In this document: piece by piece, positions 1 through 32,502 of the stretch
Numbering within the stretch: position 1 is the stretch's first letter
Layout of the letters: each line of letters begins with the position of its first letter
Program-made: the position numbers and the translations under genes
The notes under the pieces: generated by a model
Told to the model about the DNA's origin: nothing
Seen by the model: the letters and a program-made list of their open reading frames with translations, nothing else
Database searches by the model: none
Virus record (IMG/VR): IMGVR_UViG_2636415833_000004
DNA length: 32,502 nucleotides
Direction: 5' to 3' (one strand)
DNA from: a virus
Taxonomy: Duplodnaviria > Heunggongvirae > Uroviricota > Caudoviricetes

Positions 1-237
1 ATGTACACCTATAAGATGATACAAGTACCGCCCAATATCTCAGTTAAAGCACGTGACAACAAAGCAGGAATAGCAGCAGCTTACCTTCAAGACGTGGTAA
101 ACGAACAAGCCGCCAACGGCTGGGAGTTTCAGCGGATAGACACTATTGGGATTGAAGAAAAGCCAGGGTGTTTCGGTGGCAGCAAGACAAACTTTACTCA
201 GTACTACGTTATCACTTTTAGAAAAGAAGTGGATTAA
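1..237 (+). CDS. DUF4177-like small protein (hypothetical)
   Basis: ATG at 1; 78 aa; sequence pattern (YK..V...GWE...small beta-rich domain) resembles DUF4177 proteins from memory; stop overlaps next start (TAATG). Confidence 0.45.
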   Translation: MYTYKMIQVPPNISVKARDNKAGIAAAYLQDVVNEQAANGWEFQRIDTIGIEEKPGCFGGSKTNFTQYYVITFRKEVD

Positions 238-452
238 TGTTAAAAGTCTTGAGTATTCGCCTTGTGTTGTTCTACCGAGCACATGCGCCAATGAATATTC
301 GTAACAGATGTCGTCACACCCCATCTTGTTCAAAATACACACTGATTGCATTAAAGCGTTTTGGATTCGTAAAGGGGTGGAAACTAGGTTTAAAGCGGAT
401 TTATCGTTGCCGTCCACCGAATGGCGGTATTGACTACCCGCCACACAAGTAA
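237..452 (+). CDS. YidD-like membrane protein insertion efficiency factor homolog
   Basis: 71 aa with the CRxxPSCSxY ... G(W)KLGLKRIxRCxP ... GG.DYPP pattern characteristic of the YidD family; coupled to upstream ORF. Confidence 0.6.
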   Translation: MLKVLSIRLVLFYRAHAPMNIRNRCRHTPSCSKYTLIALKRFGFVKGWKLGLKRIYRCRPPNGGIDYPPHK

Positions 453-457
453 TGCCT

Positions 458-484
458 AAGGCCGCCATAGTCGACGGCCTTTCT
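458..484 (+). terminator. putative rho-independent terminator after the yidD-like gene
   Basis: Inverted repeat AAGGCCG (458..464) / CGGCCTT (475..481) with 10-nt loop, followed by T-containing tract. Confidence 0.4.
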
Positions 485-916
485 CAAGACCAAAGCGTAA
501 ATTTCAGTTTCATATTTAACTAACTATATGTTTTTATTGTAATTTTTAAAATCTCTCAAGCATTCCCTCACCCTCAAGCCTTCACGTAAAATAATTTTTT
601 CTTTTATTTTCAATGTAATAAAAACAGGCCGATCACATTCGTGATCTTTCTGTTTTCAATTAACTGAAAAAGCACGTAATTTTTTCTGTTCCGCAGATCC
701 TTTTTAGATCCTTGCTGCGCGGGCTTTTGCGGCCCTTTATTGCAATATCCAGAACTGAAAAAACTTTAACCACGCACAAGCGGCGGGCGTGCGGGTGAGC
801 GCGGTTTTCGTCCCGCTGGCGTTCCGGTGTTCAGATTTTGACCGCGCGCCGTGTATCGAGCACCGCCAGACCTGCAGGACCGCCATAAATGACCGTGTTT
901 GCCGGAATGAGGACGT

Positions 917-938
917 AAAAAAGCCCGCGCAGGCGGGC
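917..938 (-). terminator. rho-independent terminator ending the minus-strand late tail operon
   Basis: On minus strand GCCCGC-CTGC-GCGGGC hairpin (923..938) followed by TTTTTT (complement of 917..922), 13 nt after stop of the 951..2597 gene. Confidence 0.55.
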
Positions 939-950
939 AATGAGAAGGGA

Positions 951-2597
951 TTAGCGTTCTATGATGGGGGATAGCTGCGCATGTAGCGTTGCAGCATTGA
1001 CAGATTCAGCCGTAAACAATGCGGCGGTTGTAGGTGGGCTACTGGGGCCGCACTGGCAGTTATGGATGTGCGCAGCGTCAGCCGCTGCTAGCCGTTGAAC
1101 AACCATCATCAGGTTATCCAACAGCACAAAAATATTTATTGCGTCCGTGCCGGTCCAACTCTTTCCGGCTTCAAAATGCTGCAATTCTTTAGCCACGCTA
1201 CGCCGCAGCTTGCCGACGACTTCAACCAACTGCCCGCCGACAGCGTGCCGGTGATCTCCTCCTGCTCCGGTGTCAATATCACCTGCAGTCATCTGCTCAA
1301 TAGCGCCCAGGGTATGCAGGATATGCGACCCGCCAACCTGTAACACATCATCACCCGTTACGCTGGCGCGACGCTCCGCGACGTCCGTCTGTTCTTCATC
1401 CACCGTCAACTTTCGCACCCGCGCAACTTCGGTCAGTGCCTGATCGGTTTCGCGGCTGACATCGCCGCGACTGTTTGTCTTATGCAGAACGCCCGCGCGC
1501 GACTGCTGCACCTGCTCACCCGCAGCAACAGCAGGCAGCGTCAACCCCTGCGCCATTACCTGGCGGATGTGTGGGCGGTCCGGGCGTGCCTCACTGAATC
1601 CCAGTTCGACCAGTGTTCCCGGTGCTGGGTACTGCATCAAGCCGCTATCGCTTCCGCCAAACCCAACCGGCAACGGCACAGCCTGATAAACAGGGACCGT
1701 TTGATCTGGTTTCCCGTCTTCATCAAGTAACTGAACATTGACGGCAAAACGCGGACGGAATGGATCTGATATGTCGCTATGGCCGGTCGTGTCGCTGATA
1801 GCCTCAACGCGGCCAATTTTTGGCAGGTGTAAACCTGCGGCCAGTTCCGGAAACTCCTTTTCAGCCTGGCGGCGGAATTGCGATTTTTGCGCCTCGCGGC
1901 CTTTGCTGTCTGTTACTGCCCATTTGACTGACATCTGGTCATCAGTCAGATCGATACGCTTAACCCGCTGGCCGTTAACGACAGCGCCAGGCCGCAGTGA
2001 CGGCACGCACACGATCCGCATAGTGTCGCCGCCAGTCTGCTGATCAGAAAATCCGGGCGGTATCTCAACGGGCAATGACGGCCATCGGGATTCCTGCCAA
2101 CTACCAACAAACACAACACCTTCGGGCAACTGCTGCCAGATATAATCCGGGATAGAAAAAGCGCGCCCCAGGTTGTTTAGCAACTGATAGCCGCTGCCTG
2201 AATGGGTAAAGTTAGGGATCGGCGTATCGGTGTATTTCTGCCCGTCTGGCAGCGCAAACGCCAGCCCGCACTGTTCAGTAACCCAGTTACAGACATCCCG
2301 TAATGTTGGGTGCTGTATTGAACAGGGCATAGGGCGCGCCAGTATTCCCGTTAATTCACGCACCAGGATACGCTGCCAGCCCTTTTCCGCCTGCTGACTA
2401 CGCTCAACAATACCAGTGAACCAGCGCAGCATTTTTCCGGAATACCCCAGATCCAGCGCGACCATTTTTCCCTGTAAGTTTTCATCACCGGGGACCGTGA
2501 CAAAACCCAACCCAGCGCCGGACAACTCCAGCGCCAGATGTACATTAACCGGCGTTACCGTCTGCGAACCGATATAAAAACGGCTTGTTATCTTCAT
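951..2597 (-). CDS. phage tail-module protein, candidate baseplate hub (gpD-like); function uncertain
   Basis: 548-aa ORF, ATG start with ATGA overlap onto upstream gene, last gene of the tail operon; hub and spike genes are otherwise missing from the module (positional inference only). Confidence 0.4.
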   Translation of the reverse strand: MKITSRFYIGSQTVTPVNVHLALELSGAGLGFVTVPGDENLQGKMVALDLGYSGKMLRWFTGIVERSQQAEKGWQRILVRELTGILARPMPCSIQHPTLRDVCNWVTEQCGLAFALPDGQKYTDTPIPNFTHSGSGYQLLNNLGRAFSIPDYIWQQLPEGVVFVGSWQESRWPSLPVEIPPGFSDQQTGGDTMRIVCVPSLRPGAVVNGQRVKRIDLTDDQMSVKWAVTDSKGREAQKSQFRRQAEKEFPELAAGLHLPKIGRVEAISDTTGHSDISDPFRPRFAVNVQLLDEDGKPDQTVPVYQAVPLPVGFGGSDSGLMQYPAPGTLVELGFSEARPDRPHIRQVMAQGLTLPAVAAGEQVQQSRAGVLHKTNSRGDVSRETDQALTEVARVRKLTVDEEQTDVAERRASVTGDDVLQVGGSHILHTLGAIEQMTAGDIDTGAGGDHRHAVGGQLVEVVGKLRRSVAKELQHFEAGKSWTGTDAINIFVLLDNLMMVVQRLAAADAAHIHNCQCGPSSPPTTAALFTAESVNAATLHAQLSPIIER

Positions 2598-3229
2598 TTG
2601 TCTTTGTCCGTTTTGACAGCTGATCCGGCCGTACCGTTTGACGTCGTATCCGCTTTTGATTCAGACGGCGACGGGGCCAGCCAATCATCAATTTTTTTCC
2701 AGAATTTATCTGATGACGACATTTCAGTGTCTGGCGGTGTATTTTCCCCAGAAGATGCACCCGGCGTCGTAATACCTGGCGTTGTCTGCGAAACAACCCC
2801 GCCCAGTTTTGAAAATACGTTGGCCTCTTTTTTCTCCGGCACACTGCTGTACTCCCGCAGAGTGAACGACACGTTCCACGCCCGCAGTGAATCCGATTCC
2901 GGCGCGCTCAGACGCCCGGTGAATGTCGCCTGGCGCATGTTGATCGCCGTGGCGGTGAGATTAGAAACGCGGTAAACCGTCTGCTTTCCGCCCTCGTCCA
3001 CCCCTTCCGCCAGTTCAAAAATACGCGTAAGAAATTCAACATTACGAAACGGAATCACGCCGCTGACGTTTAATTCCTTTGCTTTTATCCCGCCCTCACT
3101 TTTCTGCGTTCCCGACGTCTGGCCAGACTGATCTTTGTCTTTGAACGGCAAAACAGCCTCCACTTTCAGATTCAGCATTTTTACCGTTTCGCCGTTCAGC
3201 GTTAAAATTACTGGGTGTCTCGTGCTCAT
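2594..3229 (-). CDS. hypothetical tail-module protein (Ser/Thr/Pro-rich C-terminus)
   Basis: 211-aa ORF, ATG start, ATGA-coupled on both sides within the late operon. Confidence 0.4.
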   Translation of the reverse strand: MSTRHPVILTLNGETVKMLNLKVEAVLPFKDKDQSGQTSGTQKSEGGIKAKELNVSGVIPFRNVEFLTRIFELAEGVDEGGKQTVYRVSNLTATAINMRQATFTGRLSAPESDSLRAWNVSFTLREYSSVPEKKEANVFSKLGGVVSQTTPGITTPGASSGENTPPDTEMSSSDKFWKKIDDWLAPSPSESKADTTSNGTAGSAVKTDKDK

Positions 3230-4095
3230 ATGCAGCCCTTCAAAAACGACAGATCCGCGCCAGTGAACAGCACGACAGCAGTAAAAATAAAAGAATGGCC
3301 GGGCGGGCTACTGGATTCCAGCGCAGACGCCAGTGACGCACCGCCACCGCTTCCCTTCCAGGACCAGACCTGCGCGGCGGTTTCGTTCAGCTTGTCAAAG
3401 TCACCAGCCAGATCAGAAACAGCCTTTTCACGCAGCTTTACCAGTTCCGCCAATGTATCGACCGGCGCGCGGGTTTTATGTGCGGCCAGCATCGCCATTT
3501 CTGACAACAGCAGGCGGCGCGATTCACGGTGATTTTTTTCGATCAGGTCGCCAGACTCCGGCCACGCCGGATAGGTCAGCGCGCCGGGGCGTTGCATTTT
3601 CTGGGATTCCTTGCCAGCGTGAGCGCGGGCGGTGTTCAGTGCCTGCGTAAATCCGGGGGCGGGCAAGGTGTCACAGACTTTTGTCAGCTTGCTAATGAAG
3701 TCCCCAATCTGACCAGCGCAAACAAGTAAACAAACGGCGTCACCGCCTGCGCCCATTCTCAGATCTGCACCATCGCGCAATTTTTCGGCCAGCCGTTTGA
3801 CGGCGTTCGGCGGGCTAAGATAAGTGCCGCTTTCTTCCTCCTTACCCGCGCCAAACGTCCAGTTATGAACGGCGATTTGCTGCCCGTTCGTTGTCAGTTT
3901 ATCCAGTTCGACGCGCAGATCGGCAACCTGATCCGCCTGCCCCGCCAATTCTGGCTGCGGCCACTGCGCCCGCGATTCCAGCGCGCGCAATGCGTTAATG
4001 CCAGGGGATGACAGCGACGACAACGCACCGTTTAACGTGTCATGCGGCGTTTTCACTTCATCCGGCAGTTTTAACTGTCCATTACTCCACGCCAT
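3226..4095 (-). CDS. hypothetical protein, unknown function
   Basis: Track start at 4188 is TTG with a 118-nt overlap; first ATGs at 4113 and 4095, the latter preceded by a GGGG Shine-Dalgarno-like element; no recognisable motif. Confidence 0.35.
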   Translation of the reverse strand: MAWSNGQLKLPDEVKTPHDTLNGALSSLSSPGINALRALESRAQWPQPELAGQADQVADLRVELDKLTTNGQQIAVHNWTFGAGKEEESGTYLSPPNAVKRLAEKLRDGADLRMGAGGDAVCLLVCAGQIGDFISKLTKVCDTLPAPGFTQALNTARAHAGKESQKMQRPGALTYPAWPESGDLIEKNHRESRRLLLSEMAMLAAHKTRAPVDTLAELVKLREKAVSDLAGDFDKLNETAAQVWSWKGSGGGASLASALESSSPPGHSFIFTAVVLFTGADLSFLKGCI

Positions 4096-4559
4096 GAATA
4101 ACCCCGCTCCCATTCGCTGGAAACCAGCGCGTGTAACTGGCCGGGCGAATAACGCCAGGCATCCCGTAACTGCATAAATTCGGCACAAAACTCGCTACAA
4201 AACCACTTTTCAGGATTCCCACGGCAAAACAGCAAAAAGCCGATAACCCCGGCGATGTCGTATTTTTTCCCCGCGTACAGGCGGTAAAAACTGGCGATTT
4301 CCTGCGGGCTGGCGCTGATTTCGATCAAGTCCCATTTGTCAGAGGGTAAAGGCATTGTTTTAGCCCTGACCCCGCCATCACGGAACGATGACGAATAGCA
4401 GGTAAAATCCGTGCCGACGTCGTAGCACTGCGGCCCCACGGCGATTTCACAATGTGAATACGGACTGCGGGTAACAAGGCGTGTCACCCAGTCCGCCAGG
4501 CTGGCTAGTCCGTTGTGATCGCTGCGGCCACGATAAAACGCAATAAACACCGCGTTCAT
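4071..4559 (-). CDS. putative permuted papain-fold (YiiX/YaeF, NlpC/P60-superfamily-like) cysteine peptidase/amidase
   Basis: Track start 4568 is GTG; ATG at 4559 forms ATGA overlap with tail fibre assembly gene stop; conserved-looking His (YSHCEIAV) before Cys (WFCSEFC), the order typical of permuted NlpC/P60 enzymes; assignment from memory. Confidence 0.4.
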   Translation of the reverse strand: MNAVFIAFYRGRSDHNGLASLADWVTRLVTRSPYSHCEIAVGPQCYDVGTDFTCYSSSFRDGGVRAKTMPLPSDKWDLIEISASPQEIASFYRLYAGKKYDIAGVIGFLLFCRGNPEKWFCSEFCAEFMQLRDAWRYSPGQLHALVSSEWERGYSWRGVMDS

Positions 4560-5158
4560 GGTTGCCACCCCAGGGACCAGTCGTAAGCCTCAACGGCGGC
4601 AATATCGCCCAGGGCATCCACTGCCGCAATATGCGCCTGCGCAACGGCAAACAAACGCATATCGTGTTCAATGGTCACAAACTCAAACTGTGCGGCGATT
4701 GCGTTGGTCAGTTCAATCAGCCCGTTATTTTTGGTTTGCCACATCAGACCGGGCGGAACCGCGCCCGCCTGTCCCATTTTTGCCAGCGTCATCTGCTGAA
4801 TGCGGCTGTTAGCGTCGCTATGGAAGCGATTCCCGTCGATCACGATGTAATCGGCGGTGACGGCGTCCCTATGTGCTTTTATATCCTGTTCAACCTGCGC
4901 TTTAATCTGCTTCAGCGCGGCGGCAAATGCTGCCGCGTCATAAATCCATTTATCACCGTCCAGGCGATAATATTCGCCCGGTGGCGGCGTTGTTACGAGC
5001 TTTCCAGCAGCGGGATTTACCCAGCAATCACGATCGCGGTAACGCCACTGCACATCCGTTAATTGCATGACCGTTTCAGGCAGAACAATGTCAAACTGAT
5101 CGGTGTCCAGCCATGCTAGGACCTTCATTGATTCAGAATCAAAATATACATATTTCAT
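4556..5158 (-). CDS. tail fibre assembly protein (gpG-like chaperone)
   Basis: 200-aa ORF immediately downstream of the tail fibre gene, ATG start; position and size typical of tail fibre assembly proteins. Confidence 0.6.
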   Translation of the reverse strand: MKYVYFDSESMKVLAWLDTDQFDIVLPETVMQLTDVQWRYRDRDCWVNPAAGKLVTTPPPGEYYRLDGDKWIYDAAAFAAALKQIKAQVEQDIKAHRDAVTADYIVIDGNRFHSDANSRIQQMTLAKMGQAGAVPPGLMWQTKNNGLIELTNAIAAQFEFVTIEHDMRLFAVAQAHIAAVDALGDIAAVEAYDWSLGWQP

Positions 5159-5161
5159 TGA

Positions 5162-7171
5162 TCACCATGACAATTTAACAAAACCCGGCGACCCATTGCC
5201 GCCCGGGAAACAGTTCGCACCAGAAGTCCCATAAGCACCAGCCGACCCGCCCGCACCGTATCCGGTGCCATTGTGACTACCACCGATAACCCCGCAACCA
5301 CCATCGCCATATACTGACGACGCTCCATTATTGCCCGCAGTGGCTTTTGTAGTACCAGTACCGCCAGTAGTACCACCATAACCACCAGAACCACCGGGTG
5401 ACGACACTCCCGAAAATGAAGACGCGCCGCCAGCAGTCCCCGAATTACCCTTGGTCATATTGCCTGCTGATGACGTGACTACGGTTCCCCCTACCCCCCC
5501 ACCTCCGACAACGACAGAAAGGACCGCGCCAGGTGTGACGGTGACAATTGTCGTCACCGGTTTTGACGCACCACCCCCACCACCAGAATATGCACCACCG
5601 CCACCGCCACCGCCGCCACCGCCGAGCACCTCTACCGACATTTTTTTTACACCGGCAGGGACAGTAAATGACCCATTCGCGGTGTACATTGCGTACTTAT
5701 TTAAGTAGCGCGCATCAGCATTTGTTACGGTGATAAAGTCCGGCGCGCCGGTAATATCCGACCAGGGGTGCTTATGGCTTGCGGCAGCTGCATTTACGTC
5801 GCTGTACGTCAGCGTGATGTCCGCTGACAACGCCTTATTGTTAACCTTGCGCGTTGTCGGAACGGCGTTTACATCGCTGTACGTCAGCGTGATGTCTGCT
5901 GACAGCGCCTTATTGTTCACCTTGCGCGTTGTCGGCACAGCGTTTACATCGCTGTACGTCAGCGTGATGTCTGCTGACAGCGCCTTATTGTTCACCTTGC
6001 GCGTTGTCGGCACAGCGTTTACGTCGCTGTACGTCAGCGTGATGTCCGCTGACAGCGGCTTATCGTTCACTTTGCGCGTTGTCGGCACGGCGTTTACATC
6101 GCTGTATGTCAGCGTAATGTCTGCTGACAGTGCCTTATTGTTCACCTTGCGCGTATCCTGCACCGCGTGAACAATGCGCGAATCATCCCCGGCAGCTACC
6201 GTCCCCGCCGCCGTTCCCACGTTACGGGTTGCAGAATTCCCCAGTTTTAAATTTTCGCGGGATTTCACTACATCATCCAGATCGGACAGATTTAGCGACC
6301 GGCGTAAATAGCGCTTATCCAGATCGTCACTGTTACGCACTGGCCGTAAATCAGTGACCGCCCCGTCTGCGGCAATTTCAGCGATTTTGAATACGTAGTG
6401 GGTTTTCCCCGCAGCGTCCGAATATTCAGCCAGATCGCCCGACGTAATAACGCAGATATCAGTGACCGGCACGCAGGCAGTCATGACAGACCCCTGCCAG
6501 ACAGTATCCAGCCAGACGGCGGCGGGTTTAGTCCCGATCGCGACATCCTGCGCGGCTTCGTTCGCCAATCGCAAACCGGCCACATAACCCAACCCAGGCA
6601 GGCAGTTATATTTCACCCCGCTACGTTGAACCAGCCACCCATCATCAAAAAACAGCGCACTGCCGTAATGATCGATATTCAGTAAACGCTGATAATCATC
6701 AATACCCGTCAGACGGGCGGTAAAATCGATCTGCCACGTTTCGGCAGGTGTATTAATCCCTGTCTTGTCTGCAGCACCGTTAAATTCAATCAAAAACGAG
6801 CGGGTAAACGCGTTTCCCTGTTCCGTCGCCGTCGTTTTCACCTTTTCCAGCGCCGGGACCGTTGTCACCATCGCTAAAAGGCCCGTTTTTTTGCAAATCA
6901 GTCCGATCCAGTTAAACGAAAAATTGCCGACGTTTGTTCCCAGGGTAAACGAGTACGCAACCGTGTTTTTATTAACCACGCCCGCAGCGTTGACGGATTC
7001 GCGGTAAACAATTTGCGCGGCATCCGGCAGACCGGCGTCACGGTTTATCACCGCATCCGGATCAAGGCCGGGCACATTAGCCAAAACAAATTCATCCAGC
7101 GAAATGTCGCCCGGCGTCAGCAGATCAGCGGCTTGCCATTGCTCAAACGCCGTCGTGATAATTGTTGCCAT
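5162..7171 (-). CDS. tail fibre protein with tandem 25-aa repeats and glycine-rich C-terminal domain
   Basis: 669 aa; N-terminus MATIITTAFEQW resembles P2 H-type fibre N-termini; five tandem copies of TRKVNNKALSADITLTYSDVNAVPT; C-terminal ~150 aa dominated by Gly runs. Confidence 0.75.
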   Translation of the reverse strand: MATIITTAFEQWQAADLLTPGDISLDEFVLANVPGLDPDAVINRDAGLPDAAQIVYRESVNAAGVVNKNTVAYSFTLGTNVGNFSFNWIGLICKKTGLLAMVTTVPALEKVKTTATEQGNAFTRSFLIEFNGAADKTGINTPAETWQIDFTARLTGIDDYQRLLNIDHYGSALFFDDGWLVQRSGVKYNCLPGLGYVAGLRLANEAAQDVAIGTKPAAVWLDTVWQGSVMTACVPVTDICVITSGDLAEYSDAAGKTHYVFKIAEIAADGAVTDLRPVRNSDDLDKRYLRRSLNLSDLDDVVKSRENLKLGNSATRNVGTAAGTVAAGDDSRIVHAVQDTRKVNNKALSADITLTYSDVNAVPTTRKVNDKPLSADITLTYSDVNAVPTTRKVNNKALSADITLTYSDVNAVPTTRKVNNKALSADITLTYSDVNAVPTTRKVNNKALSADITLTYSDVNAAAASHKHPWSDITGAPDFITVTNADARYLNKYAMYTANGSFTVPAGVKKMSVEVLGGGGGGGGGGAYSGGGGGASKPVTTIVTVTPGAVLSVVVGGGGVGGTVVTSSAGNMTKGNSGTAGGASSFSGVSSPGGSGGYGGTTGGTGTTKATAGNNGASSVYGDGGCGVIGGSHNGTGYGAGGSAGAYGTSGANCFPGGNGSPGFVKLSW
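5786..6154 (-). repeat. five tandem 75-bp in-frame coding repeats inside the tail fibre gene
   Basis: Near-identical 75-bp units visible directly in the DNA; encode aa ~340-462 of the fibre; not CRISPR (no spacers, fully coding). Confidence 0.85.
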
Positions 7172-7177
7172 TGTTAT

Positions 7178-7723
7178 TTATTCCCTGATAAGTGACGCGG
7201 CGTGACACACATAGTCATTGTGTACGCTGCCCGCCTGAATATTGATCGGCGTGGATGTTAACGACTGGAAGCGATAGCGGCGGCAGGTGCGCCCGTACTG
7301 CCGGACAATTTCACGCAGCAAATCACCGTGTTCAGAGATCTGCCTGTCGGTCAAATCCAACAAAATGACGTCCCAGTCAATACCGTCTACACGCTCATTT
7401 ATCCCGACAAAACCTATTTCCAGCCGTTCAAATATCCGGGCAAAACCCGCCGTGCTGCCTGCATCCTGCGCATTAATGAACGCGTAATTCACGCGGCGGC
7501 GGAACAGATCCAGCGGCTCCGCGTTTAAGCGGGTGACGTCACGCTGCCAAGCCAGCAAAAAGAGGATCGTTTCGTTACAGGTCAGCGCATCAAACTGCTG
7601 CAACGGCCAGCGCAGCCACGCGTCAAGCCAAAGCCAGAAACGTTTGCACGCTGCCGCCAGCTTTTGCGGTTCGCCTTTGTTCATCCAACAGGGCAATTTA
7701 ATGTTCATCATGCGCTGCCCCAT
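7178..7723 (-). CDS. baseplate/tail protein, P2 gpI-like
   Basis: 181 aa; LLAWQRDV segment resembles the LPWLAWAFSVD region of P2 gpI; located between J-like and fibre genes as in P2. Confidence 0.6.
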   Translation of the reverse strand: MGQRMMNIKLPCWMNKGEPQKLAAACKRFWLWLDAWLRWPLQQFDALTCNETILFLLAWQRDVTRLNAEPLDLFRRRVNYAFINAQDAGSTAGFARIFERLEIGFVGINERVDGIDWDVILLDLTDRQISEHGDLLREIVRQYGRTCRRYRFQSLTSTPINIQAGSVHNDYVCHAASLIRE

Positions 7724-8892
7724 TTCACGCTCAATGACCGCAAGCGCGGAATATTCAGTTCACTGACGATGTCATCAAGAGAAAATTCAACAGACGACAG
7801 GGCGGGAAACGCCTCGTGAATTTCTTCACCCAACTTAGAAAAGCCAAACCGCGACCAGGGCCACGTTTTGGTAACGTCATACGCTGAATTCTCACGAAAC
7901 GCGCAGCGCACCATGTTTTCAACGACCCCCGGCAGATCAGCACGTTCAGCATCGGTAATCATCGCGTTATCCGGGGTGTGAAGCGTCACTTCAAGTTCAT
8001 GAAAGGTTTCCGGCATAGGGAAACATTGCATATCGTCGCCGTGTCCGTGGTTTCCCTGCCCCATCACGTAATCATTTACGGCTGCAATAAACGGATCACT
8101 GATCACACCTGCATCCAGCAATAAATACGCGTTAGCTGTTCCCGGTCCGCGCGGGGCGTCATGTAAGAAGAAAATGCGATCGGTACTCAATCCGGCCACA
8201 CTGGCGATCGCAGAGCGGTACACGGCGTCAATGTGATAGTTACCCACGACGTTAAACTGGTTACGGATACGCGGGCGAAATTCGTCGTCAGACTCACGAT
8301 CAGCGCCTGGCTTCGTCAGCCAGTCATCGCCGGTCGTCACTTCCGCAACTCCTGCCACTGCGACGGGTAAAACATGGTAATAACCGGGCGCAAGGTTCCA
8401 GGCACTGCCCGCAGTGTCAGCCGTACAGGCGATCGATAGCTGCGCAATACCTGCGGGGATCATCGTCGTCGCATCCACAATCAGGCGATAAACTTCACCG
8501 TTAACGCGTTCGGTCTGAATGACAGTGCCTGCGGGAATTGTCACATTTTCATCGGCACTGGTTTTAATAAACGTCACCGCGCCCTGGGCGCACGTCGCCG
8601 CCTTACGTTCCAGACGGACCGCCCACGCCAGCAGGTCAAGCCACGTCCCAATCGCTGTAGCAACAAAAAGGTTAGTCAGAACCACATCTGCCAGCACGTC
8701 ACGCAGCCACAGCACCGGTTTAGTGACAATGGCGGAAATCAGACGCCAGAACGGCGACATTAACGACGTGTTAGTGACCAGCCCTTCGTCGTCGGCGACA
8801 GCCTGAAACTTCGCCTGAATTTCCTTTTCCGTACCCGGCAGGCCCGCGTCATCCAACAGGGCGCGGTAATCGGGTTTAGGTGCATCACTCAT
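7708..8892 (-). CDS. baseplate J-like protein
   Basis: Track start 8913 is TTG; ATG at 8892 has GAGG 7 nt upstream and an 8-nt overlap with upstream stop; W-J-I-H-G order as in P2. Confidence 0.6.
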   Translation of the reverse strand: MSDAPKPDYRALLDDAGLPGTEKEIQAKFQAVADDEGLVTNTSLMSPFWRLISAIVTKPVLWLRDVLADVVLTNLFVATAIGTWLDLLAWAVRLERKAATCAQGAVTFIKTSADENVTIPAGTVIQTERVNGEVYRLIVDATTMIPAGIAQLSIACTADTAGSAWNLAPGYYHVLPVAVAGVAEVTTGDDWLTKPGADRESDDEFRPRIRNQFNVVGNYHIDAVYRSAIASVAGLSTDRIFFLHDAPRGPGTANAYLLLDAGVISDPFIAAVNDYVMGQGNHGHGDDMQCFPMPETFHELEVTLHTPDNAMITDAERADLPGVVENMVRCAFRENSAYDVTKTWPWSRFGFSKLGEEIHEAFPALSSVEFSLDDIVSELNIPRLRSLSVKWGSA

Positions 8893-9220
8893 AAACAACC
8901 TCAACAGGATCAATCAGTCCGAATTCATACGTTTCTGCCGTCACAATGACGCGGCCTGCCGCTTCCTCATACACGCGCACCGTTCCGGGGATTAGGCGGT
9001 TATCCGTTTCCACCATCAGAATAATTTGCAGATAAACATCATTGCGCATGACAGCGGAACGCTGGCCGATAAGGTGCGTTGCCAGATTGCTTTCAATGAT
9101 GGCGTGTTTAATGTCCTGACCAATGCTGACGCGGTTGTCACATAGCGTTGGTTCACGTCCGGTATTCAAAAGAAAATCACCGTTAACAATTTTCAGATCG
9201 ATATACAGTTGTTCAGTCAT
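8885..9220 (-). CDS. small baseplate protein, candidate gpW/gp25-like
   Basis: 111 aa, ATGA-coupled to tape measure stop, immediately upstream of J-like gene; size and position fit gp25-like wedge proteins. Confidence 0.45.
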   Translation of the reverse strand: MTEQLYIDLKIVNGDFLLNTGREPTLCDNRVSIGQDIKHAIIESNLATHLIGQRSAVMRNDVYLQIILMVETDNRLIPGTVRVYEEAAGRVIVTAETYEFGLIDPVEVVYE

Positions 9221-11550
9221 CCCGCCGACATCTCCGCCATTTCCGCTATTTGCTGGGCGTCCTGCGCCTGCTGCACATACACATTGACGTTACCCACGCT
9301 GCGGCTGTTATTTATATTGGTCGTGCTTTTTGTTGTTTTGCTGCTGACGTTGGCTACACCCGGATCAAGCACCCCGCCGCGTAATACGGCTGGGCTGGAA
9401 GGTGGCGCAGGCGGCTGCGCGCCAGGGACAACAAACGCAGAGGCAACACCCGACACTGGCGCAACCAGGGGCGACGCGCCCCCCGGAATAGCGGCGGCAA
9501 CTGACGCCGCCTGCGCAGCCGTTCCCGTCTGGCCCGGCGCTGCGGTTCCTTTTAACTCAATGTTGACGCCGGGCAGTTTGTTTAACTGCTCAACAATGCC
9601 GTTATAGACGCCGAAAAATTGCTGGGCGATTGAATCCCACAAACCGGAAAACAACTGGCCGACCGACTCAACGCCCGACCTGAAAGCATCAGCAAATGAA
9701 AATTCAGAGAAAGCGGCGCAGACGCTGTTCCAGCCCGCGACCACATCCGGCCAGACCTTAACCAGCCAACTGACAGCACTGATCAGCAGATTGATCGGAA
9801 ACAGAATGGCGTCGAAAGCTGCAGCAACGACAGAACCGGCCATGCTGCCAGCGTCAGAAAAAGAGGACAGTTCATTTTCGGTATACTGAATCGGTGTCAG
9901 CAGGTCGCCAAACCAGCCGCAAAGACTTTTCAGGCCATTCCACAACCAACTAACCACGGAACAGACAGCAGAAAATACCGGCCCCAACGCGGCGATCACA
10001 CCTTGCAACACCTGCGACTTTTGCGCCGCCTGCATGAAGCCAGTGATAAAACCGCTGAAAAATGCCTTGATCGGATTCCAGAACTTAACGACAGCGACAA
10101 CAACCGCACCGATCGCCAGCGCAATAAGCGCAATCAGCCCCCAGATCGGGGCAGTGACTGCGGCCAGACTCCCGCCAAATGACATCAACGCAAGGCGCGC
10201 AGCAAATAAGGTGTTACGGAAAAACCGCAACGCCCCCGAAAAATTAAGAATTGCACCAGCACCACGCGCCAGAAGTTTAAACAGCGGGGTGATCCCGGTG
10301 AAAATCCCCGCCAGCCGGATTCCGGCCCCAGCCAACTTTAAACCGCCCAGCATGACCGTAAATGCGGCCCCGGCTGCGGTGGCGCTGATAATTGCTGCCG
10401 TAACAATCCCGATCCAGCGCGTAATGTTCGGGAATTTATTCAGCCAGACGACAGCCGACTGGGCGACCTTTGTCATTTTTATCAGTAGCGGTTCCAGAAC
10501 CGGCAACAACGCAGACCCCACAGCAATTTTTACCGCCGTAATACCTGCGGCGGCGCGCTCCCACGGATCGGCAACCGTGGCGGCGGCGCGTTTTACGTCG
10601 TCCAGCCCGTCGATCGCGTCGATCTCGCTGATACTGCGTTTCAGCCCGTCCGTATCGCTGATCAGCAACTTGATCAGGGAAACCGCTTCATCACTGCCAA
10701 ACGCTTTTTTCAGCAGGTCAGAATCCGCCACTTTGCTGATATTCCCGAACCGCTTATGCAGCATGTCGAGAATTGCAGGCATTGACTTCATTTGCCCGGT
10801 GGCATCGGTAAACGACATTTTCAGCGTTTTCTGGGCGTTCCCTACCCCCGCCAGAAACGCCTTATATTTTGTCCCGGCTTCACTGCCTGACATTGTTGAC
10901 TGCAACTGACCCAGGATCGCGAATTGTTCCGCACTGCTGCGGCCTGCTGTTTGCGCAGCGGCCCCCAGTGACGTAAACGCCTGCGACATTGATTCACCGT
11001 CAGATTTAAACAGGTTGGCCGCATAGGCGGTTTGCCCGCCGATTTTCTCAGCCCATTTAATTTTGCCCATGCCGTCAGCAGTCTGTTTAAAGATGCCGTA
11101 CATGGTCCCCATATAGTTTGTGATCGTCTGCGTATCGGCCTTTGTCGCCTTTGCAACAACCGCTGACGTGGTTGTGAATCCGGTCAATTCATCAGCAGAC
11201 AATCCAGAAATTGCGGACTGAATATCGTAAGACGCGCTGACGATCTCCGCCGCGCTGCCGCCGTACTGCATACTGAATTGAAGCGCCGCGTTTTTAAGCT
11301 GCTTTAATCCCGTTTCGGTTACGTCCAGCGCCTTTACAGAGTCCAGCGCGCGGCGCATTTCGATCGCCGGTTCCAGCCCGCCTTTTAATGCCTGGCCTGC
11401 GGCCCACATTGCCGCCGTTCCCATTGCAACCTGCTGCGCGCCGCTTTTTGCCGTCTGGCCCAGTGCGCTGACCTGCTGACGAATACCGCGCAGTGGGGCG
11501 CTTGCGCGGTCAATCAGAGAAATAATATAAGTCAGCGATTCACTAGCCAT
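9217..11550 (-). CDS. tail tape measure protein
   Basis: 777 aa, Ala/Gly-rich with extended helical and hydrophobic segments, directly downstream of chaperone gene with frameshift signature. Confidence 0.8.
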   Translation of the reverse strand: MASESLTYIISLIDRASAPLRGIRQQVSALGQTAKSGAQQVAMGTAAMWAAGQALKGGLEPAIEMRRALDSVKALDVTETGLKQLKNAALQFSMQYGGSAAEIVSASYDIQSAISGLSADELTGFTTTSAVVAKATKADTQTITNYMGTMYGIFKQTADGMGKIKWAEKIGGQTAYAANLFKSDGESMSQAFTSLGAAAQTAGRSSAEQFAILGQLQSTMSGSEAGTKYKAFLAGVGNAQKTLKMSFTDATGQMKSMPAILDMLHKRFGNISKVADSDLLKKAFGSDEAVSLIKLLISDTDGLKRSISEIDAIDGLDDVKRAAATVADPWERAAAGITAVKIAVGSALLPVLEPLLIKMTKVAQSAVVWLNKFPNITRWIGIVTAAIISATAAGAAFTVMLGGLKLAGAGIRLAGIFTGITPLFKLLARGAGAILNFSGALRFFRNTLFAARLALMSFGGSLAAVTAPIWGLIALIALAIGAVVVAVVKFWNPIKAFFSGFITGFMQAAQKSQVLQGVIAALGPVFSAVCSVVSWLWNGLKSLCGWFGDLLTPIQYTENELSSFSDAGSMAGSVVAAAFDAILFPINLLISAVSWLVKVWPDVVAGWNSVCAAFSEFSFADAFRSGVESVGQLFSGLWDSIAQQFFGVYNGIVEQLNKLPGVNIELKGTAAPGQTGTAAQAASVAAAIPGGASPLVAPVSGVASAFVVPGAQPPAPPSSPAVLRGGVLDPGVANVSSKTTKSTTNINNSRSVGNVNVYVQQAQDAQQIAEMAEMSAG

Positions 11551-11553
11551 AAT

Positions 11554-11996
11554 TTATCCAAATAATTTAGCGACGCCATTCGCAACGCCAATACTGAAAT
11601 TTTCCCAGTAATGGTTATCAAGCCAGACAGCGCGGGCTAATGTCTGCTCTGAATCATCACCATCAGGCAGATAATAACGGCGCAGGGTTAGCATTTGTTC
11701 CAGCCCGTTATTTTCAATAGCCCGCACGCGGGCAGTTATTTTTTTACAACAATATCCAGTTCCGGCGCGTACTGTTTATTAACAGCCGCCGCGATCTGAA
11801 TGGCTGCACCTGGCTTTTTCAGGATGCCGTTTAATGCGTCCTTACTTTCGCGGGAAACAATGGCGCGCACATATTCAACTGATGGCGTAACTTTGTTATC
11901 CATTGCCATTTCATTGATAAAAGAGTTATAGGCGACTTCGTTCGGTTCGAAAACAACATCCACACCGGAAATAGTCAGCGTAATAGATTCATCCAT
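11554..11996 (-). CDS. predicted -1 frameshift fusion product of tail chaperone (E+E'-like)
   Basis: -1 frame is open for 61 codons from the slippery site to TAA at 11554..11556, exactly filling the gap before the tape measure ATG at 11550. Confidence 0.5.
11720..11745 (-). promoter_or_regulatory. programmed -1 ribosomal frameshift site: A AAA AAA slippery heptamer plus downstream hairpin
   Basis: Seven consecutive A (complement of 11739..11745) at the last two codons of the chaperone; GCCCGC/GCGGGC inverted repeat (11720..11733) begins 5 nt downstream. Confidence 0.5.
11736..11996 (-). CDS. tail assembly chaperone (P2 gpE-like)
   Basis: 86 aa, ATG start, immediately upstream of tape measure gene; ends in A7 slippery run. 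Confidence 0.65.
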   Translation of the reverse strand: MDESITLTISGVDVVFEPNEVAYNSFINEMAMDNKVTPSVEYVRAIVSRESKDALNGILKKPGAAIQIAAAVNKQYAPELDIVVKK

Positions 11997-12045
11997 TTTT
12001 ATTTATCCAGAATAAAGAAGTTAATATTTTAAAGCGTTTAAATGG

Positions 12046-12384
12046 TTATTTAACGCCGTTGTGTTCCAGACTGAAATGATTTCCGTCTGGTTTACTGAAA
12101 CGACCGCCCCACGTCCCGCCGAGCGATTCCCAATACTCCCCAAGCGGCAAGTAATCACGACTGTCTGTCTTATATTCGCCTTTGATAAACAGATTAAAAT
12201 CGACGGCCAGTCGCTGCGTATGCAAACTGTTTTTAATGCCGCTGCCTTTTTTGGCATTCAGTGCCGCCTGTTCCGGCGTGCGGTACGCTTCACCAAATGT
12301 CAGCCAAAAGCCATTCGCGTTGGCGTACTGGATTAATAAAGCGATCATTGATGTAAATCGCTGCTGCTTTTCACTCAGTGTCAT
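12046..12384 (-). CDS. endolysin, peptidase M15 family (L-alanyl-D-glutamate peptidase-like)
   Basis: ATG at 12384 with GGGAG 9 nt upstream, 14-nt overlap with holin stop; H-x6-D (HTQRLAVD) and D-x2-H (DGNH) zinc-ligand motifs. Confidence 0.75.
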   Translation of the reverse strand: MTLSEKQQRFTSMIALLIQYANANGFWLTFGEAYRTPEQAALNAKKGSGIKNSLHTQRLAVDFNLFIKGEYKTDSRDYLPLGEYWESLGGTWGGRFSKPDGNHFSLEHNGVK

Positions 12385-12673
12385 TTGTCTTGCTCCCGTT
12401 CCTGGACTGCGCACGATTACGCAGCCATAGTTCAACCGCCTGATAGCCCGCAATACCGAAAGCAGCCCCCAGACCGTTTATTGCAACGGGGTGTAAATCA
12501 GGGAACTGAATCAATGCAACACCGGCCACCATCGACACCGCAGCGCCTAAAATTACGCGTCCAATAATTAAACGCAGTGTGATCGGTTCAGCGGTATTCA
12601 ACACCTTACCCAATGCAATTAATGCGCCAATCCCCGCCAAAGTGAGAATGCTTTTTTCATGCGGTGTTAACAT
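12371..12673 (-). CDS. holin (three predicted transmembrane segments, charged C-terminus)
   Basis: 100 aa with three hydrophobic helices and a basic/polar C-terminal tail, immediately upstream of and overlapping the endolysin gene. Confidence 0.7.
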   Translation of the reverse strand: MLTPHEKSILTLAGIGALIALGKVLNTAEPITLRLIIGRVILGAAVSMVAGVALIQFPDLHPVAINGLGAAFGIAGYQAVELWLRNRAQSRNGSKTNDTE

Positions 12674-12677
12674 ATAA

Positions 12678-13139
12678 TTACCCGATTAAATCGCGGGTAT
12701 CTTCATCTGACAGATAAGGAATACCATTAATTTTGATAAATTCAGGCGCAGTCACTTTATATTTAATTTTATAAACTGATTTTTCGCCGCCTGCGGTGTC
12801 CACGTCCAGCAAACTGTCAATTGCCAGCTTACATCCAAAAGCCTCGACTTTAATTTTTTCGCTTCCCGCCTTTGCATAAAATAAAATGTCTTCCGGTTCA
12901 ATTCCGCGATAACTGCCAGCCGATGCCGCCGCATCATGGATACGTAAAAAGTTTTTGGTATCCAGTTCCATGTCACCTTCGGCGCTGACGTCGCCGTCAA
13001 CATAACCATCAGGAATGCCGCGCGTTTTCGCTACGTCAGAGTTATCAGTAATAGTCAGTGTAATTTTATTTACATGAATCGTGGTATTGAATAACGTAAT
13101 ATCAAACGCCATTCCCGAAATGCGTTTAGAACCCGACAT
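12678..13139 (-). CDS. putative tail tube protein
   Basis: Track start 13145 is TTG; ATG at 13139 has GAGG upstream; about 153 aa directly downstream of putative sheath gene. Confidence 0.5.
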   Translation of the reverse strand: MSGSKRISGMAFDITLFNTTIHVNKITLTITDNSDVAKTRGIPDGYVDGDVSAEGDMELDTKNFLRIHDAAASAGSYRGIEPEDILFYAKAGSEKIKVEAFGCKLAIDSLLDVDTAGGEKSVYKIKYKVTAPEFIKINGIPYLSDEDTRDLIG

Positions 13140-13141
13140 AA

Positions 13142-14281
13142 TCAAGCCTCATTCTGTACAGACAGATCAACCATAATATTTACGCCAATAACCAGCGGGC
13201 ATTCAGTCGGGCGCGCCTGTACGTAAATATTTACATGCGTTGAATCAATCCATGTAATAACAATATCACCCTCTTTTGGTGAATAGACTTCACCGGGGAA
13301 TGACACGCCGTTAATAGTGGTACTTTTCGCCATCGTGCGCAGCGGTTTAGCAAACTGCATTTGATGATATTCAACGCTGGACGGCGTGGAATTTAACGAG
13401 CGGTTACCAATATTGCGGATTGCAAGCAAACGCACCTGGCGCGCGACTTTATCAACAATGCGCAGAATGCGGATTGACTGATAATCGCTGCCTTTAGCAG
13501 CCAGCAGCGGGCCATCATTCCAGTAAATGCCCTCAAAATCCGCATACGTGACCGGAACAGAATAACGCGCAGCGTCCAGCGCCTGCACAATATCCGCTGT
13601 TACCGTCTCTCCGTTTTTGTCTTTAGTTGCGTTGCCAACAGACACGAGCGATCCAGTTAAAACGCGCGCGGGAGTATCTGCAATTGTCACCAGCCGATTA
13701 CATAAACGTCCAGCAATTACACCTGGCAAATTCTCATAAAGACGGGGAACCAGCATAACGCCATCAGCAACTAACCCCGTTTGCCATTGCGTTAAAGCGG
13801 CGGAATATTGTTGCCATGTCATGTCACCGCCAACAGGATTTTTAACGGGTAAAATAAACCATGTCCAACGACCGTATGTCGCGATTAATTCCTGGCGGAG
13901 AGCGGCAGCTTCTTTGGCGCTTTTAGTTAGAGAAAAACCGGACTCTTCTTCATTCCAGTCAGCAAAATCCTCTAACAATACAACGCCCTCAAAACTTCCG
14001 TATTTTTGGCATTTTTTAACAGCATCCTGCCACTTTTCGTCAGAATCCATAAAATAAACCGATGCCGACCAATTTTGCCCCGCATTCATCATGGCGGCGC
14101 GAATATCGTCACCCGCTGAACTTGTAATTTTGTCTAAATCAGTTTGAGTATTTAGCGTGTAAAAACCTGGGGTGTAATTTTCAAGCGGCGCATAGCTGAC
14201 GAACAATAAATGCCGCCCTATTTCATTTACAGTGCCTTGCGCCAAATCAATTTGATTAACCTGAACTTGTGGAAAAGTCAT
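13142..14281 (-). CDS. putative tail sheath protein
   Basis: 379 aa, ATGA-coupled to upstream gene, followed by a ~150-aa tube-sized gene; positional and size inference. Confidence 0.5.
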   Translation of the reverse strand: MTFPQVQVNQIDLAQGTVNEIGRHLLFVSYAPLENYTPGFYTLNTQTDLDKITSSAGDDIRAAMMNAGQNWSASVYFMDSDEKWQDAVKKCQKYGSFEGVVLLEDFADWNEEESGFSLTKSAKEAAALRQELIATYGRWTWFILPVKNPVGGDMTWQQYSAALTQWQTGLVADGVMLVPRLYENLPGVIAGRLCNRLVTIADTPARVLTGSLVSVGNATKDKNGETVTADIVQALDAARYSVPVTYADFEGIYWNDGPLLAAKGSDYQSIRILRIVDKVARQVRLLAIRNIGNRSLNSTPSSVEYHQMQFAKPLRTMAKSTTINGVSFPGEVYSPKEGDIVITWIDSTHVNIYVQARPTECPLVIGVNIMVDLSVQNEA

Positions 14282-14910
14282 TTTTTTCTCACCTTTTTTA
14301 ATTCCTGCGCTAATATTCGCGCGTTATGTTTTGAGCGGGTATCCAGCCAGGGGCGCGGCGGCGCGGGGATGTCCCATTCTTTTTTCGCGGCTTCTTCTTT
14401 CAGAATGCGAATGATTAGCCCCGCCTGACCCTGCTTAATGTTCTGCGTAATCCATTTAATTGACGGCGTTTTTTTCTTTTTGCCCTGTTTAACCGTGTAA
14501 CCAAGCTGGCGCAGCTTTACCGCCTGACCACGCGTGACCGGCGCATCATATGCAGGCTGGCCGCGCTGGCGCTTGAGCTGCGCAGCCGTCACATGCTCCG
14601 GCTTACCGTAGTGATGGCGCGCTGCCATATCGCTATGAACAGGGTTTTTCCAGTGCAACTTCACATCGTCAGAAGTCGGCGTAATACTCATTAGCGCAGG
14701 AATGCGGCGCATCATTTTTTTACTGCCACGCTGGCGCTTTTCCCATCCGCGCCCGTCCGGCGTTCGCTGCGCCCTGGCTTTCTGTTGCGCTTCCCGCTTA
14801 ATCCGCCTGGCGGCATTCTGCAAAACCTGCCGCCTTTTTGCCGGTGGCAGTTCCAGCGCCGCAAGCCTGATTAATGCTTCACGCTGGCCGCGCAGATCGG
14901 TTCTAATCAC
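14278..14910 (-). CDS. phage virion morphogenesis / tail completion protein (gpS-family-like)
   Basis: Track start 15084 is TTG and overlaps upstream gene; GTG at 14910 with GGGGTGG upstream; segment ARRIKREAQQKARAQRTPDGRGW resembles virion morphogenesis family; basic C-terminus. Confidence 0.5.
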   Translation of the reverse strand: MIRTDLRGQREALIRLAALELPPAKRRQVLQNAARRIKREAQQKARAQRTPDGRGWEKRQRGSKKMMRRIPALMSITPTSDDVKLHWKNPVHSDMAARHHYGKPEHVTAAQLKRQRGQPAYDAPVTRGQAVKLRQLGYTVKQGKKKKTPSIKWITQNIKQGQAGLIIRILKEEAAKKEWDIPAPPRPWLDTRSKHNARILAQELKKVRKK

Positions 14911-15382
14911 CGGCCACCCCAACAGACAGATCGTAATGTTCTGCCGTCCAGATCTCCGGCTCAGACAATGACCAGCGCCTGCCGTCCCACTCAATAACCC
15001 CCTGCGCATCTTCGCGAACACACAGCGGGCAACTGAATTTAATCGTGATTTCCACGTCGGCGATTTCCTCCGCCGACTCAGCAATCACCAGTGACGGATC
15101 GGGCAATTCCAGTTCATCCCGGCGCGTGTCACAATCTGCCAGCCAGCCAGTAATCAGGCAGAACAGCAGCGCAGGCGGATAAACACGGAACGGGTAATTT
15201 TCGAATGACAGCACCGCGTCAAACTGTAATTGCGCCATTTCGCTATACAGCCCCATATCGCGCGGGGCATAAACCAGCGACGCGTTTTCCATCCATGAAT
15301 CAAGGCAGGCTGACACCTTCGGCGGCAACTTGCCGATCAGATATTCAGTCAACGCATTAAGCTGCGTGCGTGTCGGCGTCAT
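14903..15382 (-). CDS. putative tail completion protein (gpR-like)
   Basis: 159 aa, ATG start ATGA-coupled to L-like gene; sits between head completion and S-like genes. Confidence 0.45.
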   Translation of the reverse strand: MTPTRTQLNALTEYLIGKLPPKVSACLDSWMENASLVYAPRDMGLYSEMAQLQFDAVLSFENYPFRVYPPALLFCLITGWLADCDTRRDELELPDPSLVIAESAEEIADVEITIKFSCPLCVREDAQGVIEWDGRRWSLSEPEIWTAEHYDLSVGVAGD

Positions 15383-15831
15383 AACAGCCTCACCGTGGCG
15401 CGGGCATAGCCCATAATCTGGCGGATAACCTGCGCAGCTTCACCGCGTAAGCCGTCCGCCGTTTCCTGCAATTCCGCGCCGGGGTGCGTTTCACGACGTC
15501 CCACGGTGGCAAATTCCGGCATTAAATCGGCTTTCGCCCTGGCAAAAACAGCCTTTTTGTAAGACTCAGTCAGCGCGTTAGCCCCTTCACACGACGGCCC
15601 CGGAACATCTGCCGCAGAGGAATACCCCTTGCCGTGTTGAATATCGGTCCAGGTATCCAGATCACGGTTTACGCTGTCAATTGCCGCAAGTAGCGCCGCG
15701 ATAACCGTCGCATTGGCGATACTGGCGGGGATCTGGCGGCGTTCCTCAAATTCTCCGGCGTTAATATCCGGCCAGAACCCCACGTTTTTGATCACGCGGT
15801 CCTGGTAATTCGCCGTTTTGCCGGAAAACAT
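15379..15831 (-). CDS. L: head completion/stabilisation protein (P2 gpL-like)
   Basis: 150 aa, ATG start overlapping M stop (TAATG); position after terminase small subunit as in P2. Confidence 0.6.
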   Translation of the reverse strand: MFSGKTANYQDRVIKNVGFWPDINAGEFEERRQIPASIANATVIAALLAAIDSVNRDLDTWTDIQHGKGYSSAADVPGPSCEGANALTESYKKAVFARAKADLMPEFATVGRRETHPGAELQETADGLRGEAAQVIRQIMGYARATVRLL

Positions 15832-16643
15832 TAAACCCCCTCAGTTTCAGAAGTCGCGGGCTGACCGGCGTCCACGGCGTGATCGGCGATTTCTTCGCCT
15901 ACACCCTCAGCCGCGCCCGCGCCGCGTTGCGGAGTCGTTTCAAGTTTGCGCAGACGTGCCGCGATACGTTCACGCAGAGATTTAACCCCCGCGTTTTTGT
16001 AAAGCGTGCCTGCCGCGTCCAGGCATAAATCGGCCTGACGCAATGCTGCCGGATCATCCAGATTTGCGGGATTAACGCGCCCATCAGCACCGCGCAGGAT
16101 CAGGAAACCGGCCAGTTTGTAATATTTCGCCGTCAACTGTTCGTTGAGCTTCCAGCACTCAGTCACATTCTTAAAAGTTTGAGAGAAAAACGGCTCAATA
16201 CTACGCCCCGCTTCAAACTCACTTTCTGACCAGTCCAGCACTTCATCAGCCACCGTTCCGGCCAGATTGTTACGGAAACCTTCCGGTGACTCCTGACCCT
16301 GTTCAATCGCGATATCAGCCCAATTCAGCGCTTGTTCAAACTTTCTGACGTCCATCAGCCAGACAATGCACCAGACGAAAACCGGATTTTGATAGATGTC
16401 GCCCGCTTCCAGGTACTTTTCAGCCCACGGCAACCAGCGCGGCAGCATAACGTCACGCTTCATTTGAAAGCGTTCTGCGTTGCTATGCAGATCGCGCAGC
16501 GTCCCGACATCCTGACGTAACTGCAAAAGCTGCACATACAAACTACTGTCATCCAGACCAACCGCGCGGGGCGCGGCTTCGCCGGTCATAACCTGACGGG
16601 CACGGATACTTTCAACATGACGTTGAAAAGGCGTTAACGGCAT
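15831..16643 (-). CDS. M: terminase endonuclease (small) subunit, P2 gpM-like
   Basis: 270 aa; N-terminal FQRH...REAAP and LPRWLPW motifs match remembered P2 gpM (PAQRHM, REAAP, LPFWLPW). Confidence 0.75.
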   Translation of the reverse strand: MPLTPFQRHVESIRARQVMTGEAAPRAVGLDDSSLYVQLLQLRQDVGTLRDLHSNAERFQMKRDVMLPRWLPWAEKYLEAGDIYQNPVFVWCIVWLMDVRKFEQALNWADIAIEQGQESPEGFRNNLAGTVADEVLDWSESEFEAGRSIEPFFSQTFKNVTECWKLNEQLTAKYYKLAGFLILRGADGRVNPANLDDPAALRQADLCLDAAGTLYKNAGVKSLRERIAARLRKLETTPQRGAGAAEGVGEEIADHAVDAGQPATSETEGV

Positions 16644-16652
16644 AGCTGACCC

Positions 16653-17645
16653 TTACTTAATAGTTACCGCAGCTTCATCGATCGCGGCGTACAGCGCGGG
16701 AATTTCCAGCGCATAGCCCTGCATACGCCACCAGGATGACTCGAACGCCTTACGGTCACCGACGTGCTTCGCCTCACGGCGCTGCGTGCCGGTTTGCGTA
16801 TAGCAATGCAGGTTTTTAGGGATAGTCACGGCAATGCGTTTGCCCGGGAAAAACGGTGGCGTGACATGACGGCGACCGGCGATTGATTTCAACATCGGCG
16901 TAAAGGCGGCTTTTTCGGTCGGCTTATCGGTCTGGTTTGCCATGCGCAGCTGTTCAGCGGCAATCAGATCAGAACCGGCCAGCACCGTTAATTGTGGGTG
17001 TTCACGGAATTGCGCTGGCAGCATCGCGATCACATCCAGCGCCGCAGCGTCCAGGGTTAAATAATCCCCGCCAGCGCCGATCGACACGGCTGCGGTGAGA
17101 ACGTGAGAACCGTTGTCGTATTCCTTAGAAATCTGATGCCAGCCCTTGTTAACATCTTCGCCGTTCGGGTTCGCCACCGGATCGGTATTTTCGGCAAAAC
17201 TTTTACCATTAAAGCCGATGCGCAGGATGTCCAGCGCGAAGGATTCGTTTGCAAACTCAGTGACGAGTTTAAAGAACTCACCAGGCGTCCCGGAATTCGC
17301 CCAGACAGCCAAAAGCGCCCACTTCAGGCGCGCGCAGGAATCCGTTTCGCGCAATTCGTATTCATTGCCATCAACGCCCAGATCGACGCCAAATCGCCCA
17401 TCTTTTTTACGTCCAGTTAAAAGTTTAGAAACGCCAGCTTCAACAACCGCGCCTTTAATCTGGTTAACCGACAGCATAGAAATTTCTTTCAGAAATGCCG
17501 TTGAATCCAGCAACGCTTTACGCAGTTTAATTTCCTGCGGCTGGCTGATAGTGAACATATGTTTCGTGGTGGCGACGCTATACGCTTTCGCCAGCGTCAC
17601 CGCGTACTGGTTAATAAGCTTTTCAGCTTCCGGGGTAAGAATCAT
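16653..17645 (-). CDS. N: major capsid protein, P2 gpN-like
   Basis: 330 aa; segment SIGAGGDYLTLDAAALD matches remembered P2 gpN (VGKGGDYASLDALVMD); between scaffold and terminase small subunit. Confidence 0.8.
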   Translation of the reverse strand: MILTPEAEKLINQYAVTLAKAYSVATTKHMFTISQPQEIKLRKALLDSTAFLKEISMLSVNQIKGAVVEAGVSKLLTGRKKDGRFGVDLGVDGNEYELRETDSCARLKWALLAVWANSGTPGEFFKLVTEFANESFALDILRIGFNGKSFAENTDPVANPNGEDVNKGWHQISKEYDNGSHVLTAAVSIGAGGDYLTLDAAALDVIAMLPAQFREHPQLTVLAGSDLIAAEQLRMANQTDKPTEKAAFTPMLKSIAGRRHVTPPFFPGKRIAVTIPKNLHCYTQTGTQRREAKHVGDRKAFESSWWRMQGYALEIPALYAAIDEAAVTIK

Positions 17646-17681
17646 TTATTTATTCCTGATAATTTTAATTAACACCCGGCT

Positions 17682-18527
17682 TTACACCAGATATTCCGGC
17701 ACGCCCTGCGCAGGTTCGCCGTTCGGCTGTTCCGTCGCTTCACCAGACAGCGCAGTAAATTTTTGAAGTAGCTGATCAACCTTGCCATCAAGCGCGGTGA
17801 ATTGCTCCACGGTCACGACTTGCGGCTGATCGCCTTCCAGACCGTTTTGATTATTTTCAATAACAGTCGTGTTTTGTTTTGCGCTGAATGATTTAATTTC
17901 ATCTACGGCGGTCCCCATTTTTTCCACAGCGGTATTAAACACGCTCATTAATTGCGTGAATTGCTGTTCATTCATTTTGTCGTCTTCCTGGTTATTGTCT
18001 GGATCGCGCGCGCCCTGTTCAGGTGACTGCGGCAGACGCGAAAACAGGCGGGTTAAAAAAGATTCTTTGTCTGCAACTTCGGTCATCGGTTCGCCACTGC
18101 AAAAACTGATAACATTCGGCGCGCCGGAAAATTCGAGACGATCGGTCCCGGTACTGGCGGGCAAATCGGTAACGGCAATCCCCGCAAGGTAATGCTTTCC
18201 GGTACTGGCGAAATTTTCCAGAATTTCTACTGATGGAAATAGCTTTTGCTGATCATCACGGTTTAACGACATCATCCATTTATTAGGCAAGAAACGCGCA
18301 TATAACTTAACTTTGCCGTTAACCGTTTCGCACTTAACACTATGAACAGTGCCGAGGTTGTACCATTTTTGATGGCGGTCAACGCTTGACGGCCAAATCA
18401 TGGCCGTATACTCCGCCGCGTTATAAGTTTCCGCAGCTTCCGTCAGCCATTGTTCTTTTATTTCCCGCCCGTCTACAGTCGGGCCAGCAGTGGCAACACA
18501 AAACCACGCGGTGGGTGTTTGTTTCAT
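17682..18527 (-). CDS. O: capsid scaffolding protein, P2 gpO-like
   Basis: 281 aa; TVDGREI and TGKHYLAGIAVTDLPAS match remembered gpO motifs (TCDGRVI, TGKCYLVGLAVTDDPAS); first gene of minus-strand late operon. Confidence 0.8.
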   Translation of the reverse strand: MKQTPTAWFCVATAGPTVDGREIKEQWLTEAAETYNAAEYTAMIWPSSVDRHQKWYNLGTVHSVKCETVNGKVKLYARFLPNKWMMSLNRDDQQKLFPSVEILENFASTGKHYLAGIAVTDLPASTGTDRLEFSGAPNVISFCSGEPMTEVADKESFLTRLFSRLPQSPEQGARDPDNNQEDDKMNEQQFTQLMSVFNTAVEKMGTAVDEIKSFSAKQNTTVIENNQNGLEGDQPQVVTVEQFTALDGKVDQLLQKFTALSGEATEQPNGEPAQGVPEYLV

Positions 18528-18679
18528 AAGTTACCCTCATTTCGATAAAGTAAAGTAAAACACCCAGCCGTTTTATTTTCATGCCGTTAATTTCTGACTA
18601 TTTCGGATATAAGCCGTTATCAGAATTAAAGCGAATATAGACCGGATACCCGACGTTTTTTAAATGCAAAAATCCCCTC
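18528..18679. promoter_or_regulatory. divergent late promoter region between O and P operons
   Basis: 152-bp AT-rich intergenic region; three GCCGTT direct repeats (about 18567, 18583, 18613); no TGT-N12-ACA dyad seen. Confidence 0.4.
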
Positions 18680-20449
18680 ATGAAATATTCAGACGAATTA
18701 AGGGGAATGGCGAAAGCCCTTTATTTAAAGGGACTCACCCCGAAAGAAATCGCCGCCCAGTTAAATCTGCCATCTGCGCGGATCATTTATCACTGGGCTG
18801 ATGTGGGTGAATGGCGCGACCAGATGAAGGTCGTAAACATTGAAGACGCGATCGCGCGCCGCATTGCCCTGCTGACTGACCGGGAAAAGAAAACACCTGG
18901 AGAACTGGACGAACTGGACCGCCTGATCGGCCATCACGTCAAACTGCTGACATCCAGAAATAAGCACGCTGAAAGGATGGCGGAAATAGACGCTCGCGGA
19001 CCCGGCAACACACCGCGCGCAGCCGCCGCAGATGACTGCGACAACCCACGTCAGAAGAAGCGGCGGGCAAACGACGTCAGCCACCTGACCGCAGCGGACT
19101 TTGAACACTTTATTTCTACCCTGTTCGGCTACCAGCAGCGACTGCATGAGAACTTAAGCCAGAAGATCCGCAATATCCTTAAAAGCCGTCAGATCGGCGC
19201 GACATACTATTTTGCATTTGAAGCGTTCGAAAACGCGACGCTGACCGGCGACCCTCAAATTTTCTTATCCGCCAGTAAGCGCCAGTCTGAGGTTTTCCGG
19301 TCATACATCGTCAATATCGCTTTGCAGGAATTCGGCGTTACGCTGAAAGGCAACCCGATCAAACTGAACACCGCGCACGGCATCGCAGAACTGCATTTTC
19401 TGGCGACCAACAGCAACACCGCGCAGTCGAATTCAGGTCACGTTTATATTGATGAATATTTCTGGATACCGAAATTTAATCGCCTTAATGACGTTGCGTC
19501 AGCGATGGCGACCCATGACAGATGGCGTTTAACGTACTTTTCCACACCGTCCGCTAAAACGCATGAGGCTTACCCGTTCTGGACCGGTGAAACATGGAAA
19601 GGCGGCAATAAAAAGCGCCGGGCGGCAGTCTTCCCGACGTTTGACGAAATGCGCGACGGCGGGCGACTTTGCCCGGATAAACAATGGCGGTACGTCATCA
19701 CCCTGGAAGATGCGATCGCGGGCGGCTTCAATCTGGCCAACATTGACGACTTGCGCGATCGCTACAGTGAAACCGCTTTTGCCATGCTGTTTATGTGCCA
19801 GTTTGTGGACGACAAAAACAGCGTGTTCAGGTTTTCCGACGTGGTGCGCTGCGGTGTGGAAACCAGCAAATGGAAGGATTACCACCCCGACAGCGCGTGC
19901 CCGTATAACGGGGAAGTGTGGGGCGGGTTCGACCCGGCGCGAACCGGCGACAACGCAACGTTTGTCATTGTTGCCATTCCATCCACCCTGGCCGAAATGT
20001 TCCGCGTTCTGGAAAAGTACCACTGGCGCGGTTTGTCGTTTCAGTACATGGCGGACCAGATAGAAAAGCTGTTCAGGCAGTTCAATATGACGTTTATCGG
20101 CGTTGACGTGACCGGCATCGGCTACGGCGTGTTTGAACTGATCCAGAACTTCGCCCGCCGCCAGGCAGTGGCAATCCGCTACAACGTCGAAACAAAAACC
20201 CAGCTTGTACTGAAAATGATAGACGTCATCGAAAACCAGCGGATCGAATGGGACGCCCAGGAAAAGGACATTGCAGCGTCATTTATGAGCGTCAAAAAGG
20301 CGACCACGCAGAGCGGCGACAACCTGACGTTCATTGCAGACCGCAGCGCAGAGCACGGTCACGCCGATGTTTTCTTTGCAATCGCTCACGCGCTCTTTAA
20401 TGAGCCGTTGAACTGGAAAAATAAACGTAAATCAACATGGGCCGTATAA
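18680..20449 (+). CDS. P: terminase large (ATPase) subunit, P2 gpP-like
   Basis: 589 aa, ATG start, divergent from O as in P2; immediately followed by portal gene. Confidence 0.85.
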   Translation: MKYSDELRGMAKALYLKGLTPKEIAAQLNLPSARIIYHWADVGEWRDQMKVVNIEDAIARRIALLTDREKKTPGELDELDRLIGHHVKLLTSRNKHAERMAEIDARGPGNTPRAAAADDCDNPRQKKRRANDVSHLTAADFEHFISTLFGYQQRLHENLSQKIRNILKSRQIGATYYFAFEAFENATLTGDPQIFLSASKRQSEVFRSYIVNIALQEFGVTLKGNPIKLNTAHGIAELHFLATNSNTAQSNSGHVYIDEYFWIPKFNRLNDVASAMATHDRWRLTYFSTPSAKTHEAYPFWTGETWKGGNKKRRAAVFPTFDEMRDGGRLCPDKQWRYVITLEDAIAGGFNLANIDDLRDRYSETAFAMLFMCQFVDDKNSVFRFSDVVRCGVETSKWKDYHPDSACPYNGEVWGGFDPARTGDNATFVIVAIPSTLAEMFRVLEKYHWRGLSFQYMADQIEKLFRQFNMTFIGVDVTGIGYGVFELIQNFARRQAVAIRYNVETKTQLVLKMIDVIENQRIEWDAQEKDIAASFMSVKKATTQSGDNLTFIADRSAEHGHADVFFAIAHALFNEPLNWKNKRKSTWAV

Positions 20450-21484
20450 ATGGCAAAACGTAAAAAACAACAACCAGCCCCGGCCCTCGCGCCAGCTATT
20501 CAAAAACAGATGTCTTTTAGCGTGGAATTCGGCGACGCCGAGCGCGTGCCGTGCCTGGGTTCATATGATGGCGTAACAGATGAAGGAGACGGCTACTGGA
20601 CGCCGCCCATTGACCGGGAAGCGCTGGCAAAATTGCCCGACATCGCAACGTACCACGGCGCATGTCTGGGGGCGCGCGCGAAAATGGTCGCGGCGGGTTT
20701 TCTTCGCGGCGGCGGTCTGACGCCTGAAACCGCCCTGGCGCTGGCCGTTAACTTCGTGACGTTCGGTGACGTGGCGCTGTTAAAGATCCGCAACGGCTTC
20801 GGGCAGGTCGTGCGCCTGTACCCGCTGCCGTCTGTTTATGTGCGGCGTTCCACTGACGGCAAAACAAAATTATTGTTACGCGACGGCGAATATAAAGAAT
20901 ATGCCGCAAAAGATATTATTTTTATCCGTCAGTACGATACGTTGCAGCAGATTTACGGAAAACCGGATTATTTAGGCGGCATCCAGTCGGCGATGTTAAA
21001 TAGTGACGCGACCATGTTTCGCCGCAAATATTATCGTAATGGGGCGCATTTAGGTTATATCCTGTATGCCACCGATCCGGATTTATCACCAGAAATGGAA
21101 AAGGCCATTTCTGAAAAAATAGAACAGTCAAAAGGCGCGGGTAATTTCCGCAGTATGTTTATTAACATCCCCAACGGTAAACCAGACGGCGTTAAAATTA
21201 TCCCTGTGGGTGATGTCGCAACAAAAGATGAATATGTGAATATCAAGCGCATATCCGCACAGGACCAGTTAACCGCCCATCGCTTCCCGCCTGGCCTTGC
21301 GGGCATTATTCCGGATAACGTGGGCGGACTGGGCGACCCGTTAAAAGTCCGTGCCGTATATCAATTAGATGAAGTCTGGCCCATGCAGGCGCTAATTGAG
21401 AATGCAATCAATAGTGATTCTGAAATTACCCGCGCAATGCAGGTGTTATTCAAAAAACCGAAAGCGATAGAGGATGAAAAATAA
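20450..21484 (+). CDS. Q: portal protein, P2 gpQ-like
   Basis: 344 aa (same length as P2 gpQ); FRRKYYRNGAHLGYILYATD matches remembered P2 Q segment FRRKYYENGAHAGYIMYVTD. Confidence 0.85.
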   Translation: MAKRKKQQPAPALAPAIQKQMSFSVEFGDAERVPCLGSYDGVTDEGDGYWTPPIDREALAKLPDIATYHGACLGARAKMVAAGFLRGGGLTPETALALAVNFVTFGDVALLKIRNGFGQVVRLYPLPSVYVRRSTDGKTKLLLRDGEYKEYAAKDIIFIRQYDTLQQIYGKPDYLGGIQSAMLNSDATMFRRKYYRNGAHLGYILYATDPDLSPEMEKAISEKIEQSKGAGNFRSMFINIPNGKPDGVKIIPVGDVATKDEYVNIKRISAQDQLTAHRFPPGLAGIIPDNVGGLGDPLKVRAVYQLDEVWPMQALIENAINSDSEITRAMQVLFKKPKAIEDEK

Positions 21485-21798
21485 TGGCTAAACGGTTAAA
21501 ATATACCCCGCTCAAAAATAGATTAAGGGGAAACAAATTGCGCAGCCCGAAAATTATCTGTCCGGAATGCAACGGCAATTCAACGATCAAAAAGACCGTG
21601 CGGAAACATCCCCATCTATCAGATGTTTATTGCGCCTGTAATAACGTTGAGTGCGGTCATACTTTCGTCGTTAATATAACATTTTCTCACACATTAAGCC
21701 CCAGCGCGCTTTCATCTGACCGCGCTATCAAAACGCTGATCGATATGATGTCGCCAGAACAAAAACAAAAAACATTATACCTGTTGTTACCAAGCTAA
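21484..21798 (+). CDS. ogr: Ogr/Delta-family zinc-finger late transcription activator
   Basis: CPEC...YCACNNVECGHTF matches the Ogr C-x2-C ... C-x4-C zinc finger (YHQCQNVNCSATF in P2); ATG overlaps Q stop (TAATG); alternative TTG start at 21538 with AAGGGG upstream. Confidence 0.65.
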   Translation: MAKRLKYTPLKNRLRGNKLRSPKIICPECNGNSTIKKTVRKHPHLSDVYCACNNVECGHTFVVNITFSHTLSPSALSSDRAIKTLIDMMSPEQKQKTLYLLLPS

Positions 21799-21830
21799 AA
21801 AAAGGGCAGATTTGAACTGCCCATTATCTT
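21797..21830 (-). terminator. rho-independent terminator between convergent ogr-like and cargo genes, strongest on minus strand
   Basis: GGGCAG (21804..21809) / CTGCCC (21817..21822) stem with 7-nt loop; A7 on plus strand gives U7 on minus strand directly after the hairpin. Confidence 0.65.
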
Positions 21831-23151
21831 ATTCAGTCCCCTTTTCCATCTGCTGTGGCTTATCTGCAACTACAGAGGGTTTAGCCTTACGATCAAGGAT
21901 ATTTTTAACATAGTTTACATTATCAATCGAAGAATCAAGAAATTTAGAAAAAGCTTTAGAGTTTAACATTTCCATCCATGGTGTTGAGTGATCATCACCT
22001 TGGACAAATCTTAATGGGGCTTCCTCTAGACGGGTTAAAGCAGAATCAAACAACCGAGTAGCGAATGTTCCATCATCAAGTTGCGATGCTTCTTTTCTGT
22101 AACCCTCATATGCTTTTGCAACGGCAGACTTAAAGGCATAATCTTCTGCTAGCTTAAATCTTTGATTAATTTGCTTTGTAGACAACCACGCAAACCAAAG
22201 CGGCGCGCCGATACTAAATATGGATAGTATTAATTGCGTTGCAATCACTATTGCACTGGTATCTGGTTGCGCTAAAACATTGGATAATGCTTTTAACCTT
22301 TCATAACCAACAAACCCACCGGCAATTAATGCCGCAGATAATCCTGCTACCCATAAACGAATGCTACAGTTTAACTTATTCGCTTTGATCTCAAAAGCTC
22401 CCGCTAACCCTTTTGAAGTCGAAGCACGAATAGCTTCCTCACATTTCGAAAGATAATTTTCTGCGATCTCTTTTTTTGCATTTAACTCTTCTTTTATCTT
22501 TTCCCCTTCGTTTAGACAAACATCCATTAAGACATTCGAATGAGATGCTTCTTCTTTTGCCTTTAAAATGTACTCTTTTATTTCCGTTAATTCTGCCTTG
22601 TATTTATTTAACTCTTCCATATATACCGGTAGATTATCAGCTGCGGCATATGCATCGTTAATCAATTTAATTTTACCTTCCAGTGTTTCAATTTCTGGAG
22701 TAGCTTGTCTTACTCTTGCATCCATACTCCGTATTTTACGTGCTAATTTCTGAGGTACGGCATCCGTATCCTGGAGTCGGTCGAAGGAAATCAAAGAATC
22801 TAAAAATGAAGATATATATGTCATGGTCATTAAAAATGAAGGAATCGCTTGTACACCATTTCCATTATAAAAGCTAGGAGCAAGGTCAGAATGTACCTTT
22901 GTTACGACTTTTCTTACATAGTCGAGTTCATCTAGTTCGAAATCAGTTAATTTAAGCATCTCTAATTTTTTTGACTTCTCGATCATTCTTTCAATATAGT
23001 CAGAAAAGTCTTTTGGCAACATTACAGGATGACCGATGCCAAATGCTTCTATAAGCCATTTATTTTTATGCCCATATGATTTTTCAGACTCATCAAAATA
23101 ATCTTTTAATTTATCTAGAGCATTTATAAATTCATTTAACTCAGCGTACAT
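21829..23151 (-). CDS. hypothetical coiled-coil / two-transmembrane-helix protein; candidate accessory (defence or exclusion) gene
   Basis: 440 aa, ATG with GAGGT 5 nt upstream; visibly AT-rich; coiled-coil N-terminal half, two hydrophobic helices (aa ~265-283 and ~299-323), ~115-aa C-terminal domain; no similarity recognised to phage core proteins. Confidence 0.75.
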   Translation of the reverse strand: MYAELNEFINALDKLKDYFDESEKSYGHKNKWLIEAFGIGHPVMLPKDFSDYIERMIEKSKKLEMLKLTDFELDELDYVRKVVTKVHSDLAPSFYNGNGVQAIPSFLMTMTYISSFLDSLISFDRLQDTDAVPQKLARKIRSMDARVRQATPEIETLEGKIKLINDAYAAADNLPVYMEELNKYKAELTEIKEYILKAKEEASHSNVLMDVCLNEGEKIKEELNAKKEIAENYLSKCEEAIRASTSKGLAGAFEIKANKLNCSIRLWVAGLSAALIAGGFVGYERLKALSNVLAQPDTSAIVIATQLILSIFSIGAPLWFAWLSTKQINQRFKLAEDYAFKSAVAKAYEGYRKEASQLDDGTFATRLFDSALTRLEEAPLRFVQGDDHSTPWMEMLNSKAFSKFLDSSIDNVNYVKNILDRKAKPSVVADKPQQMEKGTE

Positions 23152-23321
23152 ATTTTACCTCAAGCCATTTTATATTTTATACTTGCAGAACAAATATAAG
23201 CCTAAATTAATAATATACCTTCCATTGCTGACAATAATAAACCATGCATCAATTCCGCTGATATTACCAAATCTGCTTGAGTAAATCGCCTATAACTTCT
23301 CTCCTAAAATAACATTAACAT
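23152..23321 (-). promoter_or_regulatory. AT-rich promoter region upstream of the cargo gene
   Basis: 170-bp AT-rich intergenic region; minus strand carries tandem TATAAAAT -10-like motifs shortly upstream of the SD. Confidence 0.35.
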
Positions 23322-25886
23322 TCATACGGTTACCACAGCCCGCCAGCGCGCCATCAGTTCCACAGTTTGTTTTTTCGCCAGCACACGCCGCCACGGCTGG
23401 AACGTGTCAATCAGGATCAGTTCGCCGGTGTTCATGTTAGCCCGGTAAACGTTGTCAATAACTGTCGCCTGTCCGCCTTGCGCCAGTGCCAGCGATTGCG
23501 CGCGGCCCAGCGGTATTTTGCGCAATTTCGCCCACTCCATGACGCGCGCGGCCAGTTCTGCCGCTGCAGCCGTGACCGGTTTTTCAGTCTCGCGAATGAC
23601 CGCCGCCGCACGTAAATAATTTTCTGCGCGCAGCTGGTCCGCGCCCGAACAGTCCGCCGTCGCTAATTGATTCGCCAGCGCTTCGAACTCGTCAGCAGCC
23701 GATTGTTTACGCTGTTTTTTGTGCGTCAGACACTCAGCGCGCAGGCGTTTGCGTTGTTCCCGTGTCAATTTGCCGATCAGAACCTGTTCGGGATCTCCCG
23801 GTGGCGGCGCACCGCTGTTTTTCTCTCCCAAAAAGTCCGCTTCACTGTTTATATTTTGTTCATCTTTTGCTGTTTTTTCATGCTCCGTACAGTTATTGAC
23901 ACGAGTCCTAGCGGGCGCAGACGCGCCCTTAAGGTCAAAAGATGAACAGCCATCACCGGGGCGCTCCGCGCTCTCCGGCGATTTTTTAACAATGCGAAAA
24001 TCCCGCAACCTGGTTATTACCGGCGGGATATTAATCAGCGGCATAAATACACCGCGGATAACCGTCAGATATTCGCCCCAGCTGTTAGGCTCCGGTTTAT
24101 CCTGATAAAACGTGCGCAACGGTAAATCCGCGCGTTTTGCCAGCGGTCCGCCCATGAGATTAACAAACCCGCCCCAATCCCCCGCGTCCGCTGCGGCGTG
24201 GATCTCGGCAAACAGCGGATTAATCTGATCAGCGGCCTGTTGATTCCCCAGCCTCCGCAGTTCGCGGTACACCGACACCGGCACACCGCCCAAAAACTGG
24301 AACTGCCTGATCCCCCACGTAGACGCCCACGCGGTCGCATGTTGCGCCGTGTCTTTCAGTGGACGTCCGCTTTCGTCGTCGCGCTCATTATCCAGCGCGT
24401 AACCGTCGATATTTTTAGAGACGTATTTGACGATATAGCCCGTAGCGGTTCCCCGCTCGGGATCAATCGGTTTGAAATCGAAACGCGGCTGTATGCCGTG
24501 TTTCGTCGTTAATTCGTCGGCGTCCTCAGCTGTTGCGTAACGCTGCATGACGTCGCGTAGCGCCTCCTGATGCTCCGGCAGAGTGAATAACAGGCCGTGC
24601 CAGTGCGGCGTTGCGTCGTGATGCGCCTCGGCTACACGTAAGCCAAAAGCGCCGATTTCCTGGCGCGCCAGCTCGGCGCGGATACGCTGCCAAATGGTAT
24701 TCAGGTATTTTTGAGACTCGCGCGGGCTAGCGCCTTGCCACTTAGGATTACGATGACCAAACGCGGTAAACGCGTGATATTTTGACGGCGCGGTAATAGT
24801 AAAAAAGCTGCCGACAAATCCCTGCTCATTGGCTACTCGCTCAAAACCGCCGATTCGCGTCATAAGCTCGGTGCGGCGTATCGCTGGATTGGACGCGCTT
24901 TTTTCTATCTGCTCCAGCAGTGAAAAACGCTCGCCTGATTCAACGTCTTCTATTTCCAGTCTTGACATGATGTCGCGATTACGCTCGCGACGCTCCCGCC
25001 ACGCATTCACGCGTTCTTTACTACAATAGGTTGACACGCTGCGGCGCACGTCGCCCAGGGAGATCCGCAAATGCTCCCGCCAGCGCACGGCGTAACGCAG
25101 TAAATTGCGGTTCCAGTAGCGCGCGTCGATCATTTTGCTGATCGCTGCCGCCAGCTCGTCGGGCAACAAGCGTTTTTTGTTTGCCCTTGCCGCCGTGACG
25201 TGAAAAACGTTAGCCAACGTTTTCAATTCAGCGTAAAACCGCCGGCCAGTTTCGATTTCGTCCAGGTGTTCACAATCTGCGGCAATTTCTGCCAGTGTGG
25301 CGTTTGCGTAAATTGCGACGTCCTGCGCCAGTAATTCAACATCCTCCGGCGAATAATCAGGCAGTGTGTCGAAACGACGGATCAGATCGGTGAGTTGTTC
25401 AAAATTGTGATAGAGCGGCTCAAGGCCAACAAACGGCGTTTCATAAACCCGCCCAGCATTGCGGGGCGGGCTTATGGAATACTGCTGCATAACGGCGGAA
25501 ATGTGGATTAATTCGCGGCTGGCGATATCTCGCAGCGCCAGCGCCGCGACGTGTCGCCCCTGCTTTTCGTGAGAACGTTCAACGCGCGCCATCATGCGGC
25601 GGCGGATGAATGTCGGATATGGCTGAAAAGTGGATTTTACACGCTGCCAGAATTCGTATTCTGCGGCGAACTCCTGCGGATCATGTTTCGGCGTCCGGTC
25701 AACGCTAATTGCTGCGCGCGGGGCGTTCCACGCGTATGGATACAGTGTAGTGTCTGCGCCGCTCCCCAGGAACGGGGGCGGCGGTGTTGGGGCGTAGCGT
25801 CCGCGCGTCAATTGATAGACGCCAGCCACAGAGCAGCGAATGGATCGATTTCGTTGTAATAGGCGGTCATAAATCCGCCTCTTCAA
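23322..25886 (-). CDS. A: replication initiation protein, P2 gpA-like (rolling-circle HUH endonuclease); true start uncertain
   Basis: YAWNAPR near N-terminus, TPHWHGLLF (HUH) and YIVKYVSKNIDGYALD (active-site Tyr) match remembered P2 A motifs; track start 25886 is TTG, an internal GTG near 25829 fits the P2 alignment. Confidence 0.85.
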   Translation of the reverse strand: MKRRIYDRLLQRNRSIRCSVAGVYQLTRGRYAPTPPPPFLGSGADTTLYPYAWNAPRAAISVDRTPKHDPQEFAAEYEFWQRVKSTFQPYPTFIRRRMMARVERSHEKQGRHVAALALRDIASRELIHISAVMQQYSISPPRNAGRVYETPFVGLEPLYHNFEQLTDLIRRFDTLPDYSPEDVELLAQDVAIYANATLAEIAADCEHLDEIETGRRFYAELKTLANVFHVTAARANKKRLLPDELAAAISKMIDARYWNRNLLRYAVRWREHLRISLGDVRRSVSTYCSKERVNAWRERRERNRDIMSRLEIEDVESGERFSLLEQIEKSASNPAIRRTELMTRIGGFERVANEQGFVGSFFTITAPSKYHAFTAFGHRNPKWQGASPRESQKYLNTIWQRIRAELARQEIGAFGLRVAEAHHDATPHWHGLLFTLPEHQEALRDVMQRYATAEDADELTTKHGIQPRFDFKPIDPERGTATGYIVKYVSKNIDGYALDNERDDESGRPLKDTAQHATAWASTWGIRQFQFLGGVPVSVYRELRRLGNQQAADQINPLFAEIHAAADAGDWGGFVNLMGGPLAKRADLPLRTFYQDKPEPNSWGEYLTVIRGVFMPLINIPPVITRLRDFRIVKKSPESAERPGDGCSSFDLKGASAPARTRVNNCTEHEKTAKDEQNINSEADFLGEKNSGAPPPGDPEQVLIGKLTREQRKRLRAECLTHKKQRKQSAADEFEALANQLATADCSGADQLRAENYLRAAAVIRETEKPVTAAAAELAARVMEWAKLRKIPLGRAQSLALAQGGQATVIDNVYRANMNTGELILIDTFQPWRRVLAKKQTVELMARWRAVVTV

Positions 25887-26271
25887 TCATGCGGTAAGCG
25901 ATCGCGTAAAATACGGGCGAATGAGGGTGCGCGGTAAAAAGCTCTTCAAGAAAGTCAGGGTAAATACTCAGTTTAAGCAGATCACCTCTTGTCAGACCCC
26001 AATTAATAAGCACATAGCTATACACAAATAACAGATCAAAACTCAGCAAAACATCGCCAGTCCCCGTCTTATAAACATCAGTAATCACCCCGGCGACACA
26101 AGCCCCTGTCGCCGTTGGCGGATTCTTTCCTGTATCGTCAAAAACAAACTCACGGATAAATAAAAAATCTTCTTTTATATAATCCCCCTCATTTAACAGC
26201 ACCGCGCGTCTTTCGCGTTTTAACACTGGCTGAAAATAATCCGGCTGAATCGCTACTATGTGAATTGTCAT
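25867..26271 (-). CDS. hypothetical early-operon protein
   Basis: 134 aa, ATG start ATGA-coupled to upstream ORF, directly upstream of A. Confidence 0.5.
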   Translation of the reverse strand: MTIHIVAIQPDYFQPVLKRERRAVLLNEGDYIKEDFLFIREFVFDDTGKNPPTATGACVAGVITDVYKTGTGDVLLSFDLLFVYSYVLINWGLTRGDLLKLSIYPDFLEELFTAHPHSPVFYAIAYRMIEEADL

Positions 26272-26465
26272 TCCGCACCCCTCAAATCAATATTGTCACC
26301 GGGTAAAACTCTAATTGCCTGATATCGCGTGGAACGCGTGATCTGTTCATTGCGGTAAAACCCGTCAATAAACACTTCGGCATCAATTAAATACTGCTCA
26401 TTCTTTTTTATTTCCCATATGTCAAATACACGGGTAATGACGGCGGGCGCACTAGTCCTGGTCAT
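26268..26465 (-). CDS. hypothetical small protein
   Basis: Track start 26561 is GTG inside the dam C-terminal region; ATG at 26465 gives 65 aa with a 14-nt overlap to dam stop. Confidence 0.35.
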   Translation of the reverse strand: MTRTSAPAVITRVFDIWEIKKNEQYLIDAEVFIDGFYRNEQITRSTRYQAIRVLPGDNIDLRGAE

Positions 26466-27468
26466 AGAATTCACTCCCCGCGCTCGCACAAAGATCGACA
26501 CTGTCACAAGCTCCGCAGCCGCCATCAGGGCAACCCCAAACCGTGCGGCGTTGGGTGTCACAACTACACGGACGGCCAGTAATCAGACGACCCCCGCAAT
26601 ATTCACAATGTGGGATATATCCGATCACTTCTTTTGCAGTCGCGCGTTTGCTGGTATTGGCACTGACTGACCGTTGAACATTAATTTCCTGAAATGTAAA
26701 CGACACGTATATTTCTCGCGCGGCGGGTGTGTCGCTGTTTGAAATAACAACTTTTGCAGCACCACGCGCACTTATTTCTAATAATTTCTGAACTAAGCGG
26801 CAGTGATCGTCCCGCGTAAATCTCTGTCCGTAATACGTGGTAAAGTCTGCGGTTTCGCTGGCGGGTAAATATGGCGGATCGCAGTAAATAACGAGATTAG
26901 GCCCGAATGTCAGCATTGATAATGTGTCATCAAAATTAAGATTGAGAAACACTGCGTTTGTATCATTCGCCTTTTCTGCAAACCGCCGGATCTCCTCTTC
27001 GGGAAAATACGGCGCTGTCTTATGTTGACCAAACGGAACATTGTATTCCAGTTTATTGTTATAGCGGCAAACGCCGTTATAACCGTGCCGATTCAAATAG
27101 AGAAACCGCGCCGACTGCATTAACGACAATCTCAGTGATAAGGGGCGGCGACCGCATTCGTGGTAACTTGTATTTAGTTCGTTAAATTCTTTGCGAATCT
27201 TTAAATAATATTCTTTTGAATTACCTTCTTTAAATAATTCCCGTGCAACGTCAATAAATAGATTAGTGCGATGCTTCACGTTTTCATACGTATTTATCAG
27301 ATCTGAATTAATATCAGCTAAAACATACTTATCATAACTTGTGTTTAAAAATACCGAACCGCCGCCAACAAATGGTTCCATCAGACAATAACCCTTTGGC
27401 AAGTGCGGCAGCAGCTCAGGCAAAGCGCGAGTTTTTCCACCTGCCCACTTCAAAAACGGTCTGATCAT
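26452..27468 (-). CDS. dam: DNA adenine methyltransferase (Dam-like, N6-adenine) with C-terminal Cys-rich extension
   Basis: N-terminal FLKWAGGKTR (AdoMet motif I) and DPPY catalytic motif; about 60 extra C-terminal residues with CEYCGG...CSCD...CPDGGCGACD. Confidence 0.8.
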   Translation of the reverse strand: MIRPFLKWAGGKTRALPELLPHLPKGYCLMEPFVGGGSVFLNTSYDKYVLADINSDLINTYENVKHRTNLFIDVARELFKEGNSKEYYLKIRKEFNELNTSYHECGRRPLSLRLSLMQSARFLYLNRHGYNGVCRYNNKLEYNVPFGQHKTAPYFPEEEIRRFAEKANDTNAVFLNLNFDDTLSMLTFGPNLVIYCDPPYLPASETADFTTYYGQRFTRDDHCRLVQKLLEISARGAAKVVISNSDTPAAREIYVSFTFQEINVQRSVSANTSKRATAKEVIGYIPHCEYCGGRLITGRPCSCDTQRRTVWGCPDGGCGACDSVDLCASAGSEFYDQD

Positions 27469-27686
27469 TTTTTATATTCCTTGTTATATCGTTCGTGAGT
27501 TAATAAAGTCCATTGCTGGCCGTCGTTTTTACTCAGTAACCGCCAACATCTGCCGATTGCAATTGACAGATAACCAGTCGCCAGCCGCCGCACTTTATCG
27601 CGGCGACCCTGTCGGAATTCATTAATTAAATTGTGTGCCTGATCAACAACGCAGGCGGGGCAATTATCATTTTTCCGGCGAATCAT
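27465..27686 (-). CDS. hypothetical small protein with CxxC motif
   Basis: 73 aa, ATG start, ATGA-coupled to dam. Confidence 0.4.
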   Translation of the reverse strand: MIRRKNDNCPACVVDQAHNLINEFRQGRRDKVRRLATGYLSIAIGRCWRLLSKNDGQQWTLLTHERYNKEYKK

Positions 27687-28254
27687 GATTCACCTTCTCC
27701 GCGCGAACGGCAGAAATGTTTTTGATATCGTCGCTTAATCTGGCAATCTGGTTAATAACGTCATTCATTGCGTGATGCGGATGTTCCAGAACCGCGCGCA
27801 TTGATGAATGACCGCATATTGTCAGCGCGATTTCTGCAACCGTTCTAACGTCGCGAGCATTCCAGAAATTCCAGGCCGGACGAATCCCTGTCAGGCGCAT
27901 TGAGTGATAAATAACTGGTAAATCAAAATCAGTGCCGCGCGCCCATATTTTTAAATTGTCTGAATCATCACAAAAACAACAAAAATCGTTCAACTTATAG
28001 AGCGACTCTGATAAAGGCAAGCCAGCATCAGATACAAGCTCATCTCTTGCGCATAAATTTTGCTTCATCCACCATTTAACAGTATCCGCACCAATTGTCG
28101 CCCCTTTGTATTGAGCATCAGCAACATTGACGGGAATATAAATAGACATCCCAATCTCGCCAGTTCGGGGATCGAAAAATGCGGCAGCAATAGAAACAAT
28201 TGCGGCAGTTGGTTTATTGTCTAATGTTTCAATGTCAATCATTATATTATTCAT
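27667..28254 (-). CDS. 3'-5' exonuclease, DnaQ-like (DEDD family)
   Basis: N-terminal MIDIETLD Exo I motif and conserved His/Asp near C-terminus (HHAMNDV). Confidence 0.65.
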   Translation of the reverse strand: MNNIMIDIETLDNKPTAAIVSIAAAFFDPRTGEIGMSIYIPVNVADAQYKGATIGADTVKWWMKQNLCARDELVSDAGLPLSESLYKLNDFCCFCDDSDNLKIWARGTDFDLPVIYHSMRLTGIRPAWNFWNARDVRTVAEIALTICGHSSMRAVLEHPHHAMNDVINQIARLSDDIKNISAVRAEKVNHDSPEK

Positions 28255-28256
28255 GA

Positions 28257-28472
28257 TTAGATTCCGTATGGTGAAGAGGGAAGAGATGGACGGCTCAGCG
28301 CATTAGTAAGACGACGGCGCATGGATTGTATAAATGCAACAACATCAGGATCTGTTGATGCCAGTGTTAATTCGCCTGCGTTACGCGTTTTTATAGTCAT
28401 TCCGCGCTCTTCAAGCTCCGGTAAAAATGAATGCAATACAAAACTGTATTCATCCCGTTTAGTCATAGACAT
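28257..28472 (-). CDS. hypothetical protein
   Basis: 71 aa, ATG start, within the early operon. Confidence 0.4.
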   Translation of the reverse strand: MSMTKRDEYSFVLHSFLPELEERGMTIKTRNAGELTLASTDPDVVAFIQSMRRRLTNALSRPSLPSSPYGI

Positions 28473-28549
28473 ATAATTACCCGTTTTTAGGTTGAAAGAA
28501 TCCGCACCACTTTTTAAAGTGATGTGTGATATTTAATAAATTCAGTTAA

Positions 28550-28780
28550 TTAAAAATAGCGTTTAATTAATTTAATCAATGCGGCTATTACGCCCCTGTT
28601 TATTTTTTGCGTATATACAAAAGGCCTGTTTCTGCCCTTAATAAACTGAACTTTTGCCGGTTCAGGCTTAAAATAACGCCCGTCCGGTGTTTCAATCCAG
28701 CCGCGCGTCGATTTGCAATGTGTGACCTGGCAACCGTTACGTAATAGACTGGCGAATGAAGGAATTTGTTGTTCACTCAT
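28550..28780 (-). CDS. hypothetical protein
   Basis: Track start 28831 is TTG; ATG at 28780 forms ATGA overlap with upstream ORF stop. Confidence 0.35.
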   Translation of the reverse strand: MSEQQIPSFASLLRNGCQVTHCKSTRGWIETPDGRYFKPEPAKVQFIKGRNRPFVYTQKINRGVIAALIKLIKRYF

Positions 28781-28998
28781 AAAAGACACTCTGAAAGGGA
28801 AACGACGCCAAATATTAGCAACCAGCCACAAAATACATCTAAAAATAATGGTGCCGCCGCTTCAATATCCCTGTGTAATGCGTCAATAAAACGGATTCTG
28901 TTGCTACTGTTTTTTAATCTTCCGTAGGACCAAACAACAACGGCCCCCAAAATAAAAACCGCAACATTAAATATCCCCGAAAAAAAATATTGGCTCAT
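28777..28998 (-). CDS. hypothetical small membrane protein (two predicted TM helices)
   Basis: 73 aa, ATG start, two hydrophobic segments. Confidence 0.4.
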   Translation of the reverse strand: MSQYFFSGIFNVAVFILGAVVVWSYGRLKNSSNRIRFIDALHRDIEAAAPLFLDVFCGWLLIFGVVSLSECLL

Positions 28999-29009
28999 TG
29001 CGCACCCGT

Positions 29010-29246
29010 TTATCTGCCAGTAATGGCAAGCTTTAGATCAGCGATCAGGCGGTCCAGTTGGTGGCGTCCGTCATCGTTCAGTGCGTCAATGCCGTAATCA
29101 AACGCGGCCAGAATTGCCATTTCCATTTCGCGGGATTCGATCGCGACGGGCAGTCGCTTACCCGGTTGCACATATACCGGCACGTCGTACCCTTCATAAA
29201 ACGGATCGACTTCCCGCGCCTTTTCTGTGTTAAGTGGATTAAACAT
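29010..29246 (-). CDS. hypothetical early protein
   Basis: Track start 29258 is TTG; ATG at 29246 with strong GAGAGG Shine-Dalgarno 4-5 nt upstream. Confidence 0.45.
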   Translation of the reverse strand: MFNPLNTEKAREVDPFYEGYDVPVYVQPGKRLPVAIESREMEMAILAAFDYGIDALNDDGRHQLDRLIADLKLAITGR

Positions 29247-29254
29247 TTTTCCTC

Positions 29255-29674
29255 TCAATTAAACGCTGTCGTTTTTGTCAGGCTGGCTTCGGCAGTCATA
29301 AAAGCTCTGGCATACCATGCAACCATATTGATTTGTCTTAGTTCGCGACGATTTGGATCGACACGCGGCACTAATGGCAGATAGCCGCGCTCAGCATCGC
29401 TTTGAACCTTACGCAAAGACTGTCCGAAGAATTCGGAAAATTCCTGCACTGTTAAAACCGGTTTAATGCCACTACTAAGGATATGTTTCAGTGCGCGGTC
29501 AATTGCCATTAGTTCACGTTCAGAACGACTATCAGGGGATCGCCGAGCGCGGCGCTGATGATTGCTTTGAGTCTGTTCGGGTAAAAACGCGCCTTGTGCC
29601 AGTTCAACGACCGGGTAGTAACCAGGATCAGCCTCCTGATGTGCGGGTAAAGCTCTGTTTTGCTCTGGTGTCAT
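29255..29674 (-). CDS. Cox/Apl-like HTH early regulator (putative excisionase/switch protein)
   Basis: First gene of early operon, divergent from C; ATG 29674 with AGGA upstream; C-terminal LTVQEFSEFFGQSLRKVQSDAERGYLPLV resembles P2 Cox (IPYQEFAKLIGKSTGAVRRMIDKGKLPVI); an internal ATG at 29509 would give a Cox-sized 84-aa product. Confidence 0.55.
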   Translation of the reverse strand: MTPEQNRALPAHQEADPGYYPVVELAQGAFLPEQTQSNHQRRARRSPDSRSERELMAIDRALKHILSSGIKPVLTVQEFSEFFGQSLRKVQSDAERGYLPLVPRVDPNRRELRQINMVAWYARAFMTAEASLTKTTAFN

Positions 29675-29771
29675 TTGATATCCTGTCTGTTTAGATTGGT
29701 TTCGCTTGTCTTCAAGTAGTCTAATTAGACTGCATGAAGGGAAATTTAATGTCTAATTGGACTACTGTCAA
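29675..29771. promoter_or_regulatory. immunity switch region: candidate early promoter with operator repeats
   Basis: Minus strand TTGACA (29771..29766), 17-bp spacer, TAAATT (29748..29743); 13-bp direct repeats GTCTAATTAGACT (29719..29731) and GTCTAATTGGACT (29751..29763), the first within a perfect 14-bp palindrome AGTCTAATTAGACT (29718..29731). Confidence 0.55.
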
Positions 29772-30032
29772 ATGAAACTTGGTGAAAAATTAAAAGCGAT
29801 TAGAGCAGCCGAAGGTCTTAGTCAGAATGAGTTTTGCGAATTTATTGACTTATCTATAAATACGCTTAGGAAATATGAAACGGGGGGGTATGAACCTGGT
29901 GGTAGTGCTTTGGTTAAAATCGCCCAACACCCGCGCTTTCAAAAATACACGCTATGGCTGATGTCTGACATCACCGCACCAGAAGCAGGTCAGATAGCAC
30001 CAGTTACCAAAGAAGAGAAAAAGACCGGTTAA
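29757..30032 (+). CDS. C: P2 C-type immunity repressor (HTH); likely true start ATG at 29772
   Basis: C-terminal HPRFQKYTLWLMSDITAPEAGQIAPV matches remembered P2 C (TPQFTKYTLWFMTNQIAPESGQIAPA); track start 29757 is TTG, ATG at 29772. Confidence 0.75.
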   Translation: MDYCQMKLGEKLKAIRAAEGLSQNEFCEFIDLSINTLRKYETGGYEPGGSALVKIAQHPRFQKYTLWLMSDITAPEAGQIAPVTKEEKKTG

Positions 30033-30074
30033 TCACCGCCCGCACTGCGGGCGAATAATACATAAGGAAAATGT

Positions 30075-30524
30075 ATGTCAAAAGATAATGATACATTTAT
30101 ACCCCCAATACGCCCACCTCGTAATTCCCGCTATGAAGAACCATCACCAGAACTTATGAAAAGGCTACAACAAGTTACCCCTGAATTATTCGCTGAATTT
30201 TTGATGTCAAAAAACGCCGCTCAGTTCTGCATATCATGTGGATTTACTAAATTAACAATGTCCGAAAACGGAGTTTATAACGGTGCAAAGACTCCCGAAA
30301 ACTATGACTCTTTATCGCAAATCGATCAGGAGAAATTCGCAGCTGATAATACTCTCTGGTATGTAACGCCCGTGTTTGTGAATACTCATACAAAAATAAG
30401 ATTAGCCGATGTCGAATATAAAATTAATTGCCCAAACTGCGGGCATATCAGCATTTATCGCGCCCGCCCGGTCGTCGCATGGATAGAAGAGAATCGCAAG
30501 GAATGCAAAAATGAGTCAGACTAA
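30075..30524 (+). CDS. hypothetical zinc-ribbon protein (two CxxC pairs)
   Basis: 149 aa, ATG with AAGGAAA SD; Cys52/Cys55 (CISC) and Cys119/Cys122 (CPNC); inserted between the two C-type repressor genes. Confidence 0.55.
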   Translation: MSKDNDTFIPPIRPPRNSRYEEPSPELMKRLQQVTPELFAEFLMSKNAAQFCISCGFTKLTMSENGVYNGAKTPENYDSLSQIDQEKFAADNTLWYVTPVFVNTHTKIRLADVEYKINCPNCGHISIYRARPVVAWIEENRKECKNESD

Positions 30525-30945
30525 GGATAATGTTCATCATATAAGAGAACGTCAGGTACCCATAAATAATGAGTCCACAAACAGTAGTGACGACGGAGGC
30601 AACGGCATGAACAGCCTAATAAAACGCGTTGAAAAACTGGAAGACAATACCGGTGTAATTGTTAAAGAACTTACCCATCTCAACGCGCGCGCTGATGACT
30701 TCGCCTCAAAGGGCGATCTGCGTGAACTCAAGGCGCAGATAACTGGGGATATGAAAGAACTCCGTGCGCAGATGACCGGAGATATGCGCGAGCTTAAGGC
30801 ACAGATTAGCGGCGAACTCAAAGAGTCCAGGTCCGCAACCAGGGAAGATCTTGCAAAGGGATTACATAAGCAAATGATATGGCTATGCTCTGCCCTTTTC
30901 GCTACAGCAGGAGTCATAATCGCTTTGGTAAAAGATCTGTTCTAA
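30511..30945 (+). CDS. hypothetical coiled-coil protein with 11-residue repeats and C-terminal transmembrane anchor
   Basis: 144 aa; repeats GDLRELKAQIT / GDMKELRAQMT / GDMRELKAQIS; hydrophobic C-terminal helix MIWLCSALFATAGVIIALV; overlaps upstream gene by 14 nt. Confidence 0.55.
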   Translation: MSQTKDNVHHIRERQVPINNESTNSSDDGGNGMNSLIKRVEKLEDNTGVIVKELTHLNARADDFASKGDLRELKAQITGDMKELRAQMTGDMRELKAQISGELKESRSATREDLAKGLHKQMIWLCSALFATAGVIIALVKDLF

Positions 30946-31059
30946 TTGTGCGATATATTACTTTTTAATAAATTACACAAAAAATATACAACATATATTT
31001 TATATTGATTGATAATTACCATTTATTACATACATGAATTACTGATAAGCAGTTTTGGC

Positions 31060-31090
31060 TAAAATTTGTTCGTGTGCGAACAATACATTT
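31060..31090. promoter_or_regulatory. operator-like inverted repeat upstream of second C-type repressor
   Basis: TTGTTCG-tgtg-CGAACAA inverted repeat at about 31066..31083 in an AT-rich intergenic region; coordinates approximate to +/-2. Confidence 0.3.
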
Positions 31091-31126
31091 GCGCCCTGAA
31101 TGCCAATAATAGCAATCGAGGTGTAT

Positions 31127-31405
31127 ATGTCCTTGCGTAACCGCTTATTCTTGATAATTAATGCTGAAAATCTCACTATCTGCGAATTCGCGATATTTTG
31201 TGATATTTCGAAGAAGACACTGTATCAATTCAGGCAGCAAATAATAATGACGCTGCCTGATATTGATTTATTGAAGATCACCCGAAACCCCAGATTCAAT
31301 AAATATACGTTATGGATGATGACAAATAAGACCGCAGCATCATCCGGGCAAATCGATCCGGCGCTTTTCCCTCTTCGCTCGCCAAAACAATCTATTAACC
31401 AATAA
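31127..31405 (+). CDS. second P2 C-type repressor paralog, immediately upstream of int
   Basis: ATG 31127 with GAGGTG SD (track start 31100 is an upstream ATG); NPRFNKYTLWMMTNKTAASSGQIDPA aligns with the first C-like protein and P2 C. Confidence 0.6.
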   Translation: MSLRNRLFLIINAENLTICEFAIFCDISKKTLYQFRQQIIMTLPDIDLLKITRNPRFNKYTLWMMTNKTAASSGQIDPALFPLRSPKQSINQ

Positions 31406-31509
31406 CCCGAACTGGCAACAAATTGAACAGTTATATATTGCTGCCCGTGTTACCCAGTTCAGTTCGTCAGCAAATGACGACCAGCATTCACAGCCGGAGA
31501 AAATGACAA

Positions 31510-32502
31510 ATGACCATTACTAAAAAGGACAACGGAAAATACATGGTTGATGTTCGGCCTGCGGGGCGTTCCGGGAAGCGCGTCAGGCGTTCATTCTCCA
31601 CTAAATCAGAGGCTGTCACCTTTGAACGCTGGATAATAGCCAGTGCTAATAATAAAGAATGGCTGGAAAAACCAGCTGATCGGCGTCGGTTATCTGAACT
31701 GATCGAATTGTGGTGGAAGAACCACGGGCAAACGCTCACCGACTGCAAAAACCGGTTATGGATTTTGAATGCCTCATGCGCGCGCTTAAATAATCCACGT
31801 ATAACCCAACTCACCGCCCAGCTTTTTGCAGAGTACCGAACAAAACGGCGGGCAGAAGGGATCGCGCCAAAAACGTTAAATAATGAACAACGATACTTGA
31901 AGTCAGTGTTCAGTAAATTGAAAGAACTGGATCTATTCTGGGATAACAACCCAATGACTGGACTCGCAGAACTGAAACTGACCGAATCAGAACAGGGATA
32001 TTTTACTGACGAACAGATTAGAACGGTTCTGACAGAGTTAACAGGCGACAACAAGCTGATAGCCAAACTTTGTCTGTCCACCGGTGCACGATGGAGTGAA
32101 GGTGCAAAATTAACCAGGCAGAGACTGGTTAACGGCATGGTGACATTTACAAAAACCAAAAATGGCAAATCACGTTCAGTTCCTATCGGTAAGGAACTGG
32201 AAATGGAGTTAATGCAGAGGATTGAAGTACACGACAAACAACTGATTTTCCCGGATGCGAGCTATCAGACTGCACGAAAAGTTATTAAAGGCGCTGTTCC
32301 TGATCTACCTGACGGACAGGCAACTCACGCTTTCAGGCACACTTTCGCCTCTCATTTCATGGCAAACGGAGGAAACATATTGGTACTTCAACGAGTCCTG
32401 GGCCATCACAAAATCCAACAAACGATGACGTATGCCCACTTTGCCCCTGATCATTTGTTTGATGCGGTGACATTAAACCCATTAGCTACGATGAAAATAT
32501 AA
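31510..32502 (+). CDS. int: tyrosine integrase, P2 Int-like
   Basis: 330 aa; C-terminal catalytic region HAFRHTFASHF ... LGHHKIQQTMTYAHF (His-x-x-Arg and Tyr); directly downstream of C-type repressor as in P2. Confidence 0.85.
   Translation: MTITKKDNGKYMVDVRPAGRSGKRVRRSFSTKSEAVTFERWIIASANNKEWLEKPADRRRLSELIELWWKNHGQTLTDCKNRLWILNASCARLNNPRITQLTAQLFAEYRTKRRAEGIAPKTLNNEQRYLKSVFSKLKELDLFWDNNPMTGLAELKLTESEQGYFTDEQIRTVLTELTGDNKLIAKLCLSTGARWSEGAKLTRQRLVNGMVTFTKTKNGKSRSVPIGKELEMELMQRIEVHDKQLIFPDASYQTARKVIKGAVPDLPDGQATHAFRHTFASHFMANGGNILVLQRVLGHHKIQQTMTYAHFAPDHLFDAVTLNPLATMKI

Follow-up and report, generated by a model that had tools for sequence, protein, structure and literature searches.

Gene order in the lysogeny region

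The window, that is, the whole stretch of 32,502 nucleotides that we analysed (IMG/VR record IMGVR_UViG_2636415833_000004), ends with the lysogeny region of a P2-like prophage in which the genes C, ZnR, TA, C' and int follow one another (Table 1). The two overlapping genes that the original prediction had placed between a C-like repressor and a second C-like paralog are present there, and we refer to them as ZnR, for the zinc-ribbon protein, and TA, for the tail-anchored coiled-coil protein. The first repressor, C, shows similarity to Pfam HTH_3 (1.6e-9), to phrog_147 (8.4e-29) and to the C repressor of P2 (PDB 2XCJ/2L49; 1.2e-13), and it possesses the expected surroundings, namely a divergent cox-like gene, operator-like repeats and a leftward promoter-like site. 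The listed open reading frame (29757..30032) begins with a TTG at 29757, and translation probably starts at the ATG at 29772, which yields a protein of 86 aa. The counterparts of the Cox-like gene in the E. coli relatives are 99-100% identical to it; in E. coli 40EC, where int is followed by the host gene mipA, one block that comprises the Pe/Pc segment and two thirds of C, counted from the N-terminus, has been swapped.

Table 1. Features of the lysogeny region, in coordinates of the window
Feature	Position	Strand	Remarks
Cox-like excisionase/early repressor	29255..29674	-	Divergent from C; phrog_575 (7.4e-9); weak Pfam Phage_Cox match
Pe/Pc switch region	29675..29771		Two operator-like repeats and a leftward promoter-like site; repeat and promoter scans
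Operator-like repeat GTCTAATTAGACT	29719-29731		Repeat scan
Operator-like repeat GTCTAATTGGACT	29751-29763		Repeat scan
Leftward promoter-like site TTGACA-17-TAAATT	29771 to 29743		Promoter scan
C, primary P2-type immunity repressor	29772..30032	+	HTH_3, phrog_147 and P2 C matches; likely start
GC-rich stem-loop CGCCCGC-ACT-GCGGGCG	30037..30053	+	Left junction of the insert
ZnR, acidic four-cysteine zinc-ribbon protein	30075..30524	+	149 aa; phrog_4293
TA, tail-anchored coiled-coil inner-membrane protein, XhlA-like group	30511..30945	+	144 aa
AT-rich spacer	30946..31047		GC 0.295; no clear homology to the empty-site locus (alignment with L113, L081)
Leader/promoter region of C'	31048..31126	+	Conserved in L081, L082, L113
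C', paralog of C	31127..31405	+	92 aa; directly upstream of int
P2-type tyrosine integrase (int)	31510..32502	+	Int_N (7.5e-32); Phage_integrase (3.4e-21); end of window and prophage

The second repressor had been regarded as a mere duplicate of the first, a view that our comparisons do not sustain. C' is 41% identical to C over 78 aa (E = 2e-17) and matches phrog_147 (1.5e-15) and P2 C (1.5e-8), so that C and C' are both full-length homologs of the P2 protein and share with it the C-terminal motif PRF-KYTLW-M...GQI-P. Its orthologs are 52-69% identical with dN/dS values of 0.18-0.39, and the gene is fixed immediately upstream of int, which together define a conserved lineage of its own. Unlike P2 C, C' has neither a divergent cox partner nor a recognisable pair of operators, and what precedes it is the cargo with an AT-rich leader. 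C matches HTH_3, whereas C' matches none of the Pfam families; only on visual inspection of the alignment does a residue pattern resembling a helix-turn-helix domain emerge in C'. We also considered that C' might be a decaying relic of recombination and rejected this reading: the gene is intact, conserved and under purifying selection, and it is kept in relatives whose slot is empty or carries other cargo. As a second repressor, C' could perhaps govern int or the cargo, or it could give immunity to a second group of phages. It is worth adding that no C' coding sequence is annotated at the locus in any of the seven E. coli genomes that carry it in RefSeq, so that this annotation misses a conserved second repressor gene.

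The zinc-ribbon protein and its tail-anchored partner

The two CxxC pairs announced for the first gene of the insert are indeed found, as CISC at residues 52-55 and CPNC at residues 119-122, with 64 residues from C55 to C119. No substitution of these four cysteines (C52, C55, C119 and C122) occurs in 47 diverse homologs, which share 19-36% identity with the ZnR of the window. A word-indexed protein search recovered nothing but a near-identical E. coli protein, and the homologs were gathered by exhaustive phmmer and profile-based scans. The structure model of ZnR is confident (pLDDT 92) and found no match among the solved or viral structures searched; likewise, neither the curated zinc-ribbon families nor the solved zinc-ribbon structures returned a match, which leaves ZnR as a confidently predicted fold without structural relative. 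The suggestion that ZnR is a nucleic-acid sensor is not borne out, as the family is acidic (median pI 5.3) and shows no match above noise to a nucleic-acid-binding zinc-ribbon fold or profile. Nor does the pair contain an enzymatic or known sensor domain. By its acidity and lack of an enzymatic motif, ZnR resembles a protein-binding module.

TA overlaps ZnR by 14 nt and is translationally coupled to it through this overlap. Its 11-residue repeats, noticed from the start, read KGDLRELKAQI, TGDMKELRAQM, TGDMRELKAQI and SGELKESRSAT, and are seen by TRF at the DNA level as 1.9 copies of a 33-nt period. The single C-terminal membrane helix is equally confirmed, with hydrophobicity at its maximum over residues 122-140, which leaves four residues to the C-terminus. 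In the AF2 model, residues 1-31 are disordered and two helices (32-64 and 67-143) are separated by a break at 65-66 that falls inside FASKGD; the protein consists of a disordered N-terminus, a Gly/Asp-rich linker, a stalk that carries a putative beta-layer motif and the membrane helix. The stalk is probably trimeric.

No characterised protein of regulation or lysis is matched by either gene product; the one exception is a link between TA and XhlA that holds at the level of the family. The TA of the window has no match to the XhlA family of Pfam (PF10779) at E<=0.1, but PF10779 is matched by 5 of the 12 aligned partner proteins (best 1.6e-6), and many of the 87 profile matches carry a precomputed PF10779 assignment or the NCBI name 'hemolysin XhlA family protein'; similarity at the same level extends to phrog_689 'holin' and phrog_1193 'hemolysin'. 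Like TA, XhlA of PBSX is small and combines a cytoplasmic coiled coil at its N-terminus with one membrane helix at its C-terminus. It is needed together with the holin XhlB and the endolysin XlyA for lysis (PMC5589764). Unlike TA, XhlA is encoded in a lysis cassette beside XhlB and XlyA, in phages of Gram-positive bacteria and without a zinc-ribbon partner, whereas TA proteins possess in addition an N-terminal F/Y-P motif and the Gly/Asp-rich linker and belong to lysogeny modules of Enterobacterales phages. TA ties a cargo of Gram-negative prophages both to the poorly understood XhlA family of holin accessories and to the beta-layer coiled coils.

The latter contain the motif [aliphatic]-A-T-K-[polar]-[D/E] and were described as alpha/beta coiled coils by Hartmann et al. 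2016 (PMC4786415). Stalks of the TA family display FATKAD, FATKSD, FSTKSD or YANKED; in the TA of the window, residues 63-68 read F-A-S-K-G-D, S replacing T, at the very place where the AF2 helix is interrupted. In one homolog (L074) six tandem nonads FATKADLQx recall the MATKDDIAN nonads of Tcar0761, which are trimeric in the solved structures (PMC4786415), and the profile of the TA family matches the GCN4-fusion crystal constructs of Hartmann et al. 2016. A C-terminal membrane anchor is likewise found in the DUF1640/CCDC90 membrane proteins, the match of the window TA to Pfam CCDC90-like being below threshold (0.0042). The likeness is one of structural motif and need not reflect homology, the TA of the window having a single motif and three 11-residue repeats of the form x-T/S-G-D/E-hydrophobic.

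The partners of ZnR homologs were identified by position and not by sequence, and a tblastn search of the phage collection with the window TA gave no match because the stalk diverges fast. TA is moreover a mosaic: its N-terminal peptide goes together with ZnR, and at the Gly-rich linker the stalk and membrane helix are swapped independently of both. The loci L004 and L040, for instance, share 91% identity in ZnR and 88% in the TA N-terminus but 16% in the coil, whereas L004 and L034 are 61% identical in ZnR, 98% in the coil and 100% in the membrane helix. In this comparison of loci the overall Spearman rho is only 0.26, and co-inheritance of the TA N-terminus with ZnR could reflect linkage alone.

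Insertion slot and distribution of the pair

The view that a moron has been inserted into the immunity region is well founded: an empty site exists, the same slot holds other cargo elsewhere, homology breaks off after a stem and the pair is mobile. In the empty-site relative (L113), C is followed by an intrinsic terminator, the AT-rich leader, C' and int, without cargo. The terminator of L113 has the stem found in the window, followed by CTTTGTTTTA, and is scored as such; homology between the two loci stops at the base right after this stem. In the window, the stem-loop folds at -15.3 kcal/mol (z -3.3) and no terminator was called at 30037..30053 by the terminator scan; it is the former intrinsic terminator of C, from which the T-tract has been lost. 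The gap of 42 nt between C and ZnR holds this stem without T-tract, no promoter-like site was found there in the promoter scan, and there is neither a promoter nor a working terminator between C and ZnR.

On the other side of the insert, an AT-rich region of 180 bp with an inverted repeat had been noted. Both exist, the spacer 30946-31126 having a GC content of 0.295-0.335 and a palindrome, TTGTTCG-TGTG-CGAACAA, at 31067-31084 (hairpin fold z -2.1); what does not stand is the assignment of the whole stretch to the insert, which we rejected on alignment with the relatives, where the C'-proximal 80 nt or so (about 31048-31126) correspond to the native leader of C', in which the palindrome is comprised. 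The core of this leader reads CGAACAATACATTTRCGCC...AATG...ATAGCAAT-GAGGTG-ATG. As judged from these alignments, the right junction falls somewhere inside the remaining spacer. The segment from 30054 to about 31047 is accessory cargo in the C-C' slot of the lysogeny operon. The spacer gave no evidence of a known sRNA, the Rfam scan of 28000-32502 returning only a chance miRNA match (E = 0.72).

In another relative (L081) the C-C' slot is occupied by an unrelated gene for a 293-aa protein that matches PDC-S48, a defence candidate of PADLOC (4e-8). Several cargo hotspots of P2-like phages (old/tin, the cI-int site of K139-like phages, int-att and int-primase) are known as fixed slots with variable cargo, often defence genes. 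Defence genes expressed in the lysogen occupy the cI-int hotspot of K139-like phages (PMC9122126) and also int-att and int-primase, two minor hotspots of P2 (bioRxiv 10.64898/2026.02.27.708500). The slot described here differs from these in being flanked by the paralogous repressor genes C and C', and in carrying a cargo that is absent from PADLOC. In the papers that we consulted, no slot bounded by C and C' is described, and the succession C, cargo, C', int appears to be an undescribed insertion slot.

The pair itself was met again in some 100 fetched loci. A collection that began with ZnR gave 55 distinct versions, of which only L039 and L075 are damaged; starting from TA, ZnR lies immediately upstream in 27 of 31 loci. 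The junction between the genes ranges across loci from an overlap of 37 nt to no gap, and dN/dS in diverged pairs is 0.08-0.26 for ZnR and 0.07-0.21 for TA. Since the four cysteines are invariant, dN/dS is well below 1 and the pair is recurrent, ZnR and TA are real genes and not chance open reading frames. They form a conserved, self-contained and horizontally mobile two-gene module on unrelated phage backbones, which is found both in cultured temperate phages (of Klebsiella, Salmonella and Enterobacter) and in prophages throughout the Enterobacterales.

Three kinds of context are encountered: in P2-like prophages the pair stands before or after int, in lambdoid ones directly after an S24-type CI, and in siphoviruses within arc/ant islands. 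In other P2-like prophages ZnR adjoins or overlaps int, the pair using repressor-int and int-att slots. In four lambdoid loci (L089, L092, L094 and L096) ZnR begins 12-54 nt after a CI repressor with Pfam-confirmed HTH and Peptidase_S24 domains, and a fifth (L097) has the same placement as judged from sequence. The siphovirus copies lie within the tail-gene region, co-oriented with late genes and the antirepressor, and lysogenic expression is therefore not evident in those phages. The pair is far from universal between C and int: P2-type phages of the phage collection are almost all devoid of it, a C'-like repressor being present in 106 records and a ZnR homolog in 14, of which a single one is P2-like, and the locus studied here occurs in only 7 of 5426 E. 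coli genomes.

Possible function of the ZnR/TA module

The position of the pair invites comparison with known exclusion systems. Lambda RexA/RexB and BstA are likewise encoded directly downstream of, and in the same orientation as, the maintenance repressor. RexAB also associates a cytoplasmic with a membrane partner in a two-gene design, and the five lambdoid loci mentioned above have the pair exactly in the place of rexAB. No similarity of sequence or fold to RexAB or BstA was found. RexB is a polytopic membrane protein, which contrasts with the tail-anchored coiled coil of TA, and RexA, a protein without zinc, greatly exceeds ZnR in size. Both BstA and RexAB, downstream of cI, are defence genes expressed in the lysogen (PMC8585504), and neighbours of prophage repressors have repeatedly proved to be defence systems, as illustrated by RexAB, BstA and the cargo of P2 hotspots.

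It is thus tempting to hypothesize that ZnR and TA form a Rex-like defence module expressed by the lysogen, which is our best guess, held at slightly less than even confidence. The pair would be transcribed together with C from Pc in the lysogen; ZnR, acting as sensor or latch, would dock onto the N-terminal peptide of TA, tethering the complex at the inner face of the cytoplasmic membrane; and the XhlA-like TA would be a holin-like membrane effector that aborts or excludes infection, so that the module protects the lysogen from other phages in the manner of lambda RexAB. Exclusion or defence by means of a membrane effector is plausible on the argument of position. Such positional arguments amount to guilt by association, and comparable slots also hold genes other than defence genes. 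One may go further and speculate, with somewhat less assurance, that the pair is an unrecognised two-component abortive-infection or exclusion system widespread in temperate phages of Enterobacterales, a functional analogue of RexAB in which a zinc protein of new fold latches a trimeric, tail-anchored and holin-like effector, and that C and C' delimit a new cargo slot with C' as a second functional repressor. In any case, the pair makes a compact and well-delimited defence candidate under purifying selection: PADLOC-DB v2.0.0 offers no match for ZnR and, for the window TA, nothing beyond a PbeC match at the level of coiled-coil noise (E = 0.001), NCBIfam is uninformative for both proteins, and our literature search for a prophage pair made of a zinc-ribbon and a tail-anchored protein found nothing relevant.

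Another reading, which we consider unlikely, is that of a module of addiction resembling toxin-antitoxin systems, mainly devoted to the retention of the prophage, in which the toxin, TA, would damage the membrane and the acidic ZnR, encoded upstream and translationally coupled to it, would be the antidote. The small acidic protein in first place and the overlap of 14 nt recall type II toxin-antitoxin operons, TA is related to a family of holin accessories, and the module combines small size with mobility and a link to prophages; yet neither protein matches a toxin or antitoxin family in Pfam, NCBIfam or PADLOC, which leaves only the operon layout as similar, ZnR lacks a DNA-binding domain with which to autoregulate the operon, and the pair lacks its own promoter. 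This reading is only partly a rival of defence because many abortive-infection systems are themselves toxin-antitoxin-like, and the two overlap mechanistically.

The family-level similarity to XhlA, phrog_689 and phrog_1193, together with the requirement of XhlA for lysis, might instead point to accessory lysis or lysis timing for the phage itself, TA cooperating with the phage holin and ZnR regulating it, as in PBSX. We judge this improbable: in none of the roughly 100 loci does the pair reside in a lysis cassette, being found in lysogeny operons, at prophage edges and in arc/ant islands instead; it is sporadic among P2-like phages, whose lysis cassettes are complete; and here it runs in the direction of C and int, against that of the early lytic operon. 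There is just as little to recommend a role in regulating the choice between lysis and lysogeny, or integration and excision, for instance by sequestering or modulating C, Cox, Int or an antirepressor from a membrane-tethered position. The pair does stand consistently beside immunity functions (C, CI, int, arc/ant), and the likeness of ZnR, acidic and free of enzymatic motifs, to a protein-binding module would suit such a role; however, the association of one module with unrelated repressors (P2 C, S24 CI and Arc/Mnt-type) argues against a specific partner, close relatives work without the pair, as the empty site of L113 demonstrates, and the slot also accepts unrelated cargo.

A lysogenic-conversion factor acting on host physiology or virulence, outside phage-phage conflict, as a 'hemolysin' or modulator of envelope stress, seems most improbable of all: the database name 'hemolysin XhlA family protein' speaks for it, but both proteins face the cytoplasm, there is no signal peptide and TA extends only about 4 residues past its membrane helix. 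The 'haemolysin' label was presumably inherited from an unrelated Xenorhabdus protein of the same name, which further argues against this reading. Virulence has also been speculated for XhlA-domain genes beside cI in Mannheimia phages, in a study whose citation of XhlA supports the Xenorhabdus origin of the label (PMC4553209).

The C-int interval and its insert

At the right end of the window, which is a P2-like prophage, the plus strand encodes C, then a pair of overlapping ORFs, another C-like ORF (C') and a P2-type integrase that closes the window. A region about 98% identical, adjoining mipA/yeaG, was found in 7 of 5426 complete E. coli genomes. The original prediction of a two-gene insert between C and C' is borne out. 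Both repressors match P2 C, with 41% mutual identity. Orthologs of C' are 52-69% identical and under purifying selection (dN/dS 0.18-0.39); the gene is intact and conserved, yet all seven RefSeq E. coli genomes with this gene (NZ_CP070920.1 and six others) lack an annotated CDS there. An immunity swap distinguishes window 29710-29955 from positions 6110-6355 of the E. coli 40EC locus (L001), in prophages otherwise 97-100% identical: the swapped block covers the operator region plus the first two thirds of the C protein, leaving C only 62% identical. The last third of C, from the YTLWLM motif to the C-terminus, stays the same, as do Cox, ZnR, TA, C' and int.

Features of the prophage discussed in the text
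Feature	Position	Strand	Attributes
Ogr/Delta-like zinc-finger gene	21484-21798		Pfam 5.9e-13
440-aa ORF	21829-23151	-	PADLOC LmuB and MTase_I, marginal (E 8e-4)
Fil	28550-28831	-	right end of window
73-aa ORF	28777-28998	-	two hydrophobic segments
Cox-like gene	29255-29674	-	right end of window
C	29772 (ATG)-30032	+	P2 C, PDB 2XCJ/2L49, 1.2e-13 (sequence); phrog_147
ZnR	30075-30524	+	CISC residues 52-55, CPNC residues 119-122
TA	30511-30945	+	14-nt overlap with ZnR; hydrophobic helix 122-140 of 144 residues
C'	31127-31405	+	P2 C, PDB 2XCJ/2L49, 1.5e-8 (sequence); phrog_147

That the immunity region received an insertion, as had been proposed, is upheld by one locus in which the slot is empty and another in which it holds other cargo. 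The metagenomic contig L113 has cox, C, C' and int in a row, with no cargo between the repressors, and a canonical intrinsic terminator, CGCCCGCATTGCGGGCG then CTTTGTTTTA, comes after C. The window keeps this stem (30037-30053), but homology to L113 breaks off at the base that follows, with loss of the T-tract, which places the left junction of the insert at about 30054. Since the T-tract is lost and a promoter and terminator scan found neither element between C and ZnR, read-through from Pc, the promoter of C, would be the obvious expression route. In L081 (Enterobacter sp. MF024) cox and C are followed by the gene for a 293-aa protein (3845-4726), then by C' and int; this protein matches the PADLOC candidate PDC-S48 (4e-8) and, weakly and below threshold, BRCT. 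It contains internal DG(I/V)(I/V)(T/S)xxE repeats, and a DUF4760 gene (6596-7096) lies between int and host DNA, so that both slots of this locus hold other cargo. The AT-rich region with an inverted repeat noted 3' of TA does exist (GC about 0.30, palindrome with 7-bp arms), but only part of it can be assigned to the insert: conservation of the roughly 80 nt 5' of C' across L081, L082 and L113 marks them as the native C' leader.

Anatomy and conservation of the pair

The two CxxC pairs predicted in ZnR are present, and C52, C55, C119, C122, G123 and W136 are invariant among 47 sequences 19-36% identical to the query. AlphaFold models ZnR with confidence (pLDDT 92.4), as about 24 disordered N-terminal residues followed by a compact alpha/beta domain. 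The family, phrog_4293, is annotated as of unknown function; it is acidic (median pI 5.3), which argues for protein binding and against the nucleic-acid sensor first suggested.

For TA, the anticipated gene overlap, 11-residue repeats (three to four) and single C-terminal membrane helix were all recovered. The family plan is constant: an N-terminal peptide of 15-35 residues with a hydrophobic-(D)-F/Y-P-K/R motif, degenerate in the window version, a linker rich in Gly and Asp (GGGGxGGDGGD), a coiled coil whose length varies greatly, a W-containing junction and, at the extreme C-terminus, the membrane helix. In the monomer model of the window TA, residues 1-31 are disordered and the helix breaks at 65-66, within FASKGD. 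Motifs of the type [aliphatic]-A-T-K-x-[D/E] are found in the stalks; trimeric alpha/beta coiled coils and DUF1640 membrane proteins have this beta-layer motif (PMC4786415), and the family profile matches the crystal constructs of that work. A homolog encoded in L074 (4431-5063), and identically in L090, strings together six near-perfect nonads in tandem, (F/T)ATKADLQ(N/S); it is a striking case in nature of the beta-layer repetition described for Tcar0761 (PMC4786415). The name "hemolysin XhlA family protein" is attached to many homologs, and Pfam XhlA is matched by 5 of 12 TA-type partners of ZnR, the window TA itself falling below threshold. TA is mosaic, with recombination at the Gly-rich linker. 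Its N-terminal peptide goes with ZnR; stalk plus membrane helix form a block of their own that is swapped separately. This pattern, confounded by physical linkage, fits the N-terminal peptide as a putative ZnR docking site.

An exhaustive phmmer search of 1.84 billion cluster representatives returned only 54 ZnR relatives; profile-guided scans gave 60 viral and 4 genomic loci, and exact-protein look-ups added more. Almost every locus has an ORF for a tail-anchored coiled-coil protein that overlaps the ZnR stop codon or directly adjoins it. Only two of 55 distinct pairs are visibly damaged (one truncated, one frameshifted), and dN/dS between well-diverged pairs is 0.08-0.26 for ZnR and 0.07-0.21 for TA. 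Searched from the TA side, ZnR lies directly upstream in 27 of 31 loci; the exceptions include one fusion remnant and two in which another protein, of about 143 aa, is the partner. These cysteine-poor proteins, on viral contigs (L108 2447-2878, L110 2478-2912), share 23% identity and have no counterpart in Pfam or PHROG, which suggests that TA can pair with alternative partners. It is well supported that ZnR and TA act as one unit and that this unit is accessory cargo.

Genomic contexts and possible function

The pair occurs in Escherichia, Klebsiella, Salmonella, Enterobacter, Citrobacter, Yersinia, Serratia, Xenorhabdus and Buttiauxella, in four contexts. In P2-like prophages it either follows C and int and precedes host DNA (L002, L011-14, L069-73, L076-80) or comes after a repressor and other cargo and before int (window, L019, L020, L037, L074). 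In lambdoid loci (L089, L092, L094, L096, L097) it follows an HTH and Peptidase_S24 CI repressor after a gap of 12-54 nt, the very position of rexAB in lambda. In siphoviruses, among them Salmonella SPN3UB and Klebsiella ST101-KPC2phi6.1, it belongs to an island with arc and an antirepressor upstream of the tape-measure gene, where lysogenic expression is not evident. Attachment to lysogeny genes, without a promoter of its own, is well supported in the P2-like and lambdoid contexts. Distribution is sporadic, not universal: a C'-like repressor is found in 106 phage records and a ZnR homolog in 14, only one of these P2-like. A further tail-anchored protein of 203-211 aa separates repressor and ZnR in L019 (4349-4984), L020 (4021-4650) and L074 (3285-3896, precomputed Pfam family Flk_N); L020 also has a very acidic 100-aa ORF.

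Lysogen-expressed defence genes are known downstream of cI (rexAB and bstA; PMC8585504), in the cI-int hotspot of K139-like phages (PMC9122126) and in the minor P2 hotspots int-att and int-primase (bioRxiv 10.64898/2026.02.27.708500). Because the pair holds such positions, we favour, at slightly under even odds, a Rex-like defence module in which ZnR would act as sensor or latch and the tail-anchored, XhlA-like TA, probably as a trimer, would perturb the membrane. XhlA-domain genes also adjoin cI in Mannheimia lambdoid phages, reported without known function (PMC4553209). An addiction-type toxin-antitoxin pair fits the contexts less well; so does a part in lysis by the phage itself, a process that in PBSX needs the membrane protein XhlA together with holin XhlB and endolysin (PMC5589764). 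A lysogeny regulator and a conversion factor directed at the host likewise agree less well with where the pair is found.

Elsewhere in the prophage, the 73-aa ORF between the Fil-like gene and an 82-aa ORF is 100% conserved in both IMG/VR relatives; it has no tblastn match in E. coli 40EC and no Pfam or PHROG family. The main P2 cargo hotspot, from the portal gene to gpA (21484-23151), holds the Ogr/Delta-like gene and the 440-aa ORF, which has no Pfam family and may be another uncharacterised cargo gene.
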